Origin: a virus | Length of the DNA stretch: 64,000 nucleotides | Strand: one strand, 5' to 3' | Virus record (IMG/VR): IMGVR_UViG_2928929829_000001 | Location: 16 to 64,015 of that record | Shown: positions 1 through 64,000 of the stretch, in pieces | Layout of the letters: the number at the start of each line of letters is the position of its first letter | How positions within the stretch are numbered: the stretch's first letter is position 1 | Notes under the pieces: generated by a model | Databases searched by the model: none | What the model was told of the DNA's origin: nothing | Seen by the model: the letters and a program-made list of their open reading frames with translations, nothing else | Made by a program: the position numbers and the translations under genes

Positions 1-147
1 ATCGAAGGGCACTGGACCATAAATGGAAAAAGATACCCGCAATTAACAGAAGCCGAAAGACTAGCGTTTAACGGCTTTTTTCATACCACAAATTTAGTGT
101 ATGAAGAACTTTATGCGGAAAGACACCGCAAAGTAGTGTTGAATTAA
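1..147 (+). CDS. 3' end of a hypothetical protein running in from the left edge
   Basis: Frame 1 is open from base 1 (IEGHWTINGKRYPQL...KVVLN) to TAA at 145-147, directly before the next gene's leader. Confidence 0.6.
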   Translation: MEGHWTINGKRYPQLTEAERLAFNGFFHTTNLVYEELYAERHRKVVLN

Positions 148-161
148 AAAACCCTTTAAAA

Positions 162-1535
162 ATGTCAGTAACAAAAGAAATAAAAAAAGAAGAAGTCTTC
201 AACCTCGATTTGTTCAGAGTTGAATCTATTAAAGAGATACAAGGAAAAAAGGAGCTTCAACTACAGATAGTAAAAGACAATCCTTACATTGTTATCACAG
301 GCAACGAGACTTTTACCGAAGCTAAGAAAAACCGAACAAACTTAGTAACCGCAAGAACTTCTCTAGTAAAAGAAAAAGCTTCTGTAATAAAAAAAATCAA
401 AGAAGTAATCACTATTCCAGTCGGACAGACTTATGATCATCTTATCGAAATTACTAAGCCGCACGAAGAGAAACAACAACTTGAAGTTGACCGCTGGGAA
501 AATATCAAGGAAGCAGAACGTAAGGAGAAACTTAGAAAAGAACAGGAACGTAAAGACAAACACTTAAGTAACATCCGCTCGATTGTTTCTTTTAATACGG
601 AAAAAATCAAAAATTTGACCTACGAGTCTAGTTTAACTTTTGAAGTAAAAGCGATATTGGATGATATCGAAGTTTCTTACGAAATATTTGAAGAATTTGG
701 CACTACCCTACTTAGCGAATTAGAAGCTCTAAAATTTACACTTTCAACTCGAAAAGATACTTTAAAAGAACAGGAAGAAATTCGATTAGAAAAACTCAAA
801 CTAGCTAAAGAGCGGTTGGAGCAAAACAGAATCCAAAAAATAAAAGATTCTATTACTGAATTTTACACCACTTGGACGGTTGCTTTTTCTAAGATGACAT
901 TTGCTCAGATAGCTGATACAAAAGAAAACTTTTTAGCAGTAGCAATACACTGTGAAGAATTCCAACCTGAATTTGCTGAAAAAAGAGCCTTACTCGTTAA
1001 AGATTTTGAAGCAAGAGAGGTGGTGTTGAAAGAACAAGAGAAACAAAGACTTGATCTTGAAAAACAAAAGGAGCAACAAGCTAAAATCGCAGCTAAAAAC
1101 AAATTAGCACAAGACAAGATTGATGCGGGAAACAAAGCAAAACAAGACAAGTTAGATGCTAGCCAAGCTATCTTGGATACCCAAAAAAAAGAACTGAAAA
1201 TTGAAAAGGATAATCTTTTAAAAGAGCAACGAATCCTTGTCTTAAAAGAAATCGGTTTTGATGATGATTTAGCATTAGATCTTCCACATCTTAAAATTAT
1301 TTTTCCGGAAGAAGATCTATTAACAACGGACGAAGAATTTAAAGATTTTATACTAGACTTAAGATATAAAATCCTTAACCCTCCTACTCCAACTATGGAA
1401 GTAGATTACGAAGAGCCGGCATTGAATGAAACACAAGAAGAATCTAAGCTGTTCTTAGAAAGCTTCTGTGATTTCTGTATCAATAATCACGGTACGATTT
1501 CGAAGGAATACATTGTCGAATTTTTAAAGCAATAA
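162..1535 (+). CDS. Coiled-coil protein, DUF1351/Gam-like N-terminus
   Basis: 457 aa, E/K/Q-rich helical; N-terminal 'AKKNRTNLVTARTSL..K...I...V...YDHLIEITKPHEEK' pattern; sits before the SSAP/exonuclease genes. Confidence 0.5.
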   Translation: MSVTKEIKKEEVFNLDLFRVESIKEIQGKKELQLQIVKDNPYIVITGNETFTEAKKNRTNLVTARTSLVKEKASVIKKIKEVITIPVGQTYDHLIEITKPHEEKQQLEVDRWENIKEAERKEKLRKEQERKDKHLSNIRSIVSFNTEKIKNLTYESSLTFEVKAILDDIEVSYEIFEEFGTTLLSELEALKFTLSTRKDTLKEQEEIRLEKLKLAKERLEQNRIQKIKDSITEFYTTWTVAFSKMTFAQIADTKENFLAVAIHCEEFQPEFAEKRALLVKDFEAREVVLKEQEKQRLDLEKQKEQQAKIAAKNKLAQDKIDAGNKAKQDKLDASQAILDTQKKELKIEKDNLLKEQRILVLKEIGFDDDLALDLPHLKIIFPEEDLLTTDEEFKDFILDLRYKILNPPTPTMEVDYEEPALNETQEESKLFLESFCDFCINNHGTISKEYIVEFLKQ

Positions 1536-1537
1536 CG

Positions 1538-1819
1538 ATGGCTTGTTTCTTACAAATTGAATTGAGCGATGAGCAACTGAGAACAATCGCGTTGCACATT
1601 CAAAAGGAAAATAAAATGGATCAATTCTTCTTGCCTAAAACAAGAGACGAAGAATTATCGGAAGAAGTTTTAACACTTAAACAAGTATCCGAATTAACTA
1701 AAGTTAATACGCGCACACTTCTCTCTCATATTAAGTCCGACCTTCTAAAAGCTCACAAAGTAGGCTCACAATGGCGAGTTACAAGAAAACAACTAAAAGA
1801 TTATGCCGAAGGAATCTAA
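1538..1819 (+). CDS. Excisionase-like (HTH_17) DNA-binding protein
   Basis: 'EVLTLKQVSELTKVNTRTLLSHIKSDLLKAHKVGSQWRVTRKQL' is the MerR/Xis-like winged HTH pattern. Confidence 0.8.
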   Translation: MACFLQIELSDEQLRTIALHIQKENKMDQFFLPKTRDEELSEEVLTLKQVSELTKVNTRTLLSHIKSDLLKAHKVGSQWRVTRKQLKDYAEGI

Positions 1820-2060
1820 TTTCTGCTATACCGACCATGATTCGGAAGCAATCGCACATTTAGAGCATGAGCAATACCAACAATTACCAGCGGCTATTAA
1901 TTACGGAGAAACAGAACTTCGGATAATTATTAACCTTACAACAAAGCAATACTGGGTAAGCTGCAAGGTTTCTCTAAATCACAACACAAGAATAGCTCAA
2001 GGTTACAATAAAACAATTAATTACAAACCCTTAGATCAAATAAGAAAATGGGACAGATAG
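1803..2060 (+). CDS. Hypothetical protein
   Basis: 85-aa ORF overlapping both neighbours in a tightly packed operon. Confidence 0.6.
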   Translation: MPKESNFCYTDHDSEAIAHLEHEQYQQLPAAINYGETELRIIINLTTKQYWVSCKVSLNHNTRIAQGYNKTINYKPLDQIRKWDR

Positions 2061-2995
2061 CTATATCAGAACAACAACAATTAGTTTCTATTGAAATGAA
2101 CGCGCAAATTACGGCTGTTCTTTCTAACAAAATGCAAGACTTTCAAAAAGCTTTTGTGATGGCAGGAGCAATTGAAAGAATCCGTGAATTATTAACGCCA
2201 GAAGTAATGAAACCTATAATGGCATTACAAGGTTCAAAACTTGGATTTAGAACCGACAAAGATAAAAATGAAGGTTACACAATGCCAGAAGTAAAAGAAT
2301 GTTTAATCGAATCCTTACTTTTAGGACTACAGCCATACGGTAATGAATGGAATATCATCGGAGGTAACATGTATCCAACTAGAGAAGGATTTGGTTCGTC
2401 ACTCGCTAAAATTGAGGGTTTAAGATATAATATATCTTATCCTAAAATTATCCAAAGTCAAGACAAACTAACTGCCAATGTTGTATGTAAAATAGATTGG
2501 CAACTTAACGGAGACAGCAAAACACAAACAATAGATTTTCCGGTCAAATCTAATGCTTATGCAACAGCAGATGCTTTAATTGGTAAAGCTGAAAGAAAAT
2601 CAAGAAGATGGCTTTATAATCATATCAAAGGAACCGATATTTCAGATGGAGATGCAACGGATGTAGATTTTTCAGTTGTTAGTTCTAAGCCCTTGAATAA
2701 GGAAGGAATTATTCAAGAAAAGGAAAAAAACAGATTAAAATCACATATTGAAAAAGCAACAAAGCTTTCAATCCTTCATCAAGTAAAAACGCTAATTCCA
2801 TCTGATGATTTAGAAATTCAAGAATTGTATTCGGACAAAGAAGATATACTTGCGGTTGAAGCAATCCAGGGAGTACAAGATCTTGAAACTCTTTCAAAAT
2901 TAAGTCCGCTTATTGAAAAAGACGAGCATATCATCATGTTAGACGACAAGAAAAAAGAGCTAGAGCAAAAAGCTAAGAATGCTAAAAAAGCATAA
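2048..2995 (+). CDS. RecT/Red-beta-like single-strand annealing protein
   Basis: 'CLIESLLLGLQPYGNEWNIIGGNMYPTREG' resembles the RecT core; paired with a downstream exonuclease. Confidence 0.65.
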   Translation: MGQIAISEQQQLVSIEMNAQITAVLSNKMQDFQKAFVMAGAIERIRELLTPEVMKPIMALQGSKLGFRTDKDKNEGYTMPEVKECLIESLLLGLQPYGNEWNIIGGNMYPTREGFGSSLAKIEGLRYNISYPKIIQSQDKLTANVVCKIDWQLNGDSKTQTIDFPVKSNAYATADALIGKAERKSRRWLYNHIKGTDISDGDATDVDFSVVSSKPLNKEGIIQEKEKNRLKSHIEKATKLSILHQVKTLIPSDDLEIQELYSDKEDILAVEAIQGVQDLETLSKLSPLIEKDEHIIMLDDKKKELEQKAKNAKKA

Positions 2996-3416
2996 ACTCA
3001 AAGAGTGTCACAACCCAGATTGCTCAAATACTTTCAAACAGTATAATTCATTACAAAAATACTGCTCCCCTACTTGTCAAAAGACACACGCTAAACCAAA
3101 GCGTATAAACAAGGTTTCCAAAAAACGCAAAGAGGATAACGAAATCTATTCAATTATCCGATTAGAATTCCTTTCGAAAGAATACAATCAAATCTGTTTT
3201 ATCGAAGAATGCAACAGACCCGCTACGAGTGTAGAACATACTCGTGGTAGAATCGGCTATGCTGATGATTGGGCAAGAGAAAACGATATAACTCTTTTTC
3301 TCGATGTGCGCTTTTGGAAACCTTGTTGTATAGAACACAATCTCGAACTGGAGAACAATTCCGAGTTATCAAAAAAACATCAACTAAGCCGAATTCACGG
3401 CGGCAAAAAAACATAA
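2979..3416 (+). CDS. NinG/HNH-like zinc-binding nuclease
   Basis: CxxxxC..CxxxC N-terminal cluster plus 'CFIEECNRPATSVEH...CCIEHN' HNH-like segment. Confidence 0.55.
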   Translation: MLKKHKLKECHNPDCSNTFKQYNSLQKYCSPTCQKTHAKPKRINKVSKKRKEDNEIYSIIRLEFLSKEYNQICFIEECNRPATSVEHTRGRIGYADDWARENDITLFLDVRFWKPCCIEHNLELENNSELSKKHQLSRIHGGKKT

Positions 3417-3418
3417 TA

Positions 3419-4360
3419 ATGCAAAAGAAAACAATATCTAAAGTTATCACTAAGAAGTTAAATGAGTGGTTAGAGACTATTACTGATGAATCTTTAAGAA
3501 AAAAAGTAAAAGAAAACCTTTTAGTTTCTGGTGGTTCAATTACCTCAATGTTCTTAAATGAACCTGTAAACGATTTCGATATTTACATTCAAGATATGGA
3601 TGTTTTAATTGAATTAGCTATGTACTACATGCCGAATGACGTACTAGATGGAAGAAAAAAAGATGAGCTCATTCTCGATCATTACATTAAAAAGTACGGG
3701 AATCTAAACTGTGCTAAAAAAGAATTAGAATCTCTAAATGAGGATTTATCGGAACAAACCGTTAGACTAAAAAATCTAAAGCCCAATCAAGTAAAGTTGA
3801 ATGTTGAATCTTCTGGTCAAAGAATGCAGATTGATGAAAATAAAAAATATCAAATCGCATTTCTTTCTCAAAATGCAATTTCATTAACTGATGATATTCA
3901 AATAGTGCTACGATTTAGCGGTGCTCCTGAAGAAATTCATAGTACATTCGATTTTATCCACGCTACCAATTACTTCACTTTCGAAGATGGAGTTGTTACA
4001 AACCTACAAGCTTTAGAATCACTTATAAGTAAGGATCTAAAATATCAAGGTAGCCAATATCCGCTAACCTCAATTATTAGAATTAAAAAGTTTCTTAAGA
4101 GAGGGTGGACTATCAATGCTGGTGAAATGCTAAAAATGATGTTTCAAATTTCAGAATTAAATTTAAAAGATCCTGTTGTGCTTGAAGAACAATTGATAGG
4201 TGTAGATATTGCGTATTTCGACAAGCTAATTGATGTTATAAGAGATGTTCCTCGAGACAAAATAAACTCCAATTACATAAATACTATCATCGATAAAGTC
4301 TTTTCGCAATACGAGGAAATTGAAGAAACTCCTAAAGCAGCTTCAAATTCAAATGACTAA
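3419..4360 (+). CDS. Phage nucleotidyltransferase (Pol-beta fold, CCA/poly(A)-polymerase-like head)
   Basis: 'SGGSITS...VNDFDIY' GG/DxD motif, then 'TFDFIHATNYF' and 'YPLTSIIRIKKFLKRGW'; start re-assigned to ATG 3419 behind the upstream stop. Confidence 0.7.
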   Translation: MQKKTISKVITKKLNEWLETITDESLRKKVKENLLVSGGSITSMFLNEPVNDFDIYIQDMDVLIELAMYYMPNDVLDGRKKDELILDHYIKKYGNLNCAKKELESLNEDLSEQTVRLKNLKPNQVKLNVESSGQRMQIDENKKYQIAFLSQNAISLTDDIQIVLRFSGAPEEIHSTFDFIHATNYFTFEDGVVTNLQALESLISKDLKYQGSQYPLTSIIRIKKFLKRGWTINAGEMLKMMFQISELNLKDPVVLEEQLIGVDIAYFDKLIDVIRDVPRDKINSNYINTIIDKVFSQYEEIEETPKAASNSND

Positions 4361-4589
4361 ACCACAAATCAATGTTACAGTAAAAGGACGAAACGCATTT
4401 ACAGCTTATTATGCTAATGTAAACGGTATCAACTACGCAAAACCACCTCTTTACGAAGTCATTGAAATAGTTGGTAAGAGATATCGAAAAAAGTATCTCG
4501 GAGAGTGCCGAAGCAAAGAAGAATTTATTCAACAAATCGAACTACACCAGAGTAGTTTAAATCCCGGAACACTATGTCAAAACCCTTAA
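4353..4589 (+). CDS. Hypothetical protein
   Basis: MTKPQINVTV... ORF overlapping both neighbours; start re-assigned to 4353. Confidence 0.55.
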   Translation: MTKPQINVTVKGRNAFTAYYANVNGINYAKPPLYEVIEIVGKRYRKKYLGECRSKEEFIQQIELHQSSLNPGTLCQNP

Positions 4590-5527
4590 TATTTACAAAC
4601 TGGATGGCTCGTTGCTCTAGTTTAGGCAACATTATGACCAATCTTCCAACCGAAGATGAACAAGCAAAAATAGCGCTCGAAATTGAAGAGTTAACAAACG
4701 AAAGAGACTACGGACTCAATAGAAATGGAAACAAAGTCAAATGGACCGAAACAAAAGATTTGCGACTTGGAGTTTTAATCAAAAAACGAGACAATCCCGA
4801 CGAGTTACCTTCTGGAGCAATTACTTATTTAGAGAAAGAATTTAGAGATAAGTTTTGGAGAAGAAGACGTTTTTTAGATAACAAGTATCTAACAAAAGGA
4901 ACTATAAATGAGGATGATTCTCTTGGACTTCTATCTCAACTTGACAATTTCTTTTATCGCAAAAATGACGAGCATCTTAGCAACGGAACTATTCAAGGAA
5001 CACCCGACAATCGCCAAAACAAAACAAAAGACACCAAATCATCTTGGGACTTAGAAACCTTTGAAAATGCCGAATTGATTAGCCTTTATTCATGGCAATT
5101 AAAAGGCTATATGTGGCTAGAGCATAGCTACGATAATCCCGAGTTAAAGACCAAAACAGAAGCCGAATTATGCTACTGTTTAGTCAATGCCCCACTCCAT
5201 TTAATTAACAATGAGAAAAAATCATTATGGTATAAGATGAATATGCCAGAGGAAGAAGAAGAAACCTGGATTAATGCCGTTTGTCAGTTGGAAAGAAACA
5301 TGATTTTTGACATACCAGCATTTCAAGCAGAATATCCAAATTATGATTTTTATAACCCAGTACTCGACTTCTCAATTCCTGCCCATTTAAGAGATAAACG
5401 TTTTTCTGTTAACCTAGAGTCGGAAGATATAAAAAACATCACTAGGCGCGTCCTGATGGCTCGAGAATGGCTAATTGCTAAAGAGATTGAAACCCTAAAG
5501 CTTATCGAAGATGGAAAAACCAACTAA
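4574..5527 (+). CDS. YqaJ/lambda-exonuclease-like PD-(D/E)xK exonuclease
   Basis: 'RCSSLGNIM', 'KGTINEDDSL', 'GTPD', 'DTKSS', 'YSWQLKGYMWL' motifs. Confidence 0.8.
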   Translation: MSKPLIFTNWMARCSSLGNIMTNLPTEDEQAKIALEIEELTNERDYGLNRNGNKVKWTETKDLRLGVLIKKRDNPDELPSGAITYLEKEFRDKFWRRRRFLDNKYLTKGTINEDDSLGLLSQLDNFFYRKNDEHLSNGTIQGTPDNRQNKTKDTKSSWDLETFENAELISLYSWQLKGYMWLEHSYDNPELKTKTEAELCYCLVNAPLHLINNEKKSLWYKMNMPEEEEETWINAVCQLERNMIFDIPAFQAEYPNYDFYNPVLDFSIPAHLRDKRFSVNLESEDIKNITRRVLMAREWLIAKEIETLKLIEDGKTN

Positions 5528-5903
5528 AGCCCTATCTATTAAGCAACCTTGGGCGGAATTAATCGCTTTAGGGATAAAGAATATCGAGAATAGAACTTGG
5601 AAAACGTCCTTTAGAGGGCGTTTTCTTATTCACGCATCCAAAGTACCTGACAAGGATCATTCATTAACTGTAGCGCAAGATAGAGCAACTATTGATATTG
5701 AAGAATTAGATTGGTCGCTTGGATGTATCATTGGCGAAGTTGACTTGGTAGATTGTGTTCAAAGACACTCATCTATTTGGGCAGATCGTGGCGAAGGAAT
5801 TTGGCATTACGTTTTGGACAATCCAATAATGTATGACAAACCTATTCCGGTTAAAAAAGGTGCTTTAGGATTCTGGAATTATAAACCTGAAAATGAAGTT
5901 TAG
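5511..5903 (+). CDS. ASCH domain protein
   Basis: 'ALSIKQPWAELIALGIKNIENRTWKTSFRGRFLIHAS' signature. Confidence 0.9.
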   Translation: MEKPTKALSIKQPWAELIALGIKNIENRTWKTSFRGRFLIHASKVPDKDHSLTVAQDRATIDIEELDWSLGCIIGEVDLVDCVQRHSSIWADRGEGIWHYVLDNPIMYDKPIPVKKGALGFWNYKPENEV

Positions 5904-6005
5904 ATGGAAACATTCCTAAAAGCAATAGAAGACCACCAAGATGCAGCACTACTAATATTAATATTTCTAGCGCTGATTTGTTCAATCATTAAAGACAACA
6001 AATAA
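5904..6005 (+). CDS. Small membrane peptide (33 aa)
   Basis: METFLKAIEDHQDAALLILIFLALICSIIKDNK; starts right after the ASCH stop; its TAA overlaps the next ATG (TAATG). Confidence 0.55.
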   Translation: METFLKAIEDHQDAALLILIFLALICSIIKDNK

Positions 6006-6379
6006 TGCATGTAATCGGCAGAATAAAAGCAATACATCAATCACAACAAGTAAGCCAGTCGTTTACTAAACGTGAGCTAGTAGTAACAACAGAGGAACAA
6101 TATCCACAACATATCATAATTGAGTTTACTCAAGACCGTTGTGATTTATTGGATTCATTTCAAATCGGACAACCGGTAAAAGTATCGATCAATTTACGTG
6201 GCCGAGAGTGGGTTAATCCACAGGGAGAAACCAAATACTTTAACTCTATTCAAGGTTGGAAAATTGATGCTGAGAATTCGGCCCCGAGATACGATCCTGT
6301 ACCTGAAAGTGCAGTTGATAACTACATGGGCAATAAACCTCAATTCAATGAGGAAGAACACGACGATTTACCCTTTTAA
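6005..6379 (+). CDS. ssb: DUF3127-family single-stranded DNA-binding protein
   Basis: 'FTKRELVVTTEEQYPQHIIIEFTQD...VSINLRGREW...YFNSIQGWKI', acidic 'DDLPF' tail. Confidence 0.85.
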   Translation: MHVIGRIKAIHQSQQVSQSFTKRELVVTTEEQYPQHIIIEFTQDRCDLLDSFQIGQPVKVSINLRGREWVNPQGETKYFNSIQGWKIDAENSAPRYDPVPESAVDNYMGNKPQFNEEEHDDLPF

Positions 6380-6405
6380 ATAAAACCCTTTAAAAACTTT
6401 TAAAA

Positions 6406-7101
6406 ATGGATTTCAATAAACAATCACAAATTGCTATTAACAAAGTCATAGCTGAAAAACTACCAGAAATGTTAGAAGCCAAAGCTTCTGAAATGATAAG
6501 TTCAATAGTAAGTGATATCTTCAGAAGTTATGGAGATACCGCTAAATCTATCAAAGCAAAACTTGAAGAAACCATTAATGTCAATCTTCAGGAACTAGAT
6601 CTAATCGATTACAATACGTTAATTGCTAAGACCATTAATGACAATTTACTTCAACAAGTAAATTTACAGCCAATACTTGACATGACTCAAGATATCATCG
6701 GCTTCGTTAATAAGAAAACAATCACTCTTCAAGAGATTGCAGATATTATAATCGAAGCAAGTCAGGAAGAAAACGATCAAGAAGGTGAAGGTGAAATCAC
6801 TTTTATAGTAAACGAGAATACCAAATATAATTGGATAGAAGTGTATGCTGATGTTGATCCGGATAAGAAAGAATATGAATGTACTTTTAAATTTATTCTT
6901 TCTTCAGAAGGCTCAAGAGAAGGGCAGATTTTCTCTTTTACGTACAAAGATACTTGCGATGATAAGGCAAAAGAGATAACTCCTTCAAAACTTGTTTCCT
7001 TACACGGAATTGAAGCCAAAATATTTAGACTTTATTCCGCGCAAGTAAAAATAACTGATTATAACAACACTCCTGACATTTACTGGTCCCGTTGGGATTA
7101 A
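6406..7101 (+). CDS. Hypothetical protein
   Basis: 231-aa acidic ORF with a good AT-rich leader. Confidence 0.7.
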   Translation: MDFNKQSQIAINKVIAEKLPEMLEAKASEMISSIVSDIFRSYGDTAKSIKAKLEETINVNLQELDLIDYNTLIAKTINDNLLQQVNLQPILDMTQDIIGFVNKKTITLQEIADIIIEASQEENDQEGEGEITFIVNENTKYNWIEVYADVDPDKKEYECTFKFILSSEGSREGQIFSFTYKDTCDDKAKEITPSKLVSLHGIEAKIFRLYSAQVKITDYNNTPDIYWSRWD

Positions 7102-7113
7102 TTCACTTTAAAA

Positions 7114-7311
7114 ATGGCAAGCAAAAAACGAAGAAAGCCCGAATCCGAAGATAGACACATTACTATTTTCGAAGAAGCAGTGATACTAAAAAATGAAGCG
7201 ATGGGAATTATTCCATCGCTTCTTTTATTAGAACAAGAGAAACTCAATAATGGTTTTACTTGGCAAAAGAGAGATCATAAAACAAGAGTGCTTACTAAAA
7301 AAGAGACCTAA
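7114..7311 (+). CDS. Hypothetical protein with basic N-terminus
   Basis: 65-aa ORF ending just before the initiator ATG. Confidence 0.6.
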   Translation: MASKKRRKPESEDRHITIFEEAVILKNEAMGIIPSLLLLEQEKLNNGFTWQKRDHKTRVLTKKET

Positions 7312-7312
7312 A

Positions 7313-8161
7313 ATGGCTACAGATAAAAAATCTTTTTTATTGTATTCCGATATAGAATCCACTTTAGATTTATTATCAGACGAGCAAGCAGGGTGCTTAT
7401 TTAAAACAATTGTCAGATACGTAAACGACAAAGACCCAATTCTTACCGATCCATTACTAAAAATTGCTTTTGAGCCGATTAAACAAAGTCTAAAAAGAGA
7501 TTTAGTTAAATACGCGAATATCAAGCAGAAAAGGTCGGAAAACGGAAGAAAAGGAGGTTTAAAAAGTGGTGAATCGAGAAGCAAAACAGAAGCAAACGAA
7601 GCAAATGCTTCAAGCGTGAAGCAAAACGAAGCAAACGAAGCCGTAAATGATAACGGTAACGTTAACGTAAATGATAACGTTAATGTTATTCTTTTAAAAA
7701 AAGAAACAAAAGGGGAATTTGAAGAAAAAAACAAATCCGAGAATATTCCTTCCGAAACCGATTTAAAAACCCCTGAAATAAAAAAAAGAAAAAAAGTTGC
7801 GCCAAAAAAAGAAAAGGCGCAAATCCCGCCCGTAGAAGACTTCTTAAACTATTCACTTCAGATAATCCAAGAAAACAATTTGGGCGATCCAGAAAGCGCT
7901 ATCTATCCCCTAACAGCGAAGTATGATAGCTGGATCGAAAACAATTGGCGCGATGGGCACGACAATCCAATCAAAAGTTGGAAAACGAAAATAAAAAACA
8001 CAATTCCTCACTTGAAGTTAAAACCTGTTCAATATGGAGAAACAAAAACCGAAGACCGAATCATTGGCCGTCAAACATTCGACACCGTCAAATCAAATTC
8101 GGAAAACATACAGCACTCAGCTGACTACTATCGAAACCTTTTGCGTAAAAAGCCCGATTGA
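7313..8161 (+). CDS. Replication initiator (DUF6291 N-terminus, lambda O-like)
   Basis: 'KKSFLLYSDIESTLDLLSDEQAGCLFKTIVRY...KRSENGRKGG' then an NVNV linker; start re-assigned to 7313. Confidence 0.75.
   Translation: MATDKKSFLLYSDIESTLDLLSDEQAGCLFKTIVRYVNDKDPILTDPLLKIAFEPIKQSLKRDLVKYANIKQKRSENGRKGGLKSGESRSKTEANEANASSVKQNEANEAVNDNGNVNVNDNVNVILLKKETKGEFEEKNKSENIPSETDLKTPEIKKRKKVAPKKEKAQIPPVEDFLNYSLQIIQENNLGDPESAIYPLTAKYDSWIENNWRDGHDNPIKSWKTKIKNTIPHLKLKPVQYGETKTEDRIIGRQTFDTVKSNSENIQHSADYYRNLLRKKPD
7578..7686. repeat. Iteron-like repeats inside the initiator gene (candidate origin)
   Basis: GAAGCAAA at 7578, 7589, 7598, 7618, 7628 plus GAAGC at 7637, followed by two GTAAATGATAACG copies. Confidence 0.6.
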
Positions 8162-8948
8162 TTTTGTAAGAAGTTCTTATTCTCAAATGACAATTCGAGA
8201 AAGACTACAAGATGATGATGGACTAACAATTCTAATCAACCAAGCTTTGACTAAATCAATTGGTCTGTCTGGGATGAAGGAAAAGACAGACCAATTGATG
8301 CTCGATGAAATCATCAAAATGCTTTTCACGGTTTATGATCATTTAACACCGGATGAAATTTATAAAGCCTTTGAATTGGAGCGAATGCGGATGTACGAAA
8401 CAAAAACCGAACACTTTCAATTATTCGACACTGGTTACGCAGCAGAAATTCTCAAAAAATATTTGGATTGGAAAATTGATATTAAAACGAAGTACAACAT
8501 TACTAAGTCAAATTCACTTCCTGCAAATACATTACTGCTCTCTGAAACTTCCGATTCGGAAAAGAAAAAAATAATGGATCAGGCAATTACAAGATGTTTT
8601 GAAGAGTTTGCCAATCAAGGAAAAATTAACCATCCATTTGTTCACGTATTTGATGAATTGGTTGATAGGAAATTCATTAAGAAAGCTACTGAAGATACTC
8701 CGAGATTAAAACCATGGTATGATGAGCGAAGAATTATTGCTCATGCCGAAGTTGAAAAGGAACTTCTAGCTCAAGCTGAGAATAACAAAGACAACTCTAA
8801 GAAAGTGAAAAGCATTCGTGACGAATTGAATCTACTGCTAGACAACAAATCTAATAAGGTTGAAATCAAGCTATTCGAAATCGTTTTACGGGAGTTCTTC
8901 CAAAAACGAATCGATTTACAGCTTCCGATAGAGGAACTACTGAAATAA
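8034..8948 (+). CDS. Replication-associated protein (lambda P-like position)
   Basis: 304-aa ORF overlapping the end of the initiator; no Walker motifs seen. Confidence 0.45.
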   Translation: MEKQKPKTESLAVKHSTPSNQIRKTYSTQLTTIETFCVKSPIDFVRSSYSQMTIRERLQDDDGLTILINQALTKSIGLSGMKEKTDQLMLDEIIKMLFTVYDHLTPDEIYKAFELERMRMYETKTEHFQLFDTGYAAEILKKYLDWKIDIKTKYNITKSNSLPANTLLLSETSDSEKKKIMDQAITRCFEEFANQGKINHPFVHVFDELVDRKFIKKATEDTPRLKPWYDERRIIAHAEVEKELLAQAENNKDNSKKVKSIRDELNLLLDNKSNKVEIKLFEIVLREFFQKRIDLQLPIEELLK

Positions 8949-9012
8949 CCCACAAAAAAATATTGCAAAACCAACCGTTCGTGAATACCGAACTGCTCAA
9001 CTATTTTATAAA

Positions 9013-9561
9013 ATGAACCAAAATAAAGAAACACAACCGAACTTAATTATCATCAAGAAAGGCGAACTATACTACAATGGTCCTGATAACCATTTTTATA
9101 CTCAACTAGCAAACGCGACTTGGTGCAAAAACCCAGCTCAAGCACTAGCAATAATTCAATCAAGAAATTTAATTGGCGCGGTACCTGTTAAAATCTCTGA
9201 ACACGATTATACCTATGCGAAAGCTAACGCAATGACTAAGATCATTTTGCTTTCGGAGACATTATCAAAGTATTTACACGAAGTCGGCTCTAACCTGCCA
9301 ACTAAATCACAAGTAAATAAGTTAGCTGCTAAGCAAATGAAATTGACATCACAGCAATTGATGTTGATCAACCCCGATTTTAATCACTTTTTGAAAGTTC
9401 GTGAAGATGATACTTTCGACGTATTAGGACATTTCGAAGCCTTTATTCAGGAACTATCTCAAGTAGAGTTATACGACACTCCGAACCTAACCGGTATTCT
9501 TCAAGCTTATAAAAAAGACCCTAAATCTGTGATTGGGATTTGTAAAAAGATTTTGAAATGA
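9013..9561 (+). CDS. Hypothetical protein
   Basis: 182-aa ORF; ATGA overlap with the methyltransferase. Confidence 0.7.
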   Translation: MNQNKETQPNLIIIKKGELYYNGPDNHFYTQLANATWCKNPAQALAIIQSRNLIGAVPVKISEHDYTYAKANAMTKIILLSETLSKYLHEVGSNLPTKSQVNKLAAKQMKLTSQQLMLINPDFNHFLKVREDDTFDVLGHFEAFIQELSQVELYDTPNLTGILQAYKKDPKSVIGICKKILK

Positions 9562-11111
9562 TAAATGCATTTCTATCTTTTCAAAAACCTTTTGCAGTTC
9601 AAAAAGTAGAAAAACCAGAATCCATAGAATTTATTGTGATTGATCTTTTTTGTGGAGCTGGCGGAACAACCACGGGATTTGCAAACGCAAAGAACAAAAA
9701 AGGGGATCCAGTAGCATTAATAGCAGCTTGTGTAAATCACGATCACAAAGCGATAAAATCACACTGGGAAAATCACCCAGAAGTTTATCACTTTGAAGAA
9801 GATATCCGAATATTGAATTTGGAACCTTTAATAGAAATTTTAAGGGCTTATAAAAAAGAATACCCAAATGCAAAAGTGATTCTTTGGGCTTCTTTAGAGT
9901 GCACCAATTTTTCTAAAGCAAAAGGAGGGCAAGCTCGGGATGCAGATAGCAGAACGTTAGCAGAGCATTTAGATCGATACATTACAGCACTAAATCCCGA
10001 CTACGTTCAAATCGAAAATGTAGTTGAATTCATGAGTTGGGGGCCTTTAGATAAGAAAGGAAAACCAATTAGTATGAAGTCCGGTCAAGATTGGTTGCGT
10101 TGGAGAAATCACATAAATTCTTTCGGTTATCGCGATGAATGGAAGGAACTCAACAGTGCTAATTTCGGAGCCTACACTTCTCGAAATCGCCTTTTCGGAT
10201 GTTTCGCTAAAAGTGGGTTGCCGATAACTTGGCCAGAACCAACTCATTCAAAACTACCGTCGACAATTACTGATTTGTTTAACTCAGGTTTAAAAAAATG
10301 GAAACCTGTTAAAGAGGTCTTAGATTTTGATGATGAAGGTGAATCTATTTTTACTCGCAAAAAACCACTTGTAGAAGCTACTCTTCAAAGAATTTATGCC
10401 GGACTTATCAAGCATGTTGCAGGAGGAGAAAAAGCTTTTATTGCAAAATATTTCAGCGGAAGACCAGCAGGAAAAGTCACATCGATTGATAATCCACTAG
10501 GAACTCTTACAACTGCATGTAATCAATCTGTAGTTAATGTGTCATTTTTGACCAAATACTATGGCACGGGAGATAATGTCTCTTCAATTGAAGAACCGGC
10601 AGGAACAGTAACAACAAAAGATCGTTTTACAAAAGTTCAATGTAATTGGCTAGATAAGCAATACTCTGGAAAGCATAATCATCAAAGTATCGAACAACCA
10701 GCCGGCACAATAATGACTTCAGACAAACACGCTTTAGTCAGTGCACCATTTATACTCAATCCAAGTCACGGAGGACACACAATGCACACAAATCAGCCGT
10801 GCCCAGTTATTATTGCTCGACAAGATAAGGCACCATTGTACTTAGTCAATTATAACCAAGACCCAAATGTCGTGATTGAAATTTACGAAGACGATAGTGA
10901 AACCATGATTAAAATTAAAGAGTTCATGGCCCTTTACGGTATCTCGGACATTAAAATGCGAATGTTGAAAGTTCTTGAGTTGAAATTAATACAAGGATTT
11001 CCATTGAATTACAAATTATTTGGTAACCAAAGCGATCAGAAAAAATTTATCGGAAACAGTGTTGTTCCGCATGTTGTGCAATCATGGGCAGAAGCTCAAT
11101 GTCTAAATTAA
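9558..11111 (+). CDS. dcm: DNA cytosine-5 methyltransferase
   Basis: Motif I 'DLFCGAGG', motif IV 'SLECTNFS', motif VI 'ENV', motif VIII 'SRNRLF', motif X 'IGNSV'. Confidence 0.92.
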   Translation: MINAFLSFQKPFAVQKVEKPESIEFIVIDLFCGAGGTTTGFANAKNKKGDPVALIAACVNHDHKAIKSHWENHPEVYHFEEDIRILNLEPLIEILRAYKKEYPNAKVILWASLECTNFSKAKGGQARDADSRTLAEHLDRYITALNPDYVQIENVVEFMSWGPLDKKGKPISMKSGQDWLRWRNHINSFGYRDEWKELNSANFGAYTSRNRLFGCFAKSGLPITWPEPTHSKLPSTITDLFNSGLKKWKPVKEVLDFDDEGESIFTRKKPLVEATLQRIYAGLIKHVAGGEKAFIAKYFSGRPAGKVTSIDNPLGTLTTACNQSVVNVSFLTKYYGTGDNVSSIEEPAGTVTTKDRFTKVQCNWLDKQYSGKHNHQSIEQPAGTIMTSDKHALVSAPFILNPSHGGHTMHTNQPCPVIIARQDKAPLYLVNYNQDPNVVIEIYEDDSETMIKIKEFMALYGISDIKMRMLKVLELKLIQGFPLNYKLFGNQSDQKKFIGNSVVPHVVQSWAEAQCLN

Positions 11112-11121
11112 AACTTAACCT

Positions 11122-11334
11122 ATGAACCTATCCGACAAAATAAAGCAAACTGCCACGTTTAAATCACTCGATAACGTACAGCAGAAAATATACGGCAGTT
11201 CCAAAATGAGAATTCAATTCGAGCATCACTTACGAATGATTTCATTAATCGGTTCTGACGAATGGGAGAAAATCGAGCATCCCAATGGAGTAGTAAAAGG
11301 AATTATAAAAGAAATAGAAGATGAAGAAAATTAA
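11122..11334 (+). CDS. Hypothetical protein
   Basis: 70-aa ORF in operon. Confidence 0.6.
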   Translation: MNLSDKIKQTATFKSLDNVQQKIYGSSKMRIQFEHHLRMISLIGSDEWEKIEHPNGVVKGIIKEIEDEEN

Positions 11335-11848
11335 TTGGCAGTCACAGCACTGCGGAATCATTCACGGAGAGTATTCGGACATTTTAGAATATATGCCCGA
11401 TTTAAAAGGACTACTCTCTACTTTCCCCGAAAATCCAAGTGATTTTATTTGGGATGTAAAAGTACATATGCTAATGCCTAATCAATACCCATGTATTCCA
11501 AATTGGCACAGAGATATGATTCCTCGCGATGAAAATCTAAAAGAAGATGAAACTTTAATCGACGATACAAAACCAATGTATCTATGGCTTTCAAATTCTC
11601 CACTAACGATTTTCAAAACTAAGGATGGACAAGAATTTGAAATTGTCCCCGAACAATGGCACCGGTTCACTCAAAGAGATTGGCACAAAGGACAGATGGC
11701 AACAGACTTTTGTTGGAGAGGTTTAATACGAGCTTGTCATAAGGATTTAGGGATTAATTCAACAACTGTAAATAATCCCTTCAGAAATAGAAATCCGCTG
11801 CGAAGACATACACAAGTTTACTTGGATGCATCTAACTTTAAATGGTAA
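11321..11848 (+). CDS. 2OG-Fe(II) dioxygenase-like protein
   Basis: HxD ('WHRD'), distal His ('WHKG') and Arg ('WRGLIR') in double-stranded beta-helix spacing. Confidence 0.65.
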   Translation: MKKINWQSQHCGIIHGEYSDILEYMPDLKGLLSTFPENPSDFIWDVKVHMLMPNQYPCIPNWHRDMIPRDENLKEDETLIDDTKPMYLWLSNSPLTIFKTKDGQEFEIVPEQWHRFTQRDWHKGQMATDFCWRGLIRACHKDLGINSTTVNNPFRNRNPLRRHTQVYLDASNFKW

Positions 11849-12084
11849 AATATAATCCTGACGAGTGGAACTTTCCAAAAAACACTAAAGCATGTTACTA
11901 TGCAGGTCATAAAACCACTCATGAAAAAGTATTAATACCAATGTGTTGGGGAACAGTCCATAGTTTCGATTTGGACGACTGTTATTGTGATAATAAAAAA
12001 GAACCTACAAAAGCAGAATTACAAAATACGATTCAGATTCTTAAAGAAAGAATCGAAGAACTTGAAGAAAATAAAACTATATGA
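11842..12084 (+). CDS. Hypothetical protein
   Basis: 80-aa ORF with Cys/His residues and a C-terminal coiled coil. Confidence 0.6.
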   Translation: MVKYNPDEWNFPKNTKACYYAGHKTTHEKVLIPMCWGTVHSFDLDDCYCDNKKEPTKAELQNTIQILKERIEELEENKTI

Positions 12085-12263
12085 CAAAAAGCCATAATCA
12101 CGACCATTTTTGGATCGAGGACGAAATCCTGTATGAAAGCTATCGAACCATTCGAGGATTACGATATCGCCAAATAATGGAAGTACTCGGATTAAAAAAT
12201 TGCGAGCGATGCTCCGAAGAAATATTACAACAACTATCTAAAACTTCCCACTATAATTTGTAA
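12081..12263 (+). CDS. Hypothetical protein
   Basis: 60-aa ORF, ATGA overlap. Confidence 0.55.
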   Translation: MTKSHNHDHFWIEDEILYESYRTIRGLRYRQIMEVLGLKNCERCSEEILQQLSKTSHYNL

Positions 12264-12276
12264 GTGGTAAAACGAA

Positions 12277-12606
12277 ATGGAACAATTGAAAAGTAAGTCA
12301 TACACATTAAGAGATGAAAGCGGTAGCTGGCTAGGGCAAATTGTATTAACATCAGATGGATTCTTCGGATCAGTAACCGATTGGGGTAATTTATCATTCG
12401 CATGGAGACATACAGGTAAAGAAGATTTTAGAGAGTTTTTATGTGGCTTAAACACACAATATTTTGGAGGAAAAATGTATCAAGGAAATACTTACATACT
12501 TTATTCTGCAAAATGTGAAAAATCCTGTATTGTTTTTGCTGAAAAAATATTACCCGCATTACAAAAAGCACTAAGGGAGGATATTGCTAAGAATCCAAAT
12601 TGGTAG
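12277..12606 (+). CDS. Hypothetical protein
   Basis: 109-aa ORF in operon. Confidence 0.7.
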   Translation: MEQLKSKSYTLRDESGSWLGQIVLTSDGFFGSVTDWGNLSFAWRHTGKEDFREFLCGLNTQYFGGKMYQGNTYILYSAKCEKSCIVFAEKILPALQKALREDIAKNPNW

Positions 12607-12610
12607 TTCT

Positions 12611-13156
12611 ATGCTAGAAGTTCTAAACAACTACCTACCCGACCCTCTATTTCAAGAACTACAAGATTATTGCTATCAAAATGACTTCGAAAGAGTTCAA
12701 GCAGGCGAAAAAGAGTTTGAAATTTTAGAAATTCCGCCCGAGATACTCCCCTATTTGGAAATTGACGGCTACGAAATGAATTTAAGCTTTATAAGACGAG
12801 CGCACAAAGATTTCGATACAGATTGGCGCATCCATGCCGATAACATCATAAACGGAAAGAAAACGCTATTAGCGAGCGTGCTTTACATTAACAAAGCCGA
12901 GGGAGTTTCAGAAAACGGAACAGCAATGTGGATTCACGAAAAACACGGAACTCATTTACCAGAAGATATATCCAATGAGGAATTTGATCGGCTGCTTTTA
13001 GAAGATAGCAACGACCTAAGCAAGTGGGAAAAAAGGGAGTATATAAGAAATAAACCAAACCGACTGCTCACCTATTCCGCTACTATATTTCATAGCAAAT
13101 ATCCCCATATTATAGAATTAGGTGAGCGAATCGTTTTGGTAGCTTTTTATTGTTAG
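12611..13156 (+). CDS. 2OG-Fe(II) dioxygenase (DUF6445/2OG-FeII_Oxy_3-like)
   Basis: 'RIHAD', 'SVLYIN', 'NRLLTY..TIFHS', 'RIVLVAF'; start re-assigned to 12611. Confidence 0.75.
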   Translation: MLEVLNNYLPDPLFQELQDYCYQNDFERVQAGEKEFEILEIPPEILPYLEIDGYEMNLSFIRRAHKDFDTDWRIHADNIINGKKTLLASVLYINKAEGVSENGTAMWIHEKHGTHLPEDISNEEFDRLLLEDSNDLSKWEKREYIRNKPNRLLTYSATIFHSKYPHIIELGERIVLVAFYC

Positions 13157-13157
13157 A

Positions 13158-13391
13158 TTAACACTTACAGTTACTTTTATCTATATATGTCTTGTTTTTA
13201 TTCTTGTTGATGTAATAACATCCCCCGCTAGCACCTTTGTAAAGAGTATTCCCTTTGTAGCTACCACAAATTTTATCGCTACCAGAAATATTGGAGCCAT
13301 TCCCAGAATTATATTTATTAGAACTACTACCGTCATCTTTACTACAAGCAAAAAAGAAAGAGATAGCAATTAAAAGTATTAGTTTTTTCAT
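13158..13391 (-). CDS. Small lipoprotein with PBCV basic-adaptor-like C-terminus (moron)
   Basis: Lipobox 'FFFAC', Ser/Gly/Asn linker, 'LYKGASGGCYYINKNKNKTYI'; opposite strand to the surrounding operon; own TATATTTG box at 13413-13420. Confidence 0.75.
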   Translation of the reverse strand: MKKLILLIAISFFFACSKDDGSSSNKYNSGNGSNISGSDKICGSYKGNTLYKGASGGCYYINKNKNKTYIDKSNCKC

Positions 13392-13478
13392 TTTTCAAAA
13401 ATTAAAATTTAACAAATATACTGATGTAGAATCAGAATGATATACGGAAAACCTCACTAATATTAAAAACACAAATTT

Positions 13479-14534
13479 ATGATCAATTTATTCAACACAC
13501 ACATTGAAACATTGTCAATTCACAAAGTTGGTAACAAAAGTCGCAACGAAAAAATGTTTCTTTCTGACGAGTCATTAAAGCTAAATGATGAAATCGTGCC
13601 ACTAATAAAAGAGTTCTTTTTTAAACCTTTTCGAGAGAAAGAAGAAAGTTATTTTCAATTTGCTCACGATGTTGATATCGAGTTCAACGAAATGTTTAAT
13701 CTGGCCACATCAATTTTTGAAAGTCCTGATAAACTACACGAGGTATCTAAGAAAATCACTACTCACCTATTTGAACAATCGAATCATCCGCATATTAAAA
13801 TCGGCGAAGTATATGTGGCCTACCTAACTAATGTTTCAATAGACAACAATGTAGTAGATGCAATTGGAATTTTTAAAAGTGAAATCAAAAACGATTACTT
13901 CGAGATTAACGAAAACGAAAGCCGATTAGAGTTACAACTAAAACAAGGGATTTCTCTTGATAAATTAGACAAAGGCTGCATCATATTCAATTACAAAAAA
14001 GAAGACGGCTATAAGGTCCTGAGCATTGATTCTAATCGTTACGATGCTAGATATTGGTTAGAACATTTCTTATCAGTCGATGCTTTCCAAGATGAAAACT
14101 TCTTTACCAAAAAATACTTGAAATTCTGTCAGGATTTTGCAAAAGACGTGGTGCTTCAGGCCGAAGATAAAAAAGAAGAGGTAATGTTTATGAACCGATC
14201 CGTAAACTACTTTGCTAAAAATGATGACTTCGAAGAAAGCAGCTTCTTAAATGAAGTAATCGACAACCCTGATTTGATTTCGGAGTTCAAAAACTACAAG
14301 GTTGATAAGGGCGAAAAATACAGCATTGAGGACGTGAGCAATTTTGCGATATCCAATTCGGCAGTAACCGATGCTCGAAAGAAATTCAAAAACGTGATTA
14401 ACCTGGACACTAACATTACAATCAAACTTGATTTTATCAATCCGGAAAGCGCTGAAAAATTCATTGAAAAAGGTTGGGATGAAGAAAAACAGATGTACTA
14501 CTATTTGTGTTATTTCAACAAAGAAAATAAGTAA
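13479..14534 (+). CDS. ndpA: Nucleoid-associated protein NdpA/YejK (NA37 family)
   Basis: 'LSIHKVGNK', 'IGIFKSE', 'GISLDKLDKGCIIFN', 'YWLEHFL' typical of Bacteroidetes NA37 proteins. Confidence 0.85.
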   Translation: MINLFNTHIETLSIHKVGNKSRNEKMFLSDESLKLNDEIVPLIKEFFFKPFREKEESYFQFAHDVDIEFNEMFNLATSIFESPDKLHEVSKKITTHLFEQSNHPHIKIGEVYVAYLTNVSIDNNVVDAIGIFKSEIKNDYFEINENESRLELQLKQGISLDKLDKGCIIFNYKKEDGYKVLSIDSNRYDARYWLEHFLSVDAFQDENFFTKKYLKFCQDFAKDVVLQAEDKKEEVMFMNRSVNYFAKNDDFEESSFLNEVIDNPDLISEFKNYKVDKGEKYSIEDVSNFAISNSAVTDARKKFKNVINLDTNITIKLDFINPESAEKFIEKGWDEEKQMYYYLCYFNKENK

Positions 14535-15010
14535 TGAGTGGGGAGAAATTAACTCACAGTGAGATAATTGAAATTGGTTACAAGTGGTTATTCTCAAAAT
14601 GCAGCTTTGCAGTAAAGGACCTCGTTACTCACAATCAGGAAACCCCTGATATAATTGGATGGAATGCCGAAGGAAGCTTTTTGTTAGAAGCAAAAGTAAG
14701 TAGGAGCGATTTCCTCGCGGATAAGAAAAAACCATTTCGGCTAAATCCTGAAACAGGCATGGGAGATTGGCGTTTTTTTATTGCTCCCAAAGGATTAATA
14801 AGAGTTGAGGAATTACCCGATATGTGGGGATTAATTGAAGTCAACGAAAAAAGAAAAGCGACAATGGTTCATAATCCTTTTGGTAAAGGAAACATTTACT
14901 GCACTTGGCATAAACATGAAAAATGTAATGGTAGCGAAGTTATAATTATGAAGTCGGTTTTACGGCGGCTTCATCAAAAAGGATTAATTAATGAAATCTA
15001 TAAAAAGTAA
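14534..15010 (+). CDS. MmcB-like PD-(D/E)xK nuclease
   Basis: 'ETPDIIGW...LLEAKVSRSDFLADKKKPFR...GMGDWRFFIAP'. Confidence 0.7.
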   Translation: MSGEKLTHSEIIEIGYKWLFSKCSFAVKDLVTHNQETPDIIGWNAEGSFLLEAKVSRSDFLADKKKPFRLNPETGMGDWRFFIAPKGLIRVEELPDMWGLIEVNEKRKATMVHNPFGKGNIYCTWHKHEKCNGSEVIIMKSVLRRLHQKGLINEIYKK

Positions 15011-15012
15011 TT

Positions 15013-15429
15013 ATGGGAATAGATAAAAAACAGATTTTACAATTAGCTGCTAACGGGGTTAGTTTTTATTGTGAAGATACAGACTCAGGAGAATATGAAA
15101 TACTAAATGTAACTAGCATTGACTTAGCTCATGAAACCATAGAAATAGGAGCAACTACCTTTGACTTTGAAGACATTGGAAAATACGTTAAACCAGTCAT
15201 GCATCCTTTATCCGATTTAGCCGAAGAAATAACTCATAACGGTGAAACTTTTGTTCCTTATGATGAACTAGATAATTATCATAACTTTTCTAAAGTCAAT
15301 TATAATGATATTGAAAAAGATCCAACTAGATACCCATATACAATTGTATGCAAGCTATTAGAATGGCACTTCGATATATTCGGTTTAATAGAAAATAATT
15401 TGGCGATAAACATTAACACATTGGACTAA
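15013..15429 (+). CDS. Hypothetical protein
   Basis: 138-aa ORF in operon. Confidence 0.7.
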   Translation: MGIDKKQILQLAANGVSFYCEDTDSGEYEILNVTSIDLAHETIEIGATTFDFEDIGKYVKPVMHPLSDLAEEITHNGETFVPYDELDNYHNFSKVNYNDIEKDPTRYPYTIVCKLLEWHFDIFGLIENNLAININTLD

Positions 15430-15809
15430 TGGAAGCAAACGAACTAAGAATAGGTAATGCAGTAACCTATAAGGATAAAACTGTAATTGTTGAAGCAATC
15501 ACCAGCGATGGTATATCCGTATCAGGATATGAGAATGGCAGGTTTACTCCAGTGTATTTATGCAACGTCAATTTAAAACCAATCACGATTACTGAAGATG
15601 TGCTATTAAGGCATGGGTTTATTTACCTCCATGATAAACATAGTTTTTTTATTCATGGTAATGAGGTAAATATTAAAATTGATAAAAAGATTAGATGGAT
15701 TGCTTGGTGTAACACAGTTTTGACTAATGTAGAAATAAAATACCTCCATCAACTCCAAAACCTATATTTCATATTAACTGGAAAAGAACTAATAGAAAAA
15801 ACTGAATAA
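15429..15809 (+). CDS. Hypothetical protein (YopX-like)
   Basis: 'ELRIGN', 'LKPITITEDVLLRHGF', 'YLHQLQNLYF' pattern common in Bacteroidetes phages. Confidence 0.55.
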   Translation: MEANELRIGNAVTYKDKTVIVEAITSDGISVSGYENGRFTPVYLCNVNLKPITITEDVLLRHGFIYLHDKHSFFIHGNEVNIKIDKKIRWIAWCNTVLTNVEIKYLHQLQNLYFILTGKELIEKTE

Positions 15810-15854
15810 CAACCAAAAACCTCGCGATGTAAAGGCAAATCGCTAATCTATGTT

Positions 15855-16025
15855 ATGACTAAAGTTGACACACTTTTAGAAATGGCTAACGCAGCCAAAA
15901 TCGAGGAACAAAAATTTGAAAAGGGAAATAAATCAAGCGGTACCCGTTTGAGAAAACACCTCCTTGAAATTGGAAAGTTAACCAAGGAAATCCGAAAGGA
16001 AGTTTCAGAAAAAAAGAACGCATAA
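15855..16025 (+). CDS. Histone H1-like protein Hc1 family (56 aa, below ORF-track cutoff)
   Basis: MTKVDTLLEMANAAKIEEQKFEKGNKSSGTRLRKHLLEIGKLTKEIRKEVSEKKNA; 'KGNK..GTR.RK..LE' signature. Confidence 0.8.
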   Translation: MTKVDTLLEMANAAKIEEQKFEKGNKSSGTRLRKHLLEIGKLTKEIRKEVSEKKNA

Positions 16026-16028
16026 AAC

Positions 16029-16051
16029 AAAAAGCCCGTTACGGGCTTTTT
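16029..16051. terminator. Bidirectional intrinsic terminator
   Basis: AAAAAGCCCG-TTA-CGGGCTTTTT between convergent genes. Confidence 0.85.
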
Positions 16052-16061
16052 CTGTTTATTC

Positions 16062-16727
16062 TTATTCAAAATCTATAATACATTGTATTTCATTTTTTAA
16101 GCGAAGTAGGTTTAAATTTGCATTCTTGAGATGTTTTATACACGGCTTTCCTCCCTTTTTAATTTCAATTTCAGTTTCTAAAAATTTCAATGATATTGCT
16201 AAATAATTTATTTTCTTCTTGATTGTCATGTAATCTTCTAAAGTTATTTTATTGACTTCATTTTCCCTGAACTTAATCTCTTTTCGATCAACTTTTTTTA
16301 ACAAAAATTCGTCGTCAGGTAATTTATTAAAGCCCAATTTTAATAATATTTTTTCAGAATCCTCTGGAAAGTTGTCTGCCGTATCAACTGTAACACGTTG
16401 ACTTCTCCGTGATGAAAATAGATGATCTATTATTACCTCTTCCATCGCATTAGTTAAAATCCCTTGTTTGCGATGTTCTTTAAGTACATACCAATGCAAA
16501 TTTGTATTATCCATATCCAAGACTGCACCAACAAAAATATTGTCTTTGTTTTTTATAAAATAAACTTTGTAAGGATTTGTTGGAGTGTTGTAATCATAAT
16601 CTATAGGGTCTTTTAACAAAGCTGTTCCGTAGTAGACATTATCATAAAGTAAAGTAGTTTTTATTAACTCACAAGGGGATTCTGAGTTTAGCTTGTCAAT
16701 TAAATTTTTTAGGTCAAGATGTGTCAT
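16062..16727 (-). CDS. GNAT-family acetyltransferase (moron)
   Basis: 'LHWYVLKEHRKQGILTNAM' acetyl-CoA motif A; 'SEKILLKLGF'; own TAGTTTTG box at 16752-16759; AT-rich. Confidence 0.75.
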   Translation of the reverse strand: MTHLDLKNLIDKLNSESPCELIKTTLLYDNVYYGTALLKDPIDYDYNTPTNPYKVYFIKNKDNIFVGAVLDMDNTNLHWYVLKEHRKQGILTNAMEEVIIDHLFSSRRSQRVTVDTADNFPEDSEKILLKLGFNKLPDDEFLLKKVDRKEIKFRENEVNKITLEDYMTIKKKINYLAISLKFLETEIEIKKGGKPCIKHLKNANLNLLRLKNEIQCIIDFE

Positions 16728-16892
16728 GAATTATTTTTAAAAGATTGAATTCAAAACTATAAATTTAATAAATAACAAAGCAGACTAAATAGTGTTTTTT
16801 TTAAACTAATATTTACTTATCTTTGTGATATTAAACTAGTTATATATGAAAACGTTTTCATATAAATCATACAAACTTAATATAATCACTAT

Positions 16893-16920
16893 AAAAAAGC
16901 CCCTATTTCGGGGCTTTTTT
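16893..16920. terminator. Bidirectional intrinsic terminator at the end of the late operon
   Basis: AAAAAAGCCCC-TATTTC-GGGGCTTTTTT overlapping the stop of the 2548-aa gene. Confidence 0.85.
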
Positions 16921-19900
16921 CGTTTCATTAATCAGTTGACGATACTCAAACATCGCTTCTGCGTTTATCGCTTTGTATTGAAACATCTGCCTTTTAAGTT
17001 TTAAATCCTCTTTGGATAGTTTTTCGGAATTGTTTAAATCTGAACCAAATAACTCAACCATCAATAAAGCTTTGTGCTGTGCATTGTTCGCATACTTAAT
17101 TTCAAATACAGCGGAGTTTACATTTTTGTTTTTGATTTGATCGCTAACTCGAGTTCTAGCACGCTTCTTGTCATAAGCACTCATATCCGTAGTGATTTCA
17201 TTTAATTTTTTATTCACTTCGGTTCGAGTTATATTTCCATCCAAATGATCCTTTACAACTGCTTTTACTTCATTTTTAAATTTGAGGTTTTCGATTTCAA
17301 TTTTTTCAAGTTCTTTTTTAATTTCTTCGTTTTGCCCTATTCTACGGTTGAACTCGCTGGTTTCCTTAACAGCTCGATTAAAGGACGATTTAAGCATGTC
17401 GTTTTTAAACTTGTCCATTATGGCCTTTGAGTCTTTATCGGACATCATAGCATCCATTCCGCCGTAAAGCATACCGATATAAGGCGAAGTACTTGGAGTT
17501 GTCACAATACTTTCTACAGCTGCTTTCATTCTTACTGGTGACCATCCCTGTTGCTCTCCAATTTTTTTGTAAAAATCCTCAACTGATGCGTTTTCGAATC
17601 CTTCTGCCGGAACAGGAACTTTTCCTCTTAAAATAGATAAATCTTGTTCGCGGAAAAAATCATAACCCGTTGCATAAGACAAAGCGCCTTTAATAAGTGG
17701 ATTTCTGGTGACATTATCTGTTATTCCAAATTCAACGGGGCTAATGTTTTTCTCTAATGCAAATCCGATATCCCGTATTGTATTACTCCTTGATTTATCT
17801 CCTGCAGATGCCTTCATGTAATCTCTCATGATATTTTCAGTCAAGGAAAAAAATGGTGTCAACTGTTGGGCCTTGGCTATTCTAAAATATTGAAATTCTC
17901 CTTTATCATTTCGGTTACCATTAAAGACGATGAAATAATTAATACGATCATACTTCGAAACACCTTTAATCGCTTTATTGTAAAGCTCTGAGCTAGTCAT
18001 ATCCTTTTCATCTTCACTCCCGGTTCCTGATAATAACGCTAAACTAACTCCAATCGGAACAGACGACATAATTGCTGCAGCTTGAGTAACTCGCAAAGTA
18101 GTTTCAATTGGACGTTCTCTAAAATTATCAAACATTACTCTTGTTCCTTGAGTAGCGGCATTCAAATATGGAATAAAAGCATCGATATCTTTTGTTATTG
18201 CCCCGCCTTGGTTGAAATCCATGGTATTCCTAGCAGATGATACGGCATTGGTATAGATGTCTTCCAACTGATTTTTTTCTGTAACTTCTTCAATTTTTTT
18301 TAACCCCAATTCTTTGAGTTGATTTTTAATTGAGCGATTGAATACAGCCATTCTAAAGCCTACTTCTGAATACATCTGTAAACTTTGAAGTGTAGCTACG
18401 CTAAAAGCTTTTTTAGTTCTTTCCTTGGTCTTATTGTCAATCTTATCCAAAACTTTTTGCATGGAAGAAGTACCTTTAAATCTACCTTGTTCCATTAAGA
18501 AATCCATCATCCCACCATATTTAATGAAGTTCTTGAAATTGTCGGTTTCCTTTCTAATATCGCGAATACCTTGTGAAGCATCACCTGTAAGTTGAACAAA
18601 ATTTTTAAGCAAATTCGCGCCATATTCTTCTGAAAAAGTAGAGATAAAAAGAAAATCTCTAGGAGTATTGGTAATAAAGAAAGTTGGATTATTCCCAGTT
18701 GCAATAGCTTTTACTAACCCTACACCGGAACTCATGGCAACCTTTTCTTTAATATCAGGTGTTTTAAAAATTCTTGCCATGGAATCAAAATACTGCTCAT
18801 GAAACTGATCCTCCATGAGAATATTATTCTTTACCCCATTTACATAATAATAAGTGTTAGAAAAGCCTATAGGAGTTTTCTTTGTCTTATAAATGGGATT
18901 ACCTGATTCCGTAAAACCAATGATAGGGTTGTGTTTTACTCGTTTTTGTAATTCCTCAAAATATTTAATCGTATCGCGTTCTTTCTTGGTTGGATTAATT
19001 TTGGATTTTAATTGAGCGACCTCAGTTGCTTGTTTTTCCATAAATTCAACGAGCTTACTATTAGTACGGTTCAAAGCAATCGTCTTTGCTCGCATATTGA
19101 TAGCTCGTGAAAGCAAGTATTGTGAATCATTGACTAAGGAGGTGTCAAGACCTCTTTCTAATTTCTGTATTTGTTCTTGTCCAAGTCCTCCAGTGTTCCC
19201 ATTATCCAAATGGGCTGTTTCGGTTTCTGCATTTTGCATGAACTCTAAAAACTGTCTCGGTTGGTAATCAATATCAAAAAAACGGTCCCGGCTTTCTTTT
19301 GAGATTATTCCGGTCTCGAGCATCTGGTCCAATAAATCGCGGAAAGTATCAAAATAAGCTTCAGAACGCTTTACTAAATCATTGAATTTTTCGGAACCTA
19401 ATTCGGTTTCAAGCGTGCTTAAATAAGCTTTAGCAACGTTATCGTTAATATAATCCTGATGAACAACTGTTGGTAAATTCTCTTTCCGACGGTTCTCGTC
19501 TATCGCGATAAAGCGTTTCAATTGGATTACCCTATCAAGAAGTTTAATTTCAGGAGATGAAAGGCCCTTGTATATTTTAGAATGTGCTTCATCATACATC
19601 TGTTTAGCGAATGCCGTTGCTCCTTTACTTGCTACAATGTAGTTTCTGACTAGTCTACCTCCAGATTTATTAAGGATGAATTTTGGTAAGAACTGACGAT
19701 CAAAGAACTTTGCTATGAAAGTAGAAAAAGCTTTATCCAAACTAAATTTAGGATTCATTAGAGCATCTGCTTCTTTATCAGCTTTGTCAAAAGAATCGTC
19801 GACAATCTTTTTAGCATCCTCTTCTGTAACTGCTTTTTGTCTTTCTAAATAATCCTTGGCCATCATCTTTTCCATACGGTCAGAATATTGTTTTAAAATA

Positions 19901-27854: not shown

Positions 27855-30800
27855 TTATGTAGTTTGGGTTTGAATATAATTTGAATAAGCACCATACGTT
27901 GCTGTTCTAATTCTAAACTCATATATGGAGTTAGGATCTAAACCATTGAAATCTTGAATATAACTGAAGTTATTGTCATACTGGACATCCCTAAATAAAG
28001 GACTTGACCATAAGGCTGTTCCTGATTTTCTAAAGGAAAGCTCATGACCTCTGATTCCGCACTGTGACTCTGACCCATTCCATGCAACTCTTATAGTATC
28101 AGGAATCAATTCATCCCACATCGCTGTAAAAATTTGTGGAGGAGTTACTGTTCCATACTTGTCGCGATAATCCCAAATCATATATAGAATTTGATCATCT
28201 GAAATTTTATTGAAATTAAATGTTGCAGAGTGAATTAGATTAAATCCATCTAAATTGTTAGTCTCTGTAATAAGTAAAGTAGATTCATTCATTATGGCTT
28301 CAAAATCGTTTTCAGTGAATAAAACATTTGATATTAAATAACCAAGTCTATTACAGTTTTTTGAGAATTTCCCGGAGCTAGAAGTGTCTTCTAGAATTTG
28401 CATAGTAACTAGAGATCCGTTTTCTGGGAATTTACCGACTCCTTGTATTCCTGACTCGACTTCAAATAAACTTACTGGATAACTATCAATAAAATAATTC
28501 GAGTTATAAAATGAACTACTGCCCCACTTCACACGATTATTAATTACAGATCCCTGGTCATTAATGTCAGTTAAAATGATGTTTATTATTTTTAAAGTTT
28601 TACCAACAGGACATGCGTTCGAAATTTGAAAAGAAATTTTTTCTGTTTCAGGAATAACCTTTGAGTTTACTACTCCATTTACACTAGGTACTTCAACATA
28701 AATTTCAATTGCACCAAGTCCTGAAGCATTGTTTTTAACAAATTGTTGGCCCATGTAATTAGCTAAAATAGTTGCAAAACCTTCTGTAACATTATAGTTA
28801 AGTGTTGTTGTTCCTCTAAACTCATTTAATTTAAAGTCAATTTCTGTAACAGTGTCTACTTGATAGTATTGACCAAGGACATTACACCCAAATTCTGGTA
28901 CTTCAACTTCATTATCTCCTATTGTGATTTGATAAAATTGATTATAAGGATCAAATCCACCGATAATTCTAGAGTTTGCATTTTCGGTTAGCTCTTTTCT
29001 AAAGAATCCCTCCATACCATATACGATTGGAGATATTCCGTTATTAGATAATCTCCAAACTAGACCACGTTTAGCGTCCACTCCGTAAACTCTATTTCCG
29101 TGTGTTGCGAATGATTCCGGATGACTTAGTCCATATTCTCCTGCATATGGTATGTACTCTCCCAGAACGTATGGTACTTTGGCAACATTCGTCGATCCAT
29201 CAGCATTATACATCGCATCTTTACCGAAAAGTACTTGTCCAATTTTATCTAACTGACAAACCAATAAGTTTCCTTCTCGCCCGAGTAAATGAGAAATACT
29301 TCCGTTATTTTTATCTAATTCTTTCCAATTTAATTTAACTGGATTAAAACTATTTAGCCCGTTTATACCAGCGCTCTCAACATAGGAATCTGAATAAGTG
29401 ACATCCGAATAACGAGTAACTTCTCCATATTCTTCTGTTGATGTAGTAGTAGGTTGTAAATCAATATTAAGATAGTTCTTGTTGAACATGTCCTTGATTT
29501 TATAACTCTCAACTCCGTTACCGAAATTGAAACAGTTATAAAAACTGTCTAGTGAAATTTCTGCAGCATTTCCATTAGTCTGATTTAATATGTTTCCTTG
29601 ATGTTGACCGTTTACAATTTTAAACACCTCTTCAGTTTGGTAGAAAATTCCTGTATCAGCAGTACGTTTGGGTTCAGTTTCAAATACATATAGCCCAGAA
29701 TCGGCTGTTCTTACAATTAGTTTAAAATCTACGTGAGCTGTCCTTCCTCCGCTCAACCCAGATTTGGTACCTTTTACAGTTAAATACTCTTTACCGTTTT
29801 TATTCTCCCAATATATTCTTCCTGCATAATTATCATGTTCTTGATTTTCAGCAACGACATTTCCATACAGAATCGATTGATTCAAAACATTTTGATTTAC
29901 CCAATCTTTTAAAGAATTATAATGAACTTGAGTAGTGTAGTTTTTCTCTAATGTATTATACCTCCAACCTCTATCAGGACGATGATTTGAGTCTATAAAA
30001 AGATAAACTGATGACCCAACAGGTATTTCAAAATCTCCTTCAATATTTAGATCCGTGAGTGCGTACGGGTAATTACCTGAGCCTTTTTGTGAACCATTTC
30101 CAGAATAAGAGTAATTTCTAAAATTTAGCTTACCCATTATAAAACCATCTGGTTTAATCTTCATGTATAACCCCGCTTGCTCTATTAAATCGGTACCAGA
30201 CGAATCTTTATTACCTGTTATAAAATCTTTAGGTTGAGATTTTACTTCAAGAACTGGTGTTTTAATTATATTTTGAATTGGTTTACCGCCAATAGATTTT
30301 AAAATTATCACATCACCTTCCTTAACTTTGTCTTTATTACTTCCTTCTAACTTACACCAAGTATATAATTCTTCATCATAAAAAATATTGATAAATATAT
30401 TTTCATAACTCAAAGGCGATGACTTGACAGCAAACTTAAAACTAGTAGCCCATTTAGGAGGTTTATTGTTAATTCGTATTCTTAATTTTGATTGTTTTTC
30501 AAGATCAGTTTGAGCGACAAATGCTGTATTATTTAAAGACGTCAAAGCTGTAGTGCCCCTTTTAAAATCATCCTGATACAATATTGCAACTTCATAATCT
30601 CGATTTGTTTTTAATGAATTAGAGTCATTGATTAATCTATTAGAAAAGCTGGAGGGATCGGTTATATTAAAGTTAAAAGCTAAATTATTACTTGCATTAC
30701 TTGGGTCTTGAATTCTCCCCCATGTAAGACCAAAAAGCACATTACCATTACTTTCAGCTATTGTATAAAGTTTAGGATATTCAATTACGGCCCAACTGGG

Positions 30801-32168
30801 ATAACTTTCAAAAATTAAATTATCTTTAATCTTCTGATTTATGATCTCTATAAATCCCTCAAAGTCCGGCTGACTATATACCCCATGTGCAGTTGAAAAA
30901 TTAGATGACACCACAAAATCAGTACTATCCGAAAACGCCACATTATTAGTGATTTTACTCCTGAATTCTAGAAAAAACGTAAGAACAGAGCCTTCAATAA
31001 AGGTCTGACCCTGTGACGCAAATAAGAAAAAACCACCTATGCTGTTATCAAAACCATATTTTAAATAATTGATCACATCTAAGGGTTTCTTTGAGATCGA
31101 TACTTCGTAATCAACATTTATCTTTTTATTTGATGAGTCCATCAAGTCATATCCCTCAGTATAATTACCAACAATAAGCCGATTACCTATTGTAGTAAGA
31201 GCTTTGGCTCGTCTCGGTACATTGTCAAATTGTTTAAAAAATTCATTTTCAGGTAAAACCTTGTATAGCTTATTATTTGAGTAATTAAATGATTTTTCAA
31301 TATTATCTCCCCAGGAATTTTTCTTTTTATTAAAGCTTTCAATAATGTATTCGGTATTTGAATTACTTTCTTTAGCAATAACTTGAATTTCCAAAACTCT
31401 TTTATCTCCGGTGTTAATAATCACAGAAATGGCGTTGAATTGATTGACCATCGAAACATTGTCTAAAGTTTCATAATCAATCTTGTATCCTTTGGGATAA
31501 AACTTATAATTAGTGACTGGGCTCAAAGCCGAATAATCACCATCAAGATATTTGTATCTGTATGCAAACGAAATGAACTTTTCTTCAATATTATTACCTA
31601 ATCCTAGTGAATAGGTATACTTAGTCTTTGGCGCAAAAAGTGGCGGCTTCTTTATTAAATAGATGTCCTCTTTCTCAAATCCATTTGCTCCATATTCTTT
31701 TGCTCGCTCAATATTGATACAGCATATTTCCATATTGTTATCTGTCCAAACAAGCATATCCTTTTTAGTATCCTCAGAAATAATTTTGCATATACCTGTG
31801 ATCTTTCCTTTCTTTTGTAAATTCAAGATTCTAGTTGAAGCTGGACGGGTATCTTCCAATAAAATACTTACTGACTTGGTATCTAAAGAATATTCAATCA
31901 AATAAGCACCCCGATTTGACCTCACAAACCAATAAACTTTCCGCTTGGTTTCGTCAGATAATCCGCCTAATGTTTCTGCGCCAGAACCTAAATTAAGATT
32001 TGTAAGTCTTTTGTTCGAAAGCGTTTTTTCTATAGCTCCAACATCTGACCCTTCAGAAGTATTTACAATCACATTTTCAGCATGACGAAAATAGCCATTA
32101 GGAAGTAATCGCTCATCAATATCTTGGTTCATTATTCCTTTTTCGAATGTTCTTCTGATATCTGGCAT
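27855..32168 (-). CDS. Tail muzzle/stabilisation protein (tail tubular B-like) with C-terminal Fn3-like domain
   Basis: 'GIMNQDIDERLLPNGYFRHAEN' N-terminus, beta-propeller-like 'GEYGLSHPESFATHGNRVYGVD'; ends with 'IRVAWN...GLDPNSIYEFRIRT'. Confidence 0.7.
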   Translation of the reverse strand: MPDIRRTFEKGIMNQDIDERLLPNGYFRHAENVIVNTSEGSDVGAIEKTLSNKRLTNLNLGSGAETLGGLSDETKRKVYWFVRSNRGAYLIEYSLDTKSVSILLEDTRPASTRILNLQKKGKITGICKIISEDTKKDMLVWTDNNMEICCINIERAKEYGANGFEKEDIYLIKKPPLFAPKTKYTYSLGLGNNIEEKFISFAYRYKYLDGDYSALSPVTNYKFYPKGYKIDYETLDNVSMVNQFNAISVIINTGDKRVLEIQVIAKESNSNTEYIIESFNKKKNSWGDNIEKSFNYSNNKLYKVLPENEFFKQFDNVPRRAKALTTIGNRLIVGNYTEGYDLMDSSNKKINVDYEVSISKKPLDVINYLKYGFDNSIGGFFLFASQGQTFIEGSVLTFFLEFRSKITNNVAFSDSTDFVVSSNFSTAHGVYSQPDFEGFIEIINQKIKDNLIFESYPSWAVIEYPKLYTIAESNGNVLFGLTWGRIQDPSNASNNLAFNFNITDPSSFSNRLINDSNSLKTNRDYEVAILYQDDFKRGTTALTSLNNTAFVAQTDLEKQSKLRIRINNKPPKWATSFKFAVKSSPLSYENIFINIFYDEELYTWCKLEGSNKDKVKEGDVIILKSIGGKPIQNIIKTPVLEVKSQPKDFITGNKDSSGTDLIEQAGLYMKIKPDGFIMGKLNFRNYSYSGNGSQKGSGNYPYALTDLNIEGDFEIPVGSSVYLFIDSNHRPDRGWRYNTLEKNYTTQVHYNSLKDWVNQNVLNQSILYGNVVAENQEHDNYAGRIYWENKNGKEYLTVKGTKSGLSGGRTAHVDFKLIVRTADSGLYVFETEPKRTADTGIFYQTEEVFKIVNGQHQGNILNQTNGNAAEISLDSFYNCFNFGNGVESYKIKDMFNKNYLNIDLQPTTTSTEEYGEVTRYSDVTYSDSYVESAGINGLNSFNPVKLNWKELDKNNGSISHLLGREGNLLVCQLDKIGQVLFGKDAMYNADGSTNVAKVPYVLGEYIPYAGEYGLSHPESFATHGNRVYGVDAKRGLVWRLSNNGISPIVYGMEGFFRKELTENANSRIIGGFDPYNQFYQITIGDNEVEVPEFGCNVLGQYYQVDTVTEIDFKLNEFRGTTTLNYNVTEGFATILANYMGQQFVKNNASGLGAIEIYVEVPSVNGVVNSKVIPETEKISFQISNACPVGKTLKIINIILTDINDQGSVINNRVKWGSSSFYNSNYFIDSYPVSLFEVESGIQGVGKFPENGSLVTMQILEDTSSSGKFSKNCNRLGYLISNVLFTENDFEAIMNESTLLITETNNLDGFNLIHSATFNFNKISDDQILYMIWDYRDKYGTVTPPQIFTAMWDELIPDTIRVAWNGSESQCGIRGHELSFRKSGTALWSSPLFRDVQYDNNFSYIQDFNGLDPNSIYEFRIRTATYGAYSNYIQTQTT

Positions 32169-32169
32169 A

Positions 32170-32991
32170 TTATAAGTGTTTAGCTATTTGTAGTAAGTCG
32201 AAATTTGCACGAGCCATTTTTGCTTTATGCAGCGAAGATTTATATATGTTTGAAGCTCTTAATTTCTCATTGGCCGGCACGTTTCTATTTCTTTCAATGC
32301 AAGCGTGGTAAATAAAATCCTCGATTGATTTTTGTAGGTATTTATGCACAGTGATTTCTTCTTCTCGTAATCCAGCTTGCAATCCATCAGAAACATATTC
32401 GATTACAACTTCCTTGTCCATCAGATCAGAACTGAAAAGAAATTTACCGGCCCTTTCATCAACTTTAAAGTGACCATATTTAGATAGCTTAGCTGTGTCT
32501 ACAGAGCTCCCAGAGCATCCACTAGGGATTGAATACTTTTTATAAGGCTTTGCGTAGCCATTTAAAGAATCAGCCGTTAAAATCCCTCCTTTCTCATCAA
32601 ATAGAATTTCTCCTTTATGGTCCTGAAGATATCCAACAGCAGTAGATATACTCTCATTGATATCTAAAGGCTGCAAATAGAAACCTCCATTTGAAGTATT
32701 GAACACAACTACCGATACGCGAACATAATTCACGTAGTCCTGTGGAACTATTACAACGAGATTATCTGGAACAGTAATCTCAAATGCGAGAACATCATTA
32801 GCAGCGCTTTTATTGACTTCTTTAATCGCTTGTAATGCATAATGAAATAGTCGAAACCTCTTTATATTTCTTAAATAACTATCATCATCCATTGCTCCTA
32901 AAAGCATGTTATCGATAATATCTTTTAAAGAAATGTATTGGTAATTTCCGTGTTGACTTTCGTCATTATAATATTGATGTGGTGTTGTCAT
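32170..32991 (-). CDS. Tail ring/adaptor protein
   Basis: 'GNYQYISLKDIIDNM', 'VPQDYVNYVRVS', 'VVIEYVSDG'; crAss-type ring-protein position. Confidence 0.65.
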   Translation of the reverse strand: MTTPHQYYNDESQHGNYQYISLKDIIDNMLLGAMDDDSYLRNIKRFRLFHYALQAIKEVNKSAANDVLAFEITVPDNLVVIVPQDYVNYVRVSVVVFNTSNGGFYLQPLDINESISTAVGYLQDHKGEILFDEKGGILTADSLNGYAKPYKKYSIPSGCSGSSVDTAKLSKYGHFKVDERAGKFLFSSDLMDKEVVIEYVSDGLQAGLREEEITVHKYLQKSIEDFIYHACIERNRNVPANEKLRASNIYKSSLHKAKMARANFDLLQIAKHL

Positions 32992-33683
32992 TAGTTCGCG
33001 TTTTCTTGATTGAATTCAATATTCTCTTTGGTCATGGTGATTTGCTGTAAGTCTTGTTCTTTGAGATTAATACCTAATAGCTGAAGCGTTTTTAAAACCA
33101 CATTACTAAATTCACTTTTGTGCAAATCGATATCCTGAAAATCTAGCGCACTCGGATTGTATATTTCAGTCCCATTAGCAACGAAATAAGTCCATTTAGG
33201 GATTTTTGGGTTTCTTAGATAACTAATAGTAACCTTATCGATTATCGTTGAAGGAGCTATCTTTATTTGATCAGCATATTTATTATAAACGGGATATTGA
33301 TTTGTAGCGATTTTCTTAACTAAGTTGAATTCACTATTTGATTTTGTATTTTCAACCTCAACCTCATTGCAAAAAACAGCATCAATAAACCTTAAATCAC
33401 TTGGCCACACAAAATACCCATCCTTATAAATCATGGGCTTATTTTCAACTAAAAAGTGATTAAGCTTTTCTCTAATTCTGTCAGGTATATTTTCAATATC
33501 TCGTCCAATTAATCCCTTATTCTGCCGATTAAGCATTCGGTTTAAATCAGGAAGGTACTCTTCATATATCTCATTAATCACTTTGTTAATGAAAAGTCTT
33601 ATCTCAGATGGCTTACTGTTTCCTCTAATATCTGAATTTGCTAAAGCAAGAACCGTTTTATAAACTAAATCAATTGAAATCAT
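32991..33683 (-). CDS. Tail ring/adaptor protein
   Basis: MISIDLVYKTVLALANSDIRG...'ISYLRNPKIPKWTY'; start re-assigned to 33683 because the upstream ATG lies within the promoter. Confidence 0.65.
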   Translation of the reverse strand: MISIDLVYKTVLALANSDIRGNSKPSEIRLFINKVINEIYEEYLPDLNRMLNRQNKGLIGRDIENIPDRIREKLNHFLVENKPMIYKDGYFVWPSDLRFIDAVFCNEVEVENTKSNSEFNLVKKIATNQYPVYNKYADQIKIAPSTIIDKVTISYLRNPKIPKWTYFVANGTEIYNPSALDFQDIDLHKSEFSNVVLKTLQLLGINLKEQDLQQITMTKENIEFNQENAN

Positions 33684-33700
33684 ATCGTTATGTTTAGATA

Positions 33701-33742
33701 CAAAGATAAACAAATATATATCCGATATATTTTAAGATATAT
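33701..33742 (-). promoter_or_regulatory. Late-type promoter with tripartite operator, site 2 (inverted)
   Basis: CAAAGATA at 33701-33708; ATATATC-C-GATATAT-TTTAA-GATATAT at 33716-33742. Confidence 0.75.
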
Positions 33743-33751
33743 TGAATTTAC

Positions 33752-33783
33752 AAAAAACGCCTGACTTAAAAATAAATCAGGCG
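33752..33783 (-). terminator. Intrinsic terminator after the capsid operon
   Basis: CGCCTGA/TCAGGCG stem with a T6 tract on the minus strand. Confidence 0.7.
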
Positions 33784-33811
33784 AAATTCAATAGAGAAAA
33801 AAAGCAGGGTA

Positions 33812-34873
33812 TTATTGTTCGTTTATCTTGTCAAGAAGCCACGTTAAATCATTTTTTTTATTTACTGGAGCAGCAACTCCTTTTTTCTCAAGATAAAGAG
33901 CTTGTGCTTGATCGAGAGATAAAGCCATTGGCGTTGTTACAGATTCTGTTATTGTGCCAGTACTAGCGAGAGCAGCATTGTTTTTTAATAACTGTCGCAA
34001 TTCCTCAATTTCCCGATCTTTATTCGCGAGTTCTTGATCTTTAGCATTGATAGTTGCGTCTTTCTGAGAAAGAATTGCAGACGAATCATTTTTAATTAAA
34101 CCGATACTTTGTTTTGTTTTTGCATCAATGCGAGTACTGATTTCTTGTAAAGTGTTTCTTGCATTATCAGAATCCGATGCAAGCAAGTTTCCAAGCTTCT
34201 CATTACCATTTTCGCCTACAGCAACATTTATAATCGCTTGTTCATTATCTGTCCATATGACTGCCGTATGTCCGATGTTGTTTTTCACGACACCAACGAT
34301 ATATGCCATCGATGCGATGTATTGCGATTGGTAATCAGCTTTTACAATTTTAGAAATAATCTTGTCTGGATCGTTAAAAGCTAAGGCCTTTAATTTTGAT
34401 TTAGCGTGAACTTCTGTCCAATTATAAGCATCATATCCAAAAATAAGCATTGCGATTGCTCGAAGTTCGTTGATGTCCTCCTTATTGATCAAAGCAAGTG
34501 CTTTCTCTTTGTTTTCAAAACTAGCCAATGCTTTTTCTGATTCCAATTCTTCAGAGAAAATAGAAAACTTCTTATCGTAATCTGGATGACTTGTAAGCCA
34601 TTTAATTAAAGCTACATTACTGTTCTTAACGACTAGTTCTGTACGATTTGTACCGTTGTTAAATTCAAAAGGGGGAACTAATGACTTTTGGGCATCTTTA
34701 TTCTTTTTAAGAATATCTTCTTCATATATATCTGTTTGCCCTGGATAATATCCAATAAATTTTAATCCCTCACCAGGTTTTTCAATCATCAAATCATATT
34801 GTTTCGGTGACCAGCTTTGAGGTTTAATATCTAGTATCAAAACAAATGTTGTAGTTGTTTTTGTCTGTGTCAT
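33812..34873 (-). CDS. Structural/cargo protein following MCP
   Basis: 353 aa directly after MCP; coiled coil and small C-terminal helical domain. Confidence 0.55.
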   Translation of the reverse strand: MTQTKTTTTFVLILDIKPQSWSPKQYDLMIEKPGEGLKFIGYYPGQTDIYEEDILKKNKDAQKSLVPPFEFNNGTNRTELVVKNSNVALIKWLTSHPDYDKKFSIFSEELESEKALASFENKEKALALINKEDINELRAIAMLIFGYDAYNWTEVHAKSKLKALAFNDPDKIISKIVKADYQSQYIASMAYIVGVVKNNIGHTAVIWTDNEQAIINVAVGENGNEKLGNLLASDSDNARNTLQEISTRIDAKTKQSIGLIKNDSSAILSQKDATINAKDQELANKDREIEELRQLLKNNAALASTGTITESVTTPMALSLDQAQALYLEKKGVAAPVNKKNDLTWLLDKINEQ

Positions 34874-34890
34874 AATTTATTTTATAATAT

Positions 34891-34920
34891 ATCCTGAAGC
34901 CATAAATACAACTTCAGGAT
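34891..34920. other. Hairpin between MCP and the next gene (partial terminator or mRNA stabiliser)
   Basis: ATCCTGAAG/CTTCAGGAT 9-bp inverted repeat, no strong U tract. Confidence 0.5.
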
Positions 34921-34929
34921 AAAGATTAA

Positions 34930-36270
34930 TTAATATCCAATAAAGTAATTATTAAGAGCAATAGCTCTATTTGTTCCTTCCGTAATAAGTTCCACAGAAG
35001 AGGTATCATCCTTAGATTGTTGACCTAAAACCCCCCAAAACTTTGTCTGCTTGTTACGATTTACTAGATCGTTCTGTCTATATAAAATATCCAAATATGG
35101 CCTTGTAATTGCATTTCCATTCTCTGTTATATGAGTCACGCCAGAAGGGATTCCTAAATATTTCAATTCAGACGATTTAAATTTAGCTGCTCCTAGTAAA
35201 GTAGGGTCATCTAGTACGGACCATGAAGTAAAATGGAATTGTACCCCATCAATTTTGACAGACACAAAATCTAAATTTAAGGCCATGTCCTTATCATTAT
35301 TAAACGCACCGTAATTTGAGCCATTTAAAAAGGAAGAATTTACACCAGACATCATCTCTCTAAAAAGAGCCATTTGATCGTGATCAACATAATAAGTAAA
35401 CTCACGACAAGTTCCTTGTTGTTTGGCTCGTTTCGCTAGATTAGATAAATCCTTGGTCGATCTGATATAATCTTCAGCAATATTACCATGCATTTTAACT
35501 TGTTGAGCTAATCCGAACATCCCTTGATCAAAGTTAGCCTTAGCAGAATCTGAATTATCATGGGCTCTCTCATGTAATACCAATGTTAATTCCCATTGAT
35601 TATCAAAAGAAGTATAAAAACGCTCCATTTCAAAATTCACCCATTTAGGACCAGCAGGAGTTTCGATCCAAGTAGAATTCGCTAAATCCGAGTCAGATAC
35701 TTTAAAAAAATCTTTATGAACATGCGTATAGTTCATTCTCATTTTAGGATCCCACTTTTTACCAACTTCAAATGGAGTATCCCCTTTTCTAAATCTAGAA
35801 GAGAAATCAGCCATTACATCAACATTACCTTCTGTAAAAGGCTCAAGTCCATCATTCAAAGCAATAAATTTCTTATCAGAAATAACACTACTTACAATTG
35901 CCTGGAACACTTTATCCCCATCAGTAATACGAATTACATCTCTCGGTCTTAACTTGTGATCCGCTGTCGAAGTAAATTCATTTCCAACAACTACAACATC
36001 TTTCAAAAGATTATGTAATCTATTAGTTACTGCATACTGAATGTAATCATTTTGATAAGGCTCGCTTTTACCTTTTGAGACAGCTTTAATAAGTCCTAAA
36101 ATTGAACCTTTACCATTTTCGTAAACTAATTCTTTCATCAATCCCGGTTGAAACTGAGACGAATAATTTAATAAACTAGTAAAATTCTCAGGAGTTCTTC
36201 TGAGCTCATTGTTTGTATCTGTAATTACAGATAAACCATTTAAATTGTTTTCGTTTAATTGAAAAGCCAT
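34930..36270 (-). CDS. Major capsid protein
   Basis: 446 aa after portal and scaffold; HK97-like features ('NYTHVHKDFFKVSDSD', 'LDFVSVKIDGVQFHF', 'ELITEGTNRAIALNNY'). Confidence 0.8.
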   Translation of the reverse strand: MAFQLNENNLNGLSVITDTNNELRRTPENFTSLLNYSSQFQPGLMKELVYENGKGSILGLIKAVSKGKSEPYQNDYIQYAVTNRLHNLLKDVVVVGNEFTSTADHKLRPRDVIRITDGDKVFQAIVSSVISDKKFIALNDGLEPFTEGNVDVMADFSSRFRKGDTPFEVGKKWDPKMRMNYTHVHKDFFKVSDSDLANSTWIETPAGPKWVNFEMERFYTSFDNQWELTLVLHERAHDNSDSAKANFDQGMFGLAQQVKMHGNIAEDYIRSTKDLSNLAKRAKQQGTCREFTYYVDHDQMALFREMMSGVNSSFLNGSNYGAFNNDKDMALNLDFVSVKIDGVQFHFTSWSVLDDPTLLGAAKFKSSELKYLGIPSGVTHITENGNAITRPYLDILYRQNDLVNRNKQTKFWGVLGQQSKDDTSSVELITEGTNRAIALNNYFIGY

Positions 36271-36272
36271 AA

Positions 36273-37322
36273 TTATTTTTGTTTAAGGTCAGATAATGAC
36301 ATCAACGTAACTCCGTATTTACTAGGAGTAGTTAGTCCCTCTTGATTTGTAAAATTCACATTTCCCCTTACTTTTAATGTCTCTTCAATCGCTTCCGCCC
36401 TTGCTTTTTGGATGATTGAAGAAATGGCTTTTTCTCTATTTTCTGGCCTTAACCAAAACACATCCTCACCGAATGATTTGTGGTTAAACCCTTTTTCGGT
36501 ATGGTAATTCTCTTGAATGAACTTATCTATATCCGACACAATCGATATGGCACTGCCCCTATCTTCATCAGAATATTCATAAGCGAAATTCAATTCTTTT
36601 TCCACTCCATTATCATCAATCACAGTTTTAAAACTAGCTGCCGTAACACTGTTCACCGCATCCGTTGCGTTTTTAATATGCGTTTGATGGTTAGAAACCA
36701 TTACCTCGTAATCTGATTTTTTGATAACAGCTCCATTATGGAGCTTTACAAATTCATCTTGATTGGTTGGTGTGGTTGGTTCTACTTTTTTAACTGGTTG
36801 CTTAAATTTCTCTTGTTCAGAAATTCGAGCATCCTTTATTGTTTTTCCATATCCAGCTAATTTGATTGAATCCGAAGAACTTAAGTCTTCTAATGATTCT
36901 ATACCAAGTTGATTTTCTAAATACTCATCTATTTGTTCATCTGTAAATTGCGATCCGGTCTCTTGACGAACTCTTTCGCGAGCAAATTCAATTGGAGAAA
37001 TGGCGTTTAAATCTTGGTTTAAAGTTTTGAATTCTTCTCTACCTCTACCGGTTTCTTGTTTGAATTTGAAATACGCCTTATCTTCGTCATCTGCCAATTC
37101 TTCCCATGGATTTACTTCTCTTGTTTCGATAACTGGCTCGGGAGTTTTCAATAACTCATCTAAAGAAGTAACGTCTCTGCCTTTATCTTTTAAAAACGAT
37201 AGAACAGCTTCTTCAGTTAATGGTGAGACTTCTGTAGTAGTATTATTCCCTGCTCCTTCGTTACCTAAATTTGGTAAGTCTGGATTTTCATTGTTTTCTT
37301 CAGTACTAGCTTCTTGTGACAT
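36273..37322 (-). CDS. Capsid scaffolding protein
   Basis: Acidic, helical protein between portal and MCP. Confidence 0.7.
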   Translation of the reverse strand: MSQEASTEENNENPDLPNLGNEGAGNNTTTEVSPLTEEAVLSFLKDKGRDVTSLDELLKTPEPVIETREVNPWEELADDEDKAYFKFKQETGRGREEFKTLNQDLNAISPIEFARERVRQETGSQFTDEQIDEYLENQLGIESLEDLSSSDSIKLAGYGKTIKDARISEQEKFKQPVKKVEPTTPTNQDEFVKLHNGAVIKKSDYEVMVSNHQTHIKNATDAVNSVTAASFKTVIDDNGVEKELNFAYEYSDEDRGSAISIVSDIDKFIQENYHTEKGFNHKSFGEDVFWLRPENREKAISSIIQKARAEAIEETLKVRGNVNFTNQEGLTTPSKYGVTLMSLSDLKQK

Positions 37323-37355
37323 AATCAATACAATAGATTAAACTTATAGTTAAGA

Positions 37356-37399
37356 CAAAGATAATAGATTTTACATATCAATTGATATATCTGATATAT
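37356..37399 (-). promoter_or_regulatory. Late-type promoter with tripartite operator, site 3
   Basis: CAAAGATA at 37356-37363; ACATATC-AATTG-ATATATC-T-GATATAT at 37373-37399. Confidence 0.75.
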
Positions 37400-37414
37400 A
37401 TTTTAAATAAAAAA

Positions 37415-39808
37415 TTATTGACCCAAAAATTCATCAAAATCAAAGTTGTCTTTGAAATCAATAGCTGGTTTTTTATTATGTCTTTGATCAATCATTTCTG
37501 ATTGTTGTGTTGCTTGCAATTTGGTTCGATCGTCCTTTCGGTTTTCTTTAAAGCCTTCTAGGTTCTCCTTCCCTAAAGAGGTTAACTGAGTTAAATATAC
37601 TTCTTGCTGAAACTCTTTATCTTTTGTAGGCGCCATTATTTCCTGAAGACCTTGTTGTTCCGTTAATTTAATTTTAGAAAGCCCACTTTGAAATTGTAAA
37701 TCAATCTGTTTTTTGAACTGATAGGCATTTGTTTTAGCTTCTTCAGCAGCTTGAGCAGATAGCGCATCATTTTTGGATTTATCTCTAGCTGCTGCCATTT
37801 GTTCTTCCATTCGTTGAGTGCGTTCTTTCCTACGGTGGTAATAAAGGTATTTCCGAGCCAATTTTGGATTGGTTTTAAAGATATTTGTGGCTTCTGATTT
37901 GATTTCTGGGCTTACGAAGCCTTCCTGTAATGCGATACCTAAATCTTCTTTAAACTCTTGTATTTCAAGAGAAGTAGGCATCATATTGAATGTAAATCCG
38001 AATTCATGTAAATGGCGATTTTTCAAAATAGAAAGATGGTCCATCATGTGTTTACCAATCACATTATTGTAAATTTCACGGATTTTACTTGCTTCAGAAT
38101 AATTATAAATAGCTTGGATACGCGTAGAAATAAGTTCACATACTTTTAGGTTAAAAAGCACATTCATTCTAACAATATTCTTTGTTACAGTATTACTGGC
38201 CATCTGAGCCAATTGGTTCACACCTACTAAAGCATCTGAAGGCATTGATCCATCACGTGCGGGATTAATGCCTGTGTTTTCTCTAATTAAATTGTAGTCG
38301 TGTGCCCAGGAGTTAAGTAGAATTGATATTGCAGAACCTTGTTGCGCAGCCATTGGTCGGATCGCGTGTGAATCTTTAAGTCCACTGTCGCCCATGTCAA
38401 TACGCTTTCTAAAAACTACCCCTTTGGCGCCCATAATATCTAAAGCCGTTTGCCAAATAGCCCTTTTAGTTCCGCCTTTACCATCATCCAGTTCAGCCAA
38501 CATATCCAAATCAATCTCTTTTAAGTCGGGAGTCAATTCAGAAATTAAATGTTGAATTTTCAGAGCTGTCAATTGCATTCTATCCGCAATTACTTCAATG
38601 TTATCTGTAAAAGATCTAAGTTTATTTTCGTAAATATCATAAGCATATGCTACAAATGGTGACATTGCTTTATTCATTACATCATCATACAAATTTTCGC
38701 ATTCTTTCCATCCAAATATATATTCTGAACCAATTATGTAATTACCCTCAATCCAAGTATCGAACGTATTAGACAATTCGCTAACATCGTCTTGTTCCGG
38801 GGCAATAAAAGTATCAGGACGTTTACTTAATTTTATTGGTTGTCCATTGCGTAATTTCTTTTTGTATTTAATTGTTTTGACCGTTTTATAAGCAAACCTT
38901 AAAACATCAACTTTTGAACCCAAAGCTTGGTCGGTTAAGCTAATACTGTCATTACTATCTTTATAAGCTTGATTGTATAGACCAGCAATTTTTGATAGCG
39001 TTAAGTCATCAAATCCGCTTTCTCTTTTTAAGTCCGAAATAGTAATAGAATCTACAACACCTTCATAAAACTTATCATCAAAATCGTTTCTCTTTACTTC
39101 CGAGTGTATATAATTTTCTGGATCGACATAATCAACTTTTACACCGTCGTTTTTATCAGTCCAAACTCGTGCAACTATTAAACCAACATCAACAGAATCT
39201 TTATTTTTTTGATCCTCGATAAAGCTCCAGTTATTGGAGTGCTTGATCCAATTGATCAAAATCTCTTCAGCAATTTCTATTTTAGGACGGTCTTTAATAT
39301 CCATCAACATCTCCATTTCTTCCTCATTGTCCGGCACAAATGATTTAGGCATTAAATCGATTCCTAAGTCTTTTTGTACGGATTCCAGAAGCTTACGGGA
39401 TGCCATATATTTTCTATACTCATTCTGCTTACTTTCCTTCATATTAATGGATATTTTATCCATTGCTCGAATATCCAGAATATAATTTTCATCCGAAATA
39501 CCATTGGAAACTATACGACAGAATTTCTCTCCAAGGTTGATATAACGGAAATCCAAATTCAAATAACTTAAATCATTATCCGACTTCGCAATCTGGCTTT
39601 TAAACTTTGTCAAATCAACTTCTCCTCGGACGAATTTTCGCTTCGTTTTTACATATTCTCGTCTTGTCATAAATTGACAACCTTGAGCAATGCGAGCACC
39701 GCTAAACCATTCAGTTGATATTAACTTGGCTACATTTAAACCGTATTCGTCAGTCAATTTGACTTCAAAAGGTGCTAGTGGGTCTATTTCTTTATAAATC
39801 TTACTCAT
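37415..39808 (-). CDS. Portal protein (crAss-type size)
   Basis: 797 aa directly after TerL; C-terminal Q-rich barrel helix. Confidence 0.8.
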   Translation of the reverse strand: MSKIYKEIDPLAPFEVKLTDEYGLNVAKLISTEWFSGARIAQGCQFMTRREYVKTKRKFVRGEVDLTKFKSQIAKSDNDLSYLNLDFRYINLGEKFCRIVSNGISDENYILDIRAMDKISINMKESKQNEYRKYMASRKLLESVQKDLGIDLMPKSFVPDNEEEMEMLMDIKDRPKIEIAEEILINWIKHSNNWSFIEDQKNKDSVDVGLIVARVWTDKNDGVKVDYVDPENYIHSEVKRNDFDDKFYEGVVDSITISDLKRESGFDDLTLSKIAGLYNQAYKDSNDSISLTDQALGSKVDVLRFAYKTVKTIKYKKKLRNGQPIKLSKRPDTFIAPEQDDVSELSNTFDTWIEGNYIIGSEYIFGWKECENLYDDVMNKAMSPFVAYAYDIYENKLRSFTDNIEVIADRMQLTALKIQHLISELTPDLKEIDLDMLAELDDGKGGTKRAIWQTALDIMGAKGVVFRKRIDMGDSGLKDSHAIRPMAAQQGSAISILLNSWAHDYNLIRENTGINPARDGSMPSDALVGVNQLAQMASNTVTKNIVRMNVLFNLKVCELISTRIQAIYNYSEASKIREIYNNVIGKHMMDHLSILKNRHLHEFGFTFNMMPTSLEIQEFKEDLGIALQEGFVSPEIKSEATNIFKTNPKLARKYLYYHRRKERTQRMEEQMAAARDKSKNDALSAQAAEEAKTNAYQFKKQIDLQFQSGLSKIKLTEQQGLQEIMAPTKDKEFQQEVYLTQLTSLGKENLEGFKENRKDDRTKLQATQQSEMIDQRHNKKPAIDFKDNFDFDEFLGQ

Positions 39809-39810
39809 AA

Positions 39811-42036
39811 TTATATTGCTTTGGAAATTGCTCCTGAGTTATCGTATCTTTTAAATGGTATAGTGATTGGCTTCGCTTCTTCAACTTCTATTTTGATTCT
39901 CCTTTGATTACCTAATAAGGCCAAGGAAGAACTGATATAAGCATCGTATTTGGTTCGTTTTGTTGGGTCGACATCTTTCCATTGGATTAATGTTCTGGTA
40001 AAAGGCATATATCCCATTTCTCCAATTGCTCTTCTTGACTCGTCCCTTGCGACACCAATATGGTCTTGGATATATGCTTCTACTGCATAAAATTGATATT
40101 CCCCAATCTTAGCGTCTTGTGGAGGAACTCCCCCATATTCTTGTTCTGTATCGCTTAAATCTTTCCAAAGCTTGAAAGGGTTGTTTAAAACAAAATGACG
40201 ATATCCGCGGTCTTTTACATATTGCAAAAACTTTTCATTTGAAAGCTCCGGCAAGAATGGCATTGAAAAATAAACGGCTGCCATTATCACGTCTTCAAAA
40301 AATAGTTCTACTTTTTTAGGCCGATCGATGTATTCCAAAATGAAAGCATCGTTAGGAAACGGCCCAATATGAAAGCGAGTAGCTAAATGAATTGAACCCA
40401 TCGAACCTCGATTGTCAACCGTTTTGCTTCGATTGTAAGGATCGACACCAAGACATCCCATATTCCCATTAACCGGAGCCCAAGCTAATACGCCGTGAAT
40501 CCTTTTCTTTTCACGCTTGTTCCGATATTCTGCCGGTGGATGATAATCTTTCGCTATCCAAAATCGCCCATTAACGGGGTCAGGCATCCATAAAACCTCA
40601 GTATCTTGTATACCATCTTTCCAATAGAAATTACCTCGTTCTACTTCGTTATTACCTCTTTCGTTATTTTCAAGTTCCTCATCATTGTGCTCAATTTGTT
40701 CCGATAAATGAACAATATTAAAAGCACAATCGTTAGCTTCATCGCGAAAAGCATCGCGTTCTGTTTCAGGAAACTGACGTAAAAATTCATATTGTTTCTC
40801 AGGATCTTCTTTTAAAGCTTCAAGCTCGTTTTTTAAGAACGTTCCAGAACCGATTGAGACAAGTTTACCTAAATCGTTTATTATTGGCGTTTCGGGATCT
40901 GCGACAATACTAAATCCATATTCATCGAAAAACCCTTCCAAACAATATTTAGCAGCAATAAATATTCTATATAACCCTGATTTAGTTTGACCGTTTTTAT
41001 TTCGTTTTGAAACATCGCTATCATCCCAAATTTTCTTAAACTCAGCCCCCCCTTTTTTCATAGGGTTAACCGTAGATACAACCATTGATTTACCTACAAT
41101 ATTACTACCAATACGATGTGAGGTTTTAACGATGTACCAATATGTAGAGAATGGAACATCCGGAGGGTATTTACCGCTTTCATCAAGTAGAGAACGAAAT
41201 ATTTTCTCTCCATCCATAGCATTCATTTCTGTATTATGCCATGAAATATTTGTGTCTAGTCCCTGTCCTTCTGAAACGGCTTCTCCTTGTTTACGCTTTT
41301 TGGTTTGTTCGGTAAATACTAATTCTGTTTTTGGTGTTGTGGTACCATCTGTTTCGGGTTTAAAAAACGGAGGATATCTTTTAAAAGCACGTACTAAACG
41401 ATTGAATATTTTCTTAGCATCCGCACCTTTCTTGGAAATCATACCAAGTATCTTATTCTCGTGGATAGATCCACTTTCCAAAATTTCGTTATTACCTAAG
41501 GCAGATGCTCCAAAACGTCTATTTTTCACGTAGTCCATTCCGTAGCTACGTTCATCAGCTTTACAAGCTTCCCAGAAAATCATCAATTCATTTTGGATAA
41601 CCCTAAGACTTGGATACTCTGCTTCTTCACGATACCACTGTATAAAGTGCCAATATGTACCTGTTAAATAAACCGCTTTACCATTTAGAAATATCCAACA
41701 ACCTTCATCACGCATTTTAAATTGGCGTTCTACGTACTTGGAATATTTTACATTATCCCAATTGCTGTCGTTTAATCCTTCAGGAATTAATTCTCGTTCC
41801 CATTTTTGATTTTTTGCAGTCTTGTCATGATTGATAATCTCCTTTTTATCCGGCTGTTGTGGTAAGCCTATATTGATTCCAGAAATACAATATACTTCAC
41901 CGAGTGTCCCATCTTTAGAGATAATCACAGTATCTAAAACCTCATTATAGCCGTAATCCCAAGACTTATTTTTATTCTTGAGTAAACGAACTTTTTCGTC
42001 AATTACTGAAACCTTATCTCCTAGATAATAAATCAT
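39811..42036 (-). CDS. terL: Terminase large subunit
   Basis: Walker A 'KNRRFGAS', Walker B 'LLDESGK', RNase H-like 'GVDPY' nuclease motif. Confidence 0.92.
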   Translation of the reverse strand: MIYYLGDKVSVIDEKVRLLKNKNKSWDYGYNEVLDTVIISKDGTLGEVYCISGINIGLPQQPDKKEIINHDKTAKNQKWERELIPEGLNDSNWDNVKYSKYVERQFKMRDEGCWIFLNGKAVYLTGTYWHFIQWYREEAEYPSLRVIQNELMIFWEACKADERSYGMDYVKNRRFGASALGNNEILESGSIHENKILGMISKKGADAKKIFNRLVRAFKRYPPFFKPETDGTTTPKTELVFTEQTKKRKQGEAVSEGQGLDTNISWHNTEMNAMDGEKIFRSLLDESGKYPPDVPFSTYWYIVKTSHRIGSNIVGKSMVVSTVNPMKKGGAEFKKIWDDSDVSKRNKNGQTKSGLYRIFIAAKYCLEGFFDEYGFSIVADPETPIINDLGKLVSIGSGTFLKNELEALKEDPEKQYEFLRQFPETERDAFRDEANDCAFNIVHLSEQIEHNDEELENNERGNNEVERGNFYWKDGIQDTEVLWMPDPVNGRFWIAKDYHPPAEYRNKREKKRIHGVLAWAPVNGNMGCLGVDPYNRSKTVDNRGSMGSIHLATRFHIGPFPNDAFILEYIDRPKKVELFFEDVIMAAVYFSMPFLPELSNEKFLQYVKDRGYRHFVLNNPFKLWKDLSDTEQEYGGVPPQDAKIGEYQFYAVEAYIQDHIGVARDESRRAIGEMGYMPFTRTLIQWKDVDPTKRTKYDAYISSSLALLGNQRRIKIEVEEAKPITIPFKRYDNSGAISKAI

Positions 42037-42396
42037 TTATTTTTTTCTAAATTTCTTTGTCGGATCCTGATTTGTATTTGCTTGTAATTCCTCAACAATT
42101 TCTTTATCCCAAAAAGTAGGGTCATACAATTCACGTTGCAATTCATTGATTTTAATCAGGATACTATTTGCTGTATTTAAAGCTGTATCTCTAACACCAA
42201 TAAAAGCGTAAAGCTGTTGCTCTGCTGTAGAAATAGTTTCATCTGTGTCTTTATCTAAAATATTAGAAAACACGGGTAGAGGCGCTCCTGCTGCTTTAAA
42301 AATATCATCAACTAGCTTTTGATACTTTTTAATTAAATCAGGAATCGTAGCTTTTCTAATCTCTTGTAATTGATTATTTGTTTCCATCTTCTTCAT
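42037..42396 (-). CDS. terS: Terminase small subunit (probable)
   Basis: 119-aa helical protein immediately upstream of TerL. Confidence 0.55.
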   Translation of the reverse strand: MKKMETNNQLQEIRKATIPDLIKKYQKLVDDIFKAAGAPLPVFSNILDKDTDETISTAEQQLYAFIGVRDTALNTANSILIKINELQRELYDPTFWDKEIVEELQANTNQDPTKKFRKK

Positions 42397-42985
42397 ATTT
42401 TGCTAGAACATCACAGTTTCTAATCCATAAATATTCATCTCCATCGATCCAAAAAGAAACCACCCATTTTCTCTCTATAAAAACCTTGTCACCTTTCTTA
42501 ACTCCGGAATCTTGTAAGTCTTGATTTACACTAAACACCTTTGCAAGACCATTGATGTTTTTTGGTTCTCTCTTGATCTCAGTAATTATTAATCCTGATT
42601 TCTCTTCTTTAGCATCTTCCATCACGAGCTCAACAGCCAAATTTTCTCCGAAACCAATCCATTCTGAAACATCATCTTTACGGATCATTACGATCATGCT
42701 TTTTTGTACCTTGAAATAGCCTGGGTATCCTTTTATTTCTTGGTTATCTCCTTTTCCGTGATCATATATCTGCGTGAAGTAAATAGTAGGATCAATTAAA
42801 GCTTGATATCCTATGATATTACTACCTTCATAACCTAGCGGAAGTCGTTTAATGATAACTATTGTGTTTGCTAAACGTTTTTGAAGAAATCGCTCATCAC
42901 CATAAAGCTCTACCTTTCCCTTTGTTTTAAAGGTTTTGTTAAATATTTGGGGTTGAAATACGATAAAATCGTGAACTGCTCTCAT
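42374..42985 (-). CDS. Tandem GroES-like protein
   Basis: C-terminal half 'KSGLIITE...GVKKGDKVF...IDGDEYLWIRNCDVLA' matches the GroES barrel; N-terminal half looks like a diverged copy; start re-assigned to 42985. Confidence 0.6.
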   Translation of the reverse strand: MRAVHDFIVFQPQIFNKTFKTKGKVELYGDERFLQKRLANTIVIIKRLPLGYEGSNIIGYQALIDPTIYFTQIYDHGKGDNQEIKGYPGYFKVQKSMIVMIRKDDVSEWIGFGENLAVELVMEDAKEEKSGLIITEIKREPKNINGLAKVFSVNQDLQDSGVKKGDKVFIERKWVVSFWIDGDEYLWIRNCDVLAKYEEDGNK

Positions 42986-43003
42986 ACTGTTTCTATTTAA
43001 GTT

Positions 43004-43045
43004 CAAAGATAAACAAAAACATATCAATTAATATATCGGATATAT
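43004..43045 (-). promoter_or_regulatory. Late-type promoter with tripartite operator, site 4
   Basis: CAAAGATA at 43004-43011; ACATATC-AATTA-ATATATC-G-GATATAT at 43019-43045. Confidence 0.75.
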
Positions 43046-43103
43046 ATTTTAGATATATTTGTAAACTCAAAAGCACATAAACCCTAAAATCAATTTTCCA
43101 ACT

Positions 43104-43129
43104 CCAGTAGCTACAACTACTGGTTTTTT
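43104..43129 (+). terminator. Plus-strand intrinsic terminator
   Basis: CCAGTAG-CTACAA-CTACTGG followed by T6. Confidence 0.65.
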
Positions 43130-43132
43130 AAT

Positions 43133-43609
43133 TTAGATTAAACCTTTCAATCTACTCCAATATCTATAAATCAAATACGCTAGAGCTAGCAAAAGTAGTA
43201 GTGGCCAGAACTGAAAAATCATTTTAAAGTAATTGACCTGTACCTTTTCAACTACTTTAGTTTTATAAGATTTAAAGAACTCCCTCTGTAAATCCAGAGT
43301 TTCCGATTTTACATTAGAAAACACATATTGCTTATTCTCCTTTTTCTCTTGAGACAATTCTTCTTTTATACTACGTGGATTGTAATACTTAGTACCTTCC
43401 TTAGTAACGACAATAGAGTCAGCTTGAAAATTATGTGATAAATATGACATATTTTCAATTATGTCATTATTAGCATATATTTTTACTTCTTCTATCTTTG
43501 ACAGAACTTCTTTTTCTTTGATCATGGAAACCGTGTCTTCCTTTTGAACTTTACGAGAGCCACACGAAAACAAAACCAACATTAGGATTGTAATTATTAT
43601 TTTCTTCAT
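43133..43609 (-). CDS. Unimolecular spanin-like lipoprotein
   Basis: Lipobox 'VLFSC' at the N-terminus and C-terminal TM 'FWPLLLLLALAYLIY', after the endolysin. Confidence 0.7.
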   Translation of the reverse strand: MKKIIITILMLVLFSCGSRKVQKEDTVSMIKEKEVLSKIEEVKIYANNDIIENMSYLSHNFQADSIVVTKEGTKYYNPRSIKEELSQEKKENKQYVFSNVKSETLDLQREFFKSYKTKVVEKVQVNYFKMIFQFWPLLLLLALAYLIYRYWSRLKGLI

Positions 43610-43610
43610 C

Positions 43611-44153
43611 CTACTTGTTTTTATCATATTTGATTAGCAAATTTCCAACAATCTCAACTAAGCAATCCTCATTGCTGAAAAATGCTTTTAAATCAGTCAT
43701 ATTAGTAATGAAACAAAACTCAATGAGAACTGCTGTACCTGCTTTATTTAAAACACCTATTTTACCTCTAGCAGATTGAGATTCTGTCTTTACACCGCGA
43801 TTAGTAATACCCATCGACTTTGAAAGTTGATCTACTAATTCTTTTGCTAAAGTTTTTGATTCCATCCCTGCTGTATTTGAAATAAAAACTTCACAACCAG
43901 TTGCAGTCGGTCCACCAGCATTCAGGTGCATATCGATAATCACATCACCTTTTATTGGTTTAATTCTAGATTGATACTGGGTATTGGTTTCGCTATTTTC
44001 ATCTGTAATGTACTTATGTCCTTTTTTAGACAAATACAATATCAGTTTATTTCGAAATCTATTCATTATGTCGAATTCTGTATAGCCATTTGCTACTGCT
44101 CCAGGATCTGATAAGTGATGTCCTGCGCTTGGAAAACTCATTTCTTGTGCCAT
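43611..44153 (-). CDS. Endolysin, N-acetylmuramoyl-L-alanine amidase (Amidase_3)
   Basis: 'SAGHH..DPGA...E', 'DMHLNA', 'VLIEFCFITN' zinc/catalytic motifs. Confidence 0.92.
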   Translation of the reverse strand: MAQEMSFPSAGHHLSDPGAVANGYTEFDIMNRFRNKLILYLSKKGHKYITDENSETNTQYQSRIKPIKGDVIIDMHLNAGGPTATGCEVFISNTAGMESKTLAKELVDQLSKSMGITNRGVKTESQSARGKIGVLNKAGTAVLIEFCFITNMTDLKAFFSNEDCLVEIVGNLLIKYDKNK

Positions 44154-44662
44154 TACTCTTCTTTATTTTTGAAATGTTTTAAATCTAAATCTTTATTAAA
44201 ATCATCCATTTTGCCAATTAAAGCATCCGGAGGAAATTTGCCTTTTGAAATAATTTTCACATTCATTAAGGCAGATCGTAATGGATAAATACACACTATT
44301 AATCTTCCTACCATTTTTAGGTAGGTATAAAGCATATCACCATCTTTAACTAAGTGAGCCAGTGCTTCAAATAAAATTCCGACACCCACAACTAGGCCTA
44401 ATTTCATCGCAAAACCAACGATATTGAGTTGCCAATTGAAATCCTTTTTTATAAAATAATGTACAATTGATCCAAAAACATGATCAGCAGCTATAAATAA
44501 TAATGCAATAAATACATAATCAATACTTTCATGTAGCCATGCATTTAAACTATTAGAAAGATTAAATGTTACTACACTTACTCCTCCCGAAATAACCAAG
44601 CTGAATCTAATCTGCATTAGATTGTCTATGATGTAGTTAAAAAGTAAGTTAATCTTGCTCAT
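44153..44662 (-). CDS. Holin
   Basis: Several TM segments, basic C-terminus, directly upstream of the endolysin. Confidence 0.8.
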   Translation of the reverse strand: MSKINLLFNYIIDNLMQIRFSLVISGGVSVVTFNLSNSLNAWLHESIDYVFIALLFIAADHVFGSIVHYFIKKDFNWQLNIVGFAMKLGLVVGVGILFEALAHLVKDGDMLYTYLKMVGRLIVCIYPLRSALMNVKIISKGKFPPDALIGKMDDFNKDLDLKHFKNKEE

Positions 44663-44982
44663 TACTCTCGATTTGTGTATTCTCCTGTTTGAGGATTAAT
44701 ATTTACATTCCCATATGTTTGTGATAAGTCATTGTTCAAAGCCATGCCTTCTTTTTGAACCTCAGCAGTAAAAGCTTCTAATTCTACTCGACGTTGTTTA
44801 ACATTTAATTCCATTTGAAAAAGTTCTACTGCACCTTTAGAAATTTGATCTTCTTTCTTAAACTGGATTTGCAGCTTCTCCATGTGCAATTCAGATATTT
44901 TACTTACTTTTTGGTCAACAGCCGTTACTGTTCCTTTGGTTTGATCTTGCATTATTCTTCTTTTTTTTGATTTAGCTTTCAT
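44662..44982 (-). CDS. Hypothetical coiled-coil protein
   Basis: 106 aa between the fibre genes and the holin. Confidence 0.6.
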   Translation of the reverse strand: MKAKSKKRRIMQDQTKGTVTAVDQKVSKISELHMEKLQIQFKKEDQISKGAVELFQMELNVKQRRVELEAFTAEVQKEGMALNNDLSQTYGNVNINPQTGEYTNRE

Positions 44983-44994
44983 AATATATTTGTG

Positions 44995-45843
44995 TTAAAA
45001 AGGGTTTAGTCGAAATGATCCCGTGTATGCATCTCCAAATCTTAATTCCAAACGAATTGCTGAATTATTCTCTGAAAAATCTACTTTTAAATATCCTGAT
45101 TGGATCAAACCTATAGGTATTTTTTGATGCTTTACAACTGGAGAGCCCAGAAATGTTATTCTTGAATCAGGATTGGACGACCATATTTCTAATTTATAAG
45201 GATTAGTGTTTCCTATGTCTAAAATATACTGGTTTAAGAAGTTATAACCTGCTGTATTAGCCTGCCACCCTTGTGTATTTGGGTCAGAATAGTAATTAAA
45301 ATTAGATGATATATCACTCATTAGAATACTAGATATTCTACCTTTCGGAAACTGTAAAATACTATTGGTTAAAAACTGAAGTATAAATGCGTCAGTAGCT
45401 GGTAGAATAATCAAGTTCATAATACTTTCAACACTTGGCTCAAAACTTAATCCATCCTCTGAAGAAATGTATTTAAAATAGCCATAAGTCATATCTGTAA
45501 AAGAACTGTATTTTGAATCTAACATAATATCTAAATAACCTCCAACGTCTATAATATCGCCCACTTGTATATCACTATTGCTACCGTATCTAAACCTCAA
45601 ATTAGCAGGGAGTACAATTTCAGTAATTAGTATTGAATGTAAATCGCTGTCAACGTTCGCCTTAAATTGTGGAAAAGTATCTGTAGTAAAGTCTAGCTTC
45701 TTGAATTGATATAAACCCAACCAGTTTGTCCAATGCGGATCATCAAATCTCGAAGTTATACTCGTGGTTACAATCGTGTTATTCCCCCAGCTAAGTGGGG
45801 TAATTGGCGGCGGTAAACTTGCTCTGAGTGTTATAGTTGCCAT
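44995..45843 (-). CDS. Tail-associated structural protein
   Basis: Beta-rich; N-terminus 'MATITLRASLPPP' resembles the upstream gene's 'MASGTLLASDIPFPP'. Confidence 0.5.
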   Translation of the reverse strand: MATITLRASLPPPITPLSWGNNTIVTTSITSRFDDPHWTNWLGLYQFKKLDFTTDTFPQFKANVDSDLHSILITEIVLPANLRFRYGSNSDIQVGDIIDVGGYLDIMLDSKYSSFTDMTYGYFKYISSEDGLSFEPSVESIMNLIILPATDAFILQFLTNSILQFPKGRISSILMSDISSNFNYYSDPNTQGWQANTAGYNFLNQYILDIGNTNPYKLEIWSSNPDSRITFLGSPVVKHQKIPIGLIQSGYLKVDFSENNSAIRLELRFGDAYTGSFRLNPF

Positions 45844-46646
45844 TATCCTACAAATATTCCTGATCCGGTATCTGATACCCTAAAATCAAAATTAATAGCC
45901 TGTCCATTCACAGCGGTACCGAAATCATCAAAGACTAGTTTTCCCATATCACAATCAATAGCACTGATTTTTTGACCAGCTACTACTGGCATTCCGTTAT
46001 AAAGTAAAGCACCAACTGAAGGTAAAGTTTCAATTTCAACATCTTTCATAGCATCACCCTCAGGGTCCTGATAAGGCGGGGTTGTGTTGGTTGAAAAATC
46101 ACTTGACCTTAATGTTTTCGGTACACCAATTTGAAACAAAATTGTGTTGTCACCTACAACTGATGGCGGTTGATTTATAGTTGTCGCAGAAATTACCTTA
46201 ATCCAGATTTTACCAACGTCACTCGCAAACAAACTTTCTTTATTATTGACGGAGTTAAAGCAAGTATAAATTACATTTACGAAATCAAAACCAATTGCGT
46301 TACCTCTTATTTGAAGTTTATTCGCATATAAATCATCTTTTGTCACTTCTTGTGCAATCCAAATTCCAGACAAGGTATCCACCCTAACAACAACTCCATT
46401 ATTCTCAATTTGAGCTACTATCGGTGTTCCTACACCACGAATGATATTATTTGGATGCATACCATATCCTACAATTTTCACAGAACCAATTGGCAACTGA
46501 TCTACCTGAAGATAAGGCGGGTTGGCTATTTCTAGTAGAGCAGGTGTTAAAATTAATGTCTGACCTACTTTTACAGTAAGATAACTTTCTCCTGATTGAG
46601 AAGGAGGAAATGGAATATCCGAAGCAAGTAATGTTCCTGATGCCAT
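45843..46646 (-). CDS. Tail-associated protein with cadherin/Ig-like domains
   Basis: 'YQDPEGDAMKDVEIETLPSVGALLYNG...FDFRVSDTG' cadherin-like pattern. Confidence 0.6.
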   Translation of the reverse strand: MASGTLLASDIPFPPSQSGESYLTVKVGQTLILTPALLEIANPPYLQVDQLPIGSVKIVGYGMHPNNIIRGVGTPIVAQIENNGVVVRVDTLSGIWIAQEVTKDDLYANKLQIRGNAIGFDFVNVIYTCFNSVNNKESLFASDVGKIWIKVISATTINQPPSVVGDNTILFQIGVPKTLRSSDFSTNTTPPYQDPEGDAMKDVEIETLPSVGALLYNGMPVVAGQKISAIDCDMGKLVFDDFGTAVNGQAINFDFRVSDTGSGIFVG

Positions 46647-46651
46647 AATTA

Positions 46652-49600
46652 TTAAATTGATCTAGCGTTCATCCACGGATTAAAATAAGCAACTGTTTGA
46701 CTTCTTAACATACCTACCCACATTGCATTATCAGGTAAAGTAGTACCAAATTTTAAAGTACTGTCACCGGAAGTTAAATACATTATTCTTGAATAAGTAT
46801 TATAGGCATTAGCCCAGGTAGCTTTTAAAGCTGGATTATTACATACTACCCATCCTTTTAAAAGTATACTTACTACTTCTGAATTCTGTGTAGTACATAT
46901 TCCTATAACAGTACCTCTACTAAGTAATGTTGTTCCAACTGTTTCCCATGTAATATTATTATAATTGAATACCATAGCTTTATTTACAAAGTTGGTAGTG
47001 TCCTCATTTGTGTATTCATTCTCCCATATCTCACCTTTTGCTTTATGAATTGATGCTTCTAAGTTCAAACCCATTTCAGCAATATTACTGCTGATATTTA
47101 TAACAGTTTGCATATTACCATCAGTTGATATTTTATCAGAACCATTACCTCCATTTTCCTTAACATAACCTACATCTACTAAGGTATTGTCTTTGGTAAA
47201 ATCGATGAGATGTCTATTATCCTCATCATAGTATTGTCTACCGTAATTCTTGGTACTTCCGTCTCTAAAGAACTCGTGTGAATTGCTTCTAATAGTTGGG
47301 GAATAACCATTGCCCATTATAAATATTGGAAGGTTGCTCGTGTTCACTTTCGCGATTTCCACTACTTGACTTAAAGGTCTTGAGAAATTACCAACTACGG
47401 TACAGCCGGCTTGCATGTTTACATTACCGTATCCAAATACGGCGCCATAAGGAGCTAGGTTACTTGAATAGTTCCCTACAGCAATTCCATGAGAAGCCCC
47501 AGAAATAGCTTGTAAACCAAATGCAATTGCAGAATTACCATAAGCATTTGCGCCGCTCATAAAAGCAAAAGCATTATATGCTCCCGCATTCGCTCCGGGC
47601 CCAATAGCTATAGCATTTAAAGATGAAGCAGAAGAGTTCCAATCTTTAACTCTTAATCCACCTTGAGTAGTTTTTTCGAAAATCTCCAAACCTGAAGCAT
47701 TTAATACTCCATTAACTAAAGACATGTTGCTACCAAGTGCAATTGTTTCAATCGCTCCTGTTCCTGCAGAACTTCTTCCTAATATTGTCCTAGTAGGGAT
47801 ATCTTGTATTTTCGCAAAAGTGACAGCCTTGTTTGCAATAGTTAATACGTTTGAATTCTGAGGTGAAGTTACGTTTCCAGTTAGTGCGGCTCTTTGGAAT
47901 GTTGTTCCTACTAAAATGTTTGATGCTGTACCTTGATATGTGGTATTTGTAGAACTGATTGAATTGCCTGCAATTTGAATATTTGCACCCGCAGTCAATG
48001 TTTGAGTAGAATATCCTAATGACGTTACGAATTCTCTAGATGCTATTTGTCTCCAATCTCCTGTACCATCTCCTGATTGAAACCAAAGATTATCTGAGTT
48101 ATCTCTAGCTCCTAGAATTCTTGTCGATACACCTAAACTACCAAATGATATTAACCCACCAACATTTAAAAATGGACGATTGGCCGCAGCTGTACTCACT
48201 GTTGCAGAGAAGCTACCTACTGGAGAAGCCTTTAGATTACCTGAATAATTTTCAGCATAAGATGGGGTACTCCATTTAAGAGGGTGATACAGGCCAGAAT
48301 GATCTCCCCATCCAAAAGCTGTTTGTCCGTTCAATATCCTTGAATCATTACCTTGTGCAAAAGTATTTACAATTGACCCGTACTGTGGTAATATTACATT
48401 TGATGGTGATACTACAATTCCGTTATTACCTGTGTACGGTCTATTATCTATATTATACCACCCAAATATACTTGGATGTACAGGTGTAATTGAACTAACA
48501 CCTACTCTCATCCTTTCTACCGTTACATTAATAGGATATGAACTAGTATGAGATGTTGCTACTTTAGGTATACCATCTTCTAATATTAAATATGGATAAT
48601 TAATTGTTCTAAAAACAGAACTCAACTCAACTAATGCCCAAGTAGTACTGCTACTTGGATACACACCAAACACACAACCATTTATAGTTCCTGTACCTGT
48701 TGTAAATAAAGTAACTTTATAAATATACCCATTTGGTGAAGATGTTAATACGTTACCAAGTAATTCATCTCTAAGTGCTTTTTTACTAGTAATTGAAACC
48801 GTTTCATTATAAGAATAACTTCCAGAACCTATTCCATTACTATAACCTTTATCATTATGTAATACATTTGACATTGTATCACCAGTCTTCTTAACGTAAA
48901 GATCTGTATTTATACTATTCCACTTATCAATATCTGTTTGTAATAAATTACCGCTATGATAAACTTGAAACCAATCACTCCATTTACCATTTTCTAAATT
49001 TCTATAAGAAAATCTATTACCCCTTGATCCTAATTGAAAACCATAAACATCTAAACCTCTAAATGAAACAACTGTTGAATTTGCATTTTGTGGTCTATTT
49101 GCACCGGTACTATAAAAAACGGAGTCGGTTATGTCATTCACATCTAGTGCAGAAGCTTTTGATGTTATTAAAGTGTTTCCGCCAAAAGGCATATACTTCT
49201 TAGCAATATTTTCTTCAGTAGCAATAGTCTCCCAATCATTAAATGTTGTAGCAGTTGCACCTGTTCGAATCTGGACTTTTTTAGTATTAGTTGAAGATGT
49301 CCATAATTCAAAAGATCCTAAAAAGTTACTACTACCACCTCTATTGAAAGCGAAACCTCCACCTAAAGCAGTTGGATAACCTATTGAATTTGCAACGTTT
49401 GTAAACACCGTTAATCCTGCACCTTTACTTGTATTAGCATCTTGTCTTTGTTCAGCAAATAAAGATACTAGTCGTATATTATTTCCACCACTAATGCTAA
49501 TATCGCCTGTTTGTGGACCAACAATCAAAGTCTGCAATTGATTAACTATAGGCTCAGTACTAAGGGATCCATCGTCTAATGCAACAACACTGCGAATACC

Positions 49601-50473
49601 ATCGCCCTTTAATGAACTTGCTCCAATTCTATCTGAACTACCCATAAAACCAAAGAATCCGTCATCTCCATTAATAGTTCTATCATTCAGATATCTCGTA
49701 ATACCCCATCGACTCATATTACCAGTTCCTGCTGATATAGCTCCTATAGTGTATGTGACATTCCTAGTAGTTAAATTATGCCTAAGTATACTTTCAGCTC
49801 TACTGTTTATAATTGAAGAAGTTATAGAGAAACCTCCAGTATCTCTGACCTGTAAAGTGTTTCCTGCTAAAGGTCTTGTTGATACACCATTCTTATCTGC
49901 ACTTAACCATCTATTAGCTAAACTATTTATGTTTGGATCATTTCCAACAGCATACGAAAGCCCATCTGCGTTACCTGCATATATGGTTCCAGCAGTTGTT
50001 TTATATCCAATTGTTGCGTTTATTGGAGTTACAAGTCTTTCAATAAATAAGGGGGTTGAATCAGTAGTAGATATTGTATCTCCTGATTTCTTTACATAAG
50101 AATTAAAAAGAGGTGAATCATCAAACACGACTTGAGCGGTGTCCAGATCTGCTCTTGCAATCTTACGGAAAGCAGGCGTACCATTCATTGATACCGGTGC
50201 CATCAGCATAGTACCTTTAATTTGACTAGCTAACGAAACCGTTAAATCAGTGTGTCCATAATCTAGGGAAGTTGTATTAAGATTGAAAATTGAAGGGAAA
50301 GCAAGCGAAATACCAGGTATATAAGCTTCCTTAGGAAGAATCGAGATATCTCCTAAGCTTCTTTTAAACAAATCCCCTTCCTTTTCAACTATAACAGAAA
50401 AACTACTTTGAGAAACCGGTAGTTTTTCAATTTTTAAATCTCCTTCTATTATGGTATTGCCCTTAATATTCAT
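46652..50473 (-). CDS. Tail fibre / receptor-binding protein
   Basis: 1273 aa G/S/T/N-rich mosaic; 'YVKKxGDT' repeats, knob-like segments, YadA-head-like 'AIAIG..ANA' repeats near the C-terminus. Confidence 0.8.
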   Translation of the reverse strand: MNIKGNTIIEGDLKIEKLPVSQSSFSVIVEKEGDLFKRSLGDISILPKEAYIPGISLAFPSIFNLNTTSLDYGHTDLTVSLASQIKGTMLMAPVSMNGTPAFRKIARADLDTAQVVFDDSPLFNSYVKKSGDTISTTDSTPLFIERLVTPINATIGYKTTAGTIYAGNADGLSYAVGNDPNINSLANRWLSADKNGVSTRPLAGNTLQVRDTGGFSITSSIINSRAESILRHNLTTRNVTYTIGAISAGTGNMSRWGITRYLNDRTINGDDGFFGFMGSSDRIGASSLKGDGIRSVVALDDGSLSTEPIVNQLQTLIVGPQTGDISISGGNNIRLVSLFAEQRQDANTSKGAGLTVFTNVANSIGYPTALGGGFAFNRGGSSNFLGSFELWTSSTNTKKVQIRTGATATTFNDWETIATEENIAKKYMPFGGNTLITSKASALDVNDITDSVFYSTGANRPQNANSTVVSFRGLDVYGFQLGSRGNRFSYRNLENGKWSDWFQVYHSGNLLQTDIDKWNSINTDLYVKKTGDTMSNVLHNDKGYSNGIGSGSYSYNETVSITSKKALRDELLGNVLTSSPNGYIYKVTLFTTGTGTINGCVFGVYPSSSTTWALVELSSVFRTINYPYLILEDGIPKVATSHTSSYPINVTVERMRVGVSSITPVHPSIFGWYNIDNRPYTGNNGIVVSPSNVILPQYGSIVNTFAQGNDSRILNGQTAFGWGDHSGLYHPLKWSTPSYAENYSGNLKASPVGSFSATVSTAAANRPFLNVGGLISFGSLGVSTRILGARDNSDNLWFQSGDGTGDWRQIASREFVTSLGYSTQTLTAGANIQIAGNSISSTNTTYQGTASNILVGTTFQRAALTGNVTSPQNSNVLTIANKAVTFAKIQDIPTRTILGRSSAGTGAIETIALGSNMSLVNGVLNASGLEIFEKTTQGGLRVKDWNSSASSLNAIAIGPGANAGAYNAFAFMSGANAYGNSAIAFGLQAISGASHGIAVGNYSSNLAPYGAVFGYGNVNMQAGCTVVGNFSRPLSQVVEIAKVNTSNLPIFIMGNGYSPTIRSNSHEFFRDGSTKNYGRQYYDEDNRHLIDFTKDNTLVDVGYVKENGGNGSDKISTDGNMQTVINISSNIAEMGLNLEASIHKAKGEIWENEYTNEDTTNFVNKAMVFNYNNITWETVGTTLLSRGTVIGICTTQNSEVVSILLKGWVVCNNPALKATWANAYNTYSRIMYLTSGDSTLKFGTTLPDNAMWVGMLRSQTVAYFNPWMNARSI

Positions 50474-50475
50474 AA

Positions 50476-51681
50476 TTAGCCTTTTGGAATAATTACTATT
50501 TTCATTTTGTTTAAACCAGGTGCTTTACCAAAATAAACTCCAATTGTGTTTACATCGATTATTGAATAATCAACTAAACATTTTTTCTCTTGTGGAAGCT
50601 CAAAAAAATCAGCTATTAAATCTTTAGTATTAAGATCATGTTTTATAAAATATTCAATAGAGCTAACACCTCCAAAGACTTGTACATATCCTTTATTAGT
50701 TGCACTGGCATCCATTACCAATTTCACCTTTTTAGGAGTCATGATTGTGGTATCATCGTTTGCATCAAGTGCCTGAATAGCTGTTGATATAGATGCTAAT
50801 CCGGTTCTTGTTTCTGTAGCTGTACGAGAAGACAAACCTTCTGATGTTATTGCTTTTTTGTTATCCTGACCTAGCTGAACTTCTGCAGCAGTTGCTATCA
50901 TTAGAAGTCCCAAAACTGTGGTAGTGGCTTGGTCTGTATTAGTCTGTAATAAAATGTAATCGTTGGGATTTGTATTTATTGGGTTGTTCTTAAAGGCCTG
51001 AATTAAGTCTCCCACTTGAAATGGATTTCCTTGAATTGTACCTGCAACCGATACTCTCCAATAATCACCATTTTTTGTACTGGCATTACCCGGGAATACA
51101 TTATTTGCATTAGCATCCCAGCTTCCTTGCGGTCTACCTAATCCAGCATACGTTGAATCAATATAAGCTTTAACTGCGCCTGATGTTACAAGTGATTGTC
51201 CATTAGCTCCAGAAAGGTCATTAGTATTAATTATTGGAATAGCAGAACTCGAGCCAGTACCCGCAACTACACGTCCAATCACCGTCATTGTAGGGATATC
51301 GTTTATCTTAGCGAATGTTATGGCCTTGTCCGTTACCTTAACAGTTGTAACTGCAGCATCCTTGATCTTAGAAGTAGAAACTCCTTGATCTTTGATAATA
51401 AGCAGACCGTCTTTTATTTCGATGGTTGTATTATCAATATTGAGATCAATAGTCGCAATACCGTCAACAGTTTCAATTTTAATTCCACCGTCTGAATTAT
51501 ATATTTCTAAAATTCCTCCAATAGCCTTCCATTCGGTACCATCGTACCTCATGATGAACTTAGACAATGTATTATAATACACTTGTCCTTCTACTGGCGA
51601 AGCAGGATTTTGACTTCTTTTGTCACATACGAAATTGATTATCGCGTTCTGGTCGGCATCTAATATGTTTGTTAACCTCAT
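50476..51681 (-). CDS. Tail fibre / hub protein
   Basis: 'VTTVKVTDKAITFAKI' and 'ATETRTGLASIST' fibre repeats. Confidence 0.65.
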   Translation of the reverse strand: MRLTNILDADQNAIINFVCDKRSQNPASPVEGQVYYNTLSKFIMRYDGTEWKAIGGILEIYNSDGGIKIETVDGIATIDLNIDNTTIEIKDGLLIIKDQGVSTSKIKDAAVTTVKVTDKAITFAKINDIPTMTVIGRVVAGTGSSSAIPIINTNDLSGANGQSLVTSGAVKAYIDSTYAGLGRPQGSWDANANNVFPGNASTKNGDYWRVSVAGTIQGNPFQVGDLIQAFKNNPINTNPNDYILLQTNTDQATTTVLGLLMIATAAEVQLGQDNKKAITSEGLSSRTATETRTGLASISTAIQALDANDDTTIMTPKKVKLVMDASATNKGYVQVFGGVSSIEYFIKHDLNTKDLIADFFELPQEKKCLVDYSIIDVNTIGVYFGKAPGLNKMKIVIIPKG

Positions 51682-51688
51682 TGTTTAC

Positions 51689-52117
51689 TTATTTGATTAA
51701 TATAAATCCGGTCTCCTGCTTTGAAAATCTGACTGTTACATTATTTAGATCGGGTGAATGTTCTACAGATGTAAATACCTGCTGAACTCCTACAACCACG
51801 ACTACATCAACTATTACCCCTTTCCCATGTACTACAATTACTTCTTTTAGATTACTAAACTGATATGTCTTACCGCGAGCATCTTCGATTGTTGCAAATG
51901 GACCAGCTTCTGTACCGTTACCATCATTAACTAAATCAGAAGTGTTTTTAGGCATTTCAAGATTTTCTTCAATTGCATCTTGAATTACTTCGACAACTGA
52001 ACTTAAAGGATAGGTCTTTGTCCTTTTTCTGTCCTGAGAATCAGTCCCAATAAGATAATCCTCAAGCGCGACTTGCTTGTCTTCGGGATATGCTTCTTGA
52101 TTACTAATCTTTGCCAT
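51689..52117 (-). CDS. Tail-associated structural protein
   Basis: 'DYLIGTD...TKTY' N-terminal motif common in Bacteroidetes podovirus tail proteins; first gene of the fibre-lysis operon. Confidence 0.55.
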   Translation of the reverse strand: MAKISNQEAYPEDKQVALEDYLIGTDSQDRKRTKTYPLSSVVEVIQDAIEENLEMPKNTSDLVNDGNGTEAGPFATIEDARGKTYQFSNLKEVIVVHGKGVIVDVVVVVGVQQVFTSVEHSPDLNNVTVRFSKQETGFILIK

Positions 52118-52141
52118 AATAGATAAATACTATTCTTTAAA

Positions 52142-52190
52142 CAAAGATACTAGATATTTTATATCAATTGGTATATCTGATATATATTTG
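52142..52190. promoter_or_regulatory. Divergent promoters sharing the tripartite operator, site 5
   Basis: Minus-strand CAAAGATA at 52142-52149; TTATATC-AATTG-GTATATC-T-GATATAT at 52159-52185; plus-strand TATATTTG at 52183-52190. Confidence 0.75.
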
Positions 52191-52214
52191 TAATAAAAAA
52201 CAACCCACATAATT

Positions 52215-52817
52215 ATGGCCAGTAAGAAAGAAACTATTCAGCGAATACAACCTAAAGCAATGGAGATCGTTAAAGAGAAAGGAATTATATTAAAGGAAGT
52301 CGTATTAAATGAAGGAAATGATTCGAGCAAAGAAGCTGCTTATACACATCAGAAGTTTATTCAGGTATTCAAGGGATATGATTTTTTAGAAAACATGGCA
52401 TTTGTACGGACCCATATTATGAAGAAGTATGAAATTAAAACAATCAATCTTTTAGAGATACTACTTTTCCTATTCCCGAAGAATTTATTTACCATCTATG
52501 ACTATAGAGATATTGGACATATTAGATTTACTTACAAAAGGCTTAACGTACTCGTGAAGTTAGGATATGCGGGAATTGCATGTCATGGCCGTAATCAAAA
52601 CGAGCACTTGTATGTATTGACTGCAAAATCGAGAAAGATTGTAATTGAGTTTTATGGGATGTTATCTGGAGAGATTCCAGTTCCGGAAGATGTATTGAGG
52701 GAATCTAATGTAGTGAGTGATTTGAAGAAAGCAGATGTGATTAAAAAAATTAACCTTTTAATACCTTCTGAACCTAAGCGAACGCTATGGTCTAAACGAA
52801 AAAAAGCCACTGATTAG
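52215..52817 (+). CDS. Winged-helix (MarR-like) transcription regulator
   Basis: 'LLEILLFL...YKRLNVLVKLGYAG...HLYVLTAKSRKIV' wHTH pattern; solitary plus-strand gene in the late region. Confidence 0.65.
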   Translation: MASKKETIQRIQPKAMEIVKEKGIILKEVVLNEGNDSSKEAAYTHQKFIQVFKGYDFLENMAFVRTHIMKKYEIKTINLLEILLFLFPKNLFTIYDYRDIGHIRFTYKRLNVLVKLGYAGIACHGRNQNEHLYVLTAKSRKIVIEFYGMLSGEIPVPEDVLRESNVVSDLKKADVIKKINLLIPSEPKRTLWSKRKKATD

Positions 52818-52827
52818 AGTGGCTTTT
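52801..52827 (+). terminator. Intrinsic terminator
   Basis: AAAAGCCAC-TGATTAGA-GTGGCTTTT. Confidence 0.75.
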
Positions 52828-53061
52828 GTATATTATATAACTAACACAAAATTAGTTAAAGAATTATTAAAAATAAACAGCTTTTTATTTGTATATGTTA
52901 AAATAAAAGCGTACCTTGCGAACCTATTAATCCCTAAATAAAAGGGACTAAAAATATATTGTCTTAACCTAAGTTCATATACATCATGCAAAGAAAAAAT
53001 CAAGTTAAAAACCTATGGATCCGGGTAGTGACCAATATTTTTAATTCTAATTTTCATAACA

Positions 53062-53151
53062 ATGAAAGACAAAATTTCGGCTACGGCTAACGTTTTGAGA
53101 ATAACATACTATGCGACCAAGCTGTGGATGTTATTCAAAGAAATACTCTAA
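53062..53151 (+). CDS. Possible 29-aa amphipathic peptide
   Basis: MKDKISATANVLRITYYATKLWMLFKEIL downstream of TTTG-N20-TACCTTGC (52888-52919). Confidence 0.35.
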   Translation: MKDKISATANVLRITYYATKLWMLFKEIL

Positions 53152-53231
53152 TAAGTTAACGAGATAAATATCTTTGAACAACAGTAAAAGACATTTAATT
53201 TTATACCGCTGTATAAAAAAACTTAAAAACT

Positions 53232-53266
53232 CAATCATTATTGTACTGGTAATACAATAGTGATTG
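53232..53266. terminator. Probable bidirectional terminator
   Basis: CAATCATTATTGTA / TACAATAGTGATTG stem flanked by A and T tracts. Confidence 0.6.
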
Positions 53267-53361
53267 TTTTTTTGTTCTCAAATACAGTACAAATATACAA
53301 TTAAATTATTTTAATTCTAGCCTTTAATTAAAATATTTGTGTAAAAAGTTTTTCATATAGA

Positions 53362-53610
53362 TTAAAATACGACATCAATATCCTCAGATTCCTTCAAAAC
53401 CAAGTATTCAACACCTTCTTCAATCATCTGCAAACCATCGGAATACTTGAACTTTCTAACAGTATCACCTACTTTTACACTCTTCACTTTTGCTCCGATT
53501 TTCATTACTCCGAAATCATTATCTTTTTCATGATTAGTTGGTAAAATTAGTCCACTTTTAGTTTCTTGAGCAATTTTCTTGCATAATAATCTATCTCCTA
53601 GTAGTTTCAT
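53362..53610 (-). CDS. groES: Co-chaperonin GroES
   Basis: 'MKLLGDRLL..K..QETKSGLILP...VKVGDTV...GVEYLVLKESE'; start re-assigned to 53610. Confidence 0.85.
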   Translation of the reverse strand: MKLLGDRLLCKKIAQETKSGLILPTNHEKDNDFGVMKIGAKVKSVKVGDTVRKFKYSDGLQMIEEGVEYLVLKESEDIDVVF

Positions 53611-53612
53611 TT

Positions 53613-53720
53613 TTAAATATTTTGAAGAAATTCGTACAGTTTTTTGTTCCATTTGGCATCTGCAAGAGCATTATGCGCATCCGTTTCTTTAGGATAATTG
53701 TGTTGGTTTTTAAGGTAATT
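53613..53720 (-). pseudogene. C-terminal remnant of a DEDDh 3'-5' exonuclease (Rv2179c-like)
   Basis: Alternative frame reads NYLKNQHNYPKETDAHNALADAKWNKKLYEFLQNI*; ExoIII 'HNALADA.W' motif present, ExoI/II absent. Confidence 0.6.
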
Positions 53721-53913
53721 AATGGATTCTTGCAAATTCCCCTTCTTTCCAAAAGCATATAAACCGCGATGGAGATGTAACTGTGTCTTCATCGGGATTA
53801 TACTGTAACCGGGGAACGTTAGTTACATCAACCTCTTTATTTAGCTTCAAGCAGAATATTTTCTTCGCCTTGCTAAAGTGTTTTTCTATCTTTTTTAAAT
53901 CTTGTGCGTTCAT
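53719..53913 (-). CDS. Hypothetical protein
   Basis: MNAQDLKKIEKHF... 64 aa; start re-assigned to 53913. Confidence 0.55.
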   Translation of the reverse strand: MNAQDLKKIEKHFSKAKKIFCLKLNKEVDVTNVPRLQYNPDEDTVTSPSRFICFWKEGEFARIH

Positions 53914-53971
53914 CTTTTTATAATAAAAAAGGCTAATCAATACCAGCCTTAGTGTTATCGTGATTTGGTAG

Positions 53972-54184
53972 TTATTCTACAACTTCCCAGTTTTCAGCAA
54001 ACAACTCAATCATTGTTTCTTTCCATGGAACATTCCCAAAACGACTCTCAACATATAAATATGGCGCAGTCATTTTACTGTTCTCGTCTGGAAATTGAGC
54101 CCTTACCACTACATCTTTATTCTATTGTGGTAACCTCATTCCTTTACTCTTTTTTACTGATTCTAATGCTTGACCGAAATTCAT
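53972..54184 (-). pseudogene. tad2: Tad2-like (DUF2829) anti-defence sponge gene with in-frame amber codon
   Basis: MNFGQALESVKKSKGMRLPQ*NKDVVVRAQFPDENSKMTAPYLYVESRFGNVPWKETMIELFAENWEVVE*; TAG at 54122-54124 where the family has Trp. Confidence 0.75.
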
Positions 54185-54201
54185 AATTATTCTGGTTTTA
54201 G

Positions 54202-54555
54202 TTAATATAATTTTGGTGATCTTACATCAAACTGTACTGGTACAATCTTTAAATTTAAAAGCGGTTTGTCGGATAAGTAATAAGACTTAACAAACGCATC
54301 TACAATTGATTTTTTGTTATTCGATCGTTCTAAAATCTCGTTGTATTCCGTAATCCAATCTGGAGGAATTGCCATTTTAGATTTACTGTATTTTACAATA
54401 GTTTCGACTATTTCCGTTAAGCGTTCGTCGTCTATTTCGGCTTGTGAACGAATCGGTTTAGGTTTATCTAATTCCATTTGCTTTTTTATATACTCGTGCC
54501 TTTCGTAAATAGCCTTTGGAGTCATAAAAACTGTTCCGTGTGTTTTAAATGCCAT
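54202..54555 (-). CDS. Hypothetical protein
   Basis: 117-aa ORF in operon. Confidence 0.65.
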   Translation of the reverse strand: MAFKTHGTVFMTPKAIYERHEYIKKQMELDKPKPIRSQAEIDDERLTEIVETIVKYSKSKMAIPPDWITEYNEILERSNNKKSIVDAFVKSYYLSDKPLLNLKIVPVQFDVRSPKLY

Positions 54556-54556
54556 A

Positions 54557-54877
54557 CTACTCTATTTTAAATTTGATAAATTCACTTCCTTTTTTCACGA
54601 CCGTTTTTAGTATTTCTAAACGGTAAACATCCTTGTCATTGATCCCGTATCTCTTCTGTAGAATATCTAAAAAAGGTTTAACCGGATTATCGATATCGGC
54701 CCCAGAATTACTAAAACCAAATTCGATTTTAATTGAATAAGGTGGGAATGCTTCTATTTTTTTCGGCAACATAAACAGAACCGCATTTTCATAAATCTTG
54801 TAAGCATCCGTTTTAAAACGTCTTCCTTTCCAACACTCATTAACAGACAAGGGCTTAATTTGGACTGTGTACATCAC
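54557..54877 (-). CDS. rusA: RusA-family Holliday junction resolvase
   Basis: 'KPLSVN', 'DIDNPVKPFLDIL', 'NDKDV' motifs. Confidence 0.85.
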   Translation of the reverse strand: MMYTVQIKPLSVNECWKGRRFKTDAYKIYENAVLFMLPKKIEAFPPYSIKIEFGFSNSGADIDNPVKPFLDILQKRYGINDKDVYRLEILKTVVKKGSEFIKFKIE

Positions 54878-55059
54878 TCAATTTCTTTACCCATACCATC
54901 CGAAAAGGCGCCTTCTTGATAAGCTTGAATTTTCCAATCTCGACTCTTGGTATTTGATTTTATTTTTAAATATTCCGAAACAGTCATTTTCTTTTTCATT
55001 ACCACTTCAACTACTGTTTCCGGAGCCAGACCTAGCGGTATTTTACTTTGCTTTGCCAT
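54874..55059 (-). CDS. Hypothetical protein
   Basis: MAKQSKIPLG... 61 aa; start re-assigned to 55059; ATGA overlap with rusA. Confidence 0.55.
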   Translation of the reverse strand: MAKQSKIPLGLAPETVVEVVMKKKMTVSEYLKIKSNTKSRDWKIQAYQEGAFSDGMGKEIE

Positions 55060-55072
55060 GTGATAATATTTT

Positions 55073-55246
55073 AAAACACCCGAACATCTGTTTTTTATAA
55101 CTGTGTATGAAAATTTACTAAACCAACACAGTAACGCTAAACGATCAGATTTTCTATAGCTCAACTACTCTACAGGCTATATCAAGAGAATAGGTCAACT
55201 TCAGACCGGCAGTTCCTGTTCCGACTTATCGGGATTCGGGTGTTTT
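55073..55246 (-). ncRNA. Candidate structured RNA downstream of tRNA-Asn
   Basis: Closed by a 12-bp perfect stem AAAACACCCGAA/TTCGGGTGTTTT with nested ATCTG/CAGAT, ACTGTGT/ACACAGT, TATAGC/GCTATA and CCGA/TCGG helices. Confidence 0.5.
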
Positions 55247-55253
55247 TAATTCG

Positions 55254-55326
55254 CGGACTCATTAGGATTCGAACCTAAGACCTAACGATTAACAGTCGTT
55301 TGCTCCACCAACTGAGCTATGAGTCC
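55254..55326 (-). tRNA. tRNA-Asn(GTT), CCA not encoded
   Basis: GGACTCA/TGAGTCC acceptor, GCTC/GAGC D stem, AACGA-CTGTTAA-TCGTT anticodon arm, TTAGG-TTCGAAT-CCTAA T arm. Confidence 0.95.
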
Positions 55327-55360
55327 AAAAAAATCCTTTTTGGCTAGAAAAAGGATTTTT
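55327..55360 (-). terminator. Terminator-like hairpin upstream of tRNA-Asn
   Basis: AAAAATCCTTTTT...AAAAAGGATTTTT inverted repeat with an A tract on the left. Confidence 0.55.
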
Positions 55361-55375
55361 ATATTTGATGTAGTA

Positions 55376-55702
55376 TTAAATTGCCCTCAACTTATCCCTG
55401 GGGACATTAATCGGAATTCCCGATTTATTGACTGAGTTTGCAGCGAATTGACTTTTTAATGTATATAATTTCGATTTACGTTCGATGGGGACTTTTTCAA
55501 TTCCCTGCCTAAACCCGAAATAAACACTTGTAGCCAAAACATCTGCATTTGCAAACAACACTACCTTAACCTCCTTTGAAACATCACTAGAAATGACGGC
55601 TTCAATTTTTGAATTTTTGGCCAGGTCGGAGGAGTTAAAACCGAATCCCGCAATACTGAACAAACAGAACAGTAAAGAAAAAAGCCAAGCTCTCGCTTTC
55701 AT
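55376..55702 (-). CDS. Small secreted/membrane protein
   Basis: Hydrophobic signal-like N-terminus 'AWLFSLLFCLFSIAGFG'. Confidence 0.6.
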   Translation of the reverse strand: MKARAWLFSLLFCLFSIAGFGFNSSDLAKNSKIEAVISSDVSKEVKVVLFANADVLATSVYFGFRQGIEKVPIERKSKLYTLKSQFAANSVNKSGIPINVPRDKLRAI

Positions 55703-55727
55703 TATCGTAATTCAAAGAACGAATTTG

Positions 55728-55928
55728 TGGGAGCGACAGGAATCGAACCTGTACGAATTATAATTGATGTTAGTCAGCACTCCGAAGAGGATATTAGTTA
55801 TTATTTTCATCAATTTTTTTGGATTAACCTATCTTTCCAGCTATTTACCTGACTTGTCTTACAGATAGACTCCTTGCTTAATCCATTCTCGCCCTATAAG
55901 CTAGCGTCTACTATTCCGCCACACTCCC
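55728..55928 (-). ncRNA. 201-nt tRNA-like RNA (Leu-type ends, expanded anticodon domain)
   Basis: GGGAGTG/CGCTCCC acceptor plus discriminator A, GCG/CGC D arm, ACAGG-TTCGATT-CCTGT T arm; ~150-nt internally paired insert instead of an anticodon arm. Confidence 0.75.
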
Positions 55929-55937
55929 AATAATTTT

Positions 55938-56252
55938 TTATGAACGTATTTCTGCAACTAGTCTATCAAAGAATTGAGAAGCCGTTTCTACAATCACCTC
56001 ATCGCCATTTACGAATCTCCCGAAATTTTGAAAGAAGCAGTAATGATCAAACTCACAATCATCATCACCTTGTGGAAAATGGAATCTCAATACTTCAATA
56101 AGACTTCTAATAAGCAAACTATTATCGATTGGATTTACCTCAGATTTAAATACCTCAGAAAGGATAGAAGCCGTGTGTTTGTCCTTTTGGACCTGCAAGC
56201 GGATTGATTCTATAATCGAAATAAATAACCCCTTAGATATCATAATTTGCAT
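55938..56252 (-). CDS. Hypothetical protein
   Basis: 104 aa, first gene after promoter site 6. Confidence 0.65.
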   Translation of the reverse strand: MQIMISKGLFISIIESIRLQVQKDKHTASILSEVFKSEVNPIDNSLLIRSLIEVLRFHFPQGDDDCEFDHYCFFQNFGRFVNGDEVIVETASQFFDRLVAEIRS

Positions 56253-56265
56253 ATTAGCATGAATC

Positions 56266-56309
56266 CAAAGATAATGAAATTTATATATCCGATATGTAAA
56301 TTGATATAT
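56266..56309 (-). promoter_or_regulatory. Promoter with tripartite operator, site 6 (inverted)
   Basis: CAAAGATA at 56266-56273; ATATATC-C-GATATGT-AAATT-GATATAT at 56283-56309. Confidence 0.75.
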
Positions 56310-56351
56310 TTATTTTCAATAAAACTATTTTGAAAGAAAGCTGCTAAACGC

Positions 56352-56383
56352 AAAAAACCCCAAGAGCAAATGTCTTAGGGTTT
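56352..56383 (-). terminator. Intrinsic terminator after the HNH gene
   Basis: AAAAAACCC..AAG...CTT.GGGTTT hairpin with a U tract on the minus strand. Confidence 0.6.
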
Positions 56384-56402
56384 AAATATGATTTGGTAAA
56401 TG

Positions 56403-57032
56403 TTATTTTATTATTTCGTGTCTCCCGCGTCCATTGCAAGAAAAACATATTCCTTTTTCAACATGTTTAAATTCAGGTAATATTCCCGAACCACCACACC
56501 TTGAACAATCGTAGCTATTGTAAAGAAACTCTTTACTACCTCTTGATCGATATACGGGTATCTTTTCTTCTTCATGAGTCTTTGTATGACAACTCTTACA
56601 GAGTGTCGTTAATTCCTCATCTAAATACTCCCACGGTAAACAGTCTTGATAGTATAGTTTATGATGAACTTCTAATTTTATACGCTCTCCTATAGGTCTT
56701 GCAAATTTTATTATTCTCCAAAAAAGCATCCTAAGTTCTAAACTTCTGCCACTTAGATTTAAAGCAACAATATTCTCTAACTGTAATCTTTTCTTTTCAA
56801 GATGCATTATCTTCCATTCTGCATCCGTCATCTCTAAATAATAACTTTCGAAACACTGATAATTTGCATAAACACCACATTTTTGGCAAGTCATTTTATC
56901 ATTATCAATTACCTTGCTTCTCCTTCTACGCCATTCTTTAGTTAATAATAAAGTGCCATAAGGAATATGCTGCCCTTTATTATAATCCAACAACACTTGG
57001 TAATCAGTAAATCCAGAAAAGGAGTCGTTCAT
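56403..57032 (-). CDS. HNH endonuclease with C-terminal CxxCxGxG zinc finger (moron)
   Basis: 'CQKCG', 'LEVHHKLY', 'TLCKSCHTKTH', then 'CSRCGGSG' and 'CFSCNGRG'; own TAGATTTG box at 57052-57059. Confidence 0.8.
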   Translation of the reverse strand: MNDSFSGFTDYQVLLDYNKGQHIPYGTLLLTKEWRRRRSKVIDNDKMTCQKCGVYANYQCFESYYLEMTDAEWKIMHLEKKRLQLENIVALNLSGRSLELRMLFWRIIKFARPIGERIKLEVHHKLYYQDCLPWEYLDEELTTLCKSCHTKTHEEEKIPVYRSRGSKEFLYNSYDCSRCGGSGILPEFKHVEKGICFSCNGRGRHEIIK

Positions 57033-57103
57033 ATTTAGAAAGTATTTATTTCAAATCTAACTAAAATATTATTCAAGTTGCATTTTTATTACAATACCGC
57101 GCT

Positions 57104-57739
57104 TTATTTTAGTTTCCCAAGTTTAGTTAAAAGATTCGTTATTTCTGGAATTACAGTACCTGGATACTTACTATATGCGGGATGCCAAACACAAAGACAC
57201 AAAGTTTTTTTTCCGTTACTTGCAAAGTCGATATTTACAAAATTACATTCGCCATCTACCTTGACTTTACTTACACTAAAATGCTTTTCAAAGTGATGAG
57301 CAGTTCCTCCGAAAATTACTAAATCAGGTTTTAAACTATTTATTTGTCTTATTATTTCTATGCTATTACTTTCAAATGCAATCTCAATCTCATCCTCTAC
57401 ACTTTTGGTACAACCTGGATTTTTCTTGACATTTACAATTGCAACGCGACTAATTAATTCTCTACTATATGGAACATTCCATATAGCACTTAATGTTTTA
57501 CATATATTAAAATAAGTAGGAATATCTAATCGAACATCAGTAACCCATTTTTCAACAACTTCCCTTATGTGCCAATTCCCTAATATTGATCTATCATCTC
57601 CCTCTTCGTAAGGTTCCTTCAGTACAAATAGAATTTTTTGTTTCTCTCCATCATATTTGCGTCCATCTACTGCGCCATCCGAAACAACACCCTTCTCCTT
57701 TGGAGAATCACAACAATGTTCATCTTGATTAATTATCAT
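57104..57739 (-). CDS. Uracil-DNA-glycosylase-superfamily protein (moron)
   Basis: Motif A-like 'ILFVLKEPY', 'AIVNVKK', 'QINSLKPDLVIFGG', motif B-like 'WHPAY'. Confidence 0.7.
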   Translation of the reverse strand: MIINQDEHCCDSPKEKGVVSDGAVDGRKYDGEKQKILFVLKEPYEEGDDRSILGNWHIREVVEKWVTDVRLDIPTYFNICKTLSAIWNVPYSRELISRVAIVNVKKNPGCTKSVEDEIEIAFESNSIEIIRQINSLKPDLVIFGGTAHHFEKHFSVSKVKVDGECNFVNIDFASNGKKTLCLCVWHPAYSKYPGTVIPEITNLLTKLGKLK

Positions 57740-58147
57740 GTTTTATTTAATGTATAGTTATATCTAGACAATATATTAAAAATAAAACATTTTAACAATT
57801 TAATTTTAAATTATGACAATATGGTTGAGAGGGTATACTATGTTTGAGAGTTTGGTCCCACAAAAGAAAATGGAAATATAAAAGGGTATGGGGTGCCTTT
57901 ATGAGTGATGTCTGAAAACATTTTACCTTTTTTGTACGCGCTCGTTTCTGCTGATTTTTAAAGGAACTAATTTTAATACTGCTTAAATCTGGCTACTCAT
58001 TTTAGAATAAACCTACTCACATAAAGGAAACTGATCTTTTAAACACCGTTCTAATCTCTAAAGGATTCGAACCAATACAACTACATCGCATATAATCAAT
58101 TGATTACAGTTTAAACCAACTGCATTATCCCGACCATATCCCTACGC

Positions 58148-58303
58148 CTACAAATTATTGCGCTTCTTCCAGTACTCTATCAAGTCGTTAAGTTCCTGAA
58201 TAGCTGCACTATGTTTAGTTGGTATTCTGTTTTCCCTTAACTGTGCATCACTGTATCCTAGTGTCTTTGAAAGTTCTTTCTTGTTGATCATCTTGTTAAT
58301 CAT
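58148..58303 (-). CDS. Small DNA-binding protein (HTH-like)
   Basis: MINKMINKKELSKTLGYSDAQLRENRIPTKH...; TATCTTTG box at 58369-58376; start at 58303 or 58291. Confidence 0.5.
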   Translation of the reverse strand: MINKMINKKELSKTLGYSDAQLRENRIPTKHSAAIQELNDLIEYWKKRNNL

Positions 58304-58640
58304 AAAAGCCAATATATTGGTTAAAACTCTGGGGAAAACAGCCAATATTTTGGCTTTTCATCTTCTGACAAAGATATACTTTTATTCAAATGGATATACA
58401 CGTGTGTTCGTGTTTGTCATTTCTCAAATTTTCATTGCACTAGTAACAAAACAACTCCTAATGTATCAAACAAACAAAACCAACTCAACAGCAATACAAA
58501 CTAAAATACCGCAAATACAATAGATTATAGCGACTTTACACGTGTTATACATAAACTTATATATTAAGGTGTATTTTAAAGCCTTAGAATCACTAACAAT
58601 CAATTTTACTTATAGCTTTTAGAATAACGATAGAAAAATA

Positions 58641-58695
58641 TTATATCAATAAATATATCCGATATGCTTTTGTTTAAATATTAATTGTACTTTTG
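58641..58695 (+). promoter_or_regulatory. Early-region promoter with tripartite operator, site 7
   Basis: TTATATC-AATAA-ATATATC-C-GATATGC at 58641-58667; TTTG at 58669-58672; TACTTTTG at 58688-58695. Confidence 0.7.
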
Positions 58696-58811
58696 TACAA
58701 CAAGAAACAAACAACGGTTTACGCCGTGTGCGCTTCGCGCCTCTTTGCCTTTGCTTGTATCTTCTCTCTCTTCTTACTTAGTAAGGTCTTTAAAAGATAA
58801 CGGAGCGAATC

Positions 58812-58874
58812 GGTTAAAATACTCGGGCAGGTTTATTTTAATCAAGGAATTTAAAAACAATACAAACCCTTTAA
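58812..58874 (+). promoter_or_regulatory. GGGCAGG-loop hairpin plus AAACCCTTTAA box, copy 1
   Basis: GGTTAAAATA-CTCGGGCAGGTT-TATTTTAATC; box at 58864-58874. Confidence 0.7.
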
Positions 58875-58884
58875 TCTTATAATT

Positions 58885-59367
58885 ATGTACTTTATCAATT
58901 GCACTACACTAGACGAAGCTAAAAACCTTTTCAAAAAATTGTGTTTCGAATTACACCCTGACACTAGCGGTTATTACTCAGAACCTGATTTTATTAAAAT
59001 GTTTAAAGAGTTTAAGAATTTCAAACCATCAACAGGCGAAACCGAAGACTTCAACGCTGAGAAATTCTACGACATCATTAAAATGTTTGAGGGATTAGAA
59101 GACATTAATATCTCATTCGTTGGCTCCTTTATTTGGCTGACAGATTTAACTCCTGGTGCAATGTATACGCAAAAGGATTTGATCAAAGGAATCACAATTG
59201 AAAACTACAATACCCCACGATGGGCAAGATTAAAAAAGTCTTGGTACTTCTCCCCTGCTGACTATGTAAAGAAAAACGGCAAGCAAAGAGATTTAGAGGA
59301 CATAAAGAGTTACTACGGAAGCAAGGACTTTCAAACGAAAGGATCGTTTAAACTAGCAATGTCGTAA
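58885..59367 (+). CDS. J-domain protein
   Basis: 'EAKNLFKKLCFELHPD..G....FIKMFKEF' HPD motif; C-terminal 'GSFIWL...KKSWYF' domain. Confidence 0.8.
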   Translation: MYFINCTTLDEAKNLFKKLCFELHPDTSGYYSEPDFIKMFKEFKNFKPSTGETEDFNAEKFYDIIKMFEGLEDINISFVGSFIWLTDLTPGAMYTQKDLIKGITIENYNTPRWARLKKSWYFSPADYVKKNGKQRDLEDIKSYYGSKDFQTKGSFKLAMS

Positions 59368-59372
59368 TTAAT

Positions 59373-59419
59373 CCCCCGAGGTAGGGCAGGCTCTCGGGGG
59401 AACTCTTAAACCCTTTAAA
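59373..59419 (+). promoter_or_regulatory. GGGCAGG-loop hairpin plus box, copy 2
   Basis: CCCCCGAG-GTAGGGCAGGCT-CTCGGGGG; AAACCCTTTAAA at 59408-59419. Confidence 0.75.
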
Positions 59420-59428
59420 TATATCTTA

Positions 59429-59683
59429 ATGAATATCTATACAAATGATTGCTTTGAAACTATTCACGGAGCAAAACAGAATCTTTTGAACTACCTCGAA
59501 TTACTATTTGCTAATTCAAGCGAACAGGAAGAAAAAGAAGCACTAACGGAAAGCATCGAAACAATAAATTATCAATCCCAATCTTACGGAGAAAATCAAG
59601 TCTTAGAAATTAAAATAAGCCCTATAGATGGCGCCTACTATATCACTGGCTTATCAGATTTCCAAAACTTGCCAATAAACTAA
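59429..59683 (+). CDS. Hypothetical protein (acidic)
   Basis: 84-aa ORF. Confidence 0.65.
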   Translation: MNIYTNDCFETIHGAKQNLLNYLELLFANSSEQEEKEALTESIETINYQSQSYGENQVLEIKISPIDGAYYITGLSDFQNLPIN

Positions 59684-59686
59684 ACT

Positions 59687-60037
59687 ATGAGAACACTTGA
59701 AGAATTACATGTATTAATAGACAAGTTGCAGTTGTTGGCTGACAAGAAGTCAAAGGAGTTAATTATTTTAGATCACGAAGATAAGTGCCCTATAACTCAT
59801 TCAAGAGGGGATAAATACTACAAATGTTTGGGAGCTATTCAAAACATTATGAGAGAAAAAGGAAAATATAGTTGGGCTTGTGCTGAATTAAAGGAAAATA
59901 TCAAAAAAAATAAGCATTATGTTATGTCTCAACGTGAAAAATCTAGACTTGCAGAATTAAGAGTTACATCTACTACTTACGAAAGAGCAATGAATAGAAT
60001 CAGCAAAGAAGTAGCCTTAAGGTTTAACATAAAATAA
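59687..60037 (+). CDS. Hypothetical protein (basic)
   Basis: 116-aa ORF. Confidence 0.65.
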   Translation: MRTLEELHVLIDKLQLLADKKSKELIILDHEDKCPITHSRGDKYYKCLGAIQNIMREKGKYSWACAELKENIKKNKHYVMSQREKSRLAELRVTSTTYERAMNRISKEVALRFNIK

Positions 60038-60068
60038 AAACAAAGTCCCTAGCTTAAAATAAAATATC

Positions 60069-60323
60069 ATGAAAAAAGCACTATTAGTTATCGCATTTGG
60101 ATTTTCAACCTTTACCGCAAAATCTCAAAACATTATCGTAAATCTTGACAACAAACCAGATAAGGAAAAGTCACAAGATAAGCAAGCCGGCACAGTTATA
60201 AAAAACAAACAAGAGAGAGTTTTGTATGTTTCTAAGAATGGTAAATACTACTACTACCAAACTAGCAAAACAACTGGCAAAGAATACAAAGTGTATTTAA
60301 AGCCTGAACAAATTAAAAAGTAA
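60069..60323 (+). CDS. Small secreted protein with PBCV basic-adaptor-like C-terminus
   Basis: Signal peptide 'MKKALLVIAFGFSTFTAKSQ'; 'VLYVSKNGKYYYYQTSKTTGKEYKVYL'. Confidence 0.65.
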   Translation: MKKALLVIAFGFSTFTAKSQNIIVNLDNKPDKEKSQDKQAGTVIKNKQERVLYVSKNGKYYYYQTSKTTGKEYKVYLKPEQIKK

Positions 60324-60345
60324 ACTAGATCTCACATTAAAACCA

Positions 60346-60377
60346 TACTCGGGCAGGAGTAACTAAAACCCTTTAAA
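60346..60377 (+). promoter_or_regulatory. GGGCAGG hairpin plus box, copy 3
   Basis: TACTC-GGGCAG-GAGTA; AAACCCTTTAAA at 60366-60377, ATG at 60379. Confidence 0.7.
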
Positions 60378-60378
60378 T

Positions 60379-60735
60379 ATGAAAGCATCAAACAGTTTCA
60401 AAGAAACAATAAAAAATCATTTAGAAATAGTTGCTAAAAATGACAAGCTATTTGCTGTAACCTACGCAAAAGAAAACAAAAACATAGATGATTGTATTAC
60501 ATACATTTTAAATAAAGTAAAATCTTCGGGTTGCAATGGTTTTGCCGATGATGAGATTTTTGGAATGGCAATTCATTACTACGATGAAGATGATATTAAA
60601 GTCGGAAAAGCTATTAATGCTAAAGTAGTTGTTAATCATTCGCAACCTAAAAAAGTTAAGAAACAAACTGAATCTGTAAAAGTTGCCAAAGTCAAACAAA
60701 GCAACCCATCATTAAACCAAATGGAACTTTTTTAA
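60379..60735 (+). CDS. PcfK-like protein (family includes AcrIIA9)
   Basis: 'FKETIKNHLE..AKNDKLFA..YAKENKNIDDCITYILNKVKSSGCNGFADDEIFGMAIHYYDEDDI'. Confidence 0.88.
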   Translation: MKASNSFKETIKNHLEIVAKNDKLFAVTYAKENKNIDDCITYILNKVKSSGCNGFADDEIFGMAIHYYDEDDIKVGKAINAKVVVNHSQPKKVKKQTESVKVAKVKQSNPSLNQMELF

Positions 60736-60744
60736 TTGTAGAAT

Positions 60745-62046
60745 ATGAAGCCGAAAACTAAAATTCAAAAAGTAGTCTGCGGATTTGCGGACACTTTACC
60801 CAAACTAACCAATGATCAATTTGAATATGCTTGTTCTAAATTCTTTGAGAAAATGTGTTATAGAACAAAGAACACAGCTTTTTGTTTGGAATGTGGTAGC
60901 GACATTGATGTAAATAAAATTCACCGAAATAAAGTAGAATGTACAAAGTGTAATTCTACTTTAAAAGTAACTACAACTAAAAAAAGAAGTTACGACAGCC
61001 CATTCTTCTATTTTGCTATAGCTGATCTAATAAGTAATGATCAATACGACTTTCAGGTTGTGAGAATTTTCGAATTCCGTAAGTATCATAAAAAAGGAAT
61101 AGAAGCTAATGTATATGGTAGCGAGGTTTGCCAGAACTGGTATAATGTAGATGGAAAGAGAGTTATAAATTCCTGTTTAATTACGAGTTTTGGAAATTTT
61201 CAAGGAGATATAGAAATCAGAACTGAAAGTTATTGGAAATCTTACGAAGTATCTCCTGATTTATACTGTAAAACATCGAAATTCCGACCAGAATACAAAC
61301 GTTTAGGCATTGATCATAATTTAAAACATTTAACCTTAATCCCTCTAGTTAACAAAATAAGATGTTGTACTAAAACAGAAACACTGATAAAAGCAGGTTA
61401 CTGTGGCGCTGTAAATAAATGCACTGATAACAACTTAAACAAATTCTGGCCAACCCTGAAGATTTGCCTTAGAAATCAATATAAAATAAAAGATTCATCG
61501 ATGTATATTGATTATTTGAATCTTCTAGAGTACTTCAAAAAAGATTTACGGAACTCAAAGTTTGTCTGCCCTAAAAACTTAAAGAAGGAGCATGATCTTT
61601 TGATGAATAAAAAAAGAAAAATACTTCAGAAAGCCGAACAAGAAAGGGAAAAGGTTAGAAGTGAAGCCAGGAGAGTAAAAATTGAGAAAAACCAAATTGA
61701 ATATACCCGAAACAAAGGCGTTTTCTTCGGTGTTGCTTTTTCTAAAAATGATATCGAAATCAAAGTTCTTGAATCAGTACAAGAATTTAAAGAGGAAGGG
61801 GATATCCATAATCATTGCGTTTTTACTAATGAATATTATAATAAAGAGGATTCATTGGTTCTTTCTGCTAAAGTAAAAAGCAAGCCCGTAGAAACAGTTG
61901 AAATTTCATTATCTAAAATGAAAATAATACAATCTAGAGGTTTAGGAAATGAAGCTTCCAAGCATAATAAAGAGATTGTCTCTTTAGTTAAAAAAAACCT
62001 ACATATCATCAAGCAACGTTATAGTCAACTTCAAAAAACAGTTTAA
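60745..62046 (+). CDS. PcfJ-like protein
   Basis: 'CLECG', 'DYLNLLEYFKKDL', 'CPKNLKKEHD', 'EEGDIHNHCV', 'ETVEISL...IIQSRG'; follows PcfK as usual. Confidence 0.88.
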   Translation: MKPKTKIQKVVCGFADTLPKLTNDQFEYACSKFFEKMCYRTKNTAFCLECGSDIDVNKIHRNKVECTKCNSTLKVTTTKKRSYDSPFFYFAIADLISNDQYDFQVVRIFEFRKYHKKGIEANVYGSEVCQNWYNVDGKRVINSCLITSFGNFQGDIEIRTESYWKSYEVSPDLYCKTSKFRPEYKRLGIDHNLKHLTLIPLVNKIRCCTKTETLIKAGYCGAVNKCTDNNLNKFWPTLKICLRNQYKIKDSSMYIDYLNLLEYFKKDLRNSKFVCPKNLKKEHDLLMNKKRKILQKAEQEREKVRSEARRVKIEKNQIEYTRNKGVFFGVAFSKNDIEIKVLESVQEFKEEGDIHNHCVFTNEYYNKEDSLVLSAKVKSKPVETVEISLSKMKIIQSRGLGNEASKHNKEIVSLVKKNLHIIKQRYSQLQKTV

Positions 62047-62061
62047 AGCTATGAACTTTAA

Positions 62062-62125
62062 ACACCTGCATAGCAGATAGGCAGATTTGCGGTGTGTTAG
62101 TAAACAACAAGTAAAACCCTTTAAA
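62062..62125 (+). promoter_or_regulatory. Degenerate hairpin (AGGCAG loop) plus box, copy 4
   Basis: ACACC-T-GCA...TAGGCAGATT...TGC-GGTGT; AAACCCTTTAAA at 62114-62125. Confidence 0.5.
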
Positions 62126-62134
62126 ATTTATATC

Positions 62135-63022
62135 ATGACAAATTACCTATTAGGACAGTATTTACAAGATTGTATAACAGCTCACAATTGGACTTCTTTC
62201 AGTCCAGAAAAACGTGGCAGATCGTTAGTAATCGAATTCAGCGAAATGCTAAAAGAAGACTTGGAAAAACTCGGAGACCATCAAGGAAACTATAAAGAAA
62301 AATTTATTACTAAGTTCCGTGACTGGGTTAGATCTAAAAGTAATTGCGCATCCAGCATGATAACTGGAGGATCCAATTTTAATGTTAGGCGTGCACAAAA
62401 AGCAAACGCTACAGAACAAAACAAGTACGAATCTTTCATGACCTGGAGAGCAAAGTATTTCGAAGCAGTCAACCGAGTACCTACAAAAAGCCCCGAAGAA
62501 GAAATTACTTTGGCAGATCGCAAACTTGAGGAACTAACCAACTTACAAATCGAGTACAAAGAGATTAATGTTTTAATCAAAAAATCAAAGCTCAAGGAAA
62601 GAAACGAGATTATTGAATTACTTCTAAAAGAAGGTTACTCAAAAGAAGCGATTACAGCACTTAATGAAGTCAAGAAGTATAACGGAGTAGATTATGTAAT
62701 TGAGTCTTACAAAGTCCCTACATACACTCTTACAAACAATAATGCAAAGATTAAAGCAGCAGCACAAAAAGTAATCATAATGCAAAACCGTATTACTAGA
62801 AAAGAATCTTGGGAAGATATCCTTTTCGACGATGGCCGAGTAACAATTGAAGATGACAGGGTAAAAATTATCCACGACAACAAACCTAATCCCGAGATCA
62901 TACAGGAACTTAAAAAGAACGGTTTCCGCTGGTCCCCTTTCTGGAAGTGCTGGTGTCGTAAACATACTGGTAACGCTATTGCGGTGACTAAAGGTTTAAG
63001 TTTTATTGTACAAACAACCTAA
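62135..63022 (+). CDS. Polyvalent-protein-associated (DUF3560-like) protein
   Basis: 'CASSMITGGSNFN' and C-terminal 'DDRVKIIHDNKPNPEIIQELKKNGFRWSP..KCWCR'; start re-assigned to 62135. Confidence 0.6.
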   Translation: MTNYLLGQYLQDCITAHNWTSFSPEKRGRSLVIEFSEMLKEDLEKLGDHQGNYKEKFITKFRDWVRSKSNCASSMITGGSNFNVRRAQKANATEQNKYESFMTWRAKYFEAVNRVPTKSPEEEITLADRKLEELTNLQIEYKEINVLIKKSKLKERNEIIELLLKEGYSKEAITALNEVKKYNGVDYVIESYKVPTYTLTNNNAKIKAAAQKVIIMQNRITRKESWEDILFDDGRVTIEDDRVKIIHDNKPNPEIIQELKKNGFRWSPFWKCWCRKHTGNAIAVTKGLSFIVQTT

Positions 63023-63086
63023 TCCAGATACGGAATTCCGTATCTCAGAAAAACAAATATTTACTAAATTTCAATAAATTAAATCT

Positions 63087-63260
63087 ATGTACGATTCATT
63101 AACAACCCTAATCGAAATTCTAGACATATCAAAGAAAAGCACAAGCTATTCAATGAGTAATGGACATTTTACTATTAAAATAGAAAATGAGGTTTACATG
63201 TACCCCTATGACCAAACAGGAATATCCAAAGCTATCAAAGTAATTGAAGACAAACTATAA
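63087..63260 (+). CDS. Hypothetical protein (57 aa, below ORF-track cutoff)
   Basis: MYDSLTTLIEILDISKKSTSYSMSNGHFTIKIENEVYMYPYDQTGISKAIKVIEDKL fills the gap between genes. Confidence 0.6.
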   Translation: MYDSLTTLIEILDISKKSTSYSMSNGHFTIKIENEVYMYPYDQTGISKAIKVIEDKL

Positions 63261-63267
63261 AAAAGAA

Positions 63268-63322
63268 ACCCCGTAAACGGGCAGGTCTACGGGGTCATTA
63301 TATCAATATAAAACCCTTTAAA
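63268..63322 (+). promoter_or_regulatory. GGGCAGG-loop hairpin plus box, copy 5
   Basis: ACCCCGTA-AACGGGCAGGTC-TACGGGGT; AAACCCTTTAAA at 63311-63322. Confidence 0.75.
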
Positions 63323-63361
63323 AATCTTATATTAGGGCAAATTTACTAAAATTAAATCAAA

Positions 63362-63577
63362 ATGACACTACAATCCCACTTCGCAAAATATATTCGTGAC
63401 AGACGCTTAGAATTAAAAATGACAATTGATGAAGTTTCTATTTTAGCCTATGGGGATATCTCTAGAAAATCGATGATTTCAAATATAGAAAATGAAAAAA
63501 GAAGCGTTAAGATTGACACTATGGAAAAGATTTTGACAGCTTTAAATTCACGTTGCGAATTTATCCAAAACAAATAG
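63362..63577 (+). CDS. XRE/Cro-family HTH regulator
   Basis: 'IRDRRLELKMTIDEVS...KSMISNIENEKRSVKIDTMEKILTALN'. Confidence 0.9.
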   Translation: MTLQSHFAKYIRDRRLELKMTIDEVSILAYGDISRKSMISNIENEKRSVKIDTMEKILTALNSRCEFIQNK

Positions 63578-63590
63578 AAAAGGAATTAAA

Positions 63591-63998
63591 TCAAATTCCT
63601 TTTCTATCTAAAACTTCCTGTAAAAGCTTTTCAATATTATCCATTTTGTGTAACAATCTATTTTGAGATTTAAACAACAACTCTAATTTCGAATTTAATC
63701 CCTCGAGGTTAGACACCTCCCCAAACATATTTTTTTGAGACTGAGCAATGGCAGGAGGTACAATCACAGGTAATTCTCCGTAAGCAAGAAATAGATAACT
63801 AACCGCAGGGTATATTTTAATTATCTTCTTAATCATCTGCTCAGTTATTTTGTTCCGCCCTTTCAATACAAAATAGATGCTCATCTGATTTTTATAACCT
63901 AAATCATTAGCTAAACTACTTGCATTTGTTTCTAATGTATTTAAAAGTAATTGCATTCTTTCCGGATGACTAACAATAATGCTTTTTTCTTCCTCCAT
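63591..63998 (-). CDS. Repressor-like HTH protein (Bacteroidetes CI-type N-domain, no S24 peptidase seen)
   Basis: 'ERMQLLLNTL..NASSLANDLG...SIYFVLKGRNKIT...YPAVSYLFLAYGE' plus a C-terminal leucine zipper. Confidence 0.75.
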   Translation of the reverse strand: MEEEKSIIVSHPERMQLLLNTLETNASSLANDLGYKNQMSIYFVLKGRNKITEQMIKKIIKIYPAVSYLFLAYGELPVIVPPAIAQSQKNMFGEVSNLEGLNSKLELLFKSQNRLLHKMDNIEKLLQEVLDRKGI

Positions 63999-64000
63999 GT

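What the first reader, a model, noticed from the sequence alone, without database searches (positions are those of the whole stretch)
55728..55928. 201-nt tRNA-like RNA with the anticodon arm replaced by a large structured domain
Seen: intact Leu-type acceptor stem, D arm (D loop lacks the usual GG) and T arm enclose about 150 nt. This insert pairs internally: TTATA/TATAA basal helix, TGGATTAA/TTAATCCA containing CTATCT/AGATAG, and ATTGATG/CATCAAT capped by CTC-TTCG-GAG. No anticodon loop is identifiable. Known: T4/T5 tRNA clusters make stable tRNA-like RNAs of unknown role; tmRNA and other mimics use acceptor/T-arm mimicry for RNase P processing and aminoacylation. Inference: a processed tRNA mimic, e.g. 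a decoy for anticodon nucleases or synthetases, or a scaffold RNA.
Basis: partly seen in the sequence, partly recalled or inferred. Interest (0 to 1): 0.75.

Follow-up and report, generated by a model that had tools for sequence, protein, structure and literature searches.

The report
Non-decoding leucine-tRNA-shaped prophage RNA
A Flavobacterium prophage carries a 201-base gene shaped like the top half of a leucine tRNA, but its variable arm has grown into a conserved 130-base folded domain that appears to pair with what is left of its own anticodon loop, so it almost certainly cannot read codons; it belongs to an apparently undescribed phage RNA family of unknown function.

Summary
On the minus strand, 55928-55728 has a 7-bp acceptor stem with A73, a leucine-type D arm and a T arm around 150 nt. 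ARAGORN does not call it, and Rfam tRNA scores 26.9 bits, below the threshold of 29.

The insert is a conserved structured RNA. I found six homologous inserts in IMG/VR phage contigs, each in a tRNA-like shell with a different acceptor stem. The "basal" TTATA/TATAA helix is not supported.

A weak anticodon-arm remnant with a 7-nt loop survives. The large domain is an expanded variable arm closed by GAAU/AUUC. Its internal loop covaries with the remnant loop.

A near-identical prophage in Flavobacterium sp. JP2137 has the same shell with an unrelated 83-nt centre, so the parts are exchangeable.

It is not an intron-containing tRNA, a tmRNA or a Y RNA. Function is unknown; I favour a tRNA-processed, non-decoding tRNA-Leu mimic. 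No expression data exist.

This scan has met Leu-shell RNAs of this kind before on other DNA.

The parts
55728..55928 (-). Whole tRNA-Leu-like RNA gene, 201 nt
   Evidence: Rfam tRNA 26.9 bits with a 140-nt local insert. Homologues in A2.
55922..55928 (-). Acceptor stem, 5' strand GGGAGUG
   Evidence: 7/7 pairs with 55729-55735. All seven pairs covary across the 7 homologues.
55904..55919 (-). Leu-type D arm GCG-GAAUAGUAGA-CGC (A18 instead of G18)
   Evidence: Host tRNA-Leu(CAA) D arm minus one base. The exact 18-mer occurs in 64 IMG/VR contigs.
55889..55903 (-). Anticodon-arm remnant: weak stem and 7-nt loop UUAUAGG (loop at 55893-55899)
   Evidence: Loop pattern U-A-[U/A]-N-G-G is kept in all 7 homologues. 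The stem is 2-4 bp and variable.
55885..55888 (-). H5 5' strand GAAU: base of the expanded variable arm
   Evidence: Pairs with AUUC at 55755-55758. Becomes GACU/AGUC in L143 and UGCG/UGCA in L140 (my reading of the J and tail sequences printed).
55821..55884 (-). Domain 1: H1 (55878-55884 with 55821-55827), H2 (55863-55868 with 55829-55834) and a 28-nt apical loop
   Evidence: H1 is paired in 42/42 cells and H2 in 40/42, with 2-4 pair types at the variable positions. Slid controls give 5-22 of 42.
55841..55854 (-). Conserved apical motif AGUCAGGUAAAUAG
   Evidence: 10 of its 14 positions are invariant in the 7 homologues. AGUCAG is complementary to CUGACU at 55772-55777.
55764..55813 (-). Domain 2: invariant H3 UUGAUG/CAUCAA enclosing an internal loop and hairpin H4 (CUC-UUCG-GAG, 55780-55789)
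   Evidence: H3 is invariant. Two of the three H4 pairs covary, and H4 carries inserts of variable length.
55792..55797 (-). Internal-loop strand CUAAUA, proposed partner of the anticodon-like loop
   Evidence: G35-C132 in 7/7. A34-U133 becomes C-G in five homologues and G-C in one (7/7 paired, 3 types). 33-134 is paired in 6/7 and 30-137 in 6/7. It is one of few all-Watson-Crick covarying column pairs among 5,927 tested.
55772..55777 (-). Internal-loop strand CUGACU, proposed partner of the domain 1 apical loop
   Evidence: Six complementary positions that never vary, apart from one A-U to G.U change in L129. There is no covariation, so the pairing is tentative.
55753..55763 (-). Tail UUAUAAUUCGU (H5 3' strand AUUC, then GU before the T stem)
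   Evidence: The last four bases UCGU are shared with JP2137. Homology with relatives that carry other centres ends here.
55736..55752 (-). T arm ACAGG-UUCGAUU-CCUGU
   Evidence: The T loop is the same as in host tRNA-Leu(CAA).
55728..55735 (-). Acceptor 3' strand CGCUCCC plus discriminator A; CCA is not encoded
55938..56252 (-). Upstream co-oriented 104-aa ORF (phrog_20973); its stop codon lies 9 nt before the RNA
55376..55702 (-). Downstream co-oriented 108-aa ORF; it starts 25 nt after the RNA
55253..55326 (-). Canonical tRNA-Asn(GUU) in the same orientation

Best explanation
This is a functional phage RNA gene descended from a class II tRNA-Leu. It no longer decodes.

Shown:
- The tRNA-Leu top half (acceptor stem with A73, U8-A14, Leu-type D arm, T arm) is intact.
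- There is no canonical anticodon arm, only a weak stem with a 7-nt loop.
- The variable arm is a roughly 130-nt, two-domain fold kept by compensatory changes in seven phage lineages.
- Shell and centre recombine independently: the same shell carries another centre in JP2137, and the same centre sits in six other shells.

Supported but not proven:
- The internal loop of domain 2 pairs with the anticodon-like loop. This rests mainly on one position with three pair types in 7 of 7 sequences.
- The same internal loop pairs with the apical loop of domain 1. Both motifs never vary.
- Together these would give a knotted fold that buries the loop.

Inferred:
- The RNA is transcribed inside an operon of small phage genes.
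- It is cut out by RNase P and the 3' tRNA-processing enzymes, and it receives CCA.
- It persists as a stable RNA.
- It acts through the Leu-type shell. LeuRS needs A73 and A14 but not the anticodon arm for charging (PMC9976931).
- The conserved domain is the effector or specificity part, binding a partner not yet known.
For: Shell:
- describe it.
- The JP2137 homologue scores 35.6 bits on Rfam tRNA, above threshold, with a 68-nt local insert in place of the anticodon arm.

The centre is conserved and structured:
- Six homologues were found by motif scans and aligned as A2.
- RNAalifold finds 14 of 28 pairs with two-sided changes.
- H1 is paired in 42/42 cells and H2 in 40/42, with 2-4 pair types per variable position. 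Slid controls give 5-22 of 42.
- H5 changes on both sides in L143 and L140 (my reading of the sequences).
- Loop-to-domain pairing: G-C in 7/7, N-N' in 7/7 with three types, the next pair in 6/7. It is among the few all-Watson-Crick covarying pairs in 5,927 column pairs.

Modularity:
- JP2137 has the same shell (25 of 26 bases on the 5' side, identical on the 3' side) and an unrelated centre (z below 1). Its downstream flank is 97% identical over 517 bases.
- Run X3 has a third centre between conserved flanks. X4 has the JP2137 type. X2 has the window type.
- In IMG/VR, 19 of 20 distinct closed elements with this D arm are not called as tRNAs. Their centres are 46-169 nt. Some have homologous flanks but unalignable centres.

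Context:
- In the window and in four of the six homologues the element lies within about 85 nt of co-oriented flanking ORFs on both sides; in L132 and L140 the nearest flanking ORFs are more than 200 nt away or overlap the element.
- Almost no flanking proteins are shared: none between the window and the homologues, and one weak pair among the homologues. This argues for a self-contained RNA.

LeuRS:
Against: - There is no evidence that the RNA is made, processed, CCA-tailed or charged. No RNA-seq run holds the locus.
- The folding energy of the centre is at chance.
- Only seven sequences support the tertiary pairings, and one of the two pairings has no covariation at all.
- The helices were located by searching each sequence for complementarity, which leans towards finding them.
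- G18 is A in this copy. That could weaken the elbow and LeuRS recognition.
- The family is rare in cellular genomes. Of 400 other Flavobacterium genomes searched, one had it. I recognised no true copy of the module outside the window's own genome in 400 Bacteroidota genomes.
- No partner protein co-occurs with it.
- A purely cis role in processing the operon mRNA is not excluded.
Confidence: 0.5

Rival explanations
1. It is a cis-acting punctuation element. The tRNA shape only recruits RNase P and the 3' processing enzymes, which cut the operon transcript between the 104-aa and 108-aa genes. The released RNA has no role of its own.
For: - It lies 9 nt after one ORF and 25 nt before the next, in the same orientation. 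In four of the six homologues ORFs flank it as closely.
- The nearest relative tolerates a completely different centre.
Against: - A processing signal needs neither a Leu-specific D arm nor a 130-nt domain whose loops stay conserved and whose helices are kept by compensatory change across unrelated phages.
- Neighbouring genes are almost never shared, so no particular mRNA is served.
Confidence: 0.15
2. It is a decoy or sponge for a host factor that attacks or uses tRNAs, for example a tRNA-targeting defence nuclease, a toxin acting on the acceptor end, or LeuRS.
For: - The Leu shell is intact.
- Centres are exchanged among near-identical prophages, as in arms-race loci.
- Phages are known to counter tRNA-targeting defences with their own tRNAs (my knowledge: T4 repair of tRNA-Lys; a T5 tRNA against PARIS).
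Against: - For anticodon nucleases, the loop remnant matches no host tRNA-Leu anticodon, varies among homologues and seems to be paired.
- No defence gene or counter-defence partner is linked to it.
- Nothing here distinguishes this from other trans-acting roles.
Confidence: 0.12
3. It is a real but unusual decoder: a tRNA with a giant variable arm whose anticodon loop (AUA here) is released under some condition.
For: - The loop has the anticodon-loop signature: Y32, U33, three bases, G37.
- The shell could be charged without an anticodon (PMC9976931).
Against: - The stem is only 2-4 bp and has a mismatch in this copy.
- The 'anticodon' differs among homologues (AUA, AUC, AAC, AUG). None is a Leu anticodon, and A34 is unusual.
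- It covaries with an internal partner rather than being conserved.
- ARAGORN rejects it.
- A 130-nt arm would probably clash with the ribosome (inference).
Confidence: 0.05
4. It is an intron-containing tRNA gene, with a group I or other intron that is spliced out to give a normal tRNA.
For: - The 25-nt 5' shell is identical to cyanobacterial tRNA-Leu(UAA) genes, many of which carry group I introns.
- ARAGORN in intron mode returns a model.
Against: - There is no group I hit at E up to 10. The same search gives 90.7 bits on a cyanobacterial intron in the same 5' shell.
- The insert is far shorter than the 238-301-nt group I introns seen here in cyanobacterial tRNA-Leu genes.
- ARAGORN's intron models are inconsistent: Arg(UCG) here and Pro(UGG) in JP2137, on the same Leu body, with mismatched stems and non-canonical sites.
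- No common exon sequence flanks the different centres.
Confidence: 0.03
5. It is a dead tRNA-Leu gene: a decaying relic of insertion or recombination with no function.
For: - It scores below the Rfam threshold.
- G18 is lost.
- The centre folds no better than shuffled sequence.
- It is rare in Flavobacterium genomes.
Against: - All motifs that never vary in the family are intact in this copy.
- Substitutions relative to homologues are compensatory, including the A34-U133 pair specific to this copy.
- The 5' shell is 25/26 identical to JP2137, although the neighbouring gene is only 83% identical in protein and the upstream spacer cannot be aligned.
Confidence: 0.05

Closest known systems
Bacterial class II tRNA-Leu (Rfam RF00005)
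   Same: - 7-bp acceptor stem with A73, U8-A14, a 3-bp D stem with a Leu-type loop, and a T arm.
- The variable arm emerges before 'GU' and the T stem.
- The D arm is host tRNA-Leu(CAA) minus one base.
   Different: - No 5-bp anticodon stem and no Leu anticodon.
- The variable arm is about 130 nt instead of 13-21.
- Below the Rfam gathering score in this copy.
- ARAGORN does not call it.
Phage T4 species 1 and species 2 stable RNAs (rnaC 139 nt, rnaD 119 nt)
   Same: - Phage RNAs longer than tRNAs, encoded beside tRNA genes.
- rnaC ends in a T arm and an acceptor-like 3' strand.
- Function is unknown.
   Different: - rnaC has no Leu-type D arm, and its acceptor pairing is 5 of 7 (my reading).
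- I saw no resemblance in sequence or module on reading; I ran no alignment.
- The window RNA stands between protein genes next to a single tRNA, not in a tRNA array.
tmRNA (tRNA-like domain)
   Same: It has a tRNA top half without a decoding anticodon arm. A large pseudoknotted body takes the place of the lower half. Charging does not depend on an anticodon.
   Different: - No G3:U70, so no Ala identity; G3-C70 here.
- It has a real D stem.
- ARAGORN finds no tmRNA and no tag reading frame.
- It is much smaller than typical tmRNAs (my knowledge).
- The body is an expanded variable arm.
Bacterial Y RNA YrlA (PMC4201824)
   Same: It is a non-coding RNA with a tRNA-like module made of acceptor-, D- and T-like elements. 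It also occurs in phages.
   Different: - The topology is reversed. In YrlA the RNA ends form the Ro-binding stem and the tRNA-like part is internal (my knowledge). Here the ends form the acceptor stem.
- Linkage to Rsr was not examined.
T-box Stem I specifier-anticodon pairing
   Same: A short codon-like triplet in a structured RNA pairs with a tRNA anticodon loop. This is an analogy for the loop-domain pairing.
   Different: Here the pairing is in cis, within one molecule. There is no T-box motif or Rfam hit, and T-boxes are leader RNAs.
Engineered 'tRNA scaffold' for RNA expression (Ponchon and Dardel 2007; my knowledge)
   Same: A tRNA shell is used to process and stabilise an arbitrary RNA cargo. 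This parallels the exchangeable centres.
   Different: It is artificial, with the cargo replacing the anticodon stem-loop. Here the cargo is natural and sits in the variable arm.

Membership tests
Canonical tRNA / tRNA-Leu (RF00005) | 7-bp acceptor stem, T arm, D arm, discriminator A73 | tested here: met
Canonical tRNA / tRNA-Leu (RF00005) | 5-bp anticodon stem with a 7-nt loop bearing a Leu anticodon | tested here: not met
   Only a 2-4-bp stem. The loop triplet is AUA here and AUC, AAC or AUG in homologues. ARAGORN makes no call.
Canonical tRNA / tRNA-Leu (RF00005) | Score at or above the Rfam gathering threshold (29 bits) | tested here: not met
   26.9 bits. The JP2137 variant reaches 35.6 bits, but only through a local insert.
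tRNA gene with a group I intron | Match to the group I intron model | tested here: not met
   No hit at E up to 10. The positive control scores 90.7 bits on L085.
tRNA gene with a group I intron | Removing the insert restores one consistent tRNA in relatives | tested here: not met
   ARAGORN intron models give Arg(UCG) here and Pro(UGG) in JP2137 on the same shell. No shared exon sequence.
tmRNA | Detection by a tmRNA model | tested here: not met
   ARAGORN finds none in the window, and a second run on the JP2137 copy with relaxed settings also finds none. The only Rfam tmRNA-type hit in the window region is 9.9 bits at E 8.1.
tmRNA | G3:U70 alanine identity pair | tested here: not met
   G3-C70 here.
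T4 species 1/2 RNAs | Sequence or structural homology to rnaC or rnaD | tested here: not met
   On reading, rnaC and rnaD have neither the Leu-type D arm nor the module motifs. No alignment or search was run.
YrlA / bacterial Y RNA | The RNA ends form a Ro-binding stem and the tRNA-like domain is internal | tested here: not met
   The ends form the acceptor stem. The YrlA definition is from my knowledge and PMC4201824.
Anticodon-less tRNA-Leu-like phage RNAs (undescribed; met earlier in this scan) | Leu-type shell, no canonical anticodon arm, phage-borne | tested here: met
Anticodon-less tRNA-Leu-like phage RNAs (undescribed; met earlier in this scan) | Unrelated centres within one shell type among related phages | tested here: met
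   Window versus JP2137, X3 and X4. IMG/VR pairs L014/L017 and L017/L057.
Anticodon-less tRNA-Leu-like phage RNAs (undescribed; met earlier in this scan) | Made as a stable, processed RNA | not testable with these tools
   No RNA run holds the locus.

The most novel reading that the evidence does not exclude
The RNA is a leucine-chargeable, self-locked tRNA. Its giant variable arm is a sensor or effector domain, and docking on the anticodon-like loop decides whether LeuRS, EF-Tu, the ribosome or a defence protein can engage the shell. Phages swap these domains as cassettes between conserved tRNA half-shells in an arms race. That would be a natural modular 'tRNA-scaffold' system for delivering RNA effectors.
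Probability: 0.12. Interest if true: 0.9.

Novelty: new variant of a known kind. Interest (0 to 1): 0.66.

Why it matters
Phage tRNA-like stable RNAs such as T4 species 1 and 2 have had no known function for fifty years.

This locus gives three things to work with.

1. It provides a testable architecture: a tRNA-Leu top half, an expanded variable arm, and two proposed long-range pairings.
2. It shows that shell and domain are exchanged independently.
3. It offers a natural experiment. Nearly identical Flavobacterium prophages differ mainly in the centre of this RNA.

The Leu type matters. LeuRS is one of the few synthetases that ignore the anticodon, so such an RNA could still be charged.

If the family proves to be a charged or protein-binding mimic, it would add a new way for phages to use the host tRNA machinery. 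It would also show that standard annotation tools miss these genes: the members I checked in three cultured-phage genomes are unannotated.

Tried and rejected
- **Expression data.** No RNA holder is listed for the locus, so expression could not be assessed.
- **Own genome.** BLAST of the element against it found only short A-rich matches. There are therefore no other copies and no antisense target of 20 nt or more.
- **Family-level search.** 400 genomes gave no homologue.
- **Genus-level search.** 400 genomes gave only JP2137.
- **Phylum-level pattern search.** With 2 mismatches it returned chance matches only.
- **Cultured phages.** INPHARED records have neither the module nor the whole element.
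- **Metagenome scan.** A scan with the 3' shell returned one unrelated tRNA.
- **Neighbouring proteins.** The 104-aa ORF has one close homologue, in JP2137. The 108-aa ORF has none beyond its own cluster.
- **Baltivirus phages.** They carry the 104-aa homologue but no annotated tRNA gene beside it; I did not scan that locus for unannotated tRNA-like genes.
- **Link to the GGGCAGG-loop hairpins of the early operon.** Rejected: JP2137 has the same hairpin loops but a different centre.
- **C/D-box k-turn reading of UGAUGA...CUGA.** Rejected: the flanks cannot form the required stem (my reading).
- **CRISPR-repeat mimic.** The own-genome BLAST gave no long match, but I did not look for CRISPR arrays, so this stays untested.
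- **Homology between the JP2137 centre and the module.** Not significant (z below 1). Only the UUGAUG/CAUCAA hairpin stem is shared.
- **Formal pair counting.** I did not run the count of structure pairs or build a covariance model. MAFFT misaligns the 3' strands of H1 and H2, so I counted pairs by script instead.
Full report
**What is there**

The element lies on the minus strand, 55928 to 55728 (201 nt; RNA position p = window 55929 - p).

- It has a 7-bp acceptor stem, GGGAGUG/CGCUCCC, with one U.G pair, followed by discriminator A.
- U8 and G9 follow the 5' strand.
- The D stem is 3 bp with loop GAAUAGUAGA.
- The T arm is ACAGG-UUCGAUU-CCUGU.
- ARAGORN finds only the neighbouring tRNA-Asn at 55253-55326. 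So does Rfam at gathering thresholds.
- With permissive settings the Rfam tRNA model aligns end to end at 26.9 bits (E 0.0016, threshold 29). It skips 140 nt where the anticodon arm should be.
- The host genome (3.87 Mb, 35 contigs) has a tRNA-Leu(CAA) whose D arm differs only by one extra U and G18. Its T loop is identical.

So "Leu-type" is correct, and the missing GG is a G18-to-A change.

**Setting**

- The window is a prophage. Its large terminase is 60% identical to those of Cellulophaga phages phi18:3, phi46:3, phi13:2 and phi19:3; phi18:3 is classified in Pachyviridae, Baltivirus.
- The RNA gene is co-oriented with its neighbours and tightly packed between them. The stop codon of a 104-aa ORF lies 9 nt upstream, and a 108-aa ORF starts 25 nt downstream.
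- A terminator-like hairpin follows the HNH gene further upstream.
- A TAnnTTTG-type box, TATCTTTG at 56273-56266, precedes the 104-aa ORF. This is my reading; the Bacteroidota promoter consensus is from my own knowledge.

The likely transcription unit is therefore the 104-aa ORF, the RNA, and then the 108-aa ORF.

**Nearest relatives: same shell, other centres**

- The 104-aa protein has one close homologue, 83% identical, in Flavobacterium sp. JP2137.
- In that prophage the segment from the last bases of the RNA's centre (UCGU) and its T arm through the 108-aa gene and tRNA-Asn is 97% identical to the window over 517 bases.
- The 5' shell is 25/26 identical, and its D loop has GG.
- Between the shells lies an unrelated 83-nt centre.
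- Rfam scores that copy at 35.6 bits with a 68-nt local insert in place of the anticodon arm.
- Local alignment of the two centres is at chance (z below 1). They share only the stem UUGAUG/CAUCAA.

Logan contigs from four public runs were laid on the locus.

| Run | Centre |
|---|---|
| X2 | The window's centre (4 differences in 803 bases, none inside the RNA) |
| X4 | A contig that stops 10 bases into the centre, and those 10 bases match the JP2137 centre |
| X3 | Both flanks, with 241 instead of 179 bases between them: a third centre |

Variability begins exactly after the 26-nt 5' shell and ends 4 nt before the T stem.

**The wider shell family**

- The exact D-arm 18-mer occurs in 64 IMG/VR contigs.
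- Of 20 distinct elements that close as acceptor plus T arm, one is a normal tRNA-Leu(CAG). The other 19 are not called as tRNAs and have centres of 46-169 nt.
- In the three loci where I compared positions (L014, L017, L027), the element sits inside a phage tRNA cluster.
- Pairs such as L014/L017 have flanks 81-91% identical over about 285 nt, yet their centres cannot be aligned.
- In four cultured-phage genomes (Lactobacillus phages ATCC 8014-B2 and Bacchae; Brochothrix phages ADU4 and BtpYZU04) the shell match lies under no annotated feature. I confirmed a closed element in ATCC 8014-B2 only.

AI notes from this scan describe the same kind of Leu-shell RNA on other DNA. I treated those notes as leads and re-derived the points above.

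**The centre is a conserved RNA**

This is the main new result.

- An 18-mer from the window's centre hit one IMG/VR contig.
- Two gapped motif scans then gave six homologues in all: L129, L130, L132, L140, L143 and L144.
- Each sits in a tRNA-like shell with a different acceptor stem. All seven acceptor pairs covary.
- In four of the six, co-oriented ORFs flank the element within about 85 nt on both sides.
- No flanking protein is shared between the window and the homologues. One weak pair is shared among the homologues.
- I found no tRNA genes in the held parts of those contigs.

The alignment (A2) shows blocks that are conserved in all seven, with most of their positions invariant:

- U-A-x-N-G-G near the 5' end;
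- AGUCAGGUAAAUA;
- UUGAUGAAAAUAxUAAC;
- GCUGACUAACAUCAA.

MFE folding had given z = -0.05 for the centre. Comparison tells a different story.

| Helix | Window sequence | Support |
|---|---|---|
| H1 | GGAUUAA/UUAAUCC | 42/42 cells paired; 2-4 pair types at positions 3-6 |
| H2 | CUAUCU/AGAUAG | 40/42 cells paired; 2-4 pair types at each position; the helix sequence is replaced in every homologue |
| H3 | UUGAUG/CAUCAA | Invariant |
| H4 | CUC-UUCG-GAG | Two of three pairs covary; it carries inserts of variable length |

- Sliding the 3' partner gives 5-22 of 42 for H1 and H2.
- What closes the whole insert is GAAU (41-44) with AUUC (171-174), followed by GU and the T stem. This becomes GACU/AGUC in L143 and UGCG/UGCA in L140 (my reading of the sequences printed).
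- That is the position and register of a class II variable arm.

The roughly 130-nt domain is therefore an expanded variable arm, not a replacement of the anticodon arm.

**The anticodon-arm remnant and the long-range pairings**

- Positions 26-40 form a weak stem of 2-4 bp, with an A.G mismatch in this copy.
- Its 7-nt loop reads Y-U-A-N-N-G-G. The triplet is AUA here, AUC in three homologues, AAC in two and AUG in one.

I tested this here.

| Pair | Result in the 7 sequences |
|---|---|
| G35-C132 | Paired in 7/7 |
| A34-U133 | C-G in five homologues, G-C in one: 7/7 paired, three Watson-Crick types |
| 33-134 | U-A five times, A-U once, A.A once |
| 30-137 | U-A or C-G in 6/7 |

- Slid controls give 1-18 of 28.
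- In a scan of 5,927 column pairs of A2, 25 reach 7/7 pairing with at least three types. They include the first six acceptor pairs, two H4 pairs and this pair; several of the rest contain many G.U pairs.
- A second complementarity, AGUCAG (75-80) with CUGACU (152-157), links the apical loop of domain 1 to the other strand of the same internal loop. It never varies, apart from one A-U to G.U change.

With seven sequences I rate the first pairing as supported and the second as tentative.

**What it is not**

- *Group I intron.* There is no hit at E up to 10. The same search scores 90.7 bits on a cyanobacterial tRNA-Leu(UAA) intron that sits in a gene with the identical 25-nt 5' shell.
- *Other intron.* ARAGORN's intron mode gives Arg(UCG) here and Pro(UGG) in JP2137 on the same Leu body, with mismatched stems.
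- *tmRNA.* No model detects it, and it has G3-C70.
- *YrlA.* The topology is wrong.
- *T4 rnaC and rnaD.* They lack the Leu D arm and the module.
- *Repeat or antisense RNA.* It has no other copy and no long match in its own genome.
- *Literature.* Searches of the held library found no description.

**How it probably works**

Shown: a Leu-type tRNA top half, no decoding arm, a conserved and covarying variable-arm domain, and independent exchange of shell and domain.

Inferred:
- It is co-transcribed with its neighbours.
- It is excised by RNase P and the 3' tRNA-processing enzymes, and it receives CCA.
- It accumulates as a stable RNA.
- It acts in trans through its shell and domain.

The choice of a Leu body may be informative. 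[quoted passage not shown] Both are present here, so charging is possible but untested.

I put about 0.5 on "a functional, tRNA-processed, non-decoding tRNA-Leu mimic". The partner and the purpose are unknown within that reading. The rivals are listed in their own section.

**Limits**

- There are no expression data.
- Only seven homologues are available.
- The helices were located by searching each sequence for complementarity.
- The third centre, in run X3, was not recovered.
- The G18A change in this copy might weaken it.

Noticed in passing
window 56403-57739; L078:5020-5992: The UDG-like gene (57104-57739) and the HNH gene (56403-57032) upstream of the RNA operon have no counterpart in the JP2137 prophage. 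The equivalent stretch there has no ORF above 63 aa. The pair therefore looks like an insertion in the window's phage.
   Followed up: partly
window about 55327-55362, minus strand: An AU-rich terminator-like hairpin (AAAAAUCCUUUUU / AAAAAGGAUUUUU, then a U run) sits between the 108-aa ORF and tRNA-Asn. The tRNA starts directly after the U run. The simple terminator scan missed the hairpin because it has only two G-C pairs.
   Followed up: no
L079-L112 (genome contigs): The 25-nt 5' shell with the GG D loop is identical to tRNA-Leu(UAA) genes of many cyanobacteria (Dolichospermum, Anabaena, Pseudanabaena, Gloeobacterales). Many of these carry 240-300-nt group I introns. The T arms differ, so this looks like shared Leu constraints rather than recent transfer.
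   Followed up: partly
L026:6358-7626 (Lactobacillus phage ATCC 8014-B2): A ROOL RNA (139 bits) is followed by tRNAs. After them comes an unannotated 214-nt Leu-shell element with a 163-nt centre.
   Followed up: partly
L024, L025, L028, L044, L046, L049, L063, L067, L068: These IMG/VR contigs share ATATAAG plus the same Leu D arm, and some also share a GGUGACGGGAGUUCCAAAUCCGAC motif. They did not close as tRNA-like elements within 420 nt. They may be a further class.
   Followed up: no
window 55772-55813, minus strand: The invariant UGAUGA and CUGA motifs of domain 2 resemble C and D boxes and give weak snoRNA hits in Rfam (21.4 bits). The flanking bases cannot form the k-turn stems.
   Followed up: partly
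window 55073-55246; L078:7053-7250: Downstream of tRNA-Asn, JP2137 has about 190 nt that begin CACCCGAA and end UUCGGGUG. I did not align the window's counterpart.
   Followed up: no

Follow-up and report, generated by a model that had tools for sequence, protein, structure and literature searches.

What keeps the loop of a hairpin constant while its stem changes freely, and why should such a hairpin recur before one start codon after another in a single phage operon? The question is raised by five elements in the window, a 64,000-nucleotide stretch of DNA that is an integrated temperate podophage, a relative of Cellulophaga phage phi18:3. The window carries the genes of a tailed dsDNA phage (portal, large terminase, and virion proteins), and the host of the prophage is a Flavobacterium. 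On re-examination the coordinates and sequences of all five elements hold, as does the early, anti-defence-like phage operon in which the original prediction placed them; its view of the elements as undescribed agrees with the finding of no matching family in Rfam. Because related prophages share the layout with a different sequence at the hairpin tip, the elements are, on sequence grounds, a real and undescribed gene-control signal.

The operon comprises nine genes (Table 1). Its first product is J-domain-like (homologues are named J domain-containing protein, and the HPD motif is seen in the translation), the 84-aa ORF has a signal-peptide-like N-terminus, PcfK matches PF14058 (1.9e-35, alignment starting at residue 4), and the terminal gene matches PF01381; no RNA-binding domain is recognised by Pfam among the products. 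PcfK, PcfJ, and DUF3560-like genes are characteristic of the leading regions of conjugative elements, and a tyrosine integrase gene lies close to the array. The Bacteroidetes promoter consensus is TAnnTTTG. The operon is predicted to have one promoter and a palindromic operator that overlaps it: a -7 box of Bacteroidetes type, TACTTTTG (58688-58695), lies within the perfect inverted repeat TTGTAC-TTTT-GTACAA. At the equivalent position Flavobacterium sp. JP2137, a close relative, reads TTGTACATTTGTACAA, and the class-I relatives L069, L124, and L074 have a TACATTTG box inside another palindrome. No TAnnTTTG box is read in the internal gaps of the operon. U-tracts 3' of the hairpins are likewise absent from the + strand; the only canonical terminator closes the operon (stem of 14-17 bp, T-runs) and serves as an example of a true terminator for this phage.

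Table 1. Positions in the window of the operon, its predicted control signals, and the hairpin and box elements.
Feature	Position	Strand	Description
Box without hairpin	149..160	+	2 nt 5' of ATG 162 (457-aa ORF)
Box without hairpin	6383..6394	+	12 nt 5' of ATG 6406 (231-aa ORF); 26-nt intergenic gap
Predicted promoter and operator	58685..58700	+	read from sequence
Leader GC hairpin	58730..58749	+	GCGC-TTC-GCGC, then CTCTTTGCC; candidate boxB/boxA-type (rrn-like) site
Hairpin 1	58812..58843	+	10-bp stem GGTTAAAATA/TATTTTAATC, loop CTCGGGCAGGTT; -7.8 kcal/mol
Box 1 (AAACCCTTTAAT)	58864..58875	+	about 10 nt 5' of ATG 58885 (J-domain-like protein)
Operon, nine genes	58885..63577	+	J-domain-like orf160, orf84, orf116, 84-aa ORF, PcfK, PcfJ, orf295, orf57, HTH_3 (gene calls and Pfam)
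Hairpin 2	59372..59401	+	(T)CCCCCGAG / loop GTAGGGCAGGCT / CTCGGGGG(A); -19.4 kcal/mol
Box 2	59408..59419	+	about 9 nt 5' of ATG 59429 (orf84)
Hairpin 3	60346..60361	+	TACTC / hexaloop GGGCAG / GAGTA; 5 bp; weak, -5.3 kcal/mol
Box 3 (AAAACCCTTTAAA)	60365..60377	+	1 nt 5' of ATG 60379 (PcfK)
Hairpin 4	62061..62098	+	8-9-bp stem, one bulge; -11.8 kcal/mol, z -1.6
Box 4	62113..62126	+	about 8-10 nt 5' of ATG 62135 (295-aa ORF)
Hairpin 5	63268..63295	+	8 bp, ACCCCGTA / loop AACGGGCAGGTC / TACGGGGT
Box 5	63310..63324	+	37-40 nt 5' of ATG 63362 (terminal HTH_3 gene)
Bidirectional intrinsic terminator	63571..63610		closes operon; -15.6 kcal/mol, z -6.9

The first part of the answer lies in the loops. 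The + strand of the window has four copies of GGGCAGG, all between genes and all at 58.8-63.3 kb; three of them sit on unrelated stems of 8-10 bp and the fourth on a stem of 5 bp. The predicted enrichment is borne out: the window has 5 copies against 1.5 expected, four of which are these elements, and only 4 of the 129 copies in the 3.87-Mb genome fall in loops of hairpins with at least 8 bp, three of them here and the other (C4:52419) within a coding frame. More tightly defined, the loop is a GGGCAG hexaloop. A C-G pair closes it in hairpins 1, 3, and 5; JP2137, which keeps the elements, has this pair in each of its three perfect-motif hairpins (1, 2, and 5). Hairpin 1, located in the first gene's 5' leader, retains its stem and GGGCAGG in JP2137 with both loop flanks altered; generally in that relative the loop flanks mutate and GGGCAGG does not. 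Hairpin 2 has a GC-rich stem of 9 bp and starts 5 nt past the orf160 stop; hairpin 4, after PcfJ, has a 17-nt loop containing AGGCAGA and corresponds in JP2137 to TGCACCGCA / gataggcagatt / TGCGGTGTA.

Stems that are unrelated under a loop that is constant, within this phage and JP2137, uphold the original proposal of selection on structure and loop sequence. Stem covariation, also anticipated, is observed directly: in an alignment of seven positional orthologues of hairpin 5, four of nine pairs show compensatory changes. On the + strand, two neighbouring pairs of one orthologous hairpin go from C-G to G.U and U.G (L069 against L124), and all elements are oriented with the genes; both points favour RNA operators. 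Two orthologues of hairpin 5 have A.C mismatches on the + strand, and hairpin 5 and its orthologues carry an A-run on the 5' side, the - strand of hairpin 5 reading as an intrinsic terminator; this pattern suggests that at least hairpin 5 also works on the - strand.

The second part is the 12-letter box. AAACCCTTTAA has seven exact copies in the window against 0.13 expected, a number reached in 0 of 100 shuffles, and these are seven of the 12 in the whole genome. All are on the + strand (starting at 149, 6383, 58864, 59408, 60366, 62114, and 63311), and each ends 2-40 nt 5' of the ATG of a + strand ORF; those at 149 and 6383 stand without a hairpin before the ORFs at 162 and 6406, as had been noted. 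Most boxes are 0-12 nt from the ATG, even inside intergenic gaps of 15 and 26 nt, and the long spacing of box 5 is also found in relatives. In more distant relatives a similar box precedes the ATG, and it lies downstream of canonical TAnnTTTG promoters (TATATTTG boxes). Because this equivalent lies 3' of the promoters, the box is best classed, from its observed position, as a leader/translation-initiation element and not a promoter.

Five more distant syntenic prophages (L069, L072, L074, L124, and L093) show the same architecture, with YTACCAC(A) as loop motif and AAACCCCTTTAAAA or AACCCTATTAAAA as box. In the four blocks counted (the first four named), 18 of 20 + strand copies of TACCAC are intergenic, 13 of them in loops of hairpins with unrelated stems of 6-12 bp. 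The motif also has unpaired copies, placed either past the box and ahead of the ATG or immediately 3' of hairpin 1, as would suit a reader of single-stranded RNA that works close to initiation sites. HTH_3 identity tracks loop type, being 89% inside the GGGCAGG type and 39-49% from one type to another, a correlation that may be plain phylogeny; the J-domain-like protein keeps 65-72%.

Translation control ranks first among the roles originally offered. Tentatively, the five hairpins are best read as cis-acting RNA operators for a lineage-specific reader within one polycistronic early operon; we infer RNA as the molecule and a trans-acting factor as its reader. Transcription would start at the single host-type, operator-overlapped promoter, pass through a leader of about 185 nt and nine genes, and end at the terminator. 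Before five cistrons the mRNA would form a short stem of arbitrary sequence presenting an apical (C)GGGCAG(G), and the AAACCCTTTAAA box, 4-20 nt 3' of the hairpin, would be the 5' edge of the translation-initiation region of the next cistron. The reader, bound to the loops, would tune or shut off the downstream cistron by way of translation and/or stability of that mRNA segment. Most simply it would be a phage protein, with the Aca-like HTH_3 protein from the operon end as first candidate; a host factor with host targets is unlikely because GGGCAGG in a loop is essentially confined to the prophage. Several facts count against this reading. With stems that vary and have nothing in common with the TTGTAC/GTACAA operator, recognition by an HTH protein would call for a binding mode other than that of Aca1/Aca2; the hairpins end 16-66 nt from the ATG, mostly beyond the ribosome footprint; the domains recognised in the operon include no RNA-binding one; the signs of - strand action at hairpin 5 point the other way; and in the TACCAC type the operators differ between members under a constant loop.

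It is unlikely, if worth weighing, that hairpin and box stand in for boxB and boxA, the first read by an N-like factor specific to the phage and the second by host NusB/NusE, with an antitermination complex reloaded along the operon. Hairpin then box is the rrn boxB-boxA order, and lineage-specific loops with a more conserved box parallel lambdoid boxB and boxA. The box agrees at 9 of 12 positions with the E. coli boxA consensus GCTCTTTAACAA and at 8 of 11 with GCTCTTTGAAA of a same-genus rrn leader. A conserved host NusB/NusE site should keep such positions, but the relatives' variants AACCCTATTAAAA, AAACCACTAAAAAA, and AAAACCTTAAAA disrupt the CTCTTT core. Moreover, five sites fall within 4.7 kb, the boxes at 149 and 6383 lack hairpins and sit in gaps of 15-26 nt, the loops are unlike GNRA-like pentaloops, and the operon has neither an internal terminator to override nor an encoded arginine-rich N-like peptide. 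Most sites also abut start codons, a further point against, although suhB offers an established case of a boxA acting in that position (10.1101/091223). The better boxA candidate is in the operon leader (58741-58749) rather than before the ATGs. There a further hairpin precedes a CTCTTTG motif, conserved in relatives as GTTCTTTGAC; in every class-I relative GTTCTTTGA(C/T) comes after CCCC(N)GGGG, a same-genus genome shows -7 box, CCCCGCAAAACGGG, GCTCTTTGAAAG in its rrn leader, and relatives with per-gene promoters lack the motif. This conservation makes Nus-type control of the operon plausible.

Similarly doubtful is a role as mobile regulatory cassettes like the PeSLs of T4-like phages, repeats that combine terminator and promoter and precede small early genes (PMC4122927). 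Stem-loop and box would punctuate expression, insulating the gene before them or stabilising its 3' end and signalling the start of the one after, and would matter in evolution chiefly as joints for modular gene shuffling; a phage-modified RNA polymerase might use the box as its promoter. Such shuffling is mediated by PeSLs (PMC4122927), and here each relative has its own set of genes between the conserved J-domain-like gene and the HTH gene, whereas the islands of hairpin plus box are retained; between L069 and L124 a 58-nt island is 83% conserved with non-homologous genes on either side. Hairpin 3 falls, with upstream genes, in a 676-bp segment (59689-60364) that has no JP2137 counterpart; homology restarts exactly at box 3 (60365), where JP2137 has the box without a hairpin. 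In more distant relatives hairpin, -7 promoter, and box precede each gene. Plain duplication or recombination, however, would preserve stems too, and only loops are preserved; the gaps lack promoter consensus and + strand U-tracts, and where the box is 0-2 nt from the ATG, a promoter 5' of the transcription start could not be fitted in. A search for the T7-type RNA polymerase family PF00940 found no match, its control being silent too; the two largest virion proteins, both giant, have no PDB sequence match, and no sigma domain was found among the Pfam-scanned ORFs.

Less likely again are processing or stability signals without a dedicated reader, in which a host endoribonuclease would cut the A/U-rich spacer or box and hairpins would protect the new 3' ends. 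The early region of T7 has intercistronic RNase III sites, and both the early polycistronic location and the hairpins, which (hairpin 1 excepted) start 5-22 nt past stop codons and have A/U-rich single-stranded sequence on their 3' side, would suit such a role. A protective hairpin requires no conserved loop, though; RNase III would need longer stems, no gene lies upstream of hairpin 1, and the relatives' loop motif also occurs unpaired beside start codons.

Structures folded from one DNA strand (Frpo- or N4-type promoters, priming signals, or attC-like recombination sites) are very improbable: the conjugative-type genes, the cassette-like layout near an integrase gene, and strand specificity compatible with ssDNA would suit them, but this is a dsDNA phage with no virion RNA polymerase detected (by the PF00940 search with its silent control and PDB sequence comparison), its stems of 5-10 bp are unrelated and lack -35/-10 sequences, its loops are 6-12 nt and not the 3 nt of N4, and there are no attC-type R''/R' inverted core sites or extrahelical bases. 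The original interpretation is supported for real, strand-specific, structurally selected elements and not supported for ssDNA and N4-type promoters.

Among known systems, integron attC sites share the co-oriented cassette array with a variable-sequence hairpin after each gene; they differ in their inverted core sites, much longer stems, and integrase/attI arrangement, and in lacking a conserved loop. Lambdoid nut and rrn boxB-boxA-boxC sites also combine, in an early operon, a hairpin of phage-specific loop with a short linear boxA-like box, and the leader here adds a second, better boxA-like motif; the present elements differ in having five copies beside start codons, loops of 6-12 nt with no GNRA-like pentaloop, a box not conserved among relatives, and neither N-like protein nor internal terminator. 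CsrA GGA hairpins, MS2/PP7 coat-protein operators, and T4 RegA targets are loop-presented protein sites. They likewise show a short motif in the loop of otherwise variable hairpins, have extra unpaired copies near start codons (as in the TACCAC type), and serve one regulator with many targets; the motifs are unrelated and no CsrA- or RegA-like gene is seen here. PeSLs (promoter-early stem-loops) also repeat a stem-loop and expression signal before small variable early genes and lie at indel and replacement breakpoints (PMC4122927, PMC2839356), but they hold sigma-70 promoters and effective terminators, whereas conservation here is limited to the loop. Aca HTH proteins bind RNA hairpins in 5' UTRs, with RNA motifs reported "between adjacent genes" of anti-defence operons, and Aca1/Aca2 read a helical stem that copies the DNA operator (PMC13551039). 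Here, in an SD-less Bacteroidota host, stems vary under a conserved apical loop and hairpins mostly leave the initiation region uncovered; HTH_3 is likened to Aca by operon layout. That layout is shared in a counter-defence-type operon with a small HTH gene last, an inverted repeat overlapping the promoter, structured hairpins placed both in the 5' UTR and in the gaps separating genes, and a proposed role in translational damping.

The five stem-loops that precede genes of one operon (hairpins 1-5) and the 12-nt motifs found 3' of them (boxes 1-5) make up a family of cis elements, real and specific, that is absent from Rfam: at gathering score only tRNA was matched, and the region 57700-63700 gave no credible match at E < 5. 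The hairpin-plus-box family was likewise not found in the literature searched. All statements that the original prediction made about the sequence hold on re-examination of the window. The plus strand has four copies of GGGCAGG, each between genes in the interval 58.8-63.3 kb; three are displayed by the loops of hairpins 8-10 bp long with no common stem sequence, and the fourth sits atop a 5 bp stem. In hairpin 4 the stem is bulged and the loop contains AGGCAGA, and the stems of all five (5-10 bp) are unrelated to one another. A scripted, loop-anchored survey of the whole genome bears out the specificity: hairpins of at least 8 bp enclose 4 of the 129 GGGCAGG copies, and three of these four fall in this operon, the other being within a coding frame elsewhere. 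The loop is best stated as a GGGCAG hexaloop, usually closed by a C-G pair, with 6-12 unpaired nt overall; in Flavobacterium sp. JP2137, a close relative that keeps the elements, a single substitution gives hairpin 5 an unbroken 11 bp stem capped by this hexaloop.

The window corresponds to G000:C12:31269-95268 of the host genome (3.87 Mb; G+C 37%, against 34% in the window) and contains an integrated tailed phage with dsDNA. Several virion proteins are encoded on the minus strand alongside the portal and the large terminase, and a polyvalent protein of 2548 aa includes a kinase domain. Position, and synteny with the Cellulophaga phage phi18:3, suggest that a 432-aa minus-strand ORF immediately to the right of the window is the tyrosine integrase. 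The Cellulophaga baltiviruses, including phi18:3, are the nearest isolated phages (TerL 60% identity); they are temperate phages whose overall layout matches that of the prophage. A Flavobacterium is the probable host, because PcfJ has an 89% identical match in JP2137 and the rrn leaders of the host's genus-mates are of the Flavobacterium type.

Features of the prophage and of the hairpin-bearing gene block, in window coordinates
Feature	Position	Strand	Details
Portal	37415-39808	-	
Large terminase	39811-42036	-	
Small ORF upstream of the operon	58148-58345	-	65 aa
Perfect palindrome	58685-58700		TTGTAC-TTTT-GTACAA
Bacteroidetes-type -7 box	58688-58695		TACTTTTG; predicted promoter
Leader GC hairpin and following motif	58730-58749		GCGC-TTC-GCGC, then CTCTTTGCC
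Leader motif (boxA candidate)	58741-58749		
Co-oriented gene block	58885-63577		First gene, three small ORFs, PcfK, PcfJ, 295-aa ORF, 57-aa ORF, terminal gene
First gene			J-domain-like protein; HPD motif; homologues so named by their sources
Segment extra to JP2137	59689-60364		676 bp; two ORFs and hairpin 3
Hairpin 4	62061-62098		
Perfect 20-bp palindrome	63026-63045		AGATACGGAATTCCGTATCT
Hairpin 5	63268-63295		
Terminal gene	63362-63577		HTH_3
Classical bidirectional terminator	63571-63610		

A single block of co-oriented genes holds all five elements; upstream of it are 1.1 kb of mostly non-coding DNA. The predicted promoter was called from what we take to be the Bacteroidetes -7 consensus; its box sits within a perfect palindrome, and JP2137 has both arranged likewise. 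By analogy, the palindrome over the -7 box and the terminal HTH_3 gene would give an autoregulated layout like that of acr-aca operons. At the equivalent position the relatives have other palindromes. The internal gaps of the block contain neither a TAnnTTTG box nor a TTGACA/TATAAT pair, and a sigma-70 scan gave 27 sites where 25 are expected, which is no excess. On the plus strand none of the five hairpins has a T-run behind it, a terminator scan found no intrinsic terminator inside the operon, and the classical terminator lies only 3' of the HTH gene. From the lack of internal -7 boxes, the lack of T-runs and the terminator at the end only, we infer a single operator-controlled operon with a leader of about 185 nt. 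The same missing T-runs, and the unlikeness of the true terminator to hairpins 1-5, speak against the hairpins being intrinsic terminators on the plus strand.

Among the five, only hairpin 5 scores as a terminator, and only on the minus strand. It has an A-run on its 5' side in all seven relatives (alignment A2), and A.C mismatches in two orthologues on the plus strand would be G.U on the minus strand; hairpin 5 may shield the operon from antisense read-through. The 20-bp palindrome between orf295 and orf57 (-10.8 kcal/mol, z -4.5) comes with neither box nor GGGCAGG nor T-run.

An exact search for the pair GGGCAGG-N-AACCCTTTAA in 400 genomes of the family, 150 of the genus and IMG/VR matched 10 other genomes, one genome and 42 contigs, respectively, which are put down to chance (stems of at most 6 bp, coding-like context, or both). 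TACCAC-N-AACCCCTTTAAA matched 35 IMG/VR contigs, the only true relative being L093, and a metagenome scan with the J-domain protein alignment yielded only four short contigs. Neither motif is present in PcfJ-bearing Polaribacter phages or in phi18:3, whose syntenic block holds nothing equivalent. Homologues of the first gene led to more distant syntenic blocks in Myroides odoratus (L069), in L072/073, L074/075 and L124 (metagenomic or run-assembled) and in L093, each with a long leader, a J-domain-like gene, variable small genes (PcfK/PcfJ, RadC, DUF3560) and HTH_3 last. Their hairpins have the loop YTACCAC(A) on mutually unrelated stems of 6-12 bp and are followed by a box, AAACCCCTTTAAAA or AACCCTATTAAAA, 0-40 nt from the ATG; of 20 plus-strand TACCAC copies in L069, L072, L074 and L124, 18 are intergenic and 13 lie within such hairpin loops. 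In this type, unpaired copies of the loop motif occur as well, directly downstream of hairpin 1 or in the stretch from box to ATG. Loop and box vary independently: two box variants go with TACCAC, and a CCCTTTAAA-type box goes with two loops. A further conserved motif, (A)ACATGTC(T/C)G, follows hairpin 5 at L069:6210-6225, L072:6373-6388, L074:6244-6256 and L124:7564-7578 and recurs 3' of hairpin 1 in L124; the window lacks it and has CATTATATCAATATA in its place.

The stem covariation expected of homologous loci was found: positional orthologues of hairpin 5 align, with compensatory changes at 4 of 9 pairs. Hairpin-1 orthologues, whose stems MAFFT did not align across loop types, were compared by eye. 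The data show selection on a folded, coding-sense single strand that displays a lineage-specific apical motif beside initiation regions. Of possible partners, the upstream minus-strand small ORF (in Myroides at L069:2442-2747) was rejected as loop reader, there being no homology between loop types; a 101-aa minus-strand protein is conserved among TACCAC-type prophages and is unrelated to the window's 65-aa ORF. No CCTGCCC that could mark an antisense or sRNA partner occurs in the non-coding parts of the prophage. Complementarity of the loop to the T-arm region of a spacer tRNA of the host is treated as coincidence, as it cannot hold for the variant loop motifs, and a loop-box pseudoknot was set aside, the window phage offering just GGG with CCC and the TACCAC type nothing.

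The box AAACCCTTTAA occurs seven times in the window (0.13 expected), always on the plus strand and a short way 5' of a plus-strand ATG; the genome holds 12 copies, and the other five, perhaps with one exception, lack such a context. In the window the box occupies intergenic gaps of just 15 and 26 nt, and it ends 1-2 nt before the start codon of PcfK, a start supported by the Pfam alignment. Still more distant mobile elements that share the J-domain-like gene (L077, L079, L081, L083, L125) have a canonical TATATTTG promoter box before each gene and, downstream of the predicted transcription start and a few nt from the ATG, an element-specific motif (TTAAAACACTAC, AAACCACTAAAAAA, AATCACTACA or AAAACCTTAAAA). 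In L083 the whole promoter-hairpin-leader unit (ACGTGAAATAT...ATGTTTCACGT) is repeated before two genes. Because it comes after the predicted start in these relatives, fills the short gaps and abuts the PcfK ATG, the box belongs to the leader or the initiation region of the cistron that follows it and is not a promoter. It is uniform within an element and different between elements, which points to either an element-specific reader or spread by recombination. The host 23S rRNA carries TTTAAAGGGT (G000:C31:2688-2697), a perfect 10-nt complement of the box segment ACCCTTTAAA; pairing is probably a coincidence, with a chance roughly estimated at about 1 in 20 (p about 0.05), and the box variants of the relatives cannot all match conserved rRNA.

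The original prediction included a nut-like system. In the form weighed here, an antitermination complex would be reloaded along the operon. The likeness to boxA stands, at 9 of 12 positions of what we take to be the E. coli consensus and 8 of 11 of the same-genus rrn leader motif. The rest does not: the box is not conserved, relatives carrying AACCCTATTAAAA, AAACCACTAAAAAA or AAAACCTTAAAA; a GGGCAG hexaloop in 6-12 unpaired nt replaces the GNRA-like pentaloop of boxB; and the operon translations contain no arginine-rich N-like peptide. Reloading at the repeats is thus unlikely. The motif after the leader hairpin looks a better boxA candidate than the box itself. All class-I leaders of the syntenic prophages have a GC hairpin with GTTCTTTGA(C/T) directly after it, the relatives' form being CCCC..GGGG then GTTCTTTGAC, and in the rrn leader of one genome of the same genus the order is -7 box, CCCCGCAAAACGGG hairpin, GCTCTTTGAAAG, with a further copy reading CGCTCTTAGAAA; the counterpart in the genome of a member of a neighbouring family is TGTTCTTTAACA. 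The boxA-like motif is absent from the relatives with per-gene promoters. By likeness to the rrn boxB/boxA the leader may be a Nus-factor site, which suggests Nus-type protection of a long operon.

Exchange of genes offers another reading. The segment extra to JP2137 holds orf116, hairpin 3 and an ORF of 84 aa whose N-terminus (MKKALLVIAFGFSTFTAKSQ) resembles a signal peptide; homology restarts with the first base of box 3, where JP2137 shows a box without a hairpin. L069 and L124 share a conserved 58-nt island of hairpin plus box amid non-homologous genes. Both cases suggest that the hairpin travels with the upstream genes and that the motifs, in these few cases, mark joints of gene shuffling, where prophages trade counter-defence genes. 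PeSL cassettes of T4-like phages mark such joints too, and the coincidence of motifs with breakpoints would fit PeSL-like punctuation; that identity is improbable, however, as no host-type promoter lies beside the stem-loops.

On the simplest reading, the hairpins would be RNA operators for a phage-specific reader. Identity of the HTH_3 protein tracks the loop type (89% within a type, 39-49% between types; 65-72% for the first-gene protein). In a fuller and decidedly unlikely version, hairpin and box would be a new class of intercistronic expression module suited to organisms that lack Shine-Dalgarno pairing, the box serving element-specific ribosome loading and the loop docking a phage RNA-binding regulator, perhaps the terminal HTH protein in a loop-reading mode other than that of Aca1 or Aca2, with loop (GGGCAG or YTACCAC) and reader co-evolving. 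Were it true, it would provide a portable, orthogonal RNA operator/reader pair and a cassette system for exchanging counter-defence genes. That the elements are plain processing signals is unlikely. Hairpin promoters, also put forward originally, are discarded, since the element is a dsDNA tailed phage and its 5-10 bp, mutually unrelated stems contain no promoter boxes, in contrast to ssDNA promoters of the Frpo type, in which -35 and -10 boxes re-form within the stem of a long imperfect hairpin, and since its loops have 6-12 nt and no polymerase was found, in contrast to N4-type promoters with their 5-7 bp stem, 3-nt loop and virion RNA polymerase. A PF00940 profile search of the genome gave no match (the control was likewise silent), nor did a PDB sequence search with the giant virion proteins, in which Pfam recognized only Kinase-PolyVal, LPD38 and fn3.

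To our knowledge, gene control in Bacteroidota phages is almost unmapped. Bacteroidota hosts make no use of Shine-Dalgarno pairing, which bears on how internal phage cistrons are translated and shut off. What makes this family valuable is its small size, its repetition and a specificity switch supplied by nature: a loop of 6 nt, a free stem and a box of 12 nt make up a compact signal that is easy to mutate, and five repeats in one operon with a natural specificity variant in sister prophages are a ready design for reporters and pull-downs. Should a Nus-type complex be the reader, no phage antitermination system would have been described in Flavobacteriia before this one; should it be the terminal HTH protein, the RNA binding recently found for Aca-type regulators would extend to another phylum and to a mode of recognition not seen so far.

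By its predicted role, the family is a new variation on ways of controlling phage operons that are already known. Aca HTH regulators not only repress acr-aca promoters but bind 5'-UTR RNA hairpins too, and RNA motifs are reported between neighbouring genes of anti-defence operons (PMC13551039). Like those systems, the operon of the window ends in an HTH gene and has a promoter with an inverted repeat. Against an Aca-like reading, the TACCAC type has more than one operator, a ribosome footprint would leave most hairpins uncovered, and hairpin 5 resembles a minus-strand terminator. By analogy, Aca operons are the closest precedent, and a recent one, with the difference that the stems read by Aca copy the DNA operator, whereas those of the window are unrelated to TTGTAC/GTACAA.
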